Of a DNA stretch of 46,011 nt, positions 1 through 46,011 are shown one piece after another. This DNA comes from an uncultured Methanosarcinales archaeon. Its GTDB lineage: Archaea; Nanobdellota; Nanobdellia; Woesearchaeales; JAGVZT01. The DNA lies in contig CAYQPU010000010.1 of assembly GCA_964419615.1 (NCBI GenBank), positions 1 through 46,011 on the forward strand, in the 5' to 3' direction. The number at the start of each line of letters is the position of its first letter. The first letter of the stretch is position 1. A program made the translations under genes and the position numbers. The notes under the pieces were generated by a model. It did no database searches, was not told the origin of the DNA, and saw only the letters and a list, made by a program, of their open reading frames with translations.

Positions 1-11
1 AATTACGTTAA

Positions 12-206
12 TTGACTTTTTTTTGTGGTTTGATATTGTTCACAGCAGGAATATTATCAGTAATATTTATTGCCAAAAACATATCTTTGCTTGGATTAAT
101 TGAAAGAATATCAATCTACACTTATCAAATGTGGTCTGTAGTAATTACTTTTTTCTTAATAAGAATTAGTAGACAAAAAGAGGTTCCAAATGAAATTGTT
201 ACATAA
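12..206 (+). CDS. C-terminal fragment of a membrane protein, possibly DUF998-like
   Basis: Hydrophobic helices and a GLIERISIYTYQMW motif reminiscent of DUF998 C-termini. The 5' end is unclear: TTG follows an in-frame stop, next to a T-run and the window edge. Confidence 0.35.
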   Translation: MTFFCGLILFTAGILSVIFIAKNISLLGLIERISIYTYQMWSVVITFFLIRISRQKEVPNEIVT

Positions 207-270
207 GCTTCACTAATAATATATGAAGTAGGTAAGAGTTACTCCCATCAAAAGTACCCAAAATATATAA

Positions 271-290
271 CGCCGGGACTGGGACTTTCC
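271..290 (-). repeat. Duplicated tRNA 3' end (att-like remnant)
   Basis: Minus strand GGAAAGTCCCAGTCCCGGCG matches 17/20 nt of TGAAAGTCCCAGCCTCGGCG (1590-1571), the intron3/exon4 junction and 3' end of tRNA-Ser. Same orientation. Confidence 0.7.
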
Positions 291-303
291 TAAAACAAAA
301 ACA

Positions 304-334
304 TTTAAAAACAAATGAGTCAATACTTACTCAT
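304..334 (+). promoter_or_regulatory. TATA box plus palindromic operator of the HTH-MNT gene
   Basis: TTTAAAAA at 304-311 lies 31 nt before ATG 335. Inverted repeat ATGAGT-N8-ACTCAT at 315-334. Confidence 0.45.
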
Positions 335-911
335 ATGAATAATAATATATTCAGTAATAAATCATTTGAAATCATAGATCTATTTATCAAAAATGCAAAT
401 CAAACCTTACATGGCAGAGAAATAGCAAGAAAACTAGGACTAAATCAAAAAACCACACAAACAATAACTAAACAATCTCACAAATATTGTTCTCATAAAA
501 AGAGTGTATGGTAAGAGTAATCTTTATTCAATAGACATAAGAGCAAGACTATTTGTTGAAATGGCTGAAAACCATAAAGCAATTAATCTGCTGCAAAATT
601 TTGAAATAAACCAAATTGTTAATGAAATACAAACCTCAAAACCAGTCCTAGTTTTTGGCTCATATGCAAAAGGTTATCAAAAAAAAGATTCCGACCTGGA
701 TATGCTGATTTTCGAAAAAGTTCCGAGAATATCTCAGAAATACATAAAAAAAGTGCATATATTGACCATAACAGAGAGCAATTTCACTAAAGGCATAAAA
801 CAAAACCAAGCCTTTGAAACAGAAGTACTGCGTAATCATGTGCTAATACAAGGCACAGAGTGGATTGTTAAGTTGTGGTTAAACAAATATGGACAAACTC
901 AAATGGCGTAA
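335..911 (+). pseudogene. Frameshifted HTH + minimal nucleotidyltransferase (MNT antitoxin)
   Basis: ATG 335 opens an HTH (LHGREIARKLGLNQKTTQ). Removing one base near 466-467 joins it to the 504-911 frame, which carries VFGSYAKG...DSDLD (Pol-beta/MNT motif). Confidence 0.75.
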
Positions 912-990
912 AAAGAAAGCAATAATGTTAACAGATACAAATCCAACCATATTAAAAGATTTCTTTAAAAAAGCTGAAGTTAGACAGAAA
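889..990 (+). pseudogene. Truncated N-terminus of a HEPN-like toxin
   Basis: MDKLKWRKKKAIMLTDTNPTILKDFFKKAE overlaps the MNT stop and resembles N-termini of archaeal HEPN partners (from memory). It then runs into the promoter of the next gene. Confidence 0.4.
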
Positions 991-991
991 A

Positions 992-1038
992 ATTTATATA
1001 TTAAAACACATTTTATAAATAAAACGTATTTTAGGAGA
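992..1038 (+). promoter_or_regulatory. Promoter, tandem operator and SD of the AbrB-RelE pair
   Basis: TTTATATA at 992-999. Two near-palindromic 14-mers, TAAAACACATTTTA (1002-1015) and TAAAACGTATTTTA (1020-1033). SD AGGAGA at 1033-1038. Confidence 0.5.
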
Positions 1039-1044
1039 TACATA

Positions 1045-1320
1045 ATGGAAGTTGCAATAACAAAAATGTCACCAAATGGACAAGTGGTGATACCATCCGA
1101 AATCAGAAAAGAAGCTGGACTTAATCCTTCCACAAAATTTATTGTATTTAATGAGGGAGGAAATATACTGCTTAAACAGATCAACAAAAAGGCTTTGAAA
1201 AAAGATATTGAATTAATTGAAAAAATTGCTTTAACTGAAAGTCAAATAAATGGAGGTAAATCTACTCAAATAGATACTTCTATGAATGATGAAGAAATTG
1301 ATGATCTTCTTATGAGCTAA
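1045..1320 (+). CDS. AbrB/MazE/SpoVT-family antitoxin
   Basis: ITKMSPNGQVVIPSEIRKEAGL swapped-hairpin motif. The true start is ATG 1045 after the SD; the ORF track fused it to upstream sequence. Confidence 0.85.
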   Translation: MEVAITKMSPNGQVVIPSEIRKEAGLNPSTKFIVFNEGGNILLKQINKKALKKDIELIEKIALTESQINGGKSTQIDTSMNDEEIDDLLMS

Positions 1321-1321
1321 A

Positions 1322-1567
1322 ATGCAGATAATATTCTCAAGTGAATTTAAAAAACAGTATAAGAAAATTAAAGACAAAAAACAAAGACTCAAAATAATTA
1401 AACAGATAAAGAAACTTGGGCAAATACCAAAATCTGGAAAACCTTTAAAACATGATTTAAAAAACCATCGAAGTCTGAAAATCTTTCCATTTAGAATAAT
1501 CTATAGACTTGAAAAGAACAGAATAATCATAAATTGTTTTGATCATAGAAAGGATGTTTATGAATAA
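1322..1567 (+). CDS. RelE/ParE-family toxin
   Basis: 81 aa, basic; PKSGKPLKHDLKNHRSLKIFPFRIIY...FDHRKDVYE is typical RelE. Directly follows the antitoxin. Confidence 0.85.
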   Translation: MQIIFSSEFKKQYKKIKDKKQRLKIIKQIKKLGQIPKSGKPLKHDLKNHRSLKIFPFRIIYRLEKNRIIINCFDHRKDVYE

Positions 1568-1570
1568 AAA

Positions 1571-1890
1571 CGCCGAGGCTGGGACTTTCATAACCTTTTA
1601 CACAATTGACCAAAGGCTGCACATTTAAGTGCATGGGTGGTGATTATCTTGAATGCAAGCTCATCACCACATGGGACTGCAAGTCCCATTGTTTTGGTCA
1701 AACTCCTCGAAAACAAAGTTTTCGGGACACGGAAGATTTCATCTTCCTGTGTTTTACCCTTGGGTAAAAGGTTGATTTGAACCCAGATAGGCTTGCGCCA
1801 ACAAGCTTTATGGAAAAAGTTTTCCAGGCTTGCGCAGTACCAGACTACACTGAAAATCACAAAATGTGGAAATCATTGTGCCACCTCGGC
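1571..1890 (-). tRNA. tRNA-Ser(GGA) with three introns (about 15/16: 1875-1845, 31 nt; 37/38: 1821-1808, 14 nt; 59/60: 1775-1585, 191 nt)
   Basis: The spliced exons (1890-1876, 1844-1822, 1807-1776, 1584-1571; 84 nt) give acceptor GCCGAGG/CCTCGGC with G73, anticodon arm CAAGC-CTGGAAA-GCTTG, a long variable arm GGC-GCAA-GCC, and T-arm CTGGG-TTCAAAT-CCCAG. The bulge-helix-bulge at 59/60 is clear and the others are relaxed. TATA TTTAAATA about 30 nt upstream, oligo-T downstream, no encoded CCA. Confidence 0.9.
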
Positions 1891-2029
1891 TTAATATAAC
1901 AGAAGAAATCAGCTATTTAAATATATTACGATAGAATACCTTTAACTATGTCTTCAAATGGTGTTCTAACACTGACATAATGATTAAGAAAAGTACTCCC
2001 AGATTATCAACTATCTAAAAAATTAATAT

Positions 2030-2521
2030 TCATTTTTCTCTAGCAACAACAAACTTCTCAACAGCACAAGCTAGATCATATTGACTATCTGCCAACACTT
2101 TAATATATTCAATATCCATAACAAATGTAATTGGGGGTGATAGGTTGTTACCTGCTACCCAATAATCATCACCCGACCATTGCCCATCATAACTAGTAAC
2201 AACTTCCTGTGATCCGTTGAATTGGTTAAACTTTGCTGAAGGCACCCTCCCATGAATTGGCAAATCAAGATCACTGTGTTTAGAAATATACAATTTCTGG
2301 TCATTAAGTTTATTTAATAAGTTAGGTAACTCCCACCTATCAAGTTCCAGGATCAGATGTTCAATACTAACGTCTGGGAATGACCTTTCCAATCTTTTTT
2401 TGCTTGCACTGCCTCTACTAACAGCACCTTGAGCATGTTTACTAATCCCATGTATTGCTCTATTATCTTCATACAATCTACACATAGATTTAAGTTTTCT
2501 AACTTCAGTCAATACATCCAT
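2030..2521 (-). CDS. Hypothetical protein
   Basis: Long ORF; ATG 2521 chosen from TATA spacing. No motif recognised. Confidence 0.6.
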   Translation of the reverse strand: MDVLTEVRKLKSMCRLYEDNRAIHGISKHAQGAVSRGSASKKRLERSFPDVSIEHLILELDRWELPNLLNKLNDQKLYISKHSDLDLPIHGRVPSAKFNQFNGSQEVVTSYDGQWSGDDYWVAGNNLSPPITFVMDIEYIKVLADSQYDLACAVEKFVVAREK

Positions 2522-2582
2522 GTGCATAGAAAACACCCATAAATATTAAAATTTATTGATAGCCATTTATAAAAGAACTAAT

Positions 2583-3485
2583 TTAAGTAATAACAGTGAC
2601 CATTAAAACTCCTTTACCAACAGTGTTTTGATAAACAGTTTCGTATTGCAGACCAAAATGCCTGCAAGCATCATCTACCCAGTCAGATGCAGAACTTGCA
2701 TGAGCAAAGTATATAGGTGCATCAAAATCGCAAACCTTGTCTAGTAATCTGTGAACTATGTTTTCCCCATTTCCCTCCTCATCTGGAACCGCACTAATAG
2801 CAGCAACAACAATATCAGTTTCAGAAAAACAATCGGGATTATAGTTTAATGAAGTCAGGTTTCCATCGTGAGAAAGAGTTGCTCTTTTCCAGTTTACAGA
2901 TTGTTTATTTCTGATCCATTGTCTAGTAGGAAGTTCGAATAAACTGGTTGAATCAACAACTTCATTTGAAGAGGGTAAAAATTCCTCTGCCAAACTGTTA
3001 TTACCAATAATCAAACTTACTTCTTCATATGCATTTATTTTGTAAGCTTCAACGATCACCTTTAACAATTCATAATCTGGAGCAACACAAGCAACATTTT
3101 CAACATCCATATTATATGCAGCAAACAATCCCAAGAATCCACCATGCACAAAAGTGTTTTCACTCAGACCAATATGAAGTAATGAGTCAAAATTAACCTG
3201 CATATGACTCATATACTTTGCCATATACAAATCAACAATACTAATCTTATTATGCATAATATGTTCAGGCCAGATTACTCCACCATATCTGATCAGCAGA
3301 GGTCTATGAACTTCCAAATCATCTATCTCTTGGGCCATTCTTGGATCAATAACACTAATGGGATGCTCAACACAATGCAACTCAAGACCATCTTCAATTA
3401 ATTTTTGTTCCTTTAAATTATCAGAAGTCTCAATAATGTAGTGTCTTCCAAACATATCTTGTTGGTAATTATTTGTTAAATTCAT
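2583..3485 (-). CDS. Divergent class I SAM methyltransferase-like protein (paralog 3)
   Basis: GGVIWP...MAKYM...LLHIGL...GGFLGLFAAY...DIVVA; colinear with the two upstream paralogs. Confidence 0.6.
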   Translation of the reverse strand: MNLTNNYQQDMFGRHYIIETSDNLKEQKLIEDGLELHCVEHPISVIDPRMAQEIDDLEVHRPLLIRYGGVIWPEHIMHNKISIVDLYMAKYMSHMQVNFDSLLHIGLSENTFVHGGFLGLFAAYNMDVENVACVAPDYELLKVIVEAYKINAYEEVSLIIGNNSLAEEFLPSSNEVVDSTSLFELPTRQWIRNKQSVNWKRATLSHDGNLTSLNYNPDCFSETDIVVAAISAVPDEEGNGENIVHRLLDKVCDFDAPIYFAHASSASDWVDDACRHFGLQYETVYQNTVGKGVLMVTVIT

Positions 3486-4408
3486 TATCTAAACCTTGGC
3501 TTGTATATTGTTGAAATCTGGTAAACTGTTCCATTTGGACGAGATGCTTCATAACACATATCATCTGATAATTCCAAAGAATCCAAATTCTTAACTCTCA
3601 TGCCAAGATGTTCACTGGTAAGTGCAATATCTCTTTCAGCATGATTTGTATGAGCAATAAAAACCTCTGCTTTGTTTTTATTAGCTAGTCTCAACATTGT
3701 GTTAATAACAGGCATAACTTCTGGACTTACATTCCACGTTCTTAATGATGCAACAACAATATCAGCTCCGTCATCATAATTCCAAATATCTTTAGATAAA
3801 ACAATCTCTGTATTGTTAGCAACTATGCTTTCATCTTTTTCTTGCTTGTAAGCAAAAGTTGGCCTTACTCTTGCTGGATGCTCAATAAAATCTACAATAC
3901 TATGTACTACATTCTCTTCATTTAAACTCAAGGGAACATAATCTCCGTATACCAGATGTAATGCATCTCCTTCTTGTGCGTTAAGAAAAATACCAAATTT
4001 AGTTTCTTGATGAACAACAGGTTCCAAACTCAGACATATTACTTTATCAGCTTTAAGTTTGTAGGCAGCAACAGTTGATAGAAATCCAGACCTTAAACCA
4101 AACTCTGGACTAACACCAAATTCAATCATTGTTTTTGGACTTATAAAATTATCATCTAAAAATCCTGCCATAAAATATTCAAGAAATGTAACAGTTGGGC
4201 TGCTAAGATATGAAGCAGGATATAAAATACCATCCCAAGCCATCAATGTTGCTTCTGAATACTTATAATCCGGGTCTTCAAGCCGGGGATCTATAAAACT
4301 TATAGGATTATCAACTGACTCAATTTCCTCTTCATTTTTAAATAGAATCTGACTTTTTCTATCTTTACTTGTTTCATACACATAATAATCATTATATTGT
4401 ATTGGCAT
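3485..4408 (-). CDS. Divergent class I SAM methyltransferase-like protein (paralog 2)
   Basis: WDGILYP...MAGFL...MIEFGV...RSGFLSTVAAYKLKADKVICL...DIVVA. Confidence 0.6.
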   Translation of the reverse strand: MPIQYNDYYVYETSKDRKSQILFKNEEEIESVDNPISFIDPRLEDPDYKYSEATLMAWDGILYPASYLSSPTVTFLEYFMAGFLDDNFISPKTMIEFGVSPEFGLRSGFLSTVAAYKLKADKVICLSLEPVVHQETKFGIFLNAQEGDALHLVYGDYVPLSLNEENVVHSIVDFIEHPARVRPTFAYKQEKDESIVANNTEIVLSKDIWNYDDGADIVVASLRTWNVSPEVMPVINTMLRLANKNKAEVFIAHTNHAERDIALTSEHLGMRVKNLDSLELSDDMCYEASRPNGTVYQISTIYKPRFR

Positions 4409-4424
4409 TTTTTCCCTTATTTTT

Positions 4425-5294
4425 CTAGTTGAACATCATCTCTGATACTCGATACCAAATTCCATCAATGGTATGTCCAGTTGCCACATCAATTTCAGTT
4501 GGCCAGATCTCATGAGAATCATGAAACTTTAATTCACAGCCAAGTTTTTCTGCTGCTTGTTCAAGCAAATAATCCTGTGAGTTTGGGTGCGTAATTAAAA
4601 ATCTTCCATTAGCTCTCTTCGCAGCTTCTCCCATAATTTCGAAATAATTAAGTTTTTGAGTTTTGTGTTCTTCTCCTAAAACCCAATTGTATACATTTGA
4701 TGTAGGGTCAGGATGATCAAGAGTTGCAACAATTAATTCATACTCACCAAAAAAGTTAAATGCACCTTTTCTAAACTCAATATCACATTGCTCTCCTATT
4801 TGCATAGCAAATGTCCCATCACCATTATTGCCGTGGAAAACACCATAGGATTCTCCTTCAATAAGAAAATTTGTGGCAGTTAAATCGAGTAAATTATAAT
4901 CTCCACATGTCAGTGTAATCTCGGGAGCACCAATTATAAGAGCAGCAACCAAAGATAAAAATCCAGATCTATTTCCCACTGCAGGACCAAATCCCATTTC
5001 AAGAAAAGAATCAACTTTCTTAACATTCTCAACCAAATACTTGGCCATAACAAATTGCATAAAATCCACTGAATCATAACCATCAATTCGGGCATTTGTC
5101 CAATGAAGATTATCCCAGGCAACTGTGGCAATTGTAGTTGACTGAACTTCATCAATGATTTTTTGATTAATACAATCGGTTGGATCACTAACATGTAAAT
5201 TTAATTCTGGACAATGTTGTCTGGTTAAATCTTTATCAGTATACACATAAATATGGTCTATAGTACCATCACTATTGAAATTATTGAAACTCAT
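4425..5294 (-). CDS. Divergent class I SAM methyltransferase-like protein (paralog 1)
   Basis: MAKYL...FLEMGFG...RSGFLSLVAALIIGAPEITLT resembles motif I/post-I of PrmA/METTL21-type MTases. ATG 5294 fits TATA spacing. Confidence 0.65.
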   Translation of the reverse strand: MSFNNFNSDGTIDHIYVYTDKDLTRQHCPELNLHVSDPTDCINQKIIDEVQSTTIATVAWDNLHWTNARIDGYDSVDFMQFVMAKYLVENVKKVDSFLEMGFGPAVGNRSGFLSLVAALIIGAPEITLTCGDYNLLDLTATNFLIEGESYGVFHGNNGDGTFAMQIGEQCDIEFRKGAFNFFGEYELIVATLDHPDPTSNVYNWVLGEEHKTQKLNYFEIMGEAAKRANGRFLITHPNSQDYLLEQAAEKLGCELKFHDSHEIWPTEIDVATGHTIDGIWYRVSEMMFN

Positions 5295-5387
5295 ATATAC
5301 CAAGAATAGAACGCCATATATAAGGTTTACTATTTTTGTTATTCATATGTAGTAACATTTATATACTGAAAATTAATCCCATCATAT

Positions 5388-6863
5388 ATGGGCCCGCAAT
5401 CAATAGATGATCATAAAAGAAAAAGAATTCTCACTTTGAGTGATTTAAATGAGTGGTGGCATCCTGAATATAGAGTTCGTGCACATGGTCTAGCAAGTCC
5501 AATCAAAGTACCCATATCTGAGGATGAAATTAGAGCTATAAGTAATGCTAATCCTGGTCAGGAATGGGATTCTTGTGTTCGAATTAATGAAGCATTTGAC
5601 CGAGTAAGGAGAGTATTTGAAGCCGCCACTGCAGTTGGATGGATGGAGTTACCTGAAAACACAGTTGAAGAATTTCACAATTATGCAGCTGAAAAACTAA
5701 TCTTCTCAAGTGATAATCTTGATCGTGATCTTACAACAATTGATCAAATCTCATGGATGATTTATTCTGCAGTTTTAAGTAGAACAAACATACCTTCCTT
5801 TAATGATCTAACAAAAGAACCTGAACATATTCTATCTGAATTTGAAATGGGTGCTCTTGAAGAAAATGCAAGAATAATTAGACTTGGAAATGAGCATTCA
5901 AAATATCTTGCTAATGCTCAAATAAAACCAATAAATCACCCCCTTTTTCGCCAAGAAGTAGCATTAATACATGCTCAGTCAGAAGAAACTTCTATCTATG
6001 ATTGTCCTGGAGCTCTTTTGTTTTACTGGTATGCAACTCACAATGAATTATTTTATTATCCTGAATACGAAATAAAACTAATAAAGCAAGCATGTTTAGA
6101 GGAAAAACTAACCTTGGAAGAAGAACAAAACATTGTTGTGCTCGGAGCATCATCTTTAGTTGGTGACAAAAACTCAGTCGGGGAAATGCTCAAAAAATCA
6201 AGAAAAGCTCATCTTTATCTTGTGGATCTAAGTGATGAGATGACTGACGAATTAGTAATAGAGAATAATGTAAAAGAGCTGTCAGATACATATGATGTTG
6301 AAATTGAATACACTATTCTTAAAGAAAATTTCTTAACACTTGATTTTGAAAAAAGTATACCAACACACAAGTTGTATCCTACAACAGTCTGCATACTAAA
6401 AAATACAGTAAGTGCGAAATTAAGACCTAAACTGACAAATGTGGTGTATCATCAATTAAAAACAGGAGACCATATAGTGGCTGGTGTATCTTTAACTATG
6501 GATAATACTTTGTATAATCATCGAGCAAACACAGCATTTGAAAATTTATCTCTAATGACACGTGGATATCCAATTTGGTTATTAAGCAGGCTGTCAAACT
6601 GCTATGCACCAAAAAAAGATTTAACATATTCTGCATTGGATGGATATCAGGAAGTAAAATTAGCCACCATATTTTCAGTTCTAAGAGACGATAAATTTGA
6701 AAATGATGTTTACATGGACTGCTTATGGGCAAGTCGTGATGTACTTCCTGGACTAGAAGTTGAGAAGTTAGTTCACCAAGAGAAATTATTGTTAGATGGA
6801 TTTGAACCTGAAGATGCACGTGAAGTTGATATGTATGCTCTGGTAATAGCAACTAAAGACTAA
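5388..6863 (+). CDS. EgtD-like (Methyltransf_33) SAM methyltransferase domain with N-terminal extension
   Basis: ALLFYWYATHNELFYYPEYEIKLIK, VVLGASS, LYLVDLSDEM, ENFLTL and LKTGDHIVAGVSL align in order with EgtD motifs, but are divergent. Confidence 0.55.
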   Translation: MGPQSIDDHKRKRILTLSDLNEWWHPEYRVRAHGLASPIKVPISEDEIRAISNANPGQEWDSCVRINEAFDRVRRVFEAATAVGWMELPENTVEEFHNYAAEKLIFSSDNLDRDLTTIDQISWMIYSAVLSRTNIPSFNDLTKEPEHILSEFEMGALEENARIIRLGNEHSKYLANAQIKPINHPLFRQEVALIHAQSEETSIYDCPGALLFYWYATHNELFYYPEYEIKLIKQACLEEKLTLEEEQNIVVLGASSLVGDKNSVGEMLKKSRKAHLYLVDLSDEMTDELVIENNVKELSDTYDVEIEYTILKENFLTLDFEKSIPTHKLYPTTVCILKNTVSAKLRPKLTNVVYHQLKTGDHIVAGVSLTMDNTLYNHRANTAFENLSLMTRGYPIWLLSRLSNCYAPKKDLTYSALDGYQEVKLATIFSVLRDDKFENDVYMDCLWASRDVLPGLEVEKLVHQEKLLLDGFEPEDAREVDMYALVIATKD

Positions 6864-7809
6864 GCGGTATAAAACTAGTCTTATAAACGTCTGTTATTAA
6901 TGAGGCATTTCTTGTTTGAATTGAACAAAATTTTTCTTTTATATTAGTTAAAATTTGCTTCAATTCTCTATGGGACTTTACAATCAACTCAAATTCCAAA
7001 TCAAATTCTCCAGGAGCAACTGTAATGTATAATACATTTGGGTGAACATTAAGATAACTCACCAATTTGTCAAAAATGGAGCAATCACTTAATGTAACAA
7101 AAATATGATAATAATTATAACCAAGCAGTCCATAATTAATTCTAGGTCTGTACTCTTGAATAACTTTTTCTTTTTCAAGTCTCTTAATCCTTTTCTTAAT
7201 TGTAGCTACGTCCTTTTTTAGTTTGTATGAAATATCCAGTATGGACTTTCTACAATCAAGAGTGAGTTCCTTTAAAATATCAAAATCCAATCCATCAATC
7301 TTATTAATGGACTTAAATCCAACTGTATAGGCAAAAGAGTCATCAATAAAGCCATGAATTTTTTTATTCTTAAAAGCCCTATGAACAGTTGCAACACTCA
7401 CATTTCTCTTATCAACTATCTTTGAAAATTTTTCATTAAAATCAGAAATCCATTCATGAAAAACATAGAAATCTTTAACCAGTACTGTACAAACAATATC
7501 AAACTTTCCCTCTTGTTCTCCAAGCCAACCAACATACTTATTATTTTTTAAATAATTAATAAGTTTGTCTTTTGTTACCTTATCATGCTGTTTTAAAGAA
7601 ATCATGAATCTTATATGCATATACCCAAGAGTGGACAAATTAATAACAGGATAATACCCATCAATAATTCCTTTTCTCTGTAGTCTTTGAATTCTGTAAT
7701 TAACAACCTCTCTTGAACACTTAACCTTCTTAGCAATAGTTGAAACTGGAGTTCTGCAATTCTTATCCAACTCATACAGTATCTTTTTATCAGTTTGGTC
7801 AAGTTTCAT
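6853..7809 (-). CDS. Tandem-domain Lrp/AsnC transcriptional regulator
   Basis: Two repeats of LDxxDxKIL..L..DCR + HTH + RAM domain. Palindrome AGTAA-N4-TTACT at 7821-7834 in its upstream region. Confidence 0.9.
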   Translation of the reverse strand: MKLDQTDKKILYELDKNCRTPVSTIAKKVKCSREVVNYRIQRLQRKGIIDGYYPVINLSTLGYMHIRFMISLKQHDKVTKDKLINYLKNNKYVGWLGEQEGKFDIVCTVLVKDFYVFHEWISDFNEKFSKIVDKRNVSVATVHRAFKNKKIHGFIDDSFAYTVGFKSINKIDGLDFDILKELTLDCRKSILDISYKLKKDVATIKKRIKRLEKEKVIQEYRPRINYGLLGYNYYHIFVTLSDCSIFDKLVSYLNVHPNVLYITVAPGEFDLEFELIVKSHRELKQILTNIKEKFCSIQTRNASLITDVYKTSFIPLSL

Positions 7810-7922
7810 ATGTATTTTTTAGTAAACTCTTACTTTTTTATAAATATTTCTATTTATTGTAAAAATTCTACTGAATAATTTAATAAATCTGTGGATATTC
7901 CCTTTTGAATAGTGATCAAAAA

Positions 7923-8825
7923 ATGAATACTAAAGAATTTTTAACACATCAATTTTTTTATGGAAAAGACATCCAGAAATGGATAACAGTTTTTGAAGAT
8001 CAGCCTTATAACAAAGTTCCTCTGATAAACCAAGCACTCCCTCTTGGAAGAGAAAGCTTTAGAGGTTATCCAATTGAATTCTTAACAAGAAAGGCTCATA
8101 TGGAACAATTCAAAAAAATGAGTGCATGGGAAGTTGTAAAAGAAGTTGCAAAAAAATGCCCAACAATGAGTAGACTCCCATATGAAGTCAGGCGCATTGC
8201 AGGTTCTGTAAATGTCAGCATAACAGAAGAACATTATGGTATAGAAAAAGAGGCATTTATTGACTGCTTAACTAAAGCAGCAGATCATTTCACAAGAGAT
8301 GCATCTCACCCAATTGATAGGCTAATTGCATCCCAAACAAGTGAACATGTAATGCCTAAAGGCTATCCTAATGTGGATGTGTATGTTGAAACATATATTC
8401 AAGGTTTCTCAGAGGACATCAATCTTTGGTGGAGTTTTATGTCTGAGAAAAACCGCTGGCTGAATGGAGTAAACACACCATATAAAGTAATGCAAACATT
8501 CTCAAAACATGATAACATCTTTGACAATGTCAGATACAATTTGTATGAGAGAGTAGAAAGAACTGGAGCGCTAGACTACTTGGAACCAGTTCTTGATGGT
8601 CGATTTCAATTGTTCATGCAAAAAGATAAGCCTGCAGCTTTTATCAGCTATATGTATAGAGATAATAGAACAATCATTGCATTTATTGATCCTGAAATTG
8701 AAGACATTAGTTACTGCAAAAGACTTCCTAGTTATCTAAAGCGCTACAAACACTTACAATCAATGAGTATTTTAGAGCATGATAAAGATCCTATTGTTCA
8801 TGAAGTTCAAGAAAAACAAACCTAA
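7923..8825 (+). CDS. Hypothetical protein
   Basis: About 300-aa ORF, divergent from Lrp. First ATG at 7923. Confidence 0.7.
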   Translation: MNTKEFLTHQFFYGKDIQKWITVFEDQPYNKVPLINQALPLGRESFRGYPIEFLTRKAHMEQFKKMSAWEVVKEVAKKCPTMSRLPYEVRRIAGSVNVSITEEHYGIEKEAFIDCLTKAADHFTRDASHPIDRLIASQTSEHVMPKGYPNVDVYVETYIQGFSEDINLWWSFMSEKNRWLNGVNTPYKVMQTFSKHDNIFDNVRYNLYERVERTGALDYLEPVLDGRFQLFMQKDKPAAFISYMYRDNRTIIAFIDPEIEDISYCKRLPSYLKRYKHLQSMSILEHDKDPIVHEVQEKQT

Positions 8826-9476
8826 TTATTCCTCAAATAATCCTTTAATAACAATCCTGGATCCACCAGTAAAACTAGTAATCCACCACATTGCATTCCA
8901 CAGAACCATATCTCCAAGATCTTGTTTTTTCTGGATTAATGTATCTGCATTTGCCTGATCATTATTCATATAAAAATTAGCTCTGCATTGTTCCTCTGCA
9001 GTTTCAATAACATAACCTAATCTCTCTCTGTATTCAGTCATAGCTTCAGGACTAGCTTCTTTTTGCACAGGTATCTGTGTAAGTAAACCAGAAATACTTT
9101 CTATATAATAATCACTCTGATAACCTAATTGGTCAGAATGTTCTACTGCAACCTGTAAGGCATCTGCTAACACCTTTCTTGCTTCTTTTGGTTCTGGATC
9201 AACTTCATAAGTCCAAAAAGGGAGAGTCCAAATTCTTTCAGTATGAACATCAAGTTGCTCATTTGCTTCACTTAATCTACCAATTAAAGATTTATTCTGT
9301 CCTGAGAAATTATTAATTCCAGCACACGTATCTCCACCTAATGTCTCAACAATGGGTGGAATATCCGATTTTGTATAATAAATACCATAATCTACAGCTT
9401 GTACAATAGCACCTACAGCCAAAACTCCTGCAATTCCTACATAACCATAAGCCAAAATTTTTAATATTCCTGTCAT
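8826..9476 (-). CDS. Hypothetical membrane-anchored protein
   Basis: N-terminal hydrophobic helix (ILAYGYVGIAGVLAVGAIV) and a second hydrophobic C-terminal segment. Confidence 0.65.
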   Translation of the reverse strand: MTGILKILAYGYVGIAGVLAVGAIVQAVDYGIYYTKSDIPPIVETLGGDTCAGINNFSGQNKSLIGRLSEANEQLDVHTERIWTLPFWTYEVDPEPKEARKVLADALQVAVEHSDQLGYQSDYYIESISGLLTQIPVQKEASPEAMTEYRERLGYVIETAEEQCRANFYMNNDQANADTLIQKKQDLGDMVLWNAMWWITSFTGGSRIVIKGLFEE

Positions 9477-9611
9477 TTTTATGTAATTAACTGATAATTC
9501 ATTCAAATTTAAATATTTAAACATATAATTAACCAGTATAATTGGAATTTTACCTATTATTTTCCTTTTTTTACGTAAGTCACATAATTATTATTAATAA
9601 AAAACCAATCT

Positions 9612-9649
9612 CACTGGACCACTGGACACTCAAGCATTAGGTTTTTAAA
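9612..9649 (+). promoter_or_regulatory. uvrA promoter with tandem direct repeat
   Basis: CACTGGAC x2 at 9612-9627, upstream of TTTTTAAA (9642-9649), which lies 30 nt before the uvrA ATG. Confidence 0.4.
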
Positions 9650-9671
9650 CACAGTGAAATAAGCTACATAT

Positions 9672-12470
9672 ATGGATAATATCATAATTAAAGGAGCTAG
9701 AGAACACAATCTTCAAAACATAGACATAACTCTTCCAAGAGACAAATTCATAGTCATAACAGGTTTATCTGGAAGTGGAAAATCAACTCTAGCATTTGAT
9801 ACATTATATGCAGAAGGCCAAAGAAGATATGTTGAATCATTATCTGCTTATGCAAGACAGTTTCTTGGCTTAATGAACAAACCAGATGTTGACAGCATAG
9901 AAGGATTATCTCCAGCAATATCAATACAGCAAAAAACAACCAGCAAAAACCCAAGAAGTACAGTTGGAACAGTAACTGAAATCTATGATTACCTAAGACT
10001 TCTATATGCACGAATTGGAATCCCACATTGCCCAATTCACAAAATAAAAATTGAAGCACAATCTCCTGAAAAAATATCAAAAAGAATACAGGCAGAAATC
10101 AAAGGAGAGGTAACAATCCTTGCTCCAATCATACGTCAAAAAAAAGGCACATATGAAAAATTAATCTTAGATCTAAATCAACAAGGATACACTAGAGTAA
10201 GAATAAACAAAAAAATACAAAGAACAGACAAAAAAATCAATCTAGATAGATACAAAAAACACGATATAGAAATTGTAATTGATAGATTGGATTCAAAGGA
10301 TAAATCCAGACTATCAGAAGCAATTGAAAATGCAATCTCTCACACAGAAGACATTGTAATAATCCTAGACAAAAACAACAAAGAACACTTATTTTCCTCA
10401 AAAATGGCTTGTCCAAAATGTGGCATGGCTTTTGAAGAACTAGAACCAAGAATGTTTTCATTTAACAGTCCATTTGGTGCCTGTCTAACTTGCAGTGGAT
10501 TAGGAGTTCTAATGGATTTTGATCCAGACCTAATCATACCAGACAGATCAATATCAATAGCAGACGGAGCAATAGCTGTATACAGAAATGCAATTGATGG
10601 TTGGCGAGGTCAATACCTTGGTGCAGTTGCAAGACACTTTGGCTTTGATGTATTCACACCAATAAGTTTTCTTTCAGATGAAAATGTGAATATTCTTCTA
10701 TATGGATCAAAAGAAAAAATCAAATTTAACATGACCATGAAAAATGGTGATGCTCAATGGTCACATAAAGGCTATTGGGAAGGATTAATACCTCAATCAG
10801 AAAGATTGTATCATCAAACAAAATCAGACTATAGAAGAAGAGAACTAAGCAAATTTATGAGAACAAAACAGTGTCCTGAATGTGAAGGTAAGAAACTGAA
10901 AAACAAAGTCTTGGCAGTCACAGTCTCAAATAAAACAATATCAGAAATCACTGACATGCCAATTAAAAACAGCATTAATTTCTTTAATAACCTAACACTT
11001 TCAGAAAAACAATCACAAATAGCAACACAAATCCTAAAAGAAATTAGAGAAAGATTAGAATTCTTGTCAAAAGTTGGACTTGAATATCTAACCTTATCAA
11101 GAAATGCAGGTTCCTTGTCTGGAGGCGAAGCTCAAAGAATAAGACTAGCAACTCAAATTGGGTCTAATTTAATGGGAGTAATGTACATACTTGATGAACC
11201 CTCCATTGGCCTACATCAAAGAGATAATCATAAACTAATAGACACACTCCACAGATTAAGAGACCTTGGCAACACACTGATTGTTGTGGAACATGACGAA
11301 GATACAATAAAAAGAGCAGATCATGTAATTGATCTTGGACCCGGTGCAGGGATCTTTGGTGGAAAAGTAATTGCACAGGGCACACCAAAACAAATTGAAA
11401 AAAATTCAAAATCTCTCACTGGTCAATACCTGGCTCAAAAACTGTTAATCCCTGTTCCTAACAAAAGAAAAAAATCAAATTCAACAATAACAATAGCAGG
11501 TTGTACTCATAACAACTTAAAAAATATTGAAGTAAAAATCCCAACCGGAATTCTAACACTAATCACTGGAGTTTCTGGTAGTGGAAAATCAACCTTAATC
11601 TATGAAATACTGTACAAAGGCATGATGAAAAAACTAAATAATTCAAGAATCATGCCTGGTAAACATAAATCAATAAAAAATGGCAATATTGACAAAGTAA
11701 TTGTCATAGATCAGAGTCCAATTGGAAAAACTCCTAGAAGTAATCCTGCAACCTATACAAAAGTATTTGATCATATCCGAAATTTATTTGCATCGACAAG
11801 CGAAGCAAAAATAAGAGGTTATAAACCAGGAAGATTCTCATTTAATGTTATAGGTGGAAGATGCGAAGCTTGTAGTGGAGACGGTCTGATAAAAATTGAA
11901 ATGAATTTTCTGCCTGATGTATATGTGGAATGTGAAGAATGCAAAAGCAAACGCTACAATGAAGAAACCTTGGAAGTTAAATTCAAAAATCATTCAATCT
12001 CAGATATTCTAAACATGTCAATTGATGAAGCAATAAAAGTATTTGAAAACATTCCCCCAATTAAGAGAAAACTTGACACACTTGTAAGTGTAGGTTTGGG
12101 ATACATAAAACTAGGTCAGAGTTCAACCACACTTTCAGGAGGCGAAGCTCAGAGAATCAAACTAACAAGAGAACTCTCAAAAAATGCAACAGGAAACACA
12201 TTATACTTGCTTGATGAACCAACAACTGGTCTGCATTTTCATGATGTAAGCAAACTAATCAAAGTACTTAATGATCTGGTAGAAAAAGGTAATTCAGTTG
12301 TTGTAATCGAACATAACTTAGATGTAATCAAATCAGCAGATCATATAATTGATCTTGGACCTGAAGGTGGAGATGAAGGAGGGACAATAGTAGCACAGGG
12401 AACACCTGAACAGGTTGCAGATAGCAAAATATCTTATACTGGGCAATTCTTAAAACCTTTGTTAAAATGA
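9672..12470 (+). CDS. uvrA: Excinuclease ABC subunit A
   Basis: Two ABC modules (GLSGSGKS, GVSGSGKS, LSGGEAQRI, LDEP) and CxxC zinc sites. Confidence 0.99.
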   Translation: MDNIIIKGAREHNLQNIDITLPRDKFIVITGLSGSGKSTLAFDTLYAEGQRRYVESLSAYARQFLGLMNKPDVDSIEGLSPAISIQQKTTSKNPRSTVGTVTEIYDYLRLLYARIGIPHCPIHKIKIEAQSPEKISKRIQAEIKGEVTILAPIIRQKKGTYEKLILDLNQQGYTRVRINKKIQRTDKKINLDRYKKHDIEIVIDRLDSKDKSRLSEAIENAISHTEDIVIILDKNNKEHLFSSKMACPKCGMAFEELEPRMFSFNSPFGACLTCSGLGVLMDFDPDLIIPDRSISIADGAIAVYRNAIDGWRGQYLGAVARHFGFDVFTPISFLSDENVNILLYGSKEKIKFNMTMKNGDAQWSHKGYWEGLIPQSERLYHQTKSDYRRRELSKFMRTKQCPECEGKKLKNKVLAVTVSNKTISEITDMPIKNSINFFNNLTLSEKQSQIATQILKEIRERLEFLSKVGLEYLTLSRNAGSLSGGEAQRIRLATQIGSNLMGVMYILDEPSIGLHQRDNHKLIDTLHRLRDLGNTLIVVEHDEDTIKRADHVIDLGPGAGIFGGKVIAQGTPKQIEKNSKSLTGQYLAQKLLIPVPNKRKKSNSTITIAGCTHNNLKNIEVKIPTGILTLITGVSGSGKSTLIYEILYKGMMKKLNNSRIMPGKHKSIKNGNIDKVIVIDQSPIGKTPRSNPATYTKVFDHIRNLFASTSEAKIRGYKPGRFSFNVIGGRCEACSGDGLIKIEMNFLPDVYVECEECKSKRYNEETLEVKFKNHSISDILNMSIDEAIKVFENIPPIKRKLDTLVSVGLGYIKLGQSSTTLSGGEAQRIKLTRELSKNATGNTLYLLDEPTTGLHFHDVSKLIKVLNDLVEKGNSVVVIEHNLDVIKSADHIIDLGPEGGDEGGTIVAQGTPEQVADSKISYTGQFLKPLLK

Positions 12471-14026
12471 TCTATACTCAAAATCTTCCATCTAAGCCAG
12501 GATGTTATTTATTCAAAGATTCTTCCAATAAAATATTATATGTAGGGAAAGCAAAAGACCTAAAAAAAAGAGTCAAAAGCTATTATAACAGGACAGTTGA
12601 TAAAAAAACTGAACTCTTAATTAAAAAAGCAGAAAATATTGATTTTATTGTAACTGACACAGAAGTTGAATCATTAATCCTTGAAAACACTTTAATTAAG
12701 AAACATAAACCAAAGTACAACATCAATCTAAAAGACTCAAAAAAATATGCTTACATTAAACTTACAAATGAGCAATTCCCAAAGTTAGTTGTAGCAAGAA
12801 AAAGAACAGATGATTCAAAATATTTTGGTCCATTTGTATCTGCTGTGAATAGGGATTATGTACTAGAAGTACTCAAAAGAACCTTTAAAATAAGAACCTG
12901 CAAACGTCTCCCAAAAAAAGCATGCTTAAGATATCATATTGGACTATGTGATGCGCCATGTGTTGGAAACATCACTGAACATGATTACAATGAACAAATA
13001 GATTCAGCTATCAGTGTTCTTAAAGGCCATACCAAGGAACTAATAACCTATCTTAAAAAACAAATGCAAATAAATTCTACAAACAAAAACTATGAAAAAG
13101 CAAAAACATATCGAGATCAAATAGTATCAATAGAGTCTTTGCAAGAAAAACAAATAATGGATAGAAACAAAAAGTATGACGAAGACATAATTAATTACAT
13201 AATCAAAGACTCAAGGATCTATTTAATTGTTTTCAGCATTCATAGAGGAATTTTGGAAAACAAAAATGAATTTGAATTTGATCATAACCCTGACTTTTTT
13301 GAAGAATTCATAATACAATATTATTCCATTAATCCCATTCCAAAGGAATTGGTTCTTCCTCAAACTATATCCTCACCATTAATAGACTATTTGTCAGAAA
13401 AGAAAAAAAGTAAAGTTCATTTAACAGTCCCAAAAAAAGGTGAGAAAAAAAAGCTACTTGAACTTGTACAAAAAAACATTGAAATATCTTTTTTTGGTAA
13501 TCTATTGGCACTTGCAGAACTGCAAAAAGTACTTGGATTGCAAGAAACACCAAAAGTAATAGAATGCTTTGACATATCTCACACAGCAGGAACGCACATT
13601 GTTGGTTCAATGGTTCAATTTAGAAATGGAAAACCAGACAAAACCAATTATAGACGATTTAAAATAAAAACAATAACAGAATCAGATGATGCTGGGTGCA
13701 TAGCTGAAGTTGTGAAAAGAAGATACTCTAGACTCATAAATGAGAAACAGCCACTTCCAGATTTGGTAGTAATTGACGGTGGAAAACCTCAGTTGAATGC
13801 TAGCTTGAGAGTAATGACTGAAATTGGAGTCAGAATACCAATAATTGCTCTGGCCAAAAAACTAGAAGAAATATATTTTCCAGGAAACCCACATCCATTA
13901 AAACTAGCAAGAAATAATAAGGCACTGCAATTACTCCAAAGATTAAGGGATGAAGCACACAGATTTGCAATCACATATCACAAGTTACTTAGAAAAAAAC
14001 AAATAAGAAATGAAAATGGAATTTAA
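12467..14026 (+). CDS. uvrC: Excinuclease ABC subunit C (lacks the C-terminal HhH2 domain)
   Basis: GIY-YIG (PGCYLF...YVGKAKDL), UVR domain, RNase H-like domain (IECFDISH, VIDGG, RDEAHRFA). Confidence 0.97.
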   Translation: MIYTQNLPSKPGCYLFKDSSNKILYVGKAKDLKKRVKSYYNRTVDKKTELLIKKAENIDFIVTDTEVESLILENTLIKKHKPKYNINLKDSKKYAYIKLTNEQFPKLVVARKRTDDSKYFGPFVSAVNRDYVLEVLKRTFKIRTCKRLPKKACLRYHIGLCDAPCVGNITEHDYNEQIDSAISVLKGHTKELITYLKKQMQINSTNKNYEKAKTYRDQIVSIESLQEKQIMDRNKKYDEDIINYIIKDSRIYLIVFSIHRGILENKNEFEFDHNPDFFEEFIIQYYSINPIPKELVLPQTISSPLIDYLSEKKKSKVHLTVPKKGEKKKLLELVQKNIEISFFGNLLALAELQKVLGLQETPKVIECFDISHTAGTHIVGSMVQFRNGKPDKTNYRRFKIKTITESDDAGCIAEVVKRRYSRLINEKQPLPDLVVIDGGKPQLNASLRVMTEIGVRIPIIALAKKLEEIYFPGNPHPLKLARNNKALQLLQRLRDEAHRFAITYHKLLRKKQIRNENGI

Positions 14027-15950
14027 ACTAAATTCAGAATTCAAACCAAAGGGGTCCCAGCCAGAGGCAATAAAAAAGCTAGTCCAGGGAATAAAAAATA
14101 AAAAACTAGCTCAAACATTACTAGGAGTAACTGGCTCTGGGAAAACATTCACAATTGCAAATCTAATTGAAAAAACACAAAAACCAACTCTGGTTATAGC
14201 ACACAACAAAACCCTAGCAGCTCAATTATACAATGAATTTAAAGAATTCTTCCCAAACAACAGAGTTGAGTACTTTGTGTCATACTATGATTATTATCAA
14301 CCGGAATCTTATCTTCCAGCAAAAGACATGTACATAGAAAAAGATGCTCAAATCAATCCCAAGATAGAACAAATGAGACTATCAGCAACAACATCCCTAC
14401 TAAAAAGAAAAGATGTGATAATTGTTGCATCTGTATCCTGCATATACAGTGTTGGTAATCCTAAAGACTATAAAGAAATAGGATTTGAGCTAAGCAAAGG
14501 ATTATCAATAAACAGAAATGAGATCCTAAAAAGACTTGTAACAATACAATATGAAAGAAATGACATAGAACTTTTTCCTGGAAAATTCAGAGTAAAAGGA
14601 GATACAATCGATGTTATCCCAGGTTATCTAAACAACATAATCCGAGTTGAGATGTTTGGCAACAAAGTTGAAAAAATAACTGAACTAGATAAGGTCACAC
14701 ATGAACCAGTTGAAGAATATGATAAATTATACATATTCCCAGCAAAGCATTTTGTAATACCACAGGAAAAAATAATTGAAGCCACAAAATCAATTGGCTT
14801 AGAACTTGACAAAACTTTACCAAATCTTGAAATGATGGAAGCCCATCGTCTAAAAAAGAGGACATTATATGACATTGACATGCTCCATGAAACTGGTTTT
14901 TGTAAAGGAGTAGAAAACTACAGTAGACACTTTGATGGAAGATCTCCAGGACAAAGACCATATTGTTTATTAGACTATTTTCCAAAAGATTTTATGATTG
15001 TAATTGATGAAAGCCATCAAACTCTTCCTCAAGTCAGAGCAATGTACAAAGGAGATTTATCAAGAAAACAAAATCTGATTGAATATGGTTTCAGACTTCC
15101 ATCAGCACTTGATAACAGACCATTAAAATTTGAAGAATTTGAGCAACTTATGAAAAAACAATCAACAATATTTGTATCTGCAACTCCCGGACCTTACGAA
15201 CATGAAAACTCAAAACAAATAGTGGAGCAAATAATCCGGCCAACTGGTTTAGTAGACCCACAAGTATTTGTCAGACCAATTAAAGGTCAAATTCAAGATC
15301 TAAAAAAGGAAATTCAAGCAACTATCAAAAGAGGGGAAAGAGTTCTTGTTACCACACTGACCAAAAAACTTGCAGAAGAACTTGCAGATTATTTTGCAGA
15401 ACAAAAAATCAAAACAAGATACCTTCACTCAGAAATTGATACTATAGAAAGAACAGAAATAATCAGAGAACTAAGACTAGGAGTGTTTGATGTATTAGTT
15501 GGAATAAACCTATTAAGAGAAGGCCTTGACATACCCGAAGTTGGTTTTATTGGAATCTTAGATGCAGACAAAGAAGGCTTCTTACGAGATGCAAGATCAT
15601 TAATCCAGATAATTGGAAGAGCAGCAAGAAACGTGAATTCAACTGTTGTTTTGTATGCAGACAAAATGACAGACTCAATGAAATCCGCGATTGGTGAAAC
15701 TAACAGAAGAAGAGAACTCCAGGTTGAATACAATAAAAAGCATAACATTATTCCAAAAACAATAATAAAACCTGTAAAAGAAAAAACAATAGAAATCCAA
15801 GACATCAAACACATTCCTAAAGCAGACATTCCAAACCTTATAATTGAACTAGAAGCTGATATGAAAGAAGCTGCAGATGTTTTGGATTTTGAAAGGGCAA
15901 TATTTCTAAGGAATAAGGTAAATAAGTTAAAGAAAAGAATAAAAAATTAG
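14010..15950 (+). CDS. uvrB: Excinuclease ABC subunit B
   Basis: [16 protein letters not shown] beta-hairpin, [22 protein letters not shown]-terminal UVR domain. Confidence 0.99.
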
Positions 15951-16258
15951 TTTTCTAACATTTCGATCTCAATATTCAACCCTTCTGGAATCGGAACTCT
16001 CATGACAAGTCTTAATGCTCTTTCATCCACTCCAAGATCTATTAATCTTTTATGAATACGCATCTCAAACCTATCAAAAGTAGCTGTTCCATCTCCAGAT
16101 GGACCCTTTCGGGTGGTGACTTTGAGCTTTTTTGTGGGTAGAGGAATTGGTCCTCTCATATCTACTCCTGTCTTCTCTGCTATCTCTCGGATCTGATCAC
16201 AGGTCTCATTGACCTTGTCAATATCCGTACTCGCTATTTTTATTCTTGCTTTTTGCAT
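15947..16258 (-). CDS. rps10: 30S ribosomal protein S10 (uS10)
   Basis: [10 protein letters not shown]...[12 protein letters not shown]; downstream of tuf. Confidence 0.98.
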
Positions 16259-16304
16259 TTTACCCACATGTGTAAGCTCAGCTCACCATGCTAAATATAA
16301 AAAT

Positions 16305-17588
16305 TTAATTCTTTTTTGTCAGACTGATACACATTCCAGCTGCAACAGTTGTACCAGAATCTCTGATAGCAAATCTCGCCATTTGTGGAATTTCTTTTTG
16401 TGTTTCAAGCACTACTGGTTGAACTGGCTTAATCTTGACAATTGCAGCATCTCCATTCTTAATAAAGTCTGGATTCTCTTGAAGAGTTTCACCTGTTTTT
16501 GGGTCCATCTTCTTTTCAATTGCTGTAATTTGACAAGCCACCTGAGCTGTATGAATATGGAACACTGGTGTGTAACCAACAGTCACAACAGTTGGATGGT
16601 TAAGCACAATAATCTGCGCTGTAAATTCAGTTACAACAGAAGGTTGATCTTCTTCTGGTCCAATAACATCTCCTCTTGCAACATCTTTTTTACCAAAACC
16701 TCGAATATTAAAGCCAATATTGTCTCCAGGAATAGCTTCTTGGAATTGCTCATGGTGCATTTCAATACTTTTACATTCACCAACAATACCTTTTCCTTCT
16801 CTACCCGGTACAGCTATCACTTTTTGACCAACCTTCATTGTTCCTGTTTCAACTCTTCCAACACAAACAACTCCAATTCCTTTGATATTGTAAATATCTT
16901 GGATAGGTAGTCTTAATGGTAAGTTAGTTGGTTTATCAGGAACTTTTAAGTTGTCAACAGCTTCAAATAGAGTAGGACCTTTGTACCAGTCCATATTCTC
17001 GCTCTTATTGAAAACATTATCTCCTTTTAATCCTGAAGTTGGAACAAATGGAACCTCCTCAGGTTTATAACCAACAGTTTTTAATAAATCTTCAGTTGCC
17101 TTTTTAACAGCATCAAACTTTGCTTGGTCAAATTTGACAACATCCATTTTGTTAACAATAACTATTAACTGGTTTACACCAAGAGTTCTTGCTAAGAAAA
17201 CATGTTCTTTAGTTTGAGCCATGACTCCGTCATTAGCTGCAACAACCAAAACACCTGCATCTGCTTGTGCAGCGCCTGTAATCATGTTTTTGACAAAATC
17301 TCTGTGTCCAGGTGCGTCAATAATTGTGAAACTGAATTTTGGTGTTTCAAACTTCTTATGAGCCAAATCAATTGTAACTCCTCTTTCTCTTTCTTCTTTA
17401 AGCTTATCCATCACATAGGCAAACTCAAAACCTGGCTTACCAAGCTCTTTTGCCAAATCAGTCAACTTTCTCATGGTTTGTTCATCAATATTCTTTGAGT
17501 CAAATAACAATCTACCCAAAGTTGTGGATTTACCATGATCTACATGTCCTATAAACACAAGGTTCATATGTTCTTTCTTACTTGCCAT
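16305..17588 (-). CDS. tuf: Translation elongation factor EF-1alpha
   Basis: [26 protein letters not shown]; archaeal type. SD GAGGTG upstream. Confidence 0.99.
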
Positions 17589-17731
17589 TTTTTAACCCCA
17601 CCTCATTAATATAATCATTTAGTGAATGGGAGGTGTAGACCTATATTTATAAATATTTCGCTAATATAAATATTAAACGAGCAATTGCAGCTCATCCCTA
17701 GAAAAATTCAAAAAATCAGATATTTTAGTTT

Positions 17732-19282
17732 TTATTTAACTTTCTGCACAGGAACCAGAGTCTCATTATATATATTCAGAAAAACCGGATTAACCTTAAC
17801 ATAATATATGGGCTCATCAGCTTTATGCATGAAATCAGCTAAACCAGCGCTTGTATTCAATCCCAAATCATATCTCTCATTTAAGTTCTCCCTGTACCAC
17901 TCTAATTCCAATAAATCTCGATATATAACCACTAGATCCTCTCTTTTTTGCTCACAAACCTGATAATACCAAACCACAAAACACTGGTCATCATACTCAC
18001 ATATCAAAGTGACATTTTCAGGTAACTGAAATATATACTCTGCAAAAAGCTCAGTTTGGTAAAAACCACTTCGATCCAGATCCTGTGGATATAATAAATG
18101 ATAAACAAGTGGTGTGTTTTTATCATCATTTAAAATAAGATCATAGCTATCCACCTGCACAACCTGGGGATAAATAAAAAGAATTTTAATCAGAATCAAA
18201 CCAGCAATAACAACAACAGCACCTTTCACATCCCTTAGGTGTTTTATCAGCATCAAAACTCCAAAAGCAATCAGAACTGCAAAAACAAAATAGCTTGGTA
18301 GAAAATGCACAACCAGATCATAGGTATAATAATTAACAAATTGAATCACATTAACAAACATAATCATACTAAACAATAAAAGTATTTTTTTATCAGTGTT
18401 CCAAAGATAATAGATCCCAATAAGACTCAGACCTAGCAGCAAAGGGAATTGTCTTAATAAAAACACAAAGAACAACCTAAACTGATGGCCAACTTGAGAT
18501 CCTGGCAAAGAATAAAACCTCCAATGATTATCCTTATCACTAATCAAATCAATAAAATTCCCAAAAGTTTCAGGGTTCCCCCAATCTATTGCTGGATCAA
18601 ACGCAGAAGCTATTGGCAAATACAAATATAAGCTAAATGGAATCATAAACAACAAAAACATTGTTGCAACCAGCTTTAAATTAACCTTGCGATTCCACAA
18701 AATAAAAACAATAAATGCTGGAGCTAAATTAATATTTGAAAGATGGTGTGAAACAGCAAAACCATAAATTAAGCAAAACAAAAACAAATTTTTTTTGCCC
18801 TTTGTTTTACTCCACCTGATAATCCAATAAATGGACAAACTCATTAAAAAAACACTTAAAGTATAAACCTCAGTAATAGTAGCTTGACTCCAAAAAGTAT
18901 ATGATGTCCCAAACAAAACAGCAGCAAGTAAACTGATTTTTTCATCAGCAAATTCCTTTACAATCAAATAAACAACAGAAACAGCCAAAGCTCCAAAAAA
19001 AGCTGACATCAAGTTAATTCTTACTGCGATACTCCCTATTGGAATTAATGTAAATAATTTACCAATCAAGATATATAAAGGATAGCCTGGCCACTGAGCA
19101 ACACCAGTTGAGCAAATCGCAGCAGTAAGTTCACCAGAATCTCCCCAAAAAACTGATGGAGATAAAGTTCTTAAGTAAAGTAAGAAAAACACAATAAAGA
19201 TTCCAACTGGGAAAATGAACCAAGGGATTTTTTTTGGCACAAATTTAGTAAATTGCTTTTTAATCCTTTTTTTAAAGTTCAT
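17732..19282 (-). CDS. DUF2723/TMEM260-like GT-C glycosyltransferase (putative protein O-mannosyltransferase)
   Basis: Polytopic membrane protein with GDSGEL...GVAQWPGYPLY, HHLS and WGNP motifs. Confidence 0.8.
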   Translation of the reverse strand: MNFKKRIKKQFTKFVPKKIPWFIFPVGIFIVFFLLYLRTLSPSVFWGDSGELTAAICSTGVAQWPGYPLYILIGKLFTLIPIGSIAVRINLMSAFFGALAVSVVYLIVKEFADEKISLLAAVLFGTSYTFWSQATITEVYTLSVFLMSLSIYWIIRWSKTKGKKNLFLFCLIYGFAVSHHLSNINLAPAFIVFILWNRKVNLKLVATMFLLFMIPFSLYLYLPIASAFDPAIDWGNPETFGNFIDLISDKDNHWRFYSLPGSQVGHQFRLFFVFLLRQFPLLLGLSLIGIYYLWNTDKKILLLFSMIMFVNVIQFVNYYTYDLVVHFLPSYFVFAVLIAFGVLMLIKHLRDVKGAVVVIAGLILIKILFIYPQVVQVDSYDLILNDDKNTPLVYHLLYPQDLDRSGFYQTELFAEYIFQLPENVTLICEYDDQCFVVWYYQVCEQKREDLVVIYRDLLELEWYRENLNERYDLGLNTSAGLADFMHKADEPIYYVKVNPVFLNIYNETLVPVQKVK

Positions 19283-19324
19283 AACATTAATTTGGCAATA
19301 GGGTTATATAATTATTTCTAAGAA

Positions 19325-19684
19325 TTATCTTTTCTTATAACCAAATCTTTGGTCATAGTCTTTGTGATTTAGAATGTCTAAGATAAAACAAATTATTTCT
19401 ATTTGATCTCCTTTTATAGTGTATAGCATTCTCCAGTACCCCATGAGTTCAACTCTCCATAAATTCTGAACATTGTATGCAGAAGGAATGAACCTTTTCT
19501 TAATATTATCCCCGTAGAAAGGATTTGCTTTAATCATCTGCACTTTTTGTTTAATGGATCTGAGTAATTGCATCTCCTTTGTATTTTGTTTGTCTTCTGC
19601 TGTCTGTTTCCCAACAAGACGGTTTAGAGCCTTATATTCTTTGTCAGCTTCATCCAGTAAGATGACTCTAACTGGTCTTTTCAT
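19325..19684 (-). CDS. RelE-like toxin
   Basis: NPFYGDNIKK...NLWRVELMGYWRMLYTI...ILDILNHKDYD; coupled by a 4-nt overlap to the upstream small gene. Confidence 0.7.
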   Translation of the reverse strand: MKRPVRVILLDEADKEYKALNRLVGKQTAEDKQNTKEMQLLRSIKQKVQMIKANPFYGDNIKKRFIPSAYNVQNLWRVELMGYWRMLYTIKGDQIEIICFILDILNHKDYDQRFGYKKR

Positions 19685-19956
19685 AACTCAGTCCCTCTTT
19701 TAATCAGCTGATCTAACTCTTTTCTTTCAGTAAACACCCATAGAACTCCTTTTGTTCCAATCATAATTTTTCCACTCAGTTGTAGATAGTCCAATATGTG
19801 AATTAGTGTTTGGTGCATAACCTTTTTTGGTAGTCTTCTCTTTAATTCAGCTAGTGTTATAATTTCTCCTGCATACCTTAGGGTATCCTCAACCATAAGG
19901 ACAGTGTTTAAAGTAGGAGAATGTGCTAGTTTTTTTTTCCTAAGTATCTGTTTCAT
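19681..19956 (-). CDS. Winged-helix putative antitoxin
   Basis: PTLNTVLMVE...LKRRLPKKVMHQTL..ILDYL..SGKI; paired with the RelE-like gene. Palindrome TAACT-A-AGTTA at 19959-19969. Confidence 0.65.
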   Translation of the reverse strand: MKQILRKKKLAHSPTLNTVLMVEDTLRYAGEIITLAELKRRLPKKVMHQTLIHILDYLQLSGKIMIGTKGVLWVFTERKELDQLIKRGTEL

Positions 19957-20030
19957 CTTAACTAAGTTATGTCATTTTAATATAAGTTTATATCAATAAT
20001 ATATATTTATATATAAATATTTTGGTTTTT

Positions 20031-20513
20031 TTAAATCTTTTCTGAATAAAACCAGGAGCCATTATTGTAAAACATAGTAAAAACAGTTCCAAATTCAGTT
20101 CCAGCTTTAAGTACTCTCCTGTATGAACTATCCTTATCCAGCCAATCAGGCTTGAATCTAAATCCCATTTTCTCAAGATCACTTTGATATTCTTCAATCA
20201 CATCATCATTTGCTAGCAGTAATAGTCTATCTTGTAATTCAATATCTTGGTCCAAATCTCCAACAACAGCTTTAATATCAGAAATGGTTGCATCATTATG
20301 TAATCCTAGAACAACATAGTTTTCAGAAGGACCATATCTTTGTAGCATTGGTCTTACAAAAGAATCATATTCTTTCAGCGCACCTCGTAAATCTTGGTGG
20401 TACACTATCCAAAACATACCACTTGAAATTATTTTTAATTCTGTAAAACTTTCTGTTGCTCTTTTGATCTCGGATGCAATTAGTTGTATCCCATGATCAT
20501 TATTGATTTGCAT
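20031..20513 (-). CDS. Hypothetical protein
   Basis: 160-aa ORF with ATG start; no confident family. Confidence 0.6.
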   Translation of the reverse strand: MQINNDHGIQLIASEIKRATESFTELKIISSGMFWIVYHQDLRGALKEYDSFVRPMLQRYGPSENYVVLGLHNDATISDIKAVVGDLDQDIELQDRLLLLANDDVIEEYQSDLEKMGFRFKPDWLDKDSSYRRVLKAGTEFGTVFTMFYNNGSWFYSEKI

Positions 20514-20545
20514 CTAAAAAGGTAATAAATCTCACTATAATAAGC

Positions 20546-21070
20546 TTATGAATTCAAAACAATCTCATCATACCCTAACCTTGGCCGAGCTTTTGGTTCT
20601 TCATTAGCATAACCTAATGTGATCACATATGGAACTTTGTAATGTTCAGGTATGCCAAGAGTTTGTTTAATCTCTTCTTTTTTAATCCATCCAACATAAC
20701 AGGTTCCAAGACCTAATTCTTCAGCTCTAAGTACCATATGTTCAGAAGCAATAGCCAAATCTCTTATTGCCCTTAAAACATTCTCATCATCCCAGCCTTT
20801 AACATGCTTTTTTTGATAAACACTTGGATTAGCACAACAAACAATAAGAACTGGGGCTTGATAAACCCAATCCTGCATAATAATCTCATCTTTTTTTAGC
20901 AGTTCCTTTTCGTCTTCTCCTGCAATCACAAACCTCCAAGGTTGAGCATTATTCCCAGATGGAGCAAGCCTTGCAGCTTCAATAACCATATTAACCAATT
21001 CATCTGACACCTCATCAGACTTGTACTTTCTAATGCTTCTTCGTTGTTCAATCGCTTGTTTGACATCCAT
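20546..21070 (-). CDS. Nitroreductase-family protein
   Basis: RRSIRKY, APSGNNAQPWRF, GLGTCYVG. Confidence 0.95.
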   Translation of the reverse strand: MDVKQAIEQRRSIRKYKSDEVSDELVNMVIEAARLAPSGNNAQPWRFVIAGEDEKELLKKDEIIMQDWVYQAPVLIVCCANPSVYQKKHVKGWDDENVLRAIRDLAIASEHMVLRAEELGLGTCYVGWIKKEEIKQTLGIPEHYKVPYVITLGYANEEPKARPRLGYDEIVLNS

Positions 21071-21168
21071 AAAAACAACAATGAATTGAGAATTTAAATA
21101 AATTGTGATATTAATTTACTTATTTTGTTTTGAAAATAATTATATACATCTGGTATTTTTCATTTAAT

Positions 21169-21837
21169 ATGTCAAAAACATCAATAATAATCCCAACATA
21201 CAACGAAGCTGAAAATATAAAAATATTAATTCCAAAAATAAAACAATTAACAAGAAAATTAAACATTGAAATCATAGTTGTTGATGATAATTCTCCAGAT
21301 GGAACTTATAAAGTAGCAAAAAAACTGGCAACAAAAGCAATTCTCAGAACAAAGCGCGGCTTGGCAACAGCAGTAATTGAAGGATTCAGACATGCTTCCG
21401 GAAACATAATAATTGTAATGGATGCTGATCTAAGTCATCCTCCAGAATTAATTCCCAAATTAATCAAGGCAATGGACAACCACCTCCTAGCAATAGCCAC
21501 AAGAAAACAAACAAAAAACTGGCCATTAAAAAGAAAAATAACATCTACAATTGCAACTAGTTTAGCAAGACCCTTAACAAAAGCAAAAGATCCAATGTCC
21601 GGATTTTTTGCATTAAAAAAATCAGCAATTCCAAAAAACCTAAAACCTTTAGGATACAAAATTTTGTTAGAACTAATTGTTAGATCAAACATAAAAAACT
21701 ATGTAGAGATTCCATTTATATTCAAAGATAGAGAGCTTGGTAAAAGTAAATTAACAATAAAAACAAACTTGAGATACTTACAGCACCTTCAAAAACTTTA
21801 CCTATACAAACTCAAAATAAATATCCTGAATCTGTAG
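21169..21837 (+). CDS. GT2 polyprenol-phosphate mannose synthase (DPM1-like)
   Basis: IIIPTYNEAENI, VVDDNSPDGT, MDADLSHPP, DPMSGFFA, FKDRELGKSK. Confidence 0.9.
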   Translation: MSKTSIIIPTYNEAENIKILIPKIKQLTRKLNIEIIVVDDNSPDGTYKVAKKLATKAILRTKRGLATAVIEGFRHASGNIIIVMDADLSHPPELIPKLIKAMDNHLLAIATRKQTKNWPLKRKITSTIATSLARPLTKAKDPMSGFFALKKSAIPKNLKPLGYKILLELIVRSNIKNYVEIPFIFKDRELGKSKLTIKTNLRYLQHLQKLYLYKLKINILNL

Positions 21838-23293
21838 CAGCATCCTTGGCAAATTGTAATTTTTGTTTACTATTTGAATAAATAGTATAAAGTGGTTCGT
21901 CTTTCTTAACCCAACTTCCTTTGTGTTTGTGAATGTAAATACCTGCGCCCTTATCAACAGGAGCACCAGCAACTCTAGCAACTTTTGCAATTATTTTGTT
22001 ATCAATATGCTTAACTTTGCCACCAATCTTAGAATTTACATTACACTTAAACTTTCCAAGTTTGATCTCATAATTCTTCTTTCCACCTTGTGCCTTAATA
22101 ATCTCGTTCATTGCCCTTAATGCCATTCCAGAATTAAGTGTGAATTCTGCTAATCTTTTTCCATGACCATGAAATGCTCTTCCAACTAACTCAAAAATAA
22201 CTCCAGCTAATTCTAAAGATTTCTCTCTTAAATCACAAGGACCCCTATGATCTCCCTCTAAAACCCACATAACATCTCTGGCCTCAAGACAAGGACCTAT
22301 TCCATTACCTATGGGGTGAGTACCATCAGTCAATAAAACTTTAATTTCCATTCCAAGCTTTGTTCCAATCTCCTCAAACAATTTCTTATACTTAATAGCC
22401 TCAATTTTATCCTCAATCTTGGCACCTTTACCATATGGAATATCAATTAATACATGAGTTGCTCCAACAGCATGCTTTTTTGCAAGTACACTGGCCAAAA
22501 CCATACCAACAGGATCCAAACTTAATGGATGCCTTAGCCTGATTAATTTATCATCCGCTGCTGCAAGATTATAAGCTCCACCCCAGATAATACAAGCATT
22601 AGTTTTCTCAACAACTTTTTTCATCTTTTCAACAGGAAGTGAAACTTGGGTAAGAACTTCCATTGTATCAGCAGTCCCAGCAGGACTTGTTATTGATCTT
22701 GAAGAAGTCTTTGGTACAGTAAGTCCCGCAGCAGCAAGAATAGGCACAACAACCATTGTTGTTCTATTACCTGGAACACCTCCAATACAATGCTTATCCA
22801 CAATCTGCTCTCTTTTGATATTAAACTGTTCACCATTTTCAACCATGGCTCTTGTCAAATCTATTGTTTCCTTAATACTAAGCCCATGATTATAACAGCC
22901 GGCAACAAAATATGTCATTTCTGTTCTGCTTAATCTATTCCCGACAATATCCTTTACTATCTCATTAATCTCATATTTTGAAATTTCAATTCCATCTAAT
23001 TTTTTCTTAATATAACCCACTGAGAGAGGTATTTTTTCAAATTCCAGATTAACATAATCACGATCCTTAACATTTAGTGCAGTAAGCACCTCCTCCATTA
23101 AACCAATATTCCCTAAAGGGATAAACTTTTTAGATTCAGATATATCTATTATGACAATTACTTCTCTTTTGTATCTTCTAAGCTTAACTCTATCTTCATA
23201 ATTTAGGTCAAGTTCTTTAGCATCATCTTCATTTAATATGGCAACTAAAGTATCTCCTGTTGAAATATCAACATCCTTAACCCGTAATCTCAT
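21812..23293 (-). CDS. deoA: AMP phosphorylase (thymidine phosphorylase family)
   Basis: DKHCIGGVPGNRTT and KTSSRSITSPAGTAD, with the archaeal N-terminal double-psi-barrel-type extension. Confidence 0.93.
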   Translation of the reverse strand: MRLRVKDVDISTGDTLVAILNEDDAKELDLNYEDRVKLRRYKREVIVIIDISESKKFIPLGNIGLMEEVLTALNVKDRDYVNLEFEKIPLSVGYIKKKLDGIEISKYEINEIVKDIVGNRLSRTEMTYFVAGCYNHGLSIKETIDLTRAMVENGEQFNIKREQIVDKHCIGGVPGNRTTMVVVPILAAAGLTVPKTSSRSITSPAGTADTMEVLTQVSLPVEKMKKVVEKTNACIIWGGAYNLAAADDKLIRLRHPLSLDPVGMVLASVLAKKHAVGATHVLIDIPYGKGAKIEDKIEAIKYKKLFEEIGTKLGMEIKVLLTDGTHPIGNGIGPCLEARDVMWVLEGDHRGPCDLREKSLELAGVIFELVGRAFHGHGKRLAEFTLNSGMALRAMNEIIKAQGGKKNYEIKLGKFKCNVNSKIGGKVKHIDNKIIAKVARVAGAPVDKGAGIYIHKHKGSWVKKDEPLYTIYSNSKQKLQFAKDAATDSGYLF

Positions 23294-24350
23294 CTTTATC
23301 TGCCTCGTAGATATCAATCATTGTCATTGTTAGAGCAAGAATCAGAGGACCAACAAATATTCCAACTAATCCAAACATAACTAAGCCACCAAGTAAACCA
23401 AGTAAGATAACAGCAGGATTGACTTGAGCTCTATCTCCCATAATTTTTGGCTTAACAAAATTATCAATCAAACTAATTACAAAAATTCCGTATAACAGTA
23501 AACCAATTCCATTAAATAAAATTGGATTACTCCCAGTTGCAACACCATCTGCAATTTTTAATAATGCAATCGGTAACCATATTATTGGTGTGCCAATAAA
23601 TGGTATTAAAGCTGCAAATGTCATGGCTGCTCCTAAAATAAGAGGATTAGTAACATTAAAAATATACAGGCCTATCACTCCCACAATCCCCTGAGCTAAT
23701 CCCGCAATAACGTGACCATACATGACTGCGCTTGTAACATTTTTTAACCTTTTGAGAATCTTTTTTTTATGCTTTTTTTTCAATGGTAAAACCTTCTCAA
23801 ATCTTTTGAAAATCCCCTTACCCTCTCTTAAAATATAGAATAAAACAAAACTCATTAAAAACAAATTTAGTAAGAATCTTGGAACAGCTGCAACAATGTC
23901 CGGAGTACTCCTCCATAATAAACCTTCAAAATAATCTATTGCCTCATTACGCTGGTAAACAAAATCTTCTCTGCTGGATAAATCTTTGTAGTACTCATTA
24001 ATCGTGCACAATGGATTTTGAGTATTACAAATGTCCTCTCCTAATAAATCTCCGCTAGTCACCCTTTGCTTAGTTAACACATAAGCAACTTTGGCCTGGT
24101 AACTAACTTGTTGAAATAAGAAAACAACAGGAGTAAAAATAACAATGAAAATAATAACCGTTGTTATTAGCGCACAAATATTTTTTCTCTTTAACCAACG
24201 AAGTAACCAATTATAAACTGGATAAAAAACAAGCGCACCCACAATACCCGCAATTATTGGAGTAAGAAATGGTTTGATAATTAAGAAAGATAAAACAATA
24301 CAGCCTAAGAACAACCCAATAAAAACATAACTTGATTTATCTTTTTTCAT
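23277..24350 (-). CDS. AI-2E family transporter
   Basis: Polytopic; IPFIG, IDNFVKPKIMG, FGLVGIFVGP. Confidence 0.9.
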   Translation of the reverse strand: MKKDKSSYVFIGLFLGCIVLSFLIIKPFLTPIIAGIVGALVFYPVYNWLLRWLKRKNICALITTVIIFIVIFTPVVFLFQQVSYQAKVAYVLTKQRVTSGDLLGEDICNTQNPLCTINEYYKDLSSREDFVYQRNEAIDYFEGLLWRSTPDIVAAVPRFLLNLFLMSFVLFYILREGKGIFKRFEKVLPLKKKHKKKILKRLKNVTSAVMYGHVIAGLAQGIVGVIGLYIFNVTNPLILGAAMTFAALIPFIGTPIIWLPIALLKIADGVATGSNPILFNGIGLLLYGIFVISLIDNFVKPKIMGDRAQVNPAVILLGLLGGLVMFGLVGIFVGPLILALTMTMIDIYEADKDEITG

Positions 24351-25222
24351 ATCCTCACACCCGATAATCCTAAAAAGTCTGTGTTGATTTTAATTTGCGA
24401 CAACACTTGCCCAAATGATTCAAAAACACTCTTTTTTCTTTTGTATTCAACAAAATTTACTTCTTCAATTTCCAATTCCTTAGAAAGGTAAACTTCAACT
24501 TCATCTTTGCCTCCGAGCTCATCAACAAGACCAAGCTCCAAAGCTTCAGTTCCAATAAAAAACATTCCTGTGGCAACCTCTCTAACATACTCCTCAGAAA
24601 GATCCCTGTTTACAGCAACTTCCCTAATAAAAATATCATGAATAACATCAACTTTTTCTTGCATTAAGTCTAATTCTTCCTGTGTGGTCTCCCTCATAGG
24701 GATACCTGCATCCTTATACTCTCCACCAACCAATCTTGTGTAAGTAATGTTGTGCTTTTCAAGCAATCCGGGAAACTCGATGTATGATGAAATAACACCA
24801 ATACTCCCAGTTATAGACATTCTATTTGCAATAATATGATCCGTACAGGAAGCGACCCAATAACCACCACTGGCACCAGCTTCTCTTATCCAAGCAACTG
24901 TTGTCTTATTAGTTTTCTTAATTGCACTTCCAATCTCATCTGAAGCAACAGCACTCCCTCCACCACTATTAATTTCAAAAACAATAGCTTTTATGCTAGT
25001 ATCTTCATCAGCTATTTCAATATACTCAATAATCTCTTTTGAAGATGTGCCATCAAAAAACATCTCTGCATCTTGAGTTGTGATCAACCCTCTAATTGGA
25101 ATAACAGCAACTTTATTACCATAATCTCCAACAGCTATTAAGATGCCTAAACCTAAAACAAAACATACAAACATAAAACCTGCAAAACCTGCTATAATCC
25201 AAGAAAGCTTAATCTCTTTCAT
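24347..25222 (-). CDS. sppA: Signal peptide peptidase SppA (S49)
   Basis: N-terminal TM helix, INSGGG, ASGGY, TGSIGV, YKDAG. Confidence 0.93.
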   Translation of the reverse strand: MKEIKLSWIIAGFAGFMFVCFVLGLGILIAVGDYGNKVAVIPIRGLITTQDAEMFFDGTSSKEIIEYIEIADEDTSIKAIVFEINSGGGSAVASDEIGSAIKKTNKTTVAWIREAGASGGYWVASCTDHIIANRMSITGSIGVISSYIEFPGLLEKHNITYTRLVGGEYKDAGIPMRETTQEELDLMQEKVDVIHDIFIREVAVNRDLSEEYVREVATGMFFIGTEALELGLVDELGGKDEVEVYLSKELEIEEVNFVEYKRKKSVFESFGQVLSQIKINTDFLGLSGVRI

Positions 25223-25284
25223 TTCACCCCTCTAAAGTTTTTAAAAAGATATAATTTATAAATCTTTTTATTTAATATTTAATA

Positions 25285-25932
25285 ATGCTTTATATAGTAT
25301 CAACACCAATCGGTAATCTAAAAGATATAACCTTTAGGGCTATTGATATCCTTAAACAAGTCGAATTAATAGCAGCAGAGGATACAAGACAAACATCAAA
25401 ACTTTTAAAGCACTATGACATTGAAACAAAACAAACAAGCTATAATGATCAAAACAAAAAATCAAAAACAAAATTAATTATTGATCTAATTAAAAAAGGA
25501 AAACAAGTAGCATTAGTATCTGACTCTGGAACACCACTAATCTCTGATCCAGGATTTTATCTTGTAAGAGAAGCATTAAAAGAAGAAATCAAAATAATTC
25601 CAATACCTGGACCAAGCTCACCGCTTGCAGCTTTGGTTGGATCTGGTTTGCCATGTCACAACTTCACATTTTTAGGATTTGTTCCCAAAAAAGGAAAAAA
25701 GAATTTCTTTGAGAAAATAAAACAATACGATCATTCAGTTATTCTATTTGAATCTCCTTACAGAATTAAGAAAACATTGACAGTAATGAGTGAAATGATT
25801 CCAGAATGTGATGTGGTTTTAGCAAGAGAACTCACTAAAAAGTTTGAAGAGTTTATCAGAGGAAAACCTAAGGAAATTCTAGAAAAAGTTGATAACTTAA
25901 AAGGAGAAATTGTGCTTATTGTTCATCCTTAA
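25285..25932 (+). CDS. rsmI: 16S rRNA C1402 2'-O-methyltransferase (bacterial type)
   Basis: LYIVSTPIGNLKDIT, AEDTR, VSDSGTPLISDPG, RELTKKFEE. Confidence 0.93.
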   Translation: MLYIVSTPIGNLKDITFRAIDILKQVELIAAEDTRQTSKLLKHYDIETKQTSYNDQNKKSKTKLIIDLIKKGKQVALVSDSGTPLISDPGFYLVREALKEEIKIIPIPGPSSPLAALVGSGLPCHNFTFLGFVPKKGKKNFFEKIKQYDHSVILFESPYRIKKTLTVMSEMIPECDVVLARELTKKFEEFIRGKPKEILEKVDNLKGEIVLIVHP

Positions 25933-26587
25933 ACTCAACTTCTCCATCAAAATAAACACCTTCTTTTAGTTTAACAGGACGCCAGTTATCAATAACAGCT
26001 TTTGCATCAAGCCACTCAGCTAACTCTTTAGGATTACCAATAGTTGCGCTAAGACCAACAAACTGTACATTCTTCAAACTCTCTTTTAACATTGTTATTA
26101 AAATTTCTAAGGTTGGACCTCTTGAAGGATCATTTAATAAATGAATCTCGTCTACAATCACAGTAGCAATTTCATTAATCCATGGTGCATGATGTCTTGT
26201 CAAAGAATCAAGCTTTTCACTAGTTGTAATAATCAAATCATAATCAGCTAAATAGGAATCTGATGAATCCATATCTCCTGATGAAAACGCAACCTTGCAA
26301 ATCTTTTCATACCTTTTCTTAAAATCCCTCTGCTTTTCAGAACCAAGAGCTCGCAAGGGAACAATATAAACAGCTTTACCTTTCCTCTCTAAGATTCTTT
26401 TGAGCATAACAAGCTCAGCAATAAGTGTTTTACCAGACGCAGTTGGAGTACAAACAATAAGATTCTTACCTTCTAATAAACCAGCTTTAATAGCTTTTTC
26501 TTGTGCTGGTCTGAGTTCTTTTATATCCTCACTCAAAATACCAAACAGCTTCTCTGGAATGTTTTTTTTAATATCTGTTAAGTTCAT
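25916..26587 (-). CDS. Stand-alone N-terminal RecA domain of a Hel308/Ski2-like DExH helicase
   Basis: Q motif LRPAQ, motif I PTASGKT, Ia VPLRAL, II DEIH, III SAT. Stops after WRPVKL and has no motifs IV-VI. Confidence 0.85.
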   Translation of the reverse strand: MNLTDIKKNIPEKLFGILSEDIKELRPAQEKAIKAGLLEGKNLIVCTPTASGKTLIAELVMLKRILERKGKAVYIVPLRALGSEKQRDFKKRYEKICKVAFSSGDMDSSDSYLADYDLIITTSEKLDSLTRHHAPWINEIATVIVDEIHLLNDPSRGPTLEILITMLKESLKNVQFVGLSATIGNPKELAEWLDAKAVIDNWRPVKLKEGVYFDGEVEFKDEQ

Positions 26588-26706
26588 TTAATTGAGAATG
26601 ATTTTGATCCTTATAAAGATATTGTGATATTGGAAAAGTTATCTGTGTGGATTATGGAGTGGTTACATTCATAAAATTTATATACTTTACATATTCTCTA
26701 GGAATT

Positions 26707-27165
26707 ATGAAATCAAGTGTAAATTCAGTGGTTGCAATAGATAAAATGACAGCTGCCGAGATGTCAACAATTTTAGCTACACTACCTGAACCAAGAATTG
26801 CATACTTTTCTCTTATGGGAATAGGTATTGATCATAGCAGTGTTGAAGCTCAAATAGATAAACATTTTGCTGCTCTTGGAAATGATTATCACGTAAGGAA
26901 TGAGATTCCAATTGTATGGGACAACCCATCTACAGAAAAACTACTTGAAGTTTACAAAAATGGGCATGTAACTCTTGAATCTGGAAGAAAGTTGAGATTG
27001 GATTTTGACAGAGTTGAATGGCATTTTAATCAGATGGATAAAATTGAAGTGAATGGATATGGGGTAAAAGCAATTTTTTACGGTGTTGAACCAATAGACA
27101 CTGCAAAGCTTCAAGATGCTGTTATTAAAACAAGAGTGGGTCTTGAATTAAAAGTAAATCCTTAG
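26707..27165 (+). CDS. Hypothetical protein
   Basis: TATA TTTATATA at 26678 is 29 nt before ATG 26707. Confidence 0.65.
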   Translation: MKSSVNSVVAIDKMTAAEMSTILATLPEPRIAYFSLMGIGIDHSSVEAQIDKHFAALGNDYHVRNEIPIVWDNPSTEKLLEVYKNGHVTLESGRKLRLDFDRVEWHFNQMDKIEVNGYGVKAIFYGVEPIDTAKLQDAVIKTRVGLELKVNP

Positions 27166-27258
27166 ATATTATTCTTTGAATTTTCTTCAGTGGTAAATAC
27201 CACTCTAAAATAGTCAACCGTAAGAACCTTTATATATCAAATTCAATTCCCCCATATA

Positions 27259-28347
27259 ATGATTCCAGAAAACTATGTAGCTGTTTTTGCAGACAGAAAT
27301 AAGATCGTATCAATTGATATTGCTGCAAGAGAAAGAAAAACAATAATTGAAAGAGATGGAGAAATAACAGCACTACATTATTCAACAACTCTTGAATCTT
27401 TAGTAGATTGTTCTCAGGAAGTTATAATTAAACACAAAGGGGGAGATGTTTATTATATTAAAAACCACAAAGGAGAGCCTATTGGTCAAATACAGGTTGC
27501 AGTTGATATGGCATCAACTGACGACATTGTGCAAAAAAATGGTGAGACATTTTCATTTGTTGATTTTGCAGGAAGACTGCTCGGTTTAAGGTATCTACCG
27601 ATTGAATTGCATCATAGACCTTATAGAGCGGGTATAACAAATAGACCACCTACAATAGATGATGCAGAAATGGAAATTTATGATGTAATGACTGACCAAC
27701 CTTTGATGGGTGTACTTAGTGTGAGAGAACAACTCCATGGTGCAGACTTAGTATCACTTGGGAATACTCTTTTTGTTGGTGCACAAAATGTAATGGCAGC
27801 TCAGCTAATCATTCCAGAGGAAGCCAAAAGTAAACATGTATTGCCAGAAGTCAATTTAAAACAAACTGAGAAAACCAATGCAATAATTGTTCATAATGAA
27901 GCTCATTTTAACTCTTTTCAATTAGAATTATCTGTTGATGCTGCTAGGCATTATTTGACTAGTAATGAGAAAAATGCTGTTGCACTATCTTATTCAAATG
28001 AAATAATGCATCCGTTTGGACCAGTTGTATTAGACCTTGTCAATAATGGAGTTATGGGTTTTATTCCAGATAAGTTTTTTCCAGGTAATGATCAAAAAAC
28101 TAAGCTTGTTGGCAATGCAGCAATGGTTGAGAATGGTCTATTTTACATTGAAGTGGATCCAGGTGCAGAACATTATTCAAATCTAGTTTATGTTCATCTT
28201 CCAGAGGAGACATTTGAATCACCATGGTCTGAGTTAGAAGCCACCACAGTCGCATATGACTTGTTCCCATGTCCAACTCGTTTGAATTTTCATTTCCCGA
28301 TAGTTATGCTAACTCAAAAACAATATGCAGAACTTGGGTTTGATTAA
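27259..28347 (+). CDS. Hypothetical protein (beta-rich)
   Basis: 362-aa ORF; TATA 30 nt upstream. Confidence 0.7.
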   Translation: MIPENYVAVFADRNKIVSIDIAARERKTIIERDGEITALHYSTTLESLVDCSQEVIIKHKGGDVYYIKNHKGEPIGQIQVAVDMASTDDIVQKNGETFSFVDFAGRLLGLRYLPIELHHRPYRAGITNRPPTIDDAEMEIYDVMTDQPLMGVLSVREQLHGADLVSLGNTLFVGAQNVMAAQLIIPEEAKSKHVLPEVNLKQTEKTNAIIVHNEAHFNSFQLELSVDAARHYLTSNEKNAVALSYSNEIMHPFGPVVLDLVNNGVMGFIPDKFFPGNDQKTKLVGNAAMVENGLFYIEVDPGAEHYSNLVYVHLPEETFESPWSELEATTVAYDLFPCPTRLNFHFPIVMLTQKQYAELGFD

Positions 28348-28481
28348 TAATATCTAGTAGAGTTATTTTCTTGAAAGTGATATTATGATACTTGAATATA
28401 TACATATCTCTTGGTTAATCACCACCTTTAAATGGTAAAAATTGATAACATTTAAATACTTCTAAGAATTACACAATATAT

Positions 28482-29240
28482 ATGGCAAGGGTACTTTTGA
28501 TAGGTGCTGACGAAAAAACGGATGTTTTTGAGGAAGTATATGGATTGTTAGAAAAATTTGATCCTGAAGCAATTGCTCTGGAAGTTTGTCTAATGATTAG
28601 AAATATTGGAGAACGTTTCAATTTCCAGATGGGAAGTCGAAGAAAATTATTTGGTTTGCTCGGTGGAGAATATACAGTTAATGTAGAAGTTGAAACCCAT
28701 CCCCAAATAATGCATCCTGGTACTTGGTGGTGCATTTACGGAGAACAAAGTACTTATACTCCATTTTCTGAATATTCTGCTGGAATTGCCTATGCGATAA
28801 CTAAAGGAAAACCATTTTATTTTATTGACTGGTCTAAAAAATTTCCTGATATGTTTTTTCAATTCTACAACGGAAAAATGTTAAGTTTTAGTGTAATGGA
28901 TGATCTTACATACTTGGAATATCCTGATGAATTTTGGCTTAATGTAAGAAAAGAACCAAATATTCCCCAAGGATGTGTTGGAGCAAGAAATCTATTTCAA
29001 AGCCAGATAATAAATCAATTATTAGGTGAAGAAGGTTATTTGAGAGAACCTAGACATTCTTCAATTGCACAAATTGGAGGAAATGGACATTTTTATGCGG
29101 GAAATGTAAGGAAAAATGGAGTTTCGTATAATCTAACTCCTGGACTGGAATTACCCAACCTGATCAAAGCAGATGAAGTATCTGTAATTGATTTGTATTA
29201 TCAAACTCAGTTTTCTCCATGGCCAAAGAGCAAAGCCTAG
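28482..29240 (+). CDS. Divergent TraB/Tiki-superfamily-like protein
   Basis: FDPEAIALEV, FIDW, ARN...II and QIGGNGH follow the order of TraB/GumN motifs (PD.V.VE, ID, RN, VVG.GH). Confidence 0.45.
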   Translation: MARVLLIGADEKTDVFEEVYGLLEKFDPEAIALEVCLMIRNIGERFNFQMGSRRKLFGLLGGEYTVNVEVETHPQIMHPGTWWCIYGEQSTYTPFSEYSAGIAYAITKGKPFYFIDWSKKFPDMFFQFYNGKMLSFSVMDDLTYLEYPDEFWLNVRKEPNIPQGCVGARNLFQSQIINQLLGEEGYLREPRHSSIAQIGGNGHFYAGNVRKNGVSYNLTPGLELPNLIKADEVSVIDLYYQTQFSPWPKSKA

Positions 29241-29286
29241 ATCTCTATCATATGATACAATTATTTTTTATTTCAACTGAAAGAAA

Positions 29287-29619
29287 TCAAGTTGTTGTAA
29301 GGTCTCCCTCAATCAAAGCTTCCATACCTGCTATACTATTGCCAATATAGTATGTTCTAACAGCTTTACCTTCTAATTCTAAAGGTTCACATTTGTGTGG
29401 ATCAGCAAGAGTATGCACAGATTCCAAGTGGTATTCACTTTGTGATTCTCCTGGAACTACTTGCGGAACCTGGATTATATAACCAGAAGGAATAACAAAA
29501 TCTTCTTTCTCCATTTGAGCAATCCTAAGTTCACTATAGACAGCTCTGATGCTGGTAATCAGAGTGTCAAATCTTGAAAGACCAATCTCACTTTGAATTT
29601 TAACATGTTTTGATGTCAT
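29287..29619 (-). CDS. Hypothetical protein
   Basis: About 110-aa ORF; ATG 29619 chosen from TATA spacing. Confidence 0.55.
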   Translation of the reverse strand: MTSKHVKIQSEIGLSRFDTLITSIRAVYSELRIAQMEKEDFVIPSGYIIQVPQVVPGESQSEYHLESVHTLADPHKCEPLELEGKAVRTYYIGNSIAGMEALIEGDLTTT

Positions 29620-29702
29620 ATGTTTTGGAAACACAAATACACTTAATAATCTTATTATTAGACAACAATAACTTTAAAAATACAATCTGGTACTTGACAA
29701 CA

Positions 29703-29828
29703 ATGGCAAAAATTAACTTTTGGAAATGCACTTATTGCAAGGAACAAAACACTGATCTAAAAACTAAAACAAAAGATCACAAGATAATTTGTCCTAAATG
29801 TGGTAAAGAAAATAGGGTTTGTTTTTGA
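29703..29828 (+). CDS. Small Zn-ribbon protein (41 aa)
   Basis: MAKINFWKCTYCKEQ...ICPKCGKENRVCF has two CxxC motifs. TATA TTTAAAAA 30 nt upstream. Confidence 0.7.
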   Translation: MAKINFWKCTYCKEQNTDLKTKTKDHKIICPKCGKENRVCF

Positions 29829-29875
29829 CCAAAACCTTTATAAACACAATCAAACTTCTAATATACTGGGGTAAT

Positions 29876-29902
29876 GCCCGCTAACTACTTAGGTAGGAGG
29901 GT
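29876..29902 (+). promoter_or_regulatory. Ribosomal protein L1 autoregulatory mRNA site overlapping the rpl1 SD
   Basis: GCCC-GCUAA-CUAC-UUAG-GUAG-GAG-GGU: two helices flanking the GCUAA/GGAG asymmetric loop characteristic of L1 targets. TATA TTTATAAA at 29837-29844. Confidence 0.7.
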
Positions 29903-29905
29903 CAT

Positions 29906-30559
29906 ATGGAAAAAAAACAAGTTGAAGAAGCCTTAAAAAAAGTAAGAGCTGAATCTAAAAAAAGAAATTTTACTCAAACAATAGACCTTATTATTAACCT
30001 TAAAAATCTTAATCTTAAAAAAACTGAACATCAACAAGATTTCTTTTTACAATTAAAACATCCAATTGGAAGAAAAATGAAAATTTGCGCTTTAATTGGA
30101 CCTGAACTCAAAGATGGTGCAACTGGAATTGTTGATACGATTATTCTTGCAGACGACTTTGACAAATATGCAAAAGACATGAAACTTACAAAAAAATTAG
30201 CATCAGAACATGACTACTTTATTGGCCAAGCAAATATCATGCCAAAGATTGCGACAGCTTTTGGACGAGTATTAGGTTCAAGAGGAAAAATGCCTAACCC
30301 TAAAGTGGGTGGAGTTGTTCCTCCAAATGCTAATCTAAAACCACTTTGTGAAAAACTACAAAAAACAATCAGAGTGACTTCAAAAAAATCACCAGTTATT
30401 CATCTAGCTGTTGGTAAAGAAGACATGGAAGATGTACAAATCATAGAAAATGTAATTACTATCTATAACTCAATTGCACACAATCTTCCAAATGCTCATC
30501 ACAATGTCAAATCAATCATAATTAAACAAACAATGGGTGCTCCGGTGAGGATACAATGA
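29906..30559 (+). CDS. rpl1: 50S ribosomal protein L1
   Basis: KRNFTQTIDLIINLK, GRVLGSRGKMP, KQTMG. Confidence 0.98.
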   Translation: MEKKQVEEALKKVRAESKKRNFTQTIDLIINLKNLNLKKTEHQQDFFLQLKHPIGRKMKICALIGPELKDGATGIVDTIILADDFDKYAKDMKLTKKLASEHDYFIGQANIMPKIATAFGRVLGSRGKMPNPKVGGVVPPNANLKPLCEKLQKTIRVTSKKSPVIHLAVGKEDMEDVQIIENVITIYNSIAHNLPNAHHNVKSIIIKQTMGAPVRIQ

Positions 30560-31410
30560 AAAAGAAAGGAGACGTAGCTGGACACAAGAAGAAAACAGTA
30601 AAGGATTTAGTCAAGCTGTTTAATGAGTATGCTATAGTTGGAGCTCTAAACATGGAAAACCTTCCTGCAAAACAGCTCCAACGAATAAAAAAATCTTTGA
30701 GAGACAAAGCAGAATTCTTCATGACAAAAAGAAGATTAATAAAAATTGCAATTGGAAAAGCTGATAACAAAGAGCTTGAAAAATTAGTACCTTATTTAGA
30801 GGGTATGCCTGCTTTGCTATTCACAAAAGAAGATCCTTTCCAGCTTGCAAATGAGATCAACAAGAAAAAATCAAAGGCACCAATCAAAGCTGGACAAATC
30901 GCTCCAAATGACATCACAGTTAAAGCAGGACCAACTCAATTCTTACCTGGTCCAATCATAAGTGAGCTAGCAGGCGTTGGTATTAAAACAAGTATAGACC
31001 AAGGTAAAATAAAAATTGAAAATGATACTGTTGTCGCTAAAAAAGGTGACGAAGTAAATGATAAACTTGCGGGATTATTGCAAAGGTTTGGAATTGAACC
31101 AGTTGAAATTGGTCTAAAGCTAGTTGCAGTTTTTGATAATGGAAGTATATTTACAGAAGATGTATTGTTTGTTGATGAACAAGAATATCTTGATAAAATC
31201 GCACTGGCAAATTCAAATGCTTTAGCACTTGCACTAGAAACAGGAATTATCACAGATGAGACAATAAAAATTCTACTAAGTAGAGCTCATCAAGACGCTG
31301 TTTGTCTTGCACTTGAAAAAGATATCATGACAGATGAAACAGTCAAGAATATTTTGGCTAAAGCTAATAATCAATCAAATATAATTAAAGCTATGATCAA
31401 GGAGGTATAA
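30556..31410 (+). CDS. rpl10: 50S ribosomal protein L10 (P0)
   Basis: LQRIKKSLR, GMPALLFT, APNDITVKAGPT..PGP. Confidence 0.97.
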   Translation: MKKKGDVAGHKKKTVKDLVKLFNEYAIVGALNMENLPAKQLQRIKKSLRDKAEFFMTKRRLIKIAIGKADNKELEKLVPYLEGMPALLFTKEDPFQLANEINKKKSKAPIKAGQIAPNDITVKAGPTQFLPGPIISELAGVGIKTSIDQGKIKIENDTVVAKKGDEVNDKLAGLLQRFGIEPVEIGLKLVAVFDNGSIFTEDVLFVDEQEYLDKIALANSNALALALETGIITDETIKILLSRAHQDAVCLALEKDIMTDETVKNILAKANNQSNIIKAMIKEV

Positions 31411-31413
31411 GAG

Positions 31414-31719
31414 ATGGAATACGTGTATGGAGCTATGTTACTGCACAAAGCAGGCCAAGAAGTTAATGAAGCTAACATGAAAAAAGTGCTCACAGCTGCA
31501 GGAGTTAAAGCAGATGAAGCCAGAATCAAAGCACTGGTTGCAGCACTAAAAGGTGTTAACATTGACGAGGCAATCGAACAAGCAGCTCCCGTCGCTGTTG
31601 CTGCAGCCGCACCGGTTGCTGCTGGTGAAAAGCCAGCTGAGAGTAAACCTAAAGAACCTGAAGAGGAAAAGGTCTCAACAGAAGAAGCAGCTGCAGGACT
31701 TGGATCATTGTTCGGTTAG
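31414..31719 (+). CDS. rpl12: 50S ribosomal protein L12 (aP1)
   Basis: [11 protein letters not shown] ... Ala-rich hinge ... [10 protein letters not shown]. Confidence 0.98.
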
Positions 31720-31736
31720 GATGTTAGTTGGTTGCT

Positions 31737-32624
31737 ATGCTGACGGAGAAAGAGAAGAAAGAATTATTGGAGAATTTAGATAAGTCTAATAGAAATATCT
31801 CTGAAATCAGAAAACAGCTAAACTCACTTGACAGGCAAAAAGAAGCTGCCTTTGAAAAAAGGCAGGCTGTTTCAAAAAATATTTCTGATTTGATTAATAA
31901 AATCAAGAGAATTAAATCTGATAGAGACAGCTTTACTACTAAAGTCAAGCAAAACAAAGGAAAAAGACAGGAACTTAGTAAATCTATAAAACAAAAAATT
32001 GGTGAATTCAAAGAACTTGACAAAGAGCGAAAAACTCAAATGGAAAAGCACGATGTCAAGCTTTCTCCGGAAAAAATCAAAAAGGATATTGCTAAGCTTG
32101 ACATGAGAATTGAAACTGAAGCTTTAACTTTTACTAATGAAAAAAAAGTAATGAAGCAAATCAAAGACTTGAAAAAACTTTACAAAGAAACAAGTGGTGT
32201 AAGTGAGTCTTTTAAAAAAGCAAAAGAATGCTCAAAAGAAATTGAAAAGTTAAAAAAGGAACAAGAACAATTTCACTCAAGTGTAGAAGATTTTGCTGAG
32301 AAAGGCCAGGAAAAACATGAAGAAATGATTGAATTTAGCAAACAAGTAGATGAGTTAAAAGAAAAAGAAGTTGAGTTAAACAAAATATTTCTAGAAGAAA
32401 AAGAAAAATTCACAGAAACTAACGAAGAACTAAAAAAAGCTCTTCATGAGCTAAAGGATGTAAGAGCTACACTTGATAAGCATAAAATTAAAATAAAGCA
32501 AGATAGTCAAAAACAAATAAAAGCTAGCTTAAAGGAAAAAGAAATGCAAGTTGAAGAAAAAATAAAGAAAAGAATTAAACTTACAACAGAAGATCTTCTT
32601 GTGTTTCAAAGAAAAAAGAATTAA
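31737..32624 (+). CDS. Archaeal coiled-coil protein (COG1340-like)
   Basis: K/E-rich heptads, IETEALTFTNEKKVM, LTTEDLLVFQ. Confidence 0.75.
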   Translation: MLTEKEKKELLENLDKSNRNISEIRKQLNSLDRQKEAAFEKRQAVSKNISDLINKIKRIKSDRDSFTTKVKQNKGKRQELSKSIKQKIGEFKELDKERKTQMEKHDVKLSPEKIKKDIAKLDMRIETEALTFTNEKKVMKQIKDLKKLYKETSGVSESFKKAKECSKEIEKLKKEQEQFHSSVEDFAEKGQEKHEEMIEFSKQVDELKEKEVELNKIFLEEKEKFTETNEELKKALHELKDVRATLDKHKIKIKQDSQKQIKASLKEKEMQVEEKIKKRIKLTTEDLLVFQRKKN

Positions 32625-32643
32625 GTAAAAAAAACTTCGATTA

Positions 32644-33225
32644 TTATAATCGAGTTATTTCTATTGTTTCTTGCATATAACACAGTTTAAGATCATGCGG
32701 GTCAATAATGTCTCCCATTTGGACAGCCAATCTTGGCTCATAATCTTTAGTTATTGCTCCAAGTATGGCATCCGAAACATCTTCAAGTGTTAATGCTGTT
32801 GCTGTTAGTTTGTGTGTTGACTCAAGATTTTGACTTTTCACAAAACTTCTACCAAGTTGCCAAAATGGAAAAACATCCTGCATATATTCAAGCAGAACAT
32901 GTGCATATTCTTCATGATGCATTAAATTAATATCATCAAACTCAAAACCTTCCCGGTGATATATTTCAAAAAGAGCATTTTTATACATCTCCATTAAACC
33001 AAAACTAATATGCATGTCCTTCATTGGAACTTCTGCAAGCTCCATTTCTACAAACCACCCATTAGCTTCAAATGACTTTACTAAATAGAAAGGACCCTCA
33101 AATTCACACCAGGGAGTGTTGTCTAAAAAACTAATTCCATTAAGTATTTGCCCATAAGGTATGTCTCCCATACCATGAAAAAAATCTTCATTTTCCGTAA
33201 ACCAATTTGGTAAATCCTTATTCAT
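32644..33225 (-). CDS. Hypothetical protein (intact paralog of 34198-34795)
   Basis: SD AGGTGG before ATG 33225; colinear similarity to the broken copy. Confidence 0.7.
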   Translation of the reverse strand: MNKDLPNWFTENEDFFHGMGDIPYGQILNGISFLDNTPWCEFEGPFYLVKSFEANGWFVEMELAEVPMKDMHISFGLMEMYKNALFEIYHREGFEFDDINLMHHEEYAHVLLEYMQDVFPFWQLGRSFVKSQNLESTHKLTATALTLEDVSDAILGAITKDYEPRLAVQMGDIIDPHDLKLCYMQETIEITRL

Positions 33226-33367
33226 CTTCAACCACCTTTTAATTGGGTAAAGAAAGTACTTATTAAACTTTTTTGTTTTTGTTACCCTAAAATGAGAAAT
33301 TCAAAGGTAAGTTATATATAACAATACAAATTACTCAAACTTAAGGTAAGTAATGCACAGGTAAAAA

Positions 33368-34195
33368 ATGAATACTAAAAAAATTGAAGAATCAATTCAA
33401 AGATTTGCAGCTGAGAACTATCCAGAATTACATGTAGTTACAACTGTTACGGATTTACCTGTGGATACAATCTCACTTGATGAAGAACTTAGTCAAAAAA
33501 CCGTACCTGCAGTTACAATAGAATCAAATGTTGCATTAATATATAGAGCATATGTTGCAGAAAGTCCATTTATACTAGATGCATGGCATTTTATTGAATC
33601 TTTTAAAACTCGGCATGATACACCAAGATTATTTGAAACAGTCGATGCAACACATGGAATATTATACCAACTAGATCAATCATTACGTGAAGAAAGTATG
33701 ACTAATGAACCAAAAGATGAAGTATATTCAAATGCTGCAGTTGATCTAAACATCCTATGCCAAGAAGTTGATCAGGTTTTACCTCAAATTTTGAATCTAA
33801 CAATATTTCCTGAAAATGATGAAGAGCTTTTCAAGAGGCTTCATAATCTTGATTATGCAGTCCAAGATCTTAGTGAGAGAATCAGATTAAGATCTTTGAG
33901 AGTCTATGTACCTGAACAAATAGAAACTTCTGTTGATTATTTCTTGACAGAAAATGAGTGGGCAGTTGTGGATAATGAACTTGCAGGAAATATGAAAAAA
34001 TTGTGGGGTCATAGTAATCTGTTAGGTTGGCATGTTGAGCAATTGAACCAGGGAATGATAAGACGAGATACTCCATCTGATGAGGCTTTATATAAACTGC
34101 AAGCAACAGCAAAAAGAATTGGAGAATTATTACCTAGAGCTAAAGATGAGGCAGATAAGATTTTACATAAGTATAAACCAGATAATGGAAAATAA
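33368..34195 (+). CDS. Hypothetical helical protein
   Basis: 275-aa ORF; no motif recognised. Confidence 0.7.
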   Translation: MNTKKIEESIQRFAAENYPELHVVTTVTDLPVDTISLDEELSQKTVPAVTIESNVALIYRAYVAESPFILDAWHFIESFKTRHDTPRLFETVDATHGILYQLDQSLREESMTNEPKDEVYSNAAVDLNILCQEVDQVLPQILNLTIFPENDEELFKRLHNLDYAVQDLSERIRLRSLRVYVPEQIETSVDYFLTENEWAVVDNELAGNMKKLWGHSNLLGWHVEQLNQGMIRRDTPSDEALYKLQATAKRIGELLPRAKDEADKILHKYKPDNGK

Positions 34196-34197
34196 CA

Positions 34198-34795
34198 TTA
34201 TAATTCTAATTCTTTGATCTCAACAGTATGTTCAAATAAGCAACCATAAATTGTCATTGGTTCAATTACGTTACCTACTTCAAACTCGCTTGTAGGATCA
34301 TAATTGTCATAGACTGAAGCTTGTAGTGGATGCATATCTTCTAGTAAAATATGGAGTGGAATTATGCTTCCATTGAGTCTATGTGTTGGTTCAGTACAAT
34401 TTCGTTTCTCATACACCATTGATAATCTGCAGATAGGACTACTAACTTTTCTAAACATTTCAAGTGCTTGATCATTACCTTTAATGTGCATGTCATGGAT
34501 TCTATCAAGACCAAACTTTCTAATGATATCTGCTTGAGAATATGAATATAGTGTTGCTAATCCCTCACTAATCCTTCTGATCTTCCTTTGGTATTAATGA
34601 AAGATCTGCCCAAACCTCATGACCGTGATGTGGGAAGGTACTTGCTAATATTACATAATGAGGACCCTCTGTTCGCACAGGAGCTGTTTCAACAATTTCT
34701 GCATTTTTTAAAACATAATTAAAAGCTTCATCTCCCATACCTCTAAAAATAACTTCATTCTCAGCTAACCATTTTGGTATATCTTTATCTGTCAT
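34198..34795 (-). pseudogene. Frameshifted paralog of 32644-33225
   Basis: The ORFs 34568-34795 and 34198-34491 join into one reading frame if one base near 34575-34576 is removed (EDQ-RISEGL). Confidence 0.7.
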
Positions 34796-34884
34796 CTTAA
34801 CTTCAATACACAGGATTAAATCTTTTATATATAAATCTTTCTATTTTCACCACTTAAAAATAACAAATAAATTAAATTTTAGAA

Positions 34885-35031
34885 TCAAGATTGTTTCTTA
34901 AACTCAGTATAACCACACTTGCCACAAGTACTTCTGTTCTTGTGTTCAGCTAGAAAAACACCTTTACCGCACTTAGGACATTCAGATCTTTTACTTGCAC
35001 CTTTTTCATACAATTCCCAGACATTAGCCAT
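34885..35031 (-). CDS. rps27ae: 30S ribosomal protein S27ae (eS31)
   Basis: [48 protein letters not shown]; below the ORF-track cutoff, canonical position after rps24e. Confidence 0.96.
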
Positions 35032-35554
35032 CTTTTTTCACTTCCTCTGTTGCTTTTTGTTTTGGCTCTTCTTTAGGTTTTTCTGCCTTAGGACTTTCCT
35101 TTTTGGGATCTTGTTTTTGTTCTTCCTTTTTCTCTGCTTTTTCTTCTGTCTTAACTGGTGCCTTTTCCTCTTTAGGTTTTTCTTTTGACTTGTCAGCCTT
35201 ATCTTCTGCACCATCTTTAGGAGCATCTTTTGGTTTTGCTTCTTCAGCCGGAGCTTCAACCTTTTCAGCTGCTTTTGGTTTTTCCTTTGGCTTTTTTTCA
35301 AGTCTATCAAGAATATATTTAGGCTCTTTTACATCCTCTTTTTTCTTATAAATATTAGCAGTAACAGTTGCATTTCTAAAACCAAAACTAGTGTCAATTT
35401 TTTGTATAAAAACTAATTCTTCTTTTGCTTTAAATTTATCAGCTACCTGTTTTCTAATCTTTTGTCTTGTCGGAGTTGGCCCTTCAAAATTAATTTTCAC
35501 ACAAACTTCCTTTCTTGCCATTAAAGGCCTTTCTTCTTCAAATATAATTTCCAT
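35024..35554 (-). CDS. rps24e: 30S ribosomal protein S24e with a long K/E/P/A-rich tail
   Basis: [25 protein letters not shown], followed by about 80 aa of low complexity. Confidence 0.93.
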
Positions 35555-35555
35555 T

Positions 35556-35738
35556 TTAAATCTTAACTGCGTATTCCCCCTTAACTTCAACTTCCATTTT
35601 CTCTGCCACAGCAGATTTTTTTACATCAAGAACATAAACTCTTCCTTTCCAATTAGTGGAAAATTGATTATTTTTACAAATAGGGCAATTCTTGCCATCA
35701 ACAAAAATCTTGCATGTTTTACAAACTTTCTTTTTCAT
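35556..35738 (-). CDS. spt4: Transcription elongation factor Spt4 (RpoE2)
   Basis: CKTC...CPIC...STNWKG...GEYAVKI. Confidence 0.95.
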   Translation of the reverse strand: MKKKVCKTCKIFVDGKNCPICKNNQFSTNWKGRVYVLDVKKSAVAEKMEVEVKGEYAVKI

Positions 35739-36280
35739 TTTTTCTTTTCCTTTTCTTCATAAATCCAATCTAACCTTCCAAGGCCAGGCTGCCTCATTGT
35801 AAGCCCTATCTTTGGATTGCTAATATCTTTATAACTCACAGCAATAACTCTTGCCATGCACTTATCACCAATTTTTAATGATCTTTTAGTCTCTTTACCT
35901 TGCAAAGCTTTTTCCTTACTAAAACTAACAAAATCATCCATTGTTTGAGAAATGTGAATCATGCCTTCAATTGGACCAATATTAAGAAAAGCTCCAAAAT
36001 CAGCAATATCCTTAATTCTACCCGGCAAAACCTCTTGAAGTTCTGGTTTAAAACTAATAATCTCAAATGATGTCTCATAATATGAAGCTCCATCACCTGG
36101 AACAATAGTGCCCTCCCCAATTGAAGTCACTTTAGAAGCATCAATAACAATGCCAATTTCCTTTGAAATATGACCTTCATAATCCTTTTTAACCATCTCT
36201 AGTACTGCTTCATCAACTTTGGATCCGAACAAATCTGGCGGAACTCTGATATGATCTTTTATTTGGGTTCTGTAGAACAT
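35735..36280 (-). CDS. rpoE: RNA polymerase subunit Rpo7 (RpoE1)
   Basis: IRVPP..FG, GDGASYY, S1 domain (DFGAFLNIGPIEGMIHISQ), IGLTMRQPGLG. Confidence 0.98.
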   Translation of the reverse strand: MFYRTQIKDHIRVPPDLFGSKVDEAVLEMVKKDYEGHISKEIGIVIDASKVTSIGEGTIVPGDGASYYETSFEIISFKPELQEVLPGRIKDIADFGAFLNIGPIEGMIHISQTMDDFVSFSKEKALQGKETKRSLKIGDKCMARVIAVSYKDISNPKIGLTMRQPGLGRLDWIYEEKEKKK

Positions 36281-36342
36281 AACTAAAGGTAGAAACAGGT
36301 CATTTTTAAACCTTTTGGAAAAAATCCATATATAATCTAGTA

Positions 36343-36729
36343 TTAGGCTTGAACAAGGTGCAAATGACTCTTTTTTCTCATAACAACAACAGATATACCC
36401 TTTTTAAGTAAAAAGCTCTTTAGCTCCTTATCCACTGTAGCAACAACATCACCTTCCTTGATGCCATTCAAAATAGCCTTATCAACATACTCATCATCAG
36501 TCTCAATAACTTCAATGTTGGCAAAATCAATAAGTTGCCTTCCCATTTTTGCAGCCCTTTTGTCTTTCCCTTTCCCTTTTTGCATCAGATTATCAAGTTC
36601 TCTTAGAGTCGGCTTTACAACATAAAGTTCAAAATCACTAGGCACCAATCTTGTTAATTCAGAAAAAATGTCTATCTTAAACTGGCTCGGGATTAAAAGA
36701 AAATTTGTATCTAGGATAACTCTTATCAT
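36343..36729 (-). CDS. PIN-domain protein (Fcf1/Utp24-like)
   Basis: VILDTNFL, ELDNL, VDKAI, VATVDKEL; conserved position upstream of rpoE. Confidence 0.9.
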   Translation of the reverse strand: MIRVILDTNFLLIPSQFKIDIFSELTRLVPSDFELYVVKPTLRELDNLMQKGKGKDKRAAKMGRQLIDFANIEVIETDDEYVDKAILNGIKEGDVVATVDKELKSFLLKKGISVVVMRKKSHLHLVQA

Positions 36730-36771
36730 AATTAATCCTGGTGATCCAGAGATTAAAAAACTTTTGGTTTG

Positions 36772-39156
36772 TTAATTACTTTTAAGTTTGATCTTATCTT
36801 TTCCAAAAGCGATAGTCTTAGCTTTGACAACAGCCTTAAGATCATCAATAACATGCTCAATCTTATCTTTGAATTCAGAGTTAATCTCAAGTTCTATCTC
36901 TTTTGCCAAACTAACTTTCTTATCTGTTTTGTACTTTCTTACTGCATCAATATAATCAATTGCTGTATTCCCAAACTCTTCACTTTTCTCGTCAACAAGA
37001 TTCTCATCAAAGTTTGGCCAGGACAAATTATGCACACTTTTTTCTCCTTCTCTTTGTCTAAAAAACATCTGATAAATTTCCTCAGTAATAAACGGCATAA
37101 AAGGGGCAGTGAGCTTTAATATGGTCAGTAAAGAATAATACAATGTATATTGGGCAGAACACTTGGCATCTTTTCCTCGTATGTCCGGATTATACAATCT
37201 ATCTTTAATAATCTCAAGATAATAATCACAAAAAACATTCCAAAAGAAATTCTCTGCTTCAGCCTTTACCTTAGAATACTCATACTTATCAAATGACTCA
37301 GTACAATTCTTAACAAGATTTTGAATCTTGGACAACATCCATTTATCAAAAACTTCCAGTTCAGGTTTGGAACCATCATACTCTTCCAGATGCATAATTG
37401 CGAACTTTGATGCATTCCATAATTTGTTAACCATCTTTTTGGCAGTAACCAAATCTTTTTCTTGGAATGGAAGGTCCTCTCCAAGCTTTGAACCAGCAGC
37501 CCAAAATCTTAAACAATCTGCACTATACTTTTCAATCATAATTCTTGGATCAATAACATTACCTTTTGACTTTGACATCTTTTTTCCCTTTGGATCAAGA
37601 GCCCAGCCAGAAACAACACAATCCTTCCATGGATTAACATTGCTATGCAATTGTGACTTAACAACAGTATTAAACAGCCAAAAAGTAATAATGTCATGTG
37701 CTTGTGGCCTCATACTCATTGGATAAAGTTTATCATACATCTCTGGCACCAGTGAAGCTGCAATCTGAGGAGTTAATGACGACGTTGCCCAAGTGTTAAT
37801 AATATCCGTCTCTGGAATAATTTCAGCACAACTACATTTTGGACATTTATCAACTGGTGCTTTATCAACTATAGGATCAACAGGTAAATCAGCTTCATTA
37901 GCAATAATAATCTCATCACAATCTTTACAATACCAAACTGGAAATGGAATACCAAAATAAATCTGCCTTGAAATACACCAATCCCACTGCAGACCATTAA
38001 CCCAATTCTCATAACGATTCCGCATATGATCAGGATACCAATTCAACTCTTTACCCCACTTCATCATATCTTCCTTTAAATCAAGATACTTGATAAACCA
38101 CTGCTTTGAATGAATAAACTCAACCTCAGTTCCACAACGTTCATGAACATTAACAGAGTGAGTAATTGGTTTTTGATTTCTAAGTAAACCTTGAGTTTTC
38201 ATATCCTCAATAATCTTATTTCTTGCATCCTTCATATCCATTCCCTGATAACTTTTTGCAATTTCTGTCATCTTACCATCTTTGGCAATTGCCTCTCTAA
38301 TTGGTAGATTGTATGCTTTTTGCCATTCACAATCAGTTGAATCACCAAAAGTACAACACATAACAATACCCGTTCCTTTCTCTGGATCAGCTCTTTCATC
38401 CTCCATAATTGGAACTTCTAAATCAAACAAAGGAACCTTTGCTTTTTTACCAAGCAAATGCTTGTACCTAGGATCTTTTGGATTGTAAAAAACAGCAACA
38501 CATGCTGGTAAAAGCTCTGGTCTGGTAGTTGCAATAAGTAATTCCTCACCATCAACAGAAAACACAATATCATTAAAATGAGAAGCCTTCTCAGCATCCT
38601 CACACTCAACTTGTGAAATAGCTGTCTGACATTTTGGACAAAACATAGCAGGAGCTTTTGTTCTATATTCTCTACCTGATTTATACAAATCAATAAATGA
38701 CTTTTGTGAAATCTTTCTTGGTAAATCCTTAATTGTCTCATACATTAAATTGAAATCACAACTCATACCAATCTTTTTCCAATCAGAAACAAAATCATCA
38801 ATAATCTCTTCATCTAAAACCTTCATGCAAAACTGTCTAAACTTTTCTCTACCCATATCAACAGCACGAACATTCTTAGTTCTTTCAATTAATAGCTGAG
38901 TAGGTAAACCATTCCCATCTGCTCCAAAAGGATAAAAAACAGAAAAACCTGCCATTTTTTTATAACGAGCAATAAAGTCTTGTTGTGAATATGAAAAAGC
39001 ATGACCCAGATGCATTCTGCCTGAAACAGTAGGCGGAGGGGTATCTATGCTGTAGATTGGTTTATTAGAATTCTTGTCAAAACTAAATATACCTTCGTCT
39101 TGCCAAAACCTCTGCCACTTAGGCTCACTTTCTTTTGAATCATAATGTTTTTTCAT
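36772..39156 (-). CDS. valS: Valyl-tRNA synthetase
   Basis: DTPPPTVSGRMHLGH (HIGH), DWCISRQ, KMSKS. SD GGAGGT at 39169-39164 supports ATG 39156. Confidence 0.97.
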   Translation of the reverse strand: MKKHYDSKESEPKWQRFWQDEGIFSFDKNSNKPIYSIDTPPPTVSGRMHLGHAFSYSQQDFIARYKKMAGFSVFYPFGADGNGLPTQLLIERTKNVRAVDMGREKFRQFCMKVLDEEIIDDFVSDWKKIGMSCDFNLMYETIKDLPRKISQKSFIDLYKSGREYRTKAPAMFCPKCQTAISQVECEDAEKASHFNDIVFSVDGEELLIATTRPELLPACVAVFYNPKDPRYKHLLGKKAKVPLFDLEVPIMEDERADPEKGTGIVMCCTFGDSTDCEWQKAYNLPIREAIAKDGKMTEIAKSYQGMDMKDARNKIIEDMKTQGLLRNQKPITHSVNVHERCGTEVEFIHSKQWFIKYLDLKEDMMKWGKELNWYPDHMRNRYENWVNGLQWDWCISRQIYFGIPFPVWYCKDCDEIIIANEADLPVDPIVDKAPVDKCPKCSCAEIIPETDIINTWATSSLTPQIAASLVPEMYDKLYPMSMRPQAHDIITFWLFNTVVKSQLHSNVNPWKDCVVSGWALDPKGKKMSKSKGNVIDPRIMIEKYSADCLRFWAAGSKLGEDLPFQEKDLVTAKKMVNKLWNASKFAIMHLEEYDGSKPELEVFDKWMLSKIQNLVKNCTESFDKYEYSKVKAEAENFFWNVFCDYYLEIIKDRLYNPDIRGKDAKCSAQYTLYYSLLTILKLTAPFMPFITEEIYQMFFRQREGEKSVHNLSWPNFDENLVDEKSEEFGNTAIDYIDAVRKYKTDKKVSLAKEIELEINSEFKDKIEHVIDDLKAVVKAKTIAFGKDKIKLKSN

Positions 39157-39217
39157 CTTAATAACCTCCATTAATAGCTGATATATAAAATTAACTAGAG
39201 AAAACACAATGAGGGGC

Positions 39218-39247
39218 TCAAGCCACCACTACAACAACATGTGTCAT
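39218..39247 (-). CDS. Putative valS leader peptide MTHVVVVVA
   Basis: ATG ACA CAT GTT GTT GTA GTG GTG GCT TGA: five consecutive Val codons, 61 nt upstream of valS and 30 nt downstream of a TATA box. Confidence 0.7.
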   Translation of the reverse strand: MTHVVVVVA

Positions 39248-39269
39248 GCATATATGAAAAATTTGTTTA

Positions 39270-39277
39270 TATATAAA
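39270..39277 (-). promoter_or_regulatory. TATA box for the leader-peptide/valS transcript
   Basis: TTTATATA; its first T is 30 nt from the uORF ATG, the same spacing as other apparently leaderless genes here. Confidence 0.6.
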
Positions 39278-39377
39278 ATTTATGTAAAATTCTTTCATCT
39301 AACAAAATTGATAAATTATACATAAATATATAATTCTAATTAGATTCTCTTTTGCTAAACAATTGACAAGTAAGACT

Positions 39378-39827
39378 ATGAATGCTCAAGATAAATTAAG
39401 GGAATTAAACATTTACTTAGATTCAATAGAAGCTGTTTTTCAAATATTTGAATCTTCTACAAATTACGCTAAGTTTGAAGATAACTGGAGAAAAAGTACA
39501 GTATATAATGCAACTGGACTGGATCAATTCTTAACTGCGTTTTTTTACAGGATTCAAGAAAAAGATGAAAGAATTGTAGTGGATGGTGTGAAAACTCTTG
39601 GGCAATACATGGATGAGCAAATAATAAAAGAATACTTAACAACAGATGGAGATCCTACCATGATCTTCTTCTCAGGTTACCCTGAAATTTCAATTGATAA
39701 AAGAAACAAGTTTTTTGATGAAGCTCGGCAATTTTCTTTAGATACTGTACGGGAGTATTTAGGTATTAAATCAACTAAACATCAATCCCATAATTATCAA
39801 ATAATAAATCCTCAACAGATTCTTTAA
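39378..39827 (+). CDS. Hypothetical protein
   Basis: About 150-aa ORF; its 3' end overlaps the convergent PolB-like gene by 53 nt. Confidence 0.6.
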   Translation: MNAQDKLRELNIYLDSIEAVFQIFESSTNYAKFEDNWRKSTVYNATGLDQFLTAFFYRIQEKDERIVVDGVKTLGQYMDEQIIKEYLTTDGDPTMIFFSGYPEISIDKRNKFFDEARQFSLDTVREYLGIKSTKHQSHNYQIINPQQIL

Positions 39828-42726
39828 TCCCCAAAGCCTTGCATAATTTCATCAAATTCCTGTTCTTTTCAAAAGCCCATTCAAGATAATATGGAATATG
39901 AGGAACTTGTGTCCAGGAATCTGGATCACATGCATCAACAACATTAACCTCAAGACTATGACCATCCATGCTACTCACAATCATTGTCCTACTCTGACCT
40001 CCCTCAAGTCCCATAAAATCTAAGATCTTAAATCTTCTTGTAGATCTAGATTTAATTGAATAATTTGGAGCATCTTTTCCAGGATTAAGTGTCATAAAAA
40101 ACTCTTCAGTAGGGAGTTTATCTAAATTTAGAATTTGGTCATGCAAGTACCCTTCAGCCCCTTCAGATCCTTCTTTGATAGAAGTGATAACAAGATCATG
40201 AATCCATTTATCATAAAAATTTGGATCGAATCCTTTTAGCATTGAATCAGGGGTATGCCTTTTTTTTGGTGTCTGCATTTTAAATCCAACAGAAGCAAGA
40301 TGACTTAATTCATCTTCTCTTAATTGATATGCAACACTTCCTCTAGCCATAGAAACAACATCACCTGCGCCAACAAAAATATAACCTAATTCTTCCAGCT
40401 CCTCAACCAGTCTAGGATCATTATCTACAAACAAATAATCTCCAGTGTAATTAATAATCTCAGCATTCTCTAAAGGCAAAACCAAATCATCCATAGATTT
40501 CCTAAATTCACTTAACAAAGTATTAGCATTATTCCCATATCCTCCTTGCGTACCATACCTGTAATAAAGTGCACCATCAGCTGGTGAGTCAGTTTCCATG
40601 GATGTTTTTGCATCAAGTAGATAATAGACAGCCAAATTGTCAAGAATCCTCTGAATAAAGATCCTCTCCATCTTATCATCGGACTCATTTAAAGTAGAGT
40701 ATAATTCGTTAAGTATTGGATGCTTAATTATTGTTGAAACAGATGTCTCTGTGAAAAAAGGAGTATAAAACAATGCAACATCCCTAAACAATCCTCTCTG
40801 ACATTTGAGTTTCTCCTCTGATACTCTTTCATAAGCCATTGAGAGTGCTCTTGTCTTACTCCTATCAAGATTAAATTTGTCATAATGATTTGAACTCACC
40901 CAGTTAGGAATTACCCCCTGTTCTTGGGAAAATTTCCTTTCCCAAACCAATGAAGCAACCTTTCTGGGAGTAGAGTGAAACAAAGTGTCAAATTGTATTC
41001 CAGTTATGTCTTCAACTTTCTCCATTATCGGAACTAACGCATTTATAATCTTTAGTTGATTTATTGTATCACCTGCACCATATTCAACTGCATCTCTTGC
41101 TCTATTAGCATCAGCCTCACCATCCTCAACAGCTAATTCCACTTGGTTGTAACCAGGGATAGATTTTTCAAATTCAATGCCTGCACCAGAAAAAAAATCT
41201 ATTGCAGCAGACAATGATTCAAGCGTGCCATCTAGTGTCAGCAGAGCCAAATGAAATCTTGCAGCATATAATGTATCTGCTCTAGGAATAGTACCATCAA
41301 ACTGAATTGGCCAAGCCTGTGACCTGAACTTAATGGGTGAATTATCATTATTCAAAAGACACATTTTTTGATCCTGTGTAAACAATTTAACAAACAAATT
41401 CTTTTCTCGAAGTTCCTGAGGCAATTCAGCAATAGCATTCGGATCTCTATTCGGATTCATTGATCTTGATGCATCATAACTCCAAGTGTTATGTCCTCCT
41501 GTTCTACTCAACTGAAACATCTGGTGAAACAAAGAAAAAGTTCTAACAACAAGATTTGCGTCAGGTTGCTGAATATACAACATTCTCTCACCAGATTCTA
41601 GTTCAACCCAATCAGAACCAATATCCAAATATCCAATTGCAACATCTGTCAAAGGCCATTCTATATCTGGTGGAAATTCAAACAAAGGACTCTCAAATTC
41701 TTCAATACCTTTATTTGCTGACAAAGCAATAAGCCACACCCTTGGATCAATGGGGATATTCTCATCTGGTGTTCTAATACTCCCTCTATAGCAAGTTGTT
41801 TCAATATCCCATGAACCATTGTTGTGAGCAGTATCATCCTTTCCATCCAAAAACTGAATCTGTGAAATATCATATCCTCTTAGTAAAATATCAAAAGAAT
41901 AATCCCTGAAATTAGGTCCAAATTCTCCTCCTAACTCAGTTATCAGAGCAAAAACATCACTATCAATCTCAATTAATTCCTGCATCAATGCTCCAACTTC
42001 ATGAGGTAAATCCCAAATATGGTCTTCAAAAGCTGACCTCAATTCTCCAACTCGATTTGATAAAGCCCGCTTTTTATCTGCTCGGATGCACCATAATTCT
42101 TCAATGTCAGGCGGCATTTCTTTTCTATTACCAACTAAAAAATCAATATACTCTTCAGAATCAGGACAAGCAATCCTCAGATCATCCTCTGCCCAAATTA
42201 TCTCTTGTTCAGAATCAAGCAAATAATAATCTCCAATAAGTCTCATTATCTTATGTGCTCTATCTTGAATTAGCATTGCTTGTACAATTCTATCATCAAT
42301 CTCAACTGGTTTTGTCCAATCAAAAAACAATCTTAACCATTCAGTGTATCCAATTGGTTTAGTACTAAAAAAATTATTAGGCACTCCCTCAGCTAAAACA
42401 TCCACTAGACTATTTGAGTTACCATAAGTTTCAATATGTACATGTCGTTTATTTTGGGAATAATGGAAATGTCTAATATCATATTTTTGTCCAATAATGC
42501 TCTTATCTAAATCCCTTTCTAATGTATCTTCAATAATCTGTGCAGTTATTTTATCAGAAGCAAGATTTGGATCATTCCGGCTCTCAATTGGAATAGGAGC
42601 ATGTGTTTGGTAAACTTTTGGCATTGGTACAGTGACCGGCCCCAAATTTTGATCCTGTTTTCTAAAATAAAGCTTAGCCCAAGGCATGTCTTCAAATCTT
42701 CGGGTAGAAACCTTCAAAACTCTCAT
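39775..42726 (-). CDS. Family B DNA polymerase-like protein with intact 3'-5' exonuclease motifs and inactivated polymerase motifs
   Basis: ExoI WDIETT, ExoII GHNTWSYD, ADTL, ExoIII YGAGD. Motif A region GLFRDVALFYTPFFT (no DFxSLYP), motif C IINYTGDYLFV (no YxDTDS). Thumb-like LNPGKDAPNY and PYYLE. Confidence 0.75.
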   Translation of the reverse strand: MRVLKVSTRRFEDMPWAKLYFRKQDQNLGPVTVPMPKVYQTHAPIPIESRNDPNLASDKITAQIIEDTLERDLDKSIIGQKYDIRHFHYSQNKRHVHIETYGNSNSLVDVLAEGVPNNFFSTKPIGYTEWLRLFFDWTKPVEIDDRIVQAMLIQDRAHKIMRLIGDYYLLDSEQEIIWAEDDLRIACPDSEEYIDFLVGNRKEMPPDIEELWCIRADKKRALSNRVGELRSAFEDHIWDLPHEVGALMQELIEIDSDVFALITELGGEFGPNFRDYSFDILLRGYDISQIQFLDGKDDTAHNNGSWDIETTCYRGSIRTPDENIPIDPRVWLIALSANKGIEEFESPLFEFPPDIEWPLTDVAIGYLDIGSDWVELESGERMLYIQQPDANLVVRTFSLFHQMFQLSRTGGHNTWSYDASRSMNPNRDPNAIAELPQELREKNLFVKLFTQDQKMCLLNNDNSPIKFRSQAWPIQFDGTIPRADTLYAARFHLALLTLDGTLESLSAAIDFFSGAGIEFEKSIPGYNQVELAVEDGEADANRARDAVEYGAGDTINQLKIINALVPIMEKVEDITGIQFDTLFHSTPRKVASLVWERKFSQEQGVIPNWVSSNHYDKFNLDRSKTRALSMAYERVSEEKLKCQRGLFRDVALFYTPFFTETSVSTIIKHPILNELYSTLNESDDKMERIFIQRILDNLAVYYLLDAKTSMETDSPADGALYYRYGTQGGYGNNANTLLSEFRKSMDDLVLPLENAEIINYTGDYLFVDNDPRLVEELEELGYIFVGAGDVVSMARGSVAYQLREDELSHLASVGFKMQTPKKRHTPDSMLKGFDPNFYDKWIHDLVITSIKEGSEGAEGYLHDQILNLDKLPTEEFFMTLNPGKDAPNYSIKSRSTRRFKILDFMGLEGGQSRTMIVSSMDGHSLEVNVVDACDPDSWTQVPHIPYYLEWAFEKNRNLMKLCKALGIKESVEDLLFDNYGIDV

Positions 42727-42750
42727 TATAAAGTAGTAAAAACAACAAAC

Positions 42751-42760
42751 TATTTATAAT
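42751..42760. promoter_or_regulatory. Bidirectional TATA box between the polB-like gene and the 360-aa/Cas4-like operon
   Basis: TATTTATAAT reads as a TATA on both strands, 28 nt from ATG 42781 and 33 nt from ATG 42726, in a 54-nt gap. Confidence 0.5.
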
Positions 42761-42780
42761 CTTTTTCATTCTAAGAGCAT

Positions 42781-43863
42781 ATGCACCAAGGAAGAGTACT
42801 TACTGATCCAATGGGAAATGGTCCTGGAAGAATGTTAGGATTGGCTAGCGCTTATGTTACAATCTCAGAAGACAAGACTTTTGAGAAAAATCCAGAACTA
42901 TTACCAGTACATAAAGAAGCAAAAGCTACTTTAGAAAACAATTTTGTAATGGGCCCCTTGGAGCAATACATCTTATACCATAATGCAATTTCATACCTAG
43001 ATGATTATCTTCGAGATTTATTTAGAGATTCAATTGTAATATTTGTTCCTAGTTTAACTGCCACATCTTATGAAGAAAAAAGAATTATTGGATCAGATGA
43101 ATTTAAAACAGAACTAATGCCTTATTCATCAAATAGAATTGGTGCAGATATAACAAGTCTTTTTAGTGTAATTGGCGCAAAACTAAGAGATATGTGTACT
43201 CAACTTCAAATTGATTATGAGCGTGATTTGTCATCAGGGGATTTTAGACCCGAGGAAGCTTCTAAGAATCTTTTATTTATTCCAGTAGCACCCTTCTTAT
43301 CAGTTGTATCTTTTGATGGACTAACAATAAGAAACATATTTGGTGAAAACATTGAGCTCAATGATGATACATATAACATAAGAGAACAGGTAAATGCTGT
43401 TATGGATCAAAAAGGAAAAATAACAATGGGTTCAACTGTTCTGGAAGGCATAACAGAAGCACCTTTTTATTGGTACCTTCCAAGTTTCATAGACAAGGAT
43501 GCTGCAGCAAGGTTTTATAGGAAACATGATATGACTTTTTCAGAATACAAATCGCAAGTTTCATTATACACAAGATATAATAGATTATTAATATCTGAAA
43601 TGTATGCACACCTAATAAGTTTGCTACCAGAAGAAACAGAAGTTGTTCCCTTCCTATGTAAAACTTCTCCATTAACAGACATCCTTCATCGAGCAGCCAG
43701 AAAAAATAATAGATTGCTGTATGACTTAAATATAATGGATAATGTGAAGGAACCAATAATGGGTGAAGCTTCACTTGGAGCAATTAATATTCTTCGCCAA
43801 TACATAATCCACCAAAGAGTGGGTCAAAGAAAAACTCTAAGAAGAGACACTTTTAGAAAATGA
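42781..43863 (+). CDS. Hypothetical protein, translationally coupled to the nuclease
   Basis: 360-aa ORF; ATGA overlap with the next gene. Confidence 0.7.
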   Translation: MHQGRVLTDPMGNGPGRMLGLASAYVTISEDKTFEKNPELLPVHKEAKATLENNFVMGPLEQYILYHNAISYLDDYLRDLFRDSIVIFVPSLTATSYEEKRIIGSDEFKTELMPYSSNRIGADITSLFSVIGAKLRDMCTQLQIDYERDLSSGDFRPEEASKNLLFIPVAPFLSVVSFDGLTIRNIFGENIELNDDTYNIREQVNAVMDQKGKITMGSTVLEGITEAPFYWYLPSFIDKDAAARFYRKHDMTFSEYKSQVSLYTRYNRLLISEMYAHLISLLPEETEVVPFLCKTSPLTDILHRAARKNNRLLYDLNIMDNVKEPIMGEASLGAINILRQYIIHQRVGQRKTLRRDTFRK

Positions 43864-45194
43864 GCAAAATTAAATCCTGTATGAAGTATCTAAGCATTGG
43901 ATGTTCTCTACCTCAGGGACCCCAAACATGCTATAGTGATGACTTTCCATGTATGGCAGACTATCTATCATATTTACCAAAGTTTTACAGAGAGACTTTT
44001 ATTGAGGATGCACGGATTGAAGGATATCGGATGATCGGTGCAGAAGATCTAATTTGGCAGCTTAACCACTATAATGCAATTATAAAAAAATCAGATCACC
44101 AAGAAGGCACTCTTAAACAATTAACTCAGAATAATCCCATCATACCTTGGGCTATCGCTGTTGCCCAAGATTTTCAGACCAAAGTGGATTCTTATATTCA
44201 TTATCATGGAAGACCTAGCCAATTTAGTTCATCAAAATGTCCTTTGTCAGTCCTAATGAGTAATCTAGATCAGGATAAGGTTCAGCAAACTACTGATCTT
44301 GAGATTTTGGAAGTTAGAGAAACTATAGCTGGCAGCATTAGGCATGATATCGCATCAGCACCCACATTAAGATACCTACAAACACCTTTAATGCATCAGC
44401 ATCCTGCATTCTGGGAATACAAAACATTAAGACAAGATTACACTGAAAAGAGAGTGGCATACATTTTATCACTCGATGAGATCACAGATAATGGTTTATC
44501 TGAAGATTTAGATAACCTATTTAATTTTATGAAAGGTGGCAAACTTAAAGGTCTGGAAGTTTGGGACATGACAACTTTTCAATATGAAAGAAGTCACTAC
44601 AAAGAATGGTTTGAATCTTTAGACATGAATTGGAGGGAATTTGGAATAAAGGAGTACGTATTCAAAGGAACTGCAGACTTAATTATGACTCTAGCAAATA
44701 CAGGTGAGATAATAATTGGTGACTGGAAAAGAGCAAGATTCCAAAAAAACTCATTTGACTTGCAAACTTCTCTTTATGCTTTGGCAATAGAACAAATGGC
44801 TTCAATGTTCTCGCCTCAATATCTATTAGTTCTTGGAATTAATCGGTTTGGTAATAAAACTGATGACTATAATCTACCATCATTACACATAAGACTGCTT
44901 GAAAGAGATGATATTCTTACCAAGACAGCTAAATTAAAAGCAGTGTTTCTTCATACAGTAATGGCTACACTCATAGATAATCCTTCTCACTTTTTGAAAT
45001 TAAGAGAACAGCAAAGAGTAATAAGGCCAAGCAAGTACAAAGATCACTCTGAAATGATGCATTGTGACGATCTTTTTACAGGAAGCGCATGTATCAATCA
45101 TAGAAACAATATGTGTCAAGCAGTCTCTGAATTTATCCAAGAAGGAGGAGATTTGAATGATTTATTAATTGAAGGTTTTCAGCCGTGGACCTAA
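43860..45194 (+). CDS. Cas4/RecB-like PD-(D/E)XK nuclease, possible Fe-S cluster
   Basis: FKGTADL...IIIGDWK...DLQTSLYALA; SKCP upstream and C-x8-C-x7-C at the C-terminus. Confidence 0.8.
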   Translation: MSKIKSCMKYLSIGCSLPQGPQTCYSDDFPCMADYLSYLPKFYRETFIEDARIEGYRMIGAEDLIWQLNHYNAIIKKSDHQEGTLKQLTQNNPIIPWAIAVAQDFQTKVDSYIHYHGRPSQFSSSKCPLSVLMSNLDQDKVQQTTDLEILEVRETIAGSIRHDIASAPTLRYLQTPLMHQHPAFWEYKTLRQDYTEKRVAYILSLDEITDNGLSEDLDNLFNFMKGGKLKGLEVWDMTTFQYERSHYKEWFESLDMNWREFGIKEYVFKGTADLIMTLANTGEIIIGDWKRARFQKNSFDLQTSLYALAIEQMASMFSPQYLLVLGINRFGNKTDDYNLPSLHIRLLERDDILTKTAKLKAVFLHTVMATLIDNPSHFLKLREQQRVIRPSKYKDHSEMMHCDDLFTGSACINHRNNMCQAVSEFIQEGGDLNDLLIEGFQPWT

Positions 45195-46011
45195 CCAAAA
45201 TGACCTTGGTTTGTTATATCCTCTAAATGCCTGAATGCTTTTTCTTCACCACCCCTTCTTTCTACATTAAAAATATAATAAGCCAAAGCAGCTTTTGTGA
45301 CTGGAGTCAAATTGTGACCATTATGGGCAAGTGTCCTTTCAATCATTCCAGGATCCTTACTAATAGCTTCAACAGAATGAGTAAAGTAATGATTACCTCT
45401 TTTTTTAAAAGATTCCTCTAGTTCAACAAACATATTATCTAATTTCAAATAACCAATAAGATGGTGTCTCTTATGCAAAGACCCCTCAAATTTATCAGTT
45501 GTCACATAGGCCAATATTCTGAAATCATCTGCTGCAAAATGTTTATCAACTTTGAGCTTTAATTCCTTTTTTAAACCAGAATAAAATGAAGTATGGGGAT
45601 CTTCATTTGGACACACACAAAGCAAATGCCTCCAACCTTGACTATAAACAGAACCAATCCCTCTTTGAGAAAGTACAATTGCATCCATAGTTTCAATTAA
45701 AACATCCAATTCCAGACCTGCTGATGGAATCCCTTGCCCATCAAAAGCTTGAGCATAATCTGGACTTTTGCATGCAACAACACTGGAATAATCAATTAAC
45801 TGAATTGGGAGTTCTAATCTTCCATCTTGAAACTGTGGATCAGAAGAGGGAGCAACAGTGGGCCCATCCCATAAAATTGATTTGTCTTTTTTGGAGTTTA
45901 GAGCGTGGCTTTGAGTTTCACGATCTCTATTAATGAAAAATTTTTTTCCAGTGGCTGTCTCTAACCTCCCTTTTGTATCTTGAATAACTTTCAACCAATA
46001 TTCTTTTCTAA
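45191..46011 (-). CDS. 5'-partial hypothetical protein, possibly a degenerate Nudix fold
   Basis: The frame stays open to the window edge (RKEYWLKVIQ). VLIETMDAIVLSQRG...YSQGWRH...GLKKELKL loosely follows the Nudix pattern but lacks a canonical Nudix box. Confidence 0.5.
   Translation of the reverse strand, partial: RKEYWLKVIQDTKGRLETATGKKFFINRDRETQSHALNSKKDKSILWDGPTVAPSSDPQFQDGRLELPIQLIDYSSVVACKSPDYAQAFDGQGIPSAGLELDVLIETMDAIVLSQRGIGSVYSQGWRHLLCVCPNEDPHTSFYSGLKKELKLKVDKHFAADDFRILAYVTTDKFEGSLHKRHHLIGYLKLDNMFVELEESFKKRGNHYFTHSVEAISKDPGMIERTLAHNGHNLTPVTKAALAYYIFNVERRGGEEKAFRHLEDITNQGHFG

Follow-up and report, generated by a model that had tools for sequence, protein, structure and literature searches.

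A valine-codon leader upstream of valS in a woesearchaeotal archaeon as a candidate amino-acid-sensing regulator

Leader-peptide attenuation is a textbook bacterial mechanism, and how archaea adjust the levels of their aminoacyl-tRNA synthetases to amino acid supply is, to our knowledge, largely unknown. The window analyzed here, which is the whole 46,011-nucleotide stretch of DNA, comes from a small DPANN (Woesearchaeota) archaeon and raises this question at valS, the gene for valyl-tRNA synthetase. Does a short frame of valine codons upstream of the gene allow ribosomes to gauge valine supply and, if so, which step of valS expression does it control? A full-text literature search returned no description of leader-peptide attenuation in archaea, in agreement with the first-pass annotation of this DNA, which had named no established archaeal equivalent.

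A valine-codon frame between two predicted promoters

The valS gene (36772–39156, minus strand, ATG at 39156) encodes a protein of 794 aa whose translation matches the Pfam domains tRNA-synt_1 (3.5e-86) and Anticodon_1. It is preceded on the same strand by the frame that the first-pass annotation had described, which can be read directly from the sequence at 39247–39218, stop included: MTHVVVVVA, nine codons of which five are for valine. Its ATG (39247–39245) is followed by ACA, CAT, the valine run GTT GTT GTA GTG GTG (39238–39224), GCT, and the stop codon TGA (39220–39218). The small hairpin GGC-UUGA-GCC, also noticed earlier, occupies 39224–39215 of the minus strand, with the stop codon in its loop and its 5' arm within the last valine codon and the alanine codon. 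Further along the same strand lie a TCATTGT box (39212–39206), which begins 8 nt after the first base of the stop codon and is invariant in the three valS leaders described below, a pyrimidine box TTTTCTCTA (39204–39196), which is a candidate anti-Shine-Dalgarno (anti-SD) element and/or U-rich termination signal and has an alignment-invariant core TTCTCYAG, and the valS Shine-Dalgarno sequence (SD) GGAGG (39169–39165). The SD is found in both the sequence and the alignment and is complementary to the 16S 3' end GGATCACCTCCTTTTTT on contig C1. Other reading frames are also open across the leader bases (MHDTCCCSGGLSPSLCFL, then a stop).

Two further genomes of the family carry the same frame before valS: MICVVVVVA in genome G001 and MSQASLVNVVVVVL in genome G003, each followed by a stop codon. 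Aligning the valS upstream regions, a check proposed with the original observation, gave a valine run with synonymous variation in all three genomes: four of the five wobble positions vary and none of the ten first and second positions, and the probability of four variable sites all falling on wobble positions is 5/1365. Of the roughly 3,260 short ORFs in intergenic regions of the genome, only the valS leader has a run of four or more valines. The alignment indicates that the leader frame is real and conserved, and that its valine codons are under selection as codons. In addition to these three valS leaders, we found one diverged candidate (L066; MIMRVNVILVVQ, then a stop). No convincing leader was present at the ValRS gene of genome G004 (72% identical) or at 45 or more further valS loci that we inspected, a scarcity that counts against the regulatory account given below. 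In a metagenome search for five valines, any residue, and a stop followed by TCATTGT, all of the 80 loci inspected were microsatellite-like or coding chance matches, none with a ValRS gene.

To locate promoters, we scored positions with a matrix built from 84 leaderless genes of the genome (mean training score 15.7, sd 2.6; random positions reach 4.6 at the 99.9th percentile). A distal promoter, P1 (39284–39270, minus strand), consists of a BRE-like CATAAAT and the TATA box TTTATATA (39277–39270) and scores 18.3. This TATA 8-mer ends 22 nt before the leader ATG, which is the modal leaderless spacing in the genome (84 genes, with 23 nt in 40 genes). As the implied transcript start coincides exactly with this ATG, the valS leader ORF is probably leaderless and at the 5' end of its transcript, as the first-pass annotation had proposed. 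A second TATA box, TTTATATA (P2; 39189–39182, minus strand), likewise recognized earlier, precedes the valS ATG by 25 nt and has been retained in all three genomes; its score is 8.0, with an implied start 3 nt upstream of that ATG. Given this conservation, a weaker promoter of its own probably serves valS as well (P2 8.0 vs. P1 18.3), so that the gene need not depend on the leader. Transcription that starts downstream of the frame, from the proximal TATA box only, had been named as an outcome that would speak against a regulatory leader; the proximal box is indeed conserved, but this does not overturn the leader, as both promoters can coexist.

Cognate leaders at other loci and their common layout

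A scan of other synthetase genes for frames rich in cognate codons, also suggested from the valS locus, was positive. Including valS, the genome has at least six leaders whose codons match the amino acid of the downstream enzyme, with gene identity by Pfam. Before their stop codons, they end in LTTTTTTA (thrS; T6), QSSSSSQSS (serS; S5), MMTSMLAMRMR (metS; five internal Met), SIISIII (ileS; IISIII), and ANAFFNN (asnA-asnS). These six synthetase-type loci compare with about 1.2 of 17 expected by chance, with a joint probability of about 3e-8. The PEP carboxylase gene of the genome also carries an equivalent leader, as probably does the lysW operon, while no leader was seen at proS, glyS, hisS, aspS, lysS, gluS, leuS, argS, tyrS, trpS, alaS, pheS, pheT, or cysS. 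An RRR-stop leader precedes a gene for a small HExxH protein, whose matches in a protein atlas were only unnamed viral-type clusters.

Leaders of thrS, metS, and ileS are conserved across the family and occur in four further families of the order: thrS leaders in 8/8 family genomes (weak in G005) and in families f8 and f22, ileS leaders in five family genomes and in families f20 and f6, and metS leaders in five family genomes. Those of asnA and of the PEP carboxylase gene were found in four and three genomes, respectively, and the serS leader was absent from 29 relatives. The leader peptides have nothing in common except the cognate run. Two fully inspected loci from a list of further G003 candidates, drawn up from the pattern of a stop followed by TCATTGT, lie within coding sequence and were rejected.

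The layout of these leaders is shared. A TATA box is followed after 22 nt by a leaderless ATG, a cognate run near the end of the frame (one to three codons before the stop in every leader), a GC hairpin on or beside the stop codon, UCAUUGU 7–11 nt after the stop, a pyrimidine tract, a second TATA box, the SD, and the gene. P1 scores range from 11 to 18 over the six leaders, and the implied start falls on the leader ATG in 5/6, the exception being thrS, where it lies 2 nt before. Stop hairpins of −4 kcal/mol or lower are present in 67% of 27 leaders vs. 11–13% of control stops (Mann-Whitney p = 3.6e-9; p = 5e-4 for the eight leaders of this genome alone), and their position is kept among orthologues while their sequence differs. 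In eight leaders of the genome, TCATTGT lies 7–11 nt past the stop codon, and it is fixed relative to the stop, not to the proximal promoter, which is 7 to >150 nt away; the conserved box and pyrimidine tract together span 7–25 nt after the stop. The motif is not overrepresented genome-wide (345 occurrences vs. about 340 expected), and we rejected it as a general 3'-end signal, given that it follows 11 long-ORF stops vs. a median of 11 for permuted hexamers. No Rfam family, including T-box, Thr_leader, and His_leader, reached threshold in the window or at the six leader loci, where matches with E values up to 10 were noise.

A frame of only nine codons, with other frames open over the same bases and with valS leaders from only three genomes, could be a chance frame in AT-rich intergenic DNA, or could encode a peptide or RNA with a function unrelated to valS. 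We disfavor such a reading and regard it as very improbable: at six loci the leader is rich in the amino acid that the downstream enzyme uses, variation is confined to wobble positions, the alternative frames are not kept in G003, and the peptides resemble each other in the cognate run alone. Given that the valS leader is conserved and is one of at least six own-amino-acid leaders, it is very probably a ribosome-read gauge. We are confident, short of certainty, that it is a cis-acting, amino-acid-sensing regulator, and regulation in cis by ribosome stalling is very likely.

Termination, translation, or promoter interference

As to the step controlled, we prefer premature termination over masking of the SD and start codon or promoter interference, a tentative assignment to which we give somewhat less than even confidence. 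A ribosome stalled on the valine run would cover the 5' arm of the hairpin and abut the UCAUUGU/U-rich signal, so that the P1 transcript would escape intrinsic or FttA/aCPSF1-dependent termination and read on into valS, past its SD. When Val-tRNA is plentiful, the ribosome would depart, the hairpin would form, the signal would be exposed, and the transcript would end, while the weaker P2 promoter would supply basal leaderless valS mRNA. By analogy, and in line with the first-pass annotation, valS would be induced upon valine shortage. The genome encodes a homologue of FttA/aCPSF1 with KH_TffA, MBL, beta-CASP, and RMMBL domains. In archaeal termination, U-tracts are bound by FttA/aCPSF1 (PMC8716108), and a coupled ribosome has been proposed to exclude this factor (PMC11616081). 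We consider the account as a whole, in which the leader gauges the supply of charged tRNA-Val and sets valS expression via termination at the hairpin/UCAUUGU signal, slightly better supported than not.

Several observations bear on termination. The predicted valS stop hairpin is weak in two of the three genomes (−2.9 kcal/mol here and −1.6 in G003, vs. −9.8 with 6 bp in G001), which argues against this reading, and in the leaders the small hairpin does not adjoin the short U/C tract, as the UCAUUGU box lies between them. The U-rich tract that the first-pass annotation had placed at 39209–39197 stood in part: a T4 tract is present within 39204–39197, but it is short and is not conserved as a run (U4 here, UU in G001), whereas TTCTCYAG is conserved. 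A consensus scan for bacterial-type intrinsic terminators, with a GC hairpin directly followed by a U run, returned 0 sites between leader and gene, and neither MFE nor RNAalifold folds contained a consistent alternative helix that could act as an antiterminator. The sign of the response could equally be the opposite, with a stalled ribosome uncoupling from the polymerase and favoring factor-dependent termination.

Alternatively, the transcript may always reach valS, with UCAUU masking the start codon, UCUCYAG masking the SD, and leader ribosomes opening or closing this mask, either by stalling, as in the mycobacterial polycysteine leaders, or by terminating at the stop beside the box (translational coupling). 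This alternative appears unlikely, though it deserves serious consideration. RNAalifold predicts both helices from the three valS orthologues, with one two-sided and two one-sided compatible changes in the UCUCYAG:SD helix, and in the full valS leader the SD and AUG are mostly paired (predicted unpaired probabilities 0.15 and 0.23), a state of the read-through RNA that sits badly with simple read-through giving a translatable mRNA. In ileS, where the isoleucine run pairs with the SD, SD accessibility climbs from 0.02 to 0.33 once a stalled ribosome is modeled, and in thrS from 0.45 to 0.7; the SD is moreover conserved even though the proximal TATA box would yield leaderless mRNA, and a mycobacterial precedent exists (bioRxiv 10.1101/834739). 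On the other hand, a modeled ribosome on the run opens no SD in valS, serS, metS, or asnA. For valS, it had been proposed that CCCCTCATT, which is present at 39216–39208 of the minus strand, contributes an anti-SD pairing of CCCCUCAUU with AAUGGAGG and that a stall on the valine codons frees the SD. Neither proposal was supported: the three orthologues favor the UCAUU:start codon and UCUCYAG:SD helices instead, and the modeled ribosome leaves an unpaired probability of 0.15 vs. 0.17 and 0.12. Anti-SD pairing was also rejected as a family-wide feature, as pairing between the post-stop and start regions was no better than in dinucleotide shuffles (mean z = −0.42, 25 leaders), and leader SD accessibility did not differ significantly from that of other SD-led genes (0.25 vs. 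0.39, p = 0.08, n = 6). The cognate run itself acted as anti-SD, according to the mycobacterial model, in silico in ileS alone. Finally, UCAUU would be covered only by a ribosome at the stop codon, and therefore valS translation would fall when Val-tRNA is scarce, an odd logic. A separate pairing, between the leader 5' AUGNNN and NNNCAU of the box, extends to 8 bp in the thrS leader of genome G006 and to 6 bp in serS and in the G003 valS leader; it had a permutation P of 0.02 with a heuristic choice of start, and weak overall support.

Promoter interference would place the control elsewhere. The valS gene would be expressed leaderless from the proximal promoter, which would be on when P1 polymerases stop before the P2 TATA box and off when they cross it; a stall would uncouple ribosome from polymerase, and FttA would terminate transcription, inducing valS upon starvation. 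The proximal TATA box is conserved in all valS, thrS, and metS leaders, proximal promoter scores reach 11.9–14.4 in metS, ileS, and serS, and the post-stop signal lies just upstream of the proximal TATA box. Further, read-through valS RNA appears, from the modeled folds, to be translationally masked, and the direction matches the ribosome-exclusion idea for FttA (PMC11616081). We nevertheless judge this mechanism improbable. Leaderless mRNAs would not include the strong SD, which is nevertheless conserved, and few genes in the genome (nine, strict criteria) combine an SD with a TATA box at leaderless spacing, so that the SD is arguably used on longer transcripts. The asnA gene has no proximal promoter (score −0.5) although it has a leader, and the thrS proximal TATA box lies 17–43 nt from the ATG.

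Under the preferred reading of termination control, the leader set of this genome has a simple common anatomy built from archaeal parts, namely TATA/BRE promoters, leaderless initiation, and U-tract/FttA termination. It is conceivable, though still short of probable, that Woesearchaeales (DPANN) run a ribosome-read amino-acid regulon that comprises at least six synthetase loci, PEP carboxylase, and probably a lysine-pathway operon, in which the hairpin-stop and UCAUUGU, as a common lineage-specific RNA signal, couple stalling to FttA-/U-tract-dependent termination. If true, transcription attenuation in Archaea would have its first mechanistically distinct form, and transcription-translation coupling would be directly shown to serve gene control in this domain. 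Confirmation would extend ribosome-based sensing of tRNA charging to the third domain, offer a natural system for testing transcription-translation coupling in archaea and FttA "polarity," and imply that DPANN cells, often seen as passively host-dependent, monitor individual amino acids. The leaders are short enough for reporters in Methanococcus, Thermococcus, or Haloferax.

Comparison with known attenuation systems

Rho-dependent attenuation controls tnaC-tnaAB in E. coli, where the signal is free tryptophan, sensed via the nascent TnaC peptide instead of cognate codons. As in that system, a factor entry site right after the leader stop could be masked by a held ribosome, which compares with the 7–11 nt spacing of UCAUUGU, but the factor is Rho in tnaC-tnaAB and putatively FttA/aCPSF1 here. 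E. coli pheM-pheST likewise has a synthetase as the downstream gene and the ribosome as a gauge of charged tRNA, as proposed for valS. T-box riboswitches of Gram-positive synthetase genes share amino-acid-specific control of synthetases by tRNA charging; in contrast to the leaders described here, they bind uncharged tRNA directly, without translation.

The classical attenuators of amino-acid operons include trpL, hisL, thrL, and ilvL (as reviewed in bioRxiv 10.1101/834739). In the bacterial attenuators, the leader ORF is SD-led, and a terminator hairpin running directly into a U run competes with an antiterminator helix. The valS leader, in contrast, has a leaderless ORF, a TATA/BRE promoter, a second promoter before the gene, a single small stop hairpin, UCAUUGU before a short pyrimidine tract, and no detectable antiterminator. 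Its host also differs, being an archaeon whose polymerase terminates at U-tracts with FttA.

Also similar in form are the mycobacterial polycysteine leaders, or "ribulon," which are leaderless short ORFs with consecutive cognate codons at the 3' end, and in which several loci form a ribosome-read regulon with an SD-led gene downstream (bioRxiv 10.1101/834739). The cysteine attenuators act on translation, with the downstream SD base-paired to the Cys tract itself (bioRxiv 10.1101/834739), whereas in the valS leader the predicted SD partner lies downstream of the stop codon, beyond the reach of the stalled ribosome. The woesearchaeotal leaders also differ from the mycobacterial type in their targets, which are synthetases for six different amino acids.

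Leader and predicted promoters upstream of valS

The minus strand upstream of valS (ATG at 39156; 794 aa, a class I ValRS by Pfam) encodes a leader ORF at 39247–39218, ATG ACA CAT GTT GTT GTA GTG GTG GCT TGA, which reads MTHVVVVVA and a stop. Given that the divergent gene (39378–39827, plus strand; a 149-aa protein without a Pfam match) starts at 39378, the 221-nt spacer between the two genes contains promoters in both directions; this neighbor does not adjoin valS in G001, a genome of the same genus. The elements reported in the first-pass annotation were found in place, namely a GGC-UUGA-GCC hairpin at the leader stop, CCCCTCATT (39216–39208), a U-rich tract (39209–39197) seen as a T4 tract, a second TATA-like box (TTTATATA, 39189–39182), and the valS Shine-Dalgarno (SD) sequence (GGAGG, 39169–39165), and the observation of the leader is confirmed.

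The genome holding this contig, G000 (1.48 Mb, 64 contigs, ∼33% G+C), has Candidatus Woesearchaeota and Nanoarchaeota MAGs as its closest named records, and a MAG from Suakin Deep (Red Sea) belongs to the same genus. Its order has more than 30 sampled families, with genomes of 0.6–2 Mb. In G000, the 8-mer TTTAWAWA peaked sharply at 22 and 23 nt upstream of start codons (84 and 40 genes, respectively), a spacing that is the geometry of leaderless mRNA, and other starts had SD motifs peaking 5–7 nt upstream. These classes were almost exclusive, with 194 leaderless genes (TATA 8-mer 22–23 nt before ATG) and 189 SD genes (SD 5–7 nt before ATG); under strict criteria, TATA at the leaderless distance together with an SD was rare (nine genes), and by our reading valS, serS, metS, and ileS are among these nine. 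The BRE "AA" at −34/−33 was conserved at 90% and T at −1 at 69%. A promoter matrix trained on the BRE, TATA, and −12/−11 TT region of 84 leaderless G000 genes (training mean 15.7, sd 2.6; 99.9th percentile of random positions, 4.6) scored the distal valS box at 18.3, with an implied start exactly on the leader ATG, and the proximal box at 8.0, the latter implying initiation 3 nt upstream of the valS ATG. These scores and positions predict that the leader ORF is leaderless, and valS probably has an additional, weaker promoter of its own.

Some 50 valS loci were examined, taken from relatives and from public MAGs. Two more genomes of the G000 family carried the leader, G001 (MICVVVVVA) and G003, which represents another genus (MSQASLVNVVVVVL), and a diverged candidate was present in one more distant MAG (L066; MIMRVNVILVVQ). 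An alignment of valS upstream regions, proposed in the first-pass annotation as a check, showed the Val run kept in three genomes with synonymous variation only: of its 15 bases, four of the five wobble positions varied, and the ten first and second codon positions were identical. Alternative frames across the leader were not kept in G003, and TCATTGT, TTCTCYAG, the proximal TATA, and TGGAG were invariant. The valS loci of other relatives had no Val leader, including that of G004, though its ValRS is 72% identical, and had a TATA box 22–24 nt before the valS ATG; given this arrangement, the leader looks like a module added before an ordinary leaderless valS promoter. At the valS loci of G016, G022, and G032, the ValRS match fell into two pieces ∼100 nt apart within one continuous frame of 842–861 aa, which indicates an insertion of ∼35 residues after about residue 230.

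A family of cognate leaders

Every short intergenic ORF of G000 was screened for two features, amino-acid runs and TCATTGT after the stop, and downstream genes were identified by Pfam. The same design as at valS was found at further loci, and the suggested search of other aminoacyl-tRNA synthetase genes for cognate-codon uORFs proved positive at thrS (MVAKNILGFEVLTTTTTTA), serS (MNIYMNQSSSSSQSS), metS (MKSNHSLKMMTSMLAMRMR), ileS (MKYCRKSIISIII), and asnA-asnS (MAKQIKYQVQVCLANAFFNN). No cognate leader was found in G000 at proS, glyS, hisS, aspS, lysS, gluS, leuS, argS, tyrS, trpS, alaS, pheS, pheT, or cysS. With the composition of 3,007 short intergenic ORFs as chance model and at least three cognate residues in the last ten of the uORF as criterion, ∼1.2 of 17 loci were expected by chance vs. 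six observed, mostly with far longer runs, and the joint chance for the six was ∼3 × 10⁻⁸. Distal promoters of six G000 leaders scored 11–18; in five of them the implied start coincided with the leader ATG, and in thrS it lay 2 nt upstream of that ATG.

All eight family genomes had a Thr-run leader before thrS, though that of G005 was weak (MATRNDVSRTATTF), as did G014 and G028 from two further families. Ile-run ileS leaders were present in five genomes of the family and, outside it, in two more families (G026, G012). Met-rich metS leaders (...SMLAM.M...) occurred in five family genomes, and asnA leaders ending ...NN(Q) before the stop in four genomes. G006, an unpublished genome, supplied one of the thrS and one of the asnA leaders, and none of our conclusions rests on these two. 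At the metS locus of G003 (L145), a GC-rich, strongly self-complementary insert of ∼150 nt (GTCAAGAACCAC...GTGGTTCTTGAT) separates TCATTGT from the metS promoter. In G001 (L144), the metS leader lacks a stop before the box, its frame passing through CTCATTGT and ending 10 nt later (...NSMLVMGMRYVHSLFC and stop), a natural variant that could reveal whether stop-to-box spacing matters. Among 30 genomes, only G000 had the serS leader. The G000 SerRS (C5:20552–21829) differs in type from that of its closest kin, sharing only about 46% identity with the enzymes of its own genus and family but 63–75% with those from several other families, and serS looks to have been replaced or transferred.

Leaders also preceded genes of other functions. 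The leader of an archaeal-type PEP carboxylase (G000 contig C12:16600–18500, locus L080; MSLTININNTDCDSQ) recurred in G001 and G003 (L322 and L323; MSQTITFNNNDCDSQ, MRWVICDYNCNDDTDR); the C-terminal halves abounded in Asn, Asp, and Thr codons and a covarying helix, CUAYUCG/CGRRUAG, adjoined the SD, which suggests aspartate-family sensing at the oxaloacetate-making step. Just upstream of this leader lies a tRNA gene (L080:12–149, minus strand; C12:16611–16748) that probably contains an intron, given that its Rfam match spans 138 nt vs. a 71-position model. At lysW-like and homocitrate-synthase-like genes (C1:57000–60200, L079), MRDNMIMAKSKFKLEQR and its stop are followed by TCATTGT; Lys codons are few (K-x-K-x-K) and promoter geometry is ill-defined, and therefore membership of this locus is uncertain. 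Two paralogous small HExxH protein genes (C12:9300–10000, L081; C44:3900–4600, L082), encoding 103 and 110 aa without a Pfam match, follow leaders ending ...LVRRR, then TCATTGT and an SD. Their protein-atlas matches were only to unnamed viral-type clusters, and the leader may be arginine-read, before an unknown, possibly mobile-element, gene.

Signals after the cognate run

The cognate run ends one to three codons before the leader stop, which lies in the loop of a small GC-rich hairpin or directly before it (ACAGC-GUAA-GCUGU, AGCC-UGAAAAA-GGCU, GGCC-CAUA-GGCC, GUGGC-GUGA-GCCAC). Hairpin sequence differs among orthologues and its position is kept. A hairpin with an energy of −4 kcal/mol or lower that began between −14 and +8 nt relative to the stop was found in 67% of 27 leaders vs. 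11–13% of stops in the long-ORF and short-ORF controls (Mann-Whitney, p = 3.6 × 10⁻⁹ for the 27 leaders, kin among which are non-independent; p = 5 × 10⁻⁴ for eight G000 leaders alone).

Beyond the hairpin, most leaders in G000, G001, and G003 had (Y)UCAUUGU 7–11 nt after the stop and then a U/C-rich tract, followed by the proximal TATA box and a strong SD. The box was not enriched after the stops of ordinary G000 genes. It lies 7–11 nt from the stop, but its distance from the proximal TATA ranges from 7 to >150 nt. The box thus follows the site where translation ends rather than the downstream promoter, and this speaks for a function at the RNA level.

Candidate mechanisms and known systems

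Ribosome, hairpin, and box share one geometry across all leaders. A ribosome held on the cognate run would cover the 5′ arm of the hairpin and extend as far as the UCAUUGU box, or nearly so; one that finishes and leaves would allow the hairpin to form and bare the box and pyrimidine tract. In our preferred reading, ribosome position would decide whether the distal transcript ends there. Archaeal termination occurs at U4-type tracts read by aCPSF1/FttA (PMC8716108); FttA binds U-rich RNA 30–36 nt behind polymerase, and a coupled ribosome has been proposed to block its access sterically (PMC11616081). A full FttA homologue is encoded in G000. Against termination at valS, two of the three genomes have only a weak hairpin, and the U-rich tract noted earlier, although present, is short and variable among genomes. 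The reading is also weakened by the valS leader, where no bacterial-type terminator and no antiterminator was found, and by the read-through valS RNA, which looks masked: across the three valS leaders, RNAalifold placed the valS start codon in a helix with UCAUU and the SD in one with UCUCYAG, and the unpaired probability of the SD was 0.15.

These same helices speak for translational control, in which the leader ribosome would govern masking of the valS SD and start codon. This explanation is incomplete, as a modelled ribosome on the run freed the SD in ileS (0.02 to 0.33) and thrS (0.45 to 0.7) but not in valS, serS, metS, or asnA, and pairing between post-stop and start regions across the leader family was no better than composition predicts. 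The first-pass interpretation is partly supported: the evidence favors a conserved, probably leaderless Val leader, but not release of the valS SD by a ribosome stalled on the Val run. A third reading is factor-dependent polarity acting in its natural direction, in which stalling would uncouple the ribosome, FttA would end the distal transcript, and the proximal promoter would be spared interference; it accounts for the conserved proximal TATA but leaves the conserved SD unaccounted for.

Whether or not termination at the box is the means, amino-acid sensing by the leader ribosome is very likely. The leaders match no Rfam family, and leader-peptide attenuation was not reported for Archaea in the full-text literature searched, which covered a minority of subscription-journal papers. 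We conclude that they very probably represent leader-peptide sensing in an archaeal form that is leaderless, spans several loci, and has its own conserved RNA signal. Among bacterial systems, the pheM leader of Escherichia coli pheST comes closest, together with classical operon attenuators; nearest in architecture are the mycobacterial leaderless poly-Cys ORFs (bioRxiv 10.1101/834739), and nearest in geometry is tnaC, in which the factor site abuts the stop.

Follow-up and report, generated by a model that had tools for sequence, protein, structure and literature searches.

The window analysed here (the whole stretch of DNA, 46,011 nucleotides) comes from a tiny Woesearchaeota archaeon of the order Woesearchaeales and carries a minus-strand gene for a PolB-like protein, P0001, and, divergently oriented, two plus-strand genes that we refer to as partner 1 and partner 2 (Table 1). 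The open reading frame of P0001 is genuine, and its length, coordinates and reading frame had been placed correctly in the initial annotation. In the middle of the spacer that separates P0001 from partner 1 lies a TATA-like near-palindrome, TTTATAA (42753-42759), 22-33 nt from both start codons; the same central-TATA layout, with 43-56 nt spacing, recurs in 11 other loci. The start of partner 2 overlaps the end of partner 1 by 4 nt.

Table 1. Genes, domains and motifs of the module, with positions in the window and the basis of each assignment
Feature	Position	Strand	Basis
PolB-like gene P0001 (983 aa)	39775..42726	-	ORF, PDB profile, AF2, Foldseek, VIA
N-terminal domain (residues 1-145)	42292..42726	-	hhalign to PolB N-domain; VIA alignment from residue 1-2
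Helical insertion (residues 146-265, four long helices)	41932..42291	-	DSSP; unaligned in hhalign
3'-5' exonuclease domain (residues 266-600), predicted	40927..41931	-	profile match to PolB chain residues 132-378; hhalign
Exo I, D307-I-E309 (in WDIET, 41808-41797)	41800..41808	-	D and E in 54/54 covering sequences
Exo II, N413...Y417-D418 (in GGHNTWSYD)	41473..41490	-	D418 in 54/54; family alignment
Exo III, Y549-G-A-G-D553 (YGAGD)	41068..41082	-	Y in 57/57, D in 56/57
Degenerate palm and fingers (residues 601-830)	40237..40926	-	hhalign; fold kept, without catalytic set
Motif A remnant, G645-LFRDVALF-Y654...T659	40750..40794	-	hhalign columns; family alignment
Motif C remnant, T761-G762-D763, beta-hairpin turn	40438..40446	-	hhalign; strands 757-760, 764-768
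Thumb domain (residues 831-983)	39778..40236	-	profile match to PolB chain residues 622-733; hhalign
Divergent intergenic region, 54 nt	42727..42780	.	sequence; 11 other loci alike
Partner 1 (360 aa, unknown alpha/beta protein)	42781..43863	+	jackhmmer on loci, gene maps; without family match
Partner 2 (444 aa, Cas4-like PD-(D/E)XK Fe-S nuclease)	43860..45194	+	PF12705, 24.7 bits; invariant motifs

Since the 99%-complete genome also carries an intact canonical PolB as well as PolD, P0001 is an accessory protein. Its relationship to PolB is not apparent at the level of the single sequence. Searching the genome with PF00136 (DNA_pol_B) and PF03104 (DNA_pol_B_exo1) returned the canonical PolB, on another contig, as the sole match, and P0001 itself matched nothing in Pfam (these two families included), NCBIfam, PHROGs or PADLOC. 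Single-sequence phmmer against the PDB found nothing, and BLASTP detected no significant similarity between P0001 and the canonical PolB of its own genome. Homology is visible solely through a family profile. Every family member that we looked up is annotated as a hypothetical protein, with the one exception of a 'TPR repeat protein', and our literature search found no paper on this PolB-like family.

A profile built from 30 relatives of P0001 and run against the PDB matches Thermococcales PolB with an E-value of 5.6e-22, covering the exonuclease and thumb domains, and an hhalign comparison with 23 canonical PolBs from this order yields a probability of 99.5% and an E-value of 3.6e-21 over 693 columns. 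The AlphaFold (AF2) model of P0001 (pLDDT 92) retrieves PolB structures with Foldseek (E about 1e-15, probability 1.0), and the comparison with PolB that had been proposed as a check yields a match over the whole length: VIA aligns model residues 2-964 with residues 1-747 of KOD polymerase (Z 21.7, 634 residues). The domains follow the PolB order, i.e. N-terminal, exonuclease, palm, fingers and thumb. Judged by profile homology and modelled fold, P0001 is a member of the family B DNA polymerase superfamily, and the PolB fold and thumb claimed from the sequence alone are thus borne out. So is the helical insertion preceding the exonuclease domain, which we measure at about 120 aa (DSSP helices 145-186, 191-197, 206-235 and 242-265) and which canonical PolBs do not have. 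The palm and fingers are about as similar to those of relatives as the other P0001 domains are to theirs, and because these regions are as conserved as the rest of the protein, their fold is under selection.

We then scored residue conservation across 59 family members, with individual sites covered by 54-57 sequences. Virtually no variation is seen at the DEDDy residues D307, E309, D418, Y549 and D553. Exo I (DxE), Exo II (NxxxF/YD) and Exo III (YxxxD) are all present, with N413 invariant or near-invariant, in full accord with the initial annotation, which had described all three motifs as retaining their acidic residues. The best reading of this conservation is that P0001 is an active exonuclease, with the predicted 3'-5' activity residing in the DEDDy site. 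Alternatively, P0001 could be a non-catalytic DNA-binding scaffold, or a sensor as the initial annotation had also suggested, that recruits or regulates a partner nuclease, in the manner of the C-terminal half of Pol epsilon or poxvirus F12. There is precedent for inactivated PolB modules that serve structurally (PMC2669801, PMC4304020), and P0001 keeps palm, fingers and thumb alike. We nevertheless regard this as improbable: all five DEDDy residues stay unchanged in about 55 highly divergent sequences, which is difficult to account for unless the site is catalytic, and the known scaffold-type relics do not have these residues.

To locate the polymerase motifs we relied on the HMM-HMM alignment (probability 99.5%) and predicted secondary structure, not on superposed coordinates. 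The motif A catalytic Asp had been described as lost, and so it is: the position is Y654 in P0001, and Asp occurs there in none of 57 family sequences (0/57). The steric-gate Tyr of the same motif is replaced by Thr (T659). For motif C the claimed loss of aspartates stands only in part, as DTD has become TGD but the second Asp position is still occupied by D763; this residue is not conserved in the family, where the position is taken by N (22), D (16), K (4), Y (4), E (3) or G (3). The claim for motif B is similarly divided. Its Lys and Asn are gone, with no conserved residues aligned to them by hhalign (the fingers being the least certain part of that alignment), whereas the near-invariant pair Y724-G725 may be a surviving remnant of the 'YG'. 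The KxY motif falls in a deletion. Taken together, the sequence comparisons support a family-wide loss of the polymerase catalytic set. A note of caution comes from PolB2/Dpo2: its sequence, too, had suggested inactivity, yet it turned out to work as a translesion extender (PMC8764526). Calling a polymerase dead from its sequence can thus prove wrong.

Could P0001 then still be a DNA or RNA polymerase with an unconventional active site? The retained D763 and the conserved D696 and D705 would be the residues to consider, and both PolB2 and piPolB offer a precedent for a single motif C aspartate (PMC7544198, PMC8764526). D696 and D705, however, sit on a fingers helix, and the palm strands are without any conserved acidic residue. 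Every member of the family is without the motif A Asp, most have Asn, Lys, Tyr or Gly in place of D763, the motif B Lys and KxY are lost, and the basic fingers residues that bind the triphosphate are replaced by acidic ones. We therefore consider an active polymerase very improbable. The presence of D763 at a key motif C position does remain an observation that speaks against a polymerase-dead protein.

The P0001 gene divergently adjoins both partner genes in 18 of 21 distinct loci, while the outer flanks differ between loci, and in nine loci (genomes) partners 1 and 2 are fused into one protein; in one subclade the partner gene is absent from the genome. This conserved divergent arrangement, which the initial annotation does not mention, argues that P0001 functions not alone but as one subunit of a module with several nucleases.

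The matches of partner 2 to sequence models are weak (PF12705 at 24.7 bits, the PADLOC Cas4 model at E 0.038), but a fused homologue resembles Cas4 structurally (8d3l_I, Z 11.1; 4ic1, E 3.8e-4), and D273, D288-x-K290, Q302...Y306, C127, C402, C411 and C419, which make up the PD-(D/E)XK and QxxxY motifs and a four-Cys Fe-S 'staple', are invariant in nine sequences. A link to CRISPR adaptation (CAS-Cas4) was rejected, since a search for Cas1 in the 99%-complete genome found none. Replacement of NurA was also considered: NurA is present in 12 of 28 clear module-bearing genomes and in 128 of 401 overall (a genome set that includes the unpublished G333), i.e. there is no anti-correlation with the module, and this idea was rejected.

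Partner 1 has no match in Pfam (even at E 10), NCBIfam, PHROGs or PADLOC, or in the PDB by profile. Its profile returned four family members and nothing else from 5.8 billion proteins, and the ESM Atlas gave sub-threshold matches only. Structurally, the N-domain of a fused homologue aligns with AF0587 (2q07; Z 9.0, 138 residues), the domain of which we take to be UDG-like, and with SMUG1 (Z 5.3) and SMUG2 (Z 4.4), yet unrelated alpha/beta hydrolases score similarly. At the profile level a UDG identity of partner 1 found no support, with an hhalign probability below 1% against 20 family-4-type UDGs of the same order. A replacement of UDG by the module was discarded: canonical UDG is found in 7 of 17 module-bearing genomes versus 23 of 41 genomes sampled from the order, which shows no clear complementarity.

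The family is patchily distributed: of 401 genomes of the phylum, about 28 carry a clear member. Its members are strongly divergent from one another, the nearest available orthologue of P0001 being 52% identical in protein sequence, a distance at which synonymous sites are saturated; conservation across the 59 sequences therefore took the place of dN/dS. Nevertheless, the module is retained within several genera, and its location is constant in a genus and in a family (the window and loci L005 and L006). In a tree built against the canonical PolBs of the order only, the P0001 family forms one clade. Could P0001 be the decaying PolB of a mobile element such as a casposon, a pipolin or a virus? 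Archaeal mobile elements commonly carry PolBs, but the frame of P0001 is intact with all domains conserved, its polymerase motifs are lost, the genome contains no Cas1, and the module sits among chromosomal housekeeping genes with no integrase in its vicinity. The viral structure library BFVD yields generic PolB matches only, and a viral origin was rejected on these grounds. An element in decay is, in our view, hardly credible.

The main rival is that the three genes constitute an anti-virus or anti-plasmid defence system whose two nucleases, the PolB relic and the Cas4-like protein, would jointly destroy incoming DNA in linear or replicating form. The patchy distribution and high divergence of the family fit a defence gene as well, which speaks against a role in repair. 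Moreover, uncharacterised defence pathways have been suggested as the setting of solo Cas4 genes in DPANN archaea (PMC5704561), the neighbours at one locus include Fic, AAA_14 and PIN, and the module shows no sequence similarity to named repair families. On the other hand, PADLOC gives no match, the module has no recognisable component that discriminates self from non-self, most flanks carry housekeeping or repair genes and not defence islands, and the position of the module is stable across the genus and the family mentioned above. We consider defence possible, if on the unlikely side. Repair-type neighbours, namely an HhH-GPD glycosylase, AP endonuclease 2, an Ogt-like gene together with MutS, and RFC, occur in independent loci and favour a role in repair, but are limited to a minority of loci, with housekeeping genes in the other flanks. 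This minority status, along with the subclade that has no partner and the lack of complementarity with the absence of UDG or NurA, also counts against a repair complex.

Our preferred interpretation, to which we assign a probability of roughly 0.5, is that P0001 supplies the 3'-5' exonuclease subunit in a complex for the processing or repair of chromosomal DNA: a polymerase-dead PolB derivative working with nuclease partners. The repurposing as a DNA-bound 3'-5' exonuclease proposed in the initial annotation thus holds up as the best reading of the sequence evidence, given the PolB fold, the family-wide loss of the polymerase set, the conserved exonuclease site and the difference from PolB2. 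From the homology, fold, residue conservation, gene linkage and gene fusion observed for the module, we infer its activities, complex, substrates and cellular role as follows. The whole PolB scaffold, from N-terminal domain to thumb, would serve as a DNA-binding platform that places a 3' end in the intact DEDDy two-metal site, with nucleotide addition presumably impossible. A shared bidirectional promoter would co-express P0001, the alpha/beta protein and the Cas4-type nuclease, and the three proteins would most likely assemble into a helicase-free, two-nuclease machine, in which the PolB relic would trim the 3' strand while the Cas4-like partner would cut or trim the 5' strand or flap. The setting that we consider most likely is the repair or end processing of chromosomal DNA in Woesearchaeales.

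A more specific scheme, which we put forward as doubtful, is a hitherto unrecognised, helicase-free excision or end-processing pathway of DPANN archaea. Here recognition of a lesion or unusual base would fall to the glycosylase-like alpha/beta domain and incision to the Cas4-type Fe-S nuclease attached to it; P0001 would then resect the 3' strand before the gap is filled by the normal PolB or PolD. If this were true, P0001 would act in trans as a natural 'proofreader without polymerase'.

Few enzymes have been studied as thoroughly as the family B polymerases. The natural 'dead' PolBs known so far are described as having lost both active sites, whereas the P0001 family keeps the proofreading site alone. 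A full PolB scaffold reduced to proofreading and welded to a Cas4-type nuclease would, if confirmed, represent a novel form of replicase reuse. Some of the puzzling 'solo Cas4' genes of DPANN archaea would thereby gain a function, and the little-known DNA-maintenance repertoire of these reduced-genome archaea would gain a component. A natural exo-plus, pol-minus PolB would also be useful for mechanistic and biotechnological study. Overall, our analysis points to an undescribed DNA-trimming or repair machine.

Among known systems, the best profile and structure match of P0001 is to the B3-type PolBs of Thermococcales (Pfu, KOD, Tgo, P. abyssi), with which it has the domain order and an intact DEDDy site in common. 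These enzymes differ in possessing the motif A Asp, the motif C DTD, the motif B Lys and Asn and KxY, all of which are altered or lost in P0001. Unlike them, P0001 has dedicated nuclease partner genes and no Pfam DNA_pol_B match, and it is without the C-terminal PIP box that the canonical PolB of its own genome carries. PolB2/Dpo2, thought to act in the DNA-damage response (PMC4104785, PMC7544198, PMC8764526), is similar in that it is a PolB paralogue with an accessory role, has substitutions in its polymerase motifs and is encoded in a small conserved module. In PolB2, however, Exo I is not conserved, Exo III is missing and one motif C Asp is kept (PMC4104785, PMC7544198, PMC8764526), and it is encoded alongside arCOG07300 and an inactivated RadA (PMC4104785, PMC7544198). 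P0001 instead combines an intact exonuclease site and a vanished polymerase set with Cas4-like and alpha/beta partners, and no RadA-like Pfam match was found among its neighbours at the loci examined. The distinction from degenerate PolB2 drawn in the initial annotation accordingly extends from the exonuclease motifs to the gene neighbourhood.

The C-terminal half of Pol epsilon, chordopoxvirus F12 and the helicase-fused inactive PolB of polinton-like viruses exemplify, as P0001 does, reuse of the PolB fold after loss of the polymerase. These modules are described as being without polymerase and exonuclease catalytic residues (PMC2669801, PMC4304020, PMC5499653), whereas the P0001 family strictly keeps its exonuclease site. 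Partner 2, in turn, resembles Cas4, AddB and AdnAB in its D...DxK and QxxxY motifs and its one upstream and three C-terminal cysteines. It differs from them in an additional N-terminal Cys-rich region and, in nine genomes, in its fusion to an unknown alpha/beta domain, and its Cys spacing is unlike the CX2CX5C of classical Cas4. Finally, the two nucleases of opposite polarity that we propose for the module recall end processing by AddAB and AdnAB. Unlike the AddAB, AdnAB and Cas4 systems, the module has no helicase domain, its genome has neither cas1 nor CRISPR, and its second nuclease is of the PolB-type DEDDy kind.

The protein encoded by the minus-strand gene, P0001, escaped all single-sequence approaches: scans of Pfam, NCBIfam, PHROGs and PADLOC returned nothing, phmmer against the PDB gave zero matches, and BLASTP against the PolB of its own genome was not significant. 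When 1.84 billion cluster representatives were searched exhaustively with phmmer, 34 relatives emerged, and the profile of 30 of these (A1) matches Thermococcales PolB with an E-value of 5.6e-22 across the exonuclease domain (chain 132-378) and thumb (622-733), with palm and fingers lying outside the match. Aligned by hhalign with 23 canonical PolBs from the same order, A1 gives a probability of 99.5% and an E-value of 3.6e-21 over 693 columns. The AlphaFold model built on A1 (pLDDT 92, pTM 0.90) retrieves only family B polymerases in Foldseek (E ~1e-15, probability 1.0), and VIA-align matches its residues 2-964 to residues 1-747 of the Thermococcales KOD polymerase with a Z-score of 21.7 and 634 aligned residues; a viral structure library yielded only generic PolB matches, none of them closer. 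Taken together, these results establish the PolB fold, thumb included, that the initial annotation had proposed for P0001. Its gene coordinates and WDIET position were likewise correct, and so was its helical insertion, located by model and hhalign at residues 146-265, where canonical PolBs have no counterpart.

The exonuclease site, previously described as intact in P0001, is conserved throughout the family. Among 59 non-redundant members aligned to the family HMM, all 54 sequences covering Exo I carry both D307 and E309; Exo II D418 occurs in 54/54, and Exo III Y549 and D553 in 57/57 and 56/57, respectively.

For the polymerase site, we located the motifs by HMM-HMM alignment of A1 with canonical PolBs; the stretches first taken as motifs A and C are residues 646-659 and 759-764. 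The motif A strand reads G645-LFRDVALF-Y654, with Tyr in the catalytic Asp column, which holds Asp in no family member (Y 25, F 8, I 6, L 5, others), and the steric-gate Tyr column is T659. Motif C is T761-G762-D763 in a predicted beta-hairpin turn: the first Asp is missing, and the second column holds D763 in P0001 and N 22, D 16, K 4, Y 4, E 3 and G 3 in the family. The KxY motif falls inside a deletion and no conserved residue corresponds to the Lys and Asn of motif B; the near-invariant Y724-G725 may be a remnant of the motif B ‘YG’. The reported loss of catalytic and dNTP-binding residues stands except at two places: the second motif C Asp survives as D763 in P0001, and YG may persist. 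Across the family the palm strands carry no conserved acidic residues. Polymerases hold the triphosphate with basic residues on the fingers helix, and it is on this helix that D696 and D705, conserved in most of the family, are found. Among relatives, conservation of the palm and fingers matches that of the other domains (e.g. 49% versus 44-60% identity to the relative P0002), which argues that the scaffold is under selection and not decaying. Some caution about polymerase inactivity is warranted by analogy with PolB2/Dpo2, which was also judged inactive by sequence until its extender polymerase activity was demonstrated (PMC8764526); given the state of motifs A to C, we nevertheless regard a cryptic polymerase as highly improbable. 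A purely non-catalytic scaffold, which would hardly account for the near-invariant exonuclease residues, also appears improbable.

The window is low-GC archaeal DNA (~33% G+C) with genes for ribosomal proteins, Rpb7 and valyl-tRNA synthetase, and the nearest relative of the P0001 gene is labelled Candidatus Woesearchaeota. Since the host genome (1.48 Mb, 99% complete) also encodes a normal PolB of 806 aa, in which the DIET, SLYP and YGDTDS motifs are intact and the C-terminal end is PIP-like, as well as PolD DP2, P0001 is an accessory paralogue; canonical PolB is present in 40/41 sampled genomes of the order. When checked by phylogeny against these canonical PolBs, the P0001 family forms one distinct, strongly supported clade, and its HMM scores separate likewise (at least 90 bits for members, at most 57 bits for canonical PolBs). 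Clear members occur in ~28 of 401 sampled genomes of the phylum and probable ones in ~20 more; the ~28 include one unpublished genome, G333, on which no conclusion rests. Databases name the members ‘hypothetical protein’ throughout, save one JGI ‘TPR repeat protein’. In some genomes the gene is split into a ~240-aa N-terminal-domain ORF and the remainder, and in others a single in-frame stop (TAA or TAG) lies near its N-terminus (split or stop cases include matches on G159:C7 and G028:C21). Many members (P0006, P0021, P0023, P0009, P0011 and others in A1) end in Q-x-x-L(F) or Q-L-x-L, which may be PIP-like; the P0001 C-terminus (…FDNYGIDV) lacks it.

Divergent from the PolB-like gene lie two partner genes, whose ATGA overlap suggests translational coupling. 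By jackhmmer over fetched sequences, 18 of 21 distinct loci have the pair in this divergent position directly upstream, with varying outer flanking genes; one subclade (L075, L078, L079) lacks the partners genome-wide. In nine loci they are fused into a single 665-845-aa protein, a Rosetta-stone argument that the two would act together. On the family tree, the window's subclade has split partners and the sister and deeper clades mostly fused ones, so fission is probably the derived state. Most loci have an intergenic spacer of 43-56 nt; it contains a single central, near-palindromic TATA-like element, 22-33 nt from either start codon, which would fit a bidirectional promoter serving both sides, with leaderless mRNAs. 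A TTTTACTACT-like stretch just upstream of the PolB-like start is found again in distant loci (L005, L006, L069, L082). Beyond partner 2, the 267-aa ORF matches no family and is conserved only in a same-genus relative (311 aa in L005), where an RFC-like AAA+ gene follows; the window contig stops short of there.

Coordinates of the module, its surroundings and features in other genomes
Feature	Position	Strand	Description
Antisense ORF	39363-39827	+	154 aa, TTG-started; antisense to 3' end of PolB-like gene; probably spurious
P0001 gene	39775-42726	-	983 aa, uninterrupted
D696 to D705	40612-40641	-	fingers helix
WDIET	41808-41797	-	Exo I
Spacer	42727-42780		54 nt
TATA-like element	42753-42759		TTTATAA
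Partner 1	42781-43863	+	360 aa; divergent from PolB-like gene
Partner overlap	43860-43863	+	ATGA
Partner 2	43860-45194	+	444 aa; overlaps partner 1 by 4 nt
ORF beyond partner 2	45191-45994	-	267 aa
Second Cas4-family gene	G000:C4:31135-31485		separate gene in host genome
Split PolB-like gene	L072:10357-11067 with 8559-10388		N-terminal-domain ORF with remainder
Repair-gene neighbours	L066:7850-8491; L073:6064-6894; L006:15458-15754 and 17549-18958		base-excision and further repair genes in independent genomes: HhH-GPD glycosylase, AP endonuclease 2, Ogt-like DNA_binding_1 gene, MutS
UDG match	G405:C74:1302-1769		related genome; 8 in-frame TGA codons

Partner 2 has invariant D273, D288-x-K290 and Q302...Y306, an upstream C127, C-terminal C402, C411 and C419, and an additional N-terminal Cys trio; it matches PF12705 weakly. 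A fused homologue, modelled at pLDDT 88, matches Cas4 (4ic1, E 3.8e-4; 8d3l_I, Z 11.1) as well as the AdnAB, AddB and MGME1 nuclease domains. Judged by sequence and model, partner 2 is a putative Cas4-like Fe-S nuclease, and a ‘solo’ one since the host genome lacks Cas1: across it, UDG (PF03167), NurA (PF09376) and Cas1 (PF01867) have zero Pfam matches. Partner 1 has no sequence relatives beyond its own family in profile searches of the PDB, Pfam and large protein sets. The alpha/beta domain in the fused model resembles the AF0587 domain (Z 9.0), ahead of SMUG1 (Z 5.3) and SMUG2 (Z 4.4), which makes a uracil-DNA-glycosylase-like fold only a lead; the UDG reading is unsupported, profile comparison with UDGs being negative and UDG presence across genomes showing no complementarity with the module. 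The UDG match in a related genome (contamination 6%) possibly lies on a contaminant contig from an organism reading TGA as sense.

The conserved DEDDy site on a DNA-binding scaffold, the loss of nucleotide-addition determinants and the linkage to a second nuclease lead us to propose that P0001 would serve as the 3'-5' exonuclease subunit in a DNA-processing complex of two nucleases. We put the probability of a role in repair or end-processing at about 0.5, counting in its favour the housekeeping chromosomal context, a position kept across a genus and a family, and repair genes, RFC among them, adjoining the module in independent loci. With the frame intact and the context housekeeping, a mobile-element relic is scarcely credible. 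Defence would fit the patchy distribution, the high divergence of family members and the suggestion that solo Cas4 proteins of DPANN serve unknown defence pathways (PMC5704561); set against the repair-side evidence, it is unlikely. As a NurA substitute the module was rejected, NurA occurring in 12/28 module genomes versus 128/401 overall.

Our literature search found no description of the P0001 family, and the searched parts of the PolB census by Kazlauskas et al., which lists six new archaeal groups, do not mention a group with dead polymerase and intact exonuclease (PMC7544198). The closest relatives of the family are the B3-type archaeal PolBs. In Pol epsilon, poxvirus F12 and polinton-like viruses, the PolB relics are fully inactivated, unlike the P0001 family (PMC2669801, PMC4304020, PMC5499653). 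PolB2 differs from it in exonuclease state, neighbours and predicted activity alike. In contrast to the P0001 family, PolB2/Dpo2 keeps its motif A Asp together with one of those in motif C (PMC7544198).

What the first reader, a model, noticed from the sequence alone, without database searches (positions are those of the whole stretch)
39378..46011. Candidate undescribed nuclease system: dead PolB, unknown protein and Cas4-like nuclease on one bidirectional promoter
Seen: the polB-like gene and a coupled two-gene operon (360-aa unknown + 444-aa PD-(D/E)XK nuclease with QxxxY and a Cas4-like 1+3 cysteine pattern) diverge from a 54-nt gap with one TATA usable on both strands. Convergent orphan genes overlap both ends, one of them possibly a degenerate Nudix. 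No cas1, CRISPR array, integrase or terminal repeats are visible. Established: PolB and Cas4-like genes co-occur in casposons and archaeal viruses, but with an active polymerase. Inference: a co-regulated DNA end-processing, repair or anti-MGE module built from domesticated mobile-element parts.
Basis: inference. Interest (0 to 1): 0.75.

Follow-up and report, generated by a model that had tools for sequence, protein, structure and literature searches.

The report
Exonuclease-only PolB with sensor-nuclease partner
A small group of DPANN archaea carries a conserved, apparently undescribed gene module in which a family B DNA polymerase that has lost its polymerase site but kept its proofreading exonuclease is always paired, across a shared promoter, with a Cas4-like iron-sulfur nuclease and a protein of base-binding fold. 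The module most likely cuts and degrades DNA for defence or repair.

Summary
The window is a whole contig of a Woesearchaeota (DPANN) genome assembled from a metagenome.

- **PolB-like gene (39775-42726, minus strand).** It has no Pfam hit, but it folds with high confidence (pLDDT 94) as a complete family B polymerase. The DEDDy exonuclease residues are kept in 48-52 of 52 family representatives. The motif A aspartate is never present, and motifs B, C and KxY are lost.
- **Partner operon.** It is transcribed in the opposite direction across a 54-nt gap. It encodes a 360-aa protein whose fold is closest to the ArcS core domain (DUF5591), which is UDG-like, and a 444-aa RecB/Cas4-type nuclease with all catalytic motifs and a 1+3 cysteine pattern.
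- **Conservation.** The same arrangement recurs in every related locus whose flank could be read: 9 loci with the split trio and 4 more published loci with a partial partner gene. In two distant loci the two partner proteins are fused into one chain.
- **Promoter.** The 50-55-nt gap with a central palindromic TATA box is also conserved.
- **Context.** The module is rare (16 of 401 genomes of the phylum). It is an insertion/deletion difference between housekeeping genes, and it shows no integrase, cas1 or flanking repeats.

The function was not tested. Restriction-like DNA degradation is my leading reading and lesion repair is a close rival. An origin from a mobile element is not supported. The scan had noted the dead PolB before, on this same DNA only.

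The parts
39775..42726 (-). 983-aa family B polymerase homologue: the 3'-5' exonuclease site is intact and the polymerase site is lost. It carries an extra three-helix insertion at about residues 145-265.
   Evidence: AF2 pLDDT 93.9, pTM 0.92. Foldseek finds full-length PolB matches at E 2e-16. VIA gives Z 21.8 to KOD Pol over 638 residues. The family profile hits Pfu PolB at E 1.2e-38. Exo I/II/III residues are kept in 48-52 of 52 representatives, and the motif A Asp position is never D. No Pfam or NCBIfam hit.
42727..42780 (.). 54-nt divergent promoter gap. It has a central palindromic TATA box (42753-42759) and a conserved AGTAGTAAAA element (42732-42741; reads TTTTACTACT in the direction of the PolB-like gene).
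   Evidence: Sequence. A gap of the same length (50-55 nt) with a central TATA is seen in L004, L005, L010, L012, L013, L015 and L011. The ACTACT element is seen in most of these.
42781..43863 (+). 360-aa protein of no known family. Its fold is closest to the ArcS C1 / DUF5591 domain (UDG-like alpha/beta fold). I take it to be the DNA or base-binding 'sensor' half of the partner enzyme.
   Evidence: AF2 pLDDT 80.6, pTM 0.83. VIA-wide top hit is 2q07_A at Z 10.1, with the next hit at 5.0 and SMUG1/2, UdgX and vaccinia D4 at Z 4-4.7. ESM atlas finds DUF5591 clusters with TM 0.72 by target. No Pfam, PDB or PADLOC sequence hit. Homologues lie next to every PolB-like gene.
43860..45194 (+). 444-aa RecB/Cas4-type PD-(D/E)XK nuclease with a 1+3 cysteine (Fe-S type) pattern, an N-terminal four-Cys cluster and a conserved N-terminal domain. 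Its start overlaps the stop of the 360-aa gene.
   Evidence: Pfam PDDEXK_1 E 2.6e-5. PHROG exonuclease families at E 1e-3. PADLOC Cas4 only at E 0.038. The catalytic and Cys residues are invariant over 9 homologues. It is fused to the 360-aa family in L049 and L050.
45191..46011 (-). Nudix-like gene cut off by the contig end. It is conserved with the module only within the genus, so it is probably an accessory neighbour rather than a core part.
   Evidence: 41% identity to the 311-aa gene of G001 at the same position. Absent next to the module in G003 and the other loci. Atlas features point to Nudix clusters at 0.96. No Pfam hit.

Best explanation
This is a two-unit DNA-cutting module that only some DPANN archaea carry.

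Unit 1 is a family B polymerase homologue that keeps the whole PolB fold and the DEDDy proofreading site but has lost every polymerase catalytic motif. It would therefore act as a 3'-5' exonuclease that loads on DNA 3' ends or primer-template junctions.

Unit 2 is a two-part enzyme, made either as two translationally coupled proteins or, in distant relatives, as one fused chain. One part has an ArcS-C1/UDG-like fold, the kind of fold that holds a flipped-out base. The other part is an Fe-S RecB/Cas4-type nuclease.

Both units are transcribed from one palindromic TATA box as leaderless mRNAs, so they are made together.

Proposed action (inferred, not shown): the sensor-nuclease recognises an unusual base or DNA end and cuts, and the PolB-derived exonuclease then resects from the new 3' end. 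The target DNA would thus be degraded from both polarities without a helicase. Because the module is rare, patchy and an indel at a conserved locus, I favour a restriction-like role against foreign (possibly base-modified) DNA over a housekeeping role.
For: Shown here:
- Full PolB fold and profile homology to archaeal PolB.
- Exonuclease residues conserved in 48-52 of 52 representatives. The motif A Asp is replaced by Y/F/H/M/I/L in all of them, the second Asp of motif C is kept in only 13 of 52, and motifs B and KxY are lost.
- Every one of 25 related genomes also has a canonical PolB, so this gene is an extra.
- The nuclease motifs and cysteines are invariant.
- The trio is conserved in W, G001, G003 and L010-L015, each in a different gene context.
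- A partner gene sits next to the PolB-like gene in 4 more published genomes.
- Fusion of the two partner proteins in L049 and L050: hhalign 99.0% and 99.6%.
- Conserved promoter gap.
- Patchy spread: 16 of 401 genomes over at least 9 families.
- G002 has the same flanks but a different gene in place of the module.

From a paper: the DUF5591 core domain (ArcS2) acts on a modified base in DNA in phages (PMC10516641).

Inferred: the order of events, the target, and the defence role.
Against: - No activity, complex or phenotype was tested.
- The sensor protein shows neither the ArcS motif (PC-x3-KPY-x2-S-x2-H) nor UDG motifs, and has few invariant polar residues. It may only bind, or it may do something unrelated.
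- The neighbours are mostly housekeeping genes (valS, RFC-like, aaRS, S8e, Sec61-beta, NAC), not defence islands. One locus has an HhH-GPD glycosylase next door, which fits repair.
- No PADLOC system hit. That is expected for something new, but it gives no support either.
- PolB2 was once called dead and later proved active (PMC7544198).
Confidence: 0.4

Rival explanations
1. The same proteins act as a chromosomal DNA-repair or replication-fork module. The UDG/ArcS-fold protein finds a damaged or deaminated base. The Fe-S nuclease incises or trims the 5' side. The PolB-derived exonuclease removes the 3' side. Gap filling is left to the canonical PolB.
For: The module is embedded among housekeeping and replication genes: valS and an RFC-like AAA+ gene in G001, and ribosomal, Sec61-beta and NAC genes elsewhere. 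An HhH-GPD glycosylase lies next to it in L010. The fold resembles uracil-DNA glycosylases at Z 4-4.7. Established knowledge: Dna2 and AddB use the same Fe-S RecB-type nuclease domain in repair and replication. Small DPANN genomes lack many repair pathways.
Against: It is present in only about 4% of the phylum's high-quality genomes and in 3 of 8 genomes of its own family. It is replaced by another gene at the same site in G002. This pattern is unusual for a core repair function. No glycosylase motifs are visible.
Confidence: 0.33
2. The module is a leftover or domesticated replication module of a mobile element or virus (the casposon-, pipolin- or virus-like combination of PolB with a Cas4-like nuclease and a UDG-like protein).
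For: Established knowledge: PolB and Cas4-like genes co-occur in casposons and archaeal viruses, and pipolins pair a PolB with a UDG. The nuclease's nearest clusters by language-model features are viral PD-(D/E)XK proteins (a lead only). The distribution is patchy.
Against: There is no integrase, Cas1, tRNA or flanking repeat. No relative was found in the phage collection or in IMG/VR with these queries. The family profile matches Thermococcales cellular PolB best (E 1e-38), against 0.0035 for E. coli Pol II and 0.14 for RB69, and it does not match protein-primed PolBs. In every locus only the module itself is shared, not any other element genes.
Confidence: 0.1
3. The PolB-like protein is still a polymerase with a rearranged active site, as PolB2 turned out to be. 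In that case the module would be a specialised translesion or repair-synthesis machine.
For: There are precedents: PolB2 and primer-independent PolBs work with incomplete motif C (PMC7544198). The second Asp of motif C is kept in the window's protein (D763). E660 and D696 are conserved in the closer subfamily.
Against: The motif A Asp is missing in all 52 representatives. Motif B (K/N/Y) and KxY are gone. D763 is N, K or G in most members. No member reaches Pfam DNA_pol_B.
Confidence: 0.07

Closest known systems
Archaeal family B DNA polymerases of the B3 type (Pfu, KOD, Tgo PolB)
   Same: Whole five-domain fold (Z about 21.8, 638 aligned residues). Profile E 1.2e-38. Intact Exo I/II/III DEDDy site.
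   Different: Motifs A, B, C and KxY of the polymerase site are lost. About 120 aa of three long helices are inserted between the N-terminal and exonuclease domains. No canonical C-terminal PIP box was seen. It is always paired with two partner genes. It is encoded in addition to the genome's normal PolB.
PolB2 with inactivated RadA and arCOG07300 (predicted mutasome; PMC4104785, PMC11791011)
   Same: A diverged PolB paralogue that is conserved in an operon-like unit with dedicated partner proteins and has a patchy distribution.
   Different: PolB2 has a disrupted exonuclease and a working polymerase. Here it is the reverse. The partners are unrelated (nuclease plus ArcS/UDG-fold protein instead of RadA-like plus a small helical protein).
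Prokaryotic PolX proteins with a dead polymerase site and an active PHP 3'-5' exonuclease (cited in PMC12926913)
   Same: The same evolutionary move: a polymerase scaffold kept for its exonuclease.
   Different: A different polymerase family and a different exonuclease fold. No conserved sensor-nuclease partner is described there.
Cas4 / AddB / Dna2 Fe-S RecB-type nucleases
   Same: PD-(D/E)XK motifs E, D, DxK and QxxxY, the GxxRH motif, and one N-terminal plus three C-terminal cysteines.
   Different: No Pfam Cas_Cas4 hit. No cas1 or CRISPR in the genome. No helicase domain. Extra N-terminal domain and four-Cys cluster. Cys spacing is C-x8-C-x7-C, not C-x2-C-x5-C (the latter from my own knowledge).
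ArcS C1 domain / DUF5591 (PF17884; structure 2q07 AF0587; phage ArcS2 acting on DNA)
   Same: Best structural match of the 360-aa protein (Z 10.1, TM 0.72 by target).
   Different: No sequence-level match. The ArcS catalytic motif was not seen. DUF5591 was not found in 41 related genomes. Extra N-terminal helical region.
Modification-dependent (type IV) restriction enzymes that join a base-flipping domain to a PD-(D/E)XK nuclease, such as the MspJI and PvuRts1I classes (from my own knowledge)
   Same: The architecture of the fused form: a putative base-binding domain followed by a PD-(D/E)XK nuclease.
   Different: A different sensor fold (SRA-like there). No PolB-derived exonuclease partner. 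No activity is known here.

Membership tests
Family B DNA polymerase (homology and fold) | N-terminal, exonuclease, palm, fingers and thumb domains in PolB topology | tested here: met
   Foldseek E 2e-16 over the full length. VIA Z 21.8 to KOD Pol, model range 2-964. Profile against Pfu PolB gives E 1.2e-38.
Family B DNA polymerase (active proofreading) | Exo I (DxE), Exo II (Nx2-3[FY]D) and Exo III (Yx3D) motifs | tested here: met
   D307/E309, N413/D418 and Y549/D553 are kept in 48-52 of 52 representatives.
Family B DNA polymerase (active polymerase) | Motif A DxxSLYPS with the catalytic Asp | tested here: not met
   hhalign against 13 canonical PolBs aligns the Asp to Y654. That column is Y/F/H/M/I/L/N/R and never D in 52 sequences.
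Family B DNA polymerase (active polymerase) | Motif C DTD, motif B Kx3NSxYG, and KxY | tested here: not met
   DTD aligns to T761-G762-D763, and the second Asp is kept in only 13 of 52. The K/N/Y of motif B and the KKxY are not aligned to like residues. No member reaches Pfam PF00136.
Cas4 (CRISPR-associated) | RecB-type nuclease motifs plus four Cys (1+3) | tested here: met
   E196, D273, D288xK290, Q302xxxY306, C127, C402, C411 and C419.
Cas4 (CRISPR-associated) | Match to the Cas4 family model, and linkage to cas1 or a CRISPR array | tested here: not met
   Only PF12705 is hit, not PF01930. PADLOC Cas4 E 0.038. No Cas1 in a genome that is 99% complete.
ArcS C1 / DUF5591 | Sequence match to PF17884 and the motif PC-x3-KPY-x2-S-x2-H | tested here: not met
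   No Pfam hit. The motif was not seen in the 9-sequence alignment (motif taken from PMC10516641). The fold similarity is real.
Uracil-DNA glycosylase superfamily | UDG fold with the catalytic motifs A and B | tested here: inconclusive
   SMUG1/2, UdgX and vaccinia D4 appear only at Z 4.0-4.7. No UDG motifs were recognised by eye.
Casposon / provirus | Cas1 or integrase, terminal repeats, further element genes | tested here: not met
   Flanks hold housekeeping genes. No Cas1. No convincing repeats. No viral relatives.
Known anti-phage systems (PADLOC-DB 2.0) | A match of any component to a system model | tested here: not met
   There were no hits for the PolB-like or the 360-aa protein. The nuclease gave only a weak Cas4 hit.
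PolB2 mutasome-like operon | Exonuclease-disrupted PolB2 with RadA-like and arCOG07300 partners | tested here: not met
   The exonuclease is intact and the partners are different families. The description of PolB2 comes from PMC4104785.

The most novel reading that the evidence does not exclude
This is a previously undescribed archaeal DNA-surveillance system. A base-flipping sensor of ArcS/UDG fold, coupled or fused to an Fe-S RecB-type nuclease, marks and cuts DNA that carries an unusual base (for example the 7-deazaguanine or other hypermodified bases of viruses, or a template-strand lesion). A polymerase-dead PolB has been repurposed as the dedicated 3'-5' degrading engine. It would be the first PolB family kept for its exonuclease alone.
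Probability: 0.3. Interest if true: 0.85.

Novelty: new variant of a known kind. Interest (0 to 1): 0.7.

Why it matters
Family B polymerases are among the best-studied enzymes. The known 'inactivated' branches (PolB2, Pol alpha/zeta and the C-terminal half of Pol epsilon) lost the exonuclease, or lost both sites. A branch that keeps only the exonuclease and has a fixed sensor-nuclease partner would be a new way of reusing a replicase.

It would also add a candidate defence or repair pathway to DPANN archaea, whose small genomes mostly lack CRISPR and many repair systems. Two of the three proteins belong to no described family. Yet the fusion, the synteny and the shared promoter give a clear set of proteins to express together and test.

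Tried and rejected
- **Complex prediction.** Complex prediction on the 444-aa and 360-aa proteins, using the 9-row alignments, gave no verdict (score 0.00). This counts neither for nor against binding.
- **Sequence searches.**
  - Single-sequence Pfam, NCBIfam, PDB, PADLOC and PHROG searches gave nothing for the PolB-like and 360-aa proteins.
  - The A5 profile found nothing in the PDB.
  - Word-indexed searches found only the same-family homologues.
- **Searches that could not run.**
- **Viral relatives.** The viral-contig scan and tblastn against phages found no relatives.
- **Taxon names.** The listing of cluster members gave no taxon names for the distant members. Their lineage outside the scanned phylum is therefore unknown.
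- **DUF5591 profile comparison.** DUF5591 was not found in 41 related genomes, so no profile-profile test against it was possible.
- **Alternative polymerase motifs.** I first read the 'YTGDYLFVDND' stretch and 'LDNLAVYY' as possible motifs C and A. The hhalign and HMM alignments and the secondary structure place the true motif A strand at 645-654, and put D696 in a fingers helix. I rejected that first reading.
- **Recent duplication.** I considered a recent duplication of the host's own PolB and rejected it. The host-lineage PolBs score lower against the family profile (E 1e-24 to 1e-10) than Pfu PolB does (1e-38).


Full report
**What is there**

The window is the whole of contig C10 of a 1.48-Mb, 99%-complete genome. 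The closest homologue of the large protein is labelled Candidatus Woesearchaeota.

| Feature | Coordinates | Strand | Notes |
|---|---|---|---|
| valS | 36772-39207 | - | |
| 983-aa gene (PolB-like) | 39775-42726 | - | |
| Intergenic gap | 42727-42780 | | 54 nt |
| 360-aa gene | 42781-43863 | + | |
| 444-aa gene | 43860-45194 | + | overlaps the previous stop by 4 nt |
| ORF | 45191-46009 | - | runs off the contig end |

**The large protein is a PolB that has kept only its exonuclease**

It has no Pfam, NCBIfam, PDB, PADLOC or PHROG hit as a single sequence.

An exhaustive HMM search with three orthologues found only 62 cluster representatives among 1.84 billion proteins. This is a rare family.

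With 52 of them as the alignment, AlphaFold2 gave a model with pLDDT 93.9 and pTM 0.92. The model matches family B polymerases over its whole length. Foldseek gives E 2e-16. VIA gives Z 21.8 to KOD Pol over 638 residues and Z about 20.8 to the Pol epsilon core.

The family profile hits Pfu PolB at E 1.2e-38. Six of 52 members reach Pfam DNA_pol_B_exo1, and none reaches DNA_pol_B.

The motif columns across the 52 representatives read as follows:
- The exonuclease residues D307, E309, N413, D418, Y549 and D553 are present in 48-52 of 52.
- hhalign against 13 canonical PolBs of the same order aligns the motif A aspartate to Y654. That column is never Asp.
- DTD of motif C aligns to T761-G762-D763, and the second Asp is kept in only 13 of 52.
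- The K/N/Y of motif B and the KKxY motif have no counterparts.

All 25 related genomes tested, including this one, also have a canonical PolB. So this gene is an extra. It is also not a recent copy of the host enzyme, because host-lineage PolBs score E 1e-24 to 1e-10 against the family profile, while Pfu PolB scores 1e-38.

A three-helix insertion at about residues 145-265 has no counterpart in the standard fold description.

**The partner operon**

*The 444-aa protein* hits PDDEXK_1. Over nine homologues at 22-64% identity it keeps C127, the GxxRH histidine H162, E196, D273, D288xK290, Q302xxxY306, C411 and C419, with C402 in most. It is therefore a predicted active RecB/Cas4-type nuclease with an Fe-S-type cysteine set. 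It also has a four-Cys cluster and a conserved domain at its N-terminus. It is not a Cas4 by family model. The genome has no Cas1, and it carries a separate, more typical PDDEXK_1 gene on C4.

*The 360-aa protein* has no sequence relatives outside this module. Its model (pLDDT 80.6, pTM 0.83) has these structural matches:
- One outstanding match is 2q07 (AF0587), at Z 10.1 over 137 residues. The next hit scores 5.0.
- Several uracil-DNA glycosylases appear at Z 4-4.7.
- The ESM atlas search returns DUF5591 / archaeosine synthase clusters, with TM 0.72 by target over 190 residues.

DUF5591 is the catalytic core of ArcS. A phage version of it acts on a 7-deazaguanine base in DNA (PMC10516641). 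The ArcS motif is not visible in this family. I therefore claim only a shared fold, of a kind that holds a flipped-out base.

**The linkage is the main result**

- *Within the genome's own family.* The trio stands in the same order and orientation in G001 (52, 51 and 64% identity) and G003 (40, 42 and 43%).
- *Distant relatives.* Six relatives of the PolB-like protein with 21-30% identity were looked up on their contigs. Each has a 329-370-aa homologue of the 360-aa protein and a 351-438-aa PDDEXK nuclease, divergently transcribed from it. In each locus the surrounding genes are different.
- *A tenth locus.* A locus for which no DNA was available shows the same gene sizes.
- *Fusions.* In two still more distant loci, the divergent partner is a single 806-830-aa protein. 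Its N-terminal half matches the 360-aa family (hhalign 99.0%, E 3e-18). Its C-terminal half matches the nuclease family (99.6%, E 1e-23). Such a fusion is strong evidence that the two proteins work as one enzyme.
- *Phylum scan.* Every hit whose upstream flank was available shows a divergent homologue of the 360-aa protein. These are G104, G183, G063 and G329. The unpublished genome G350 shows the same, but no conclusion rests on it.

**The promoter**

In eight loci the gap between the divergent start codons is 50-55 nt, with a palindromic TATA element in the middle. In the window the element is at 42753-42759, which is 25 and 30 nt from the two ATGs. With the usual archaeal spacing of about 26 nt (established knowledge), both mRNAs would be leaderless. 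An ACTACT-containing element just before the PolB-like ATG is also conserved across loci whose proteins are only about 25% identical. It could be an initiator or an operator. Its role was not tested.

**Context**

The module occurs in 16 of 401 high-quality genomes of the phylum, spread over at least nine families. In its own family it occurs in 3 of 8 genomes.

G001 has the gene order RFC-like, [Nudix-like, nuclease, 360-aa, PolB-like], valS. G002 has the same flanks with a different 246-aa gene in between. The module is therefore an insertion/deletion difference at a conserved site.

No integrase, Cas1, tRNA or convincing flanking repeat was found. No relative was found in phage or IMG/VR collections with these queries.

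**Reading**

What is shown:
- a PolB-fold protein with a conserved exonuclease site and no polymerase site;
- a predicted active Fe-S RecB-type nuclease;
- a partner with an ArcS/UDG-like fold;
- obligate genetic linkage, including fusion;
- a shared promoter;
- a patchy distribution.

What is inferred is the mechanism. In my reading the sensor-nuclease recognises a base or an end and cuts, and the PolB-derived exonuclease resects from the 3' end.

| Reading | Confidence |
|---|---|
| Restriction-like role against foreign DNA | 0.40 |
| Lesion repair or fork processing | 0.33 |
| Mobile-element remnant | 0.10 |
| Still-active polymerase | 0.07 |

- The restriction-like role leads because of the distribution and the indel pattern.
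- Repair or fork processing is a close second because of the housekeeping neighbours and an adjacent HhH-GPD glycosylase in one locus.
- The still-active-polymerase reading takes the PolB2 precedent into account.

**Novelty**

The surveys of PolB diversity that I could read do not describe an exonuclease-only PolB or this association. These were PMC7544198, PMC4104785, PMC2527604 and PMC12926913. The Cas4 phylogenomics paper (PMC5704561) does not mention a polymerase link.

The nearest analogy is the subset of PolX proteins with a dead polymerase and an active PHP exonuclease (cited in PMC12926913). The library is not complete, so a description elsewhere cannot be excluded.

Noticed in passing
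window 42732-42741 (and L004, L005, L010, L013 just upstream of the PolB-like ATG): An ACTACT-containing element (TTTTACTACT in gene orientation) lies between the shared TATA box and the PolB-like start codon. It is conserved across loci whose proteins are only about 25-50% identical. It could be an initiator or an operator.
   Followed up: partly
window 39363-39827 (+): A 149-154-aa ORF fills the 567-nt space between valS and the PolB-like gene and overlaps the latter's 3' end by 53 nt. It has no counterpart in G001 (where the gap is 139 nt) or G003, and no paralogue in the genome. It has a weak PHROG hit (E 0.005). Whether it is a real gene is undecided.
   Followed up: partly
window 36772-39207; L004 13106-15508; L011 11202-14426; L012 15042-18182: A class I aminoacyl-tRNA synthetase (valS here and in G001; a gene with the DUF5915 domain, probably ileS, in two distant loci) lies downstream of the PolB-like gene on the same strand in four loci. 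In addition, a ribosomal S8e gene lies within 3 kb in three others (L010, L049, L050). This may be old synteny or chance.
   Followed up: no
L010 4909-5550: An HhH-GPD (Ogg-like) DNA glycosylase gene lies directly next to the module's nuclease gene in one distant locus.
   Followed up: no
G000:C4:30754-31488 (L051): The genome has a second, more typical PDDEXK_1 (solo Cas4-like) gene elsewhere (E 1e-29), although no Cas1 was found.
   Followed up: no
window 1-46011: ARAGORN finds no tRNA gene in the window.
   Followed up: no
L012 11659-19223: In one distant locus the module is followed by Fic, AAA_14/DUF4143 and PIN genes, a more defence- or toxin-like neighbourhood than in the other loci.
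   Followed up: no
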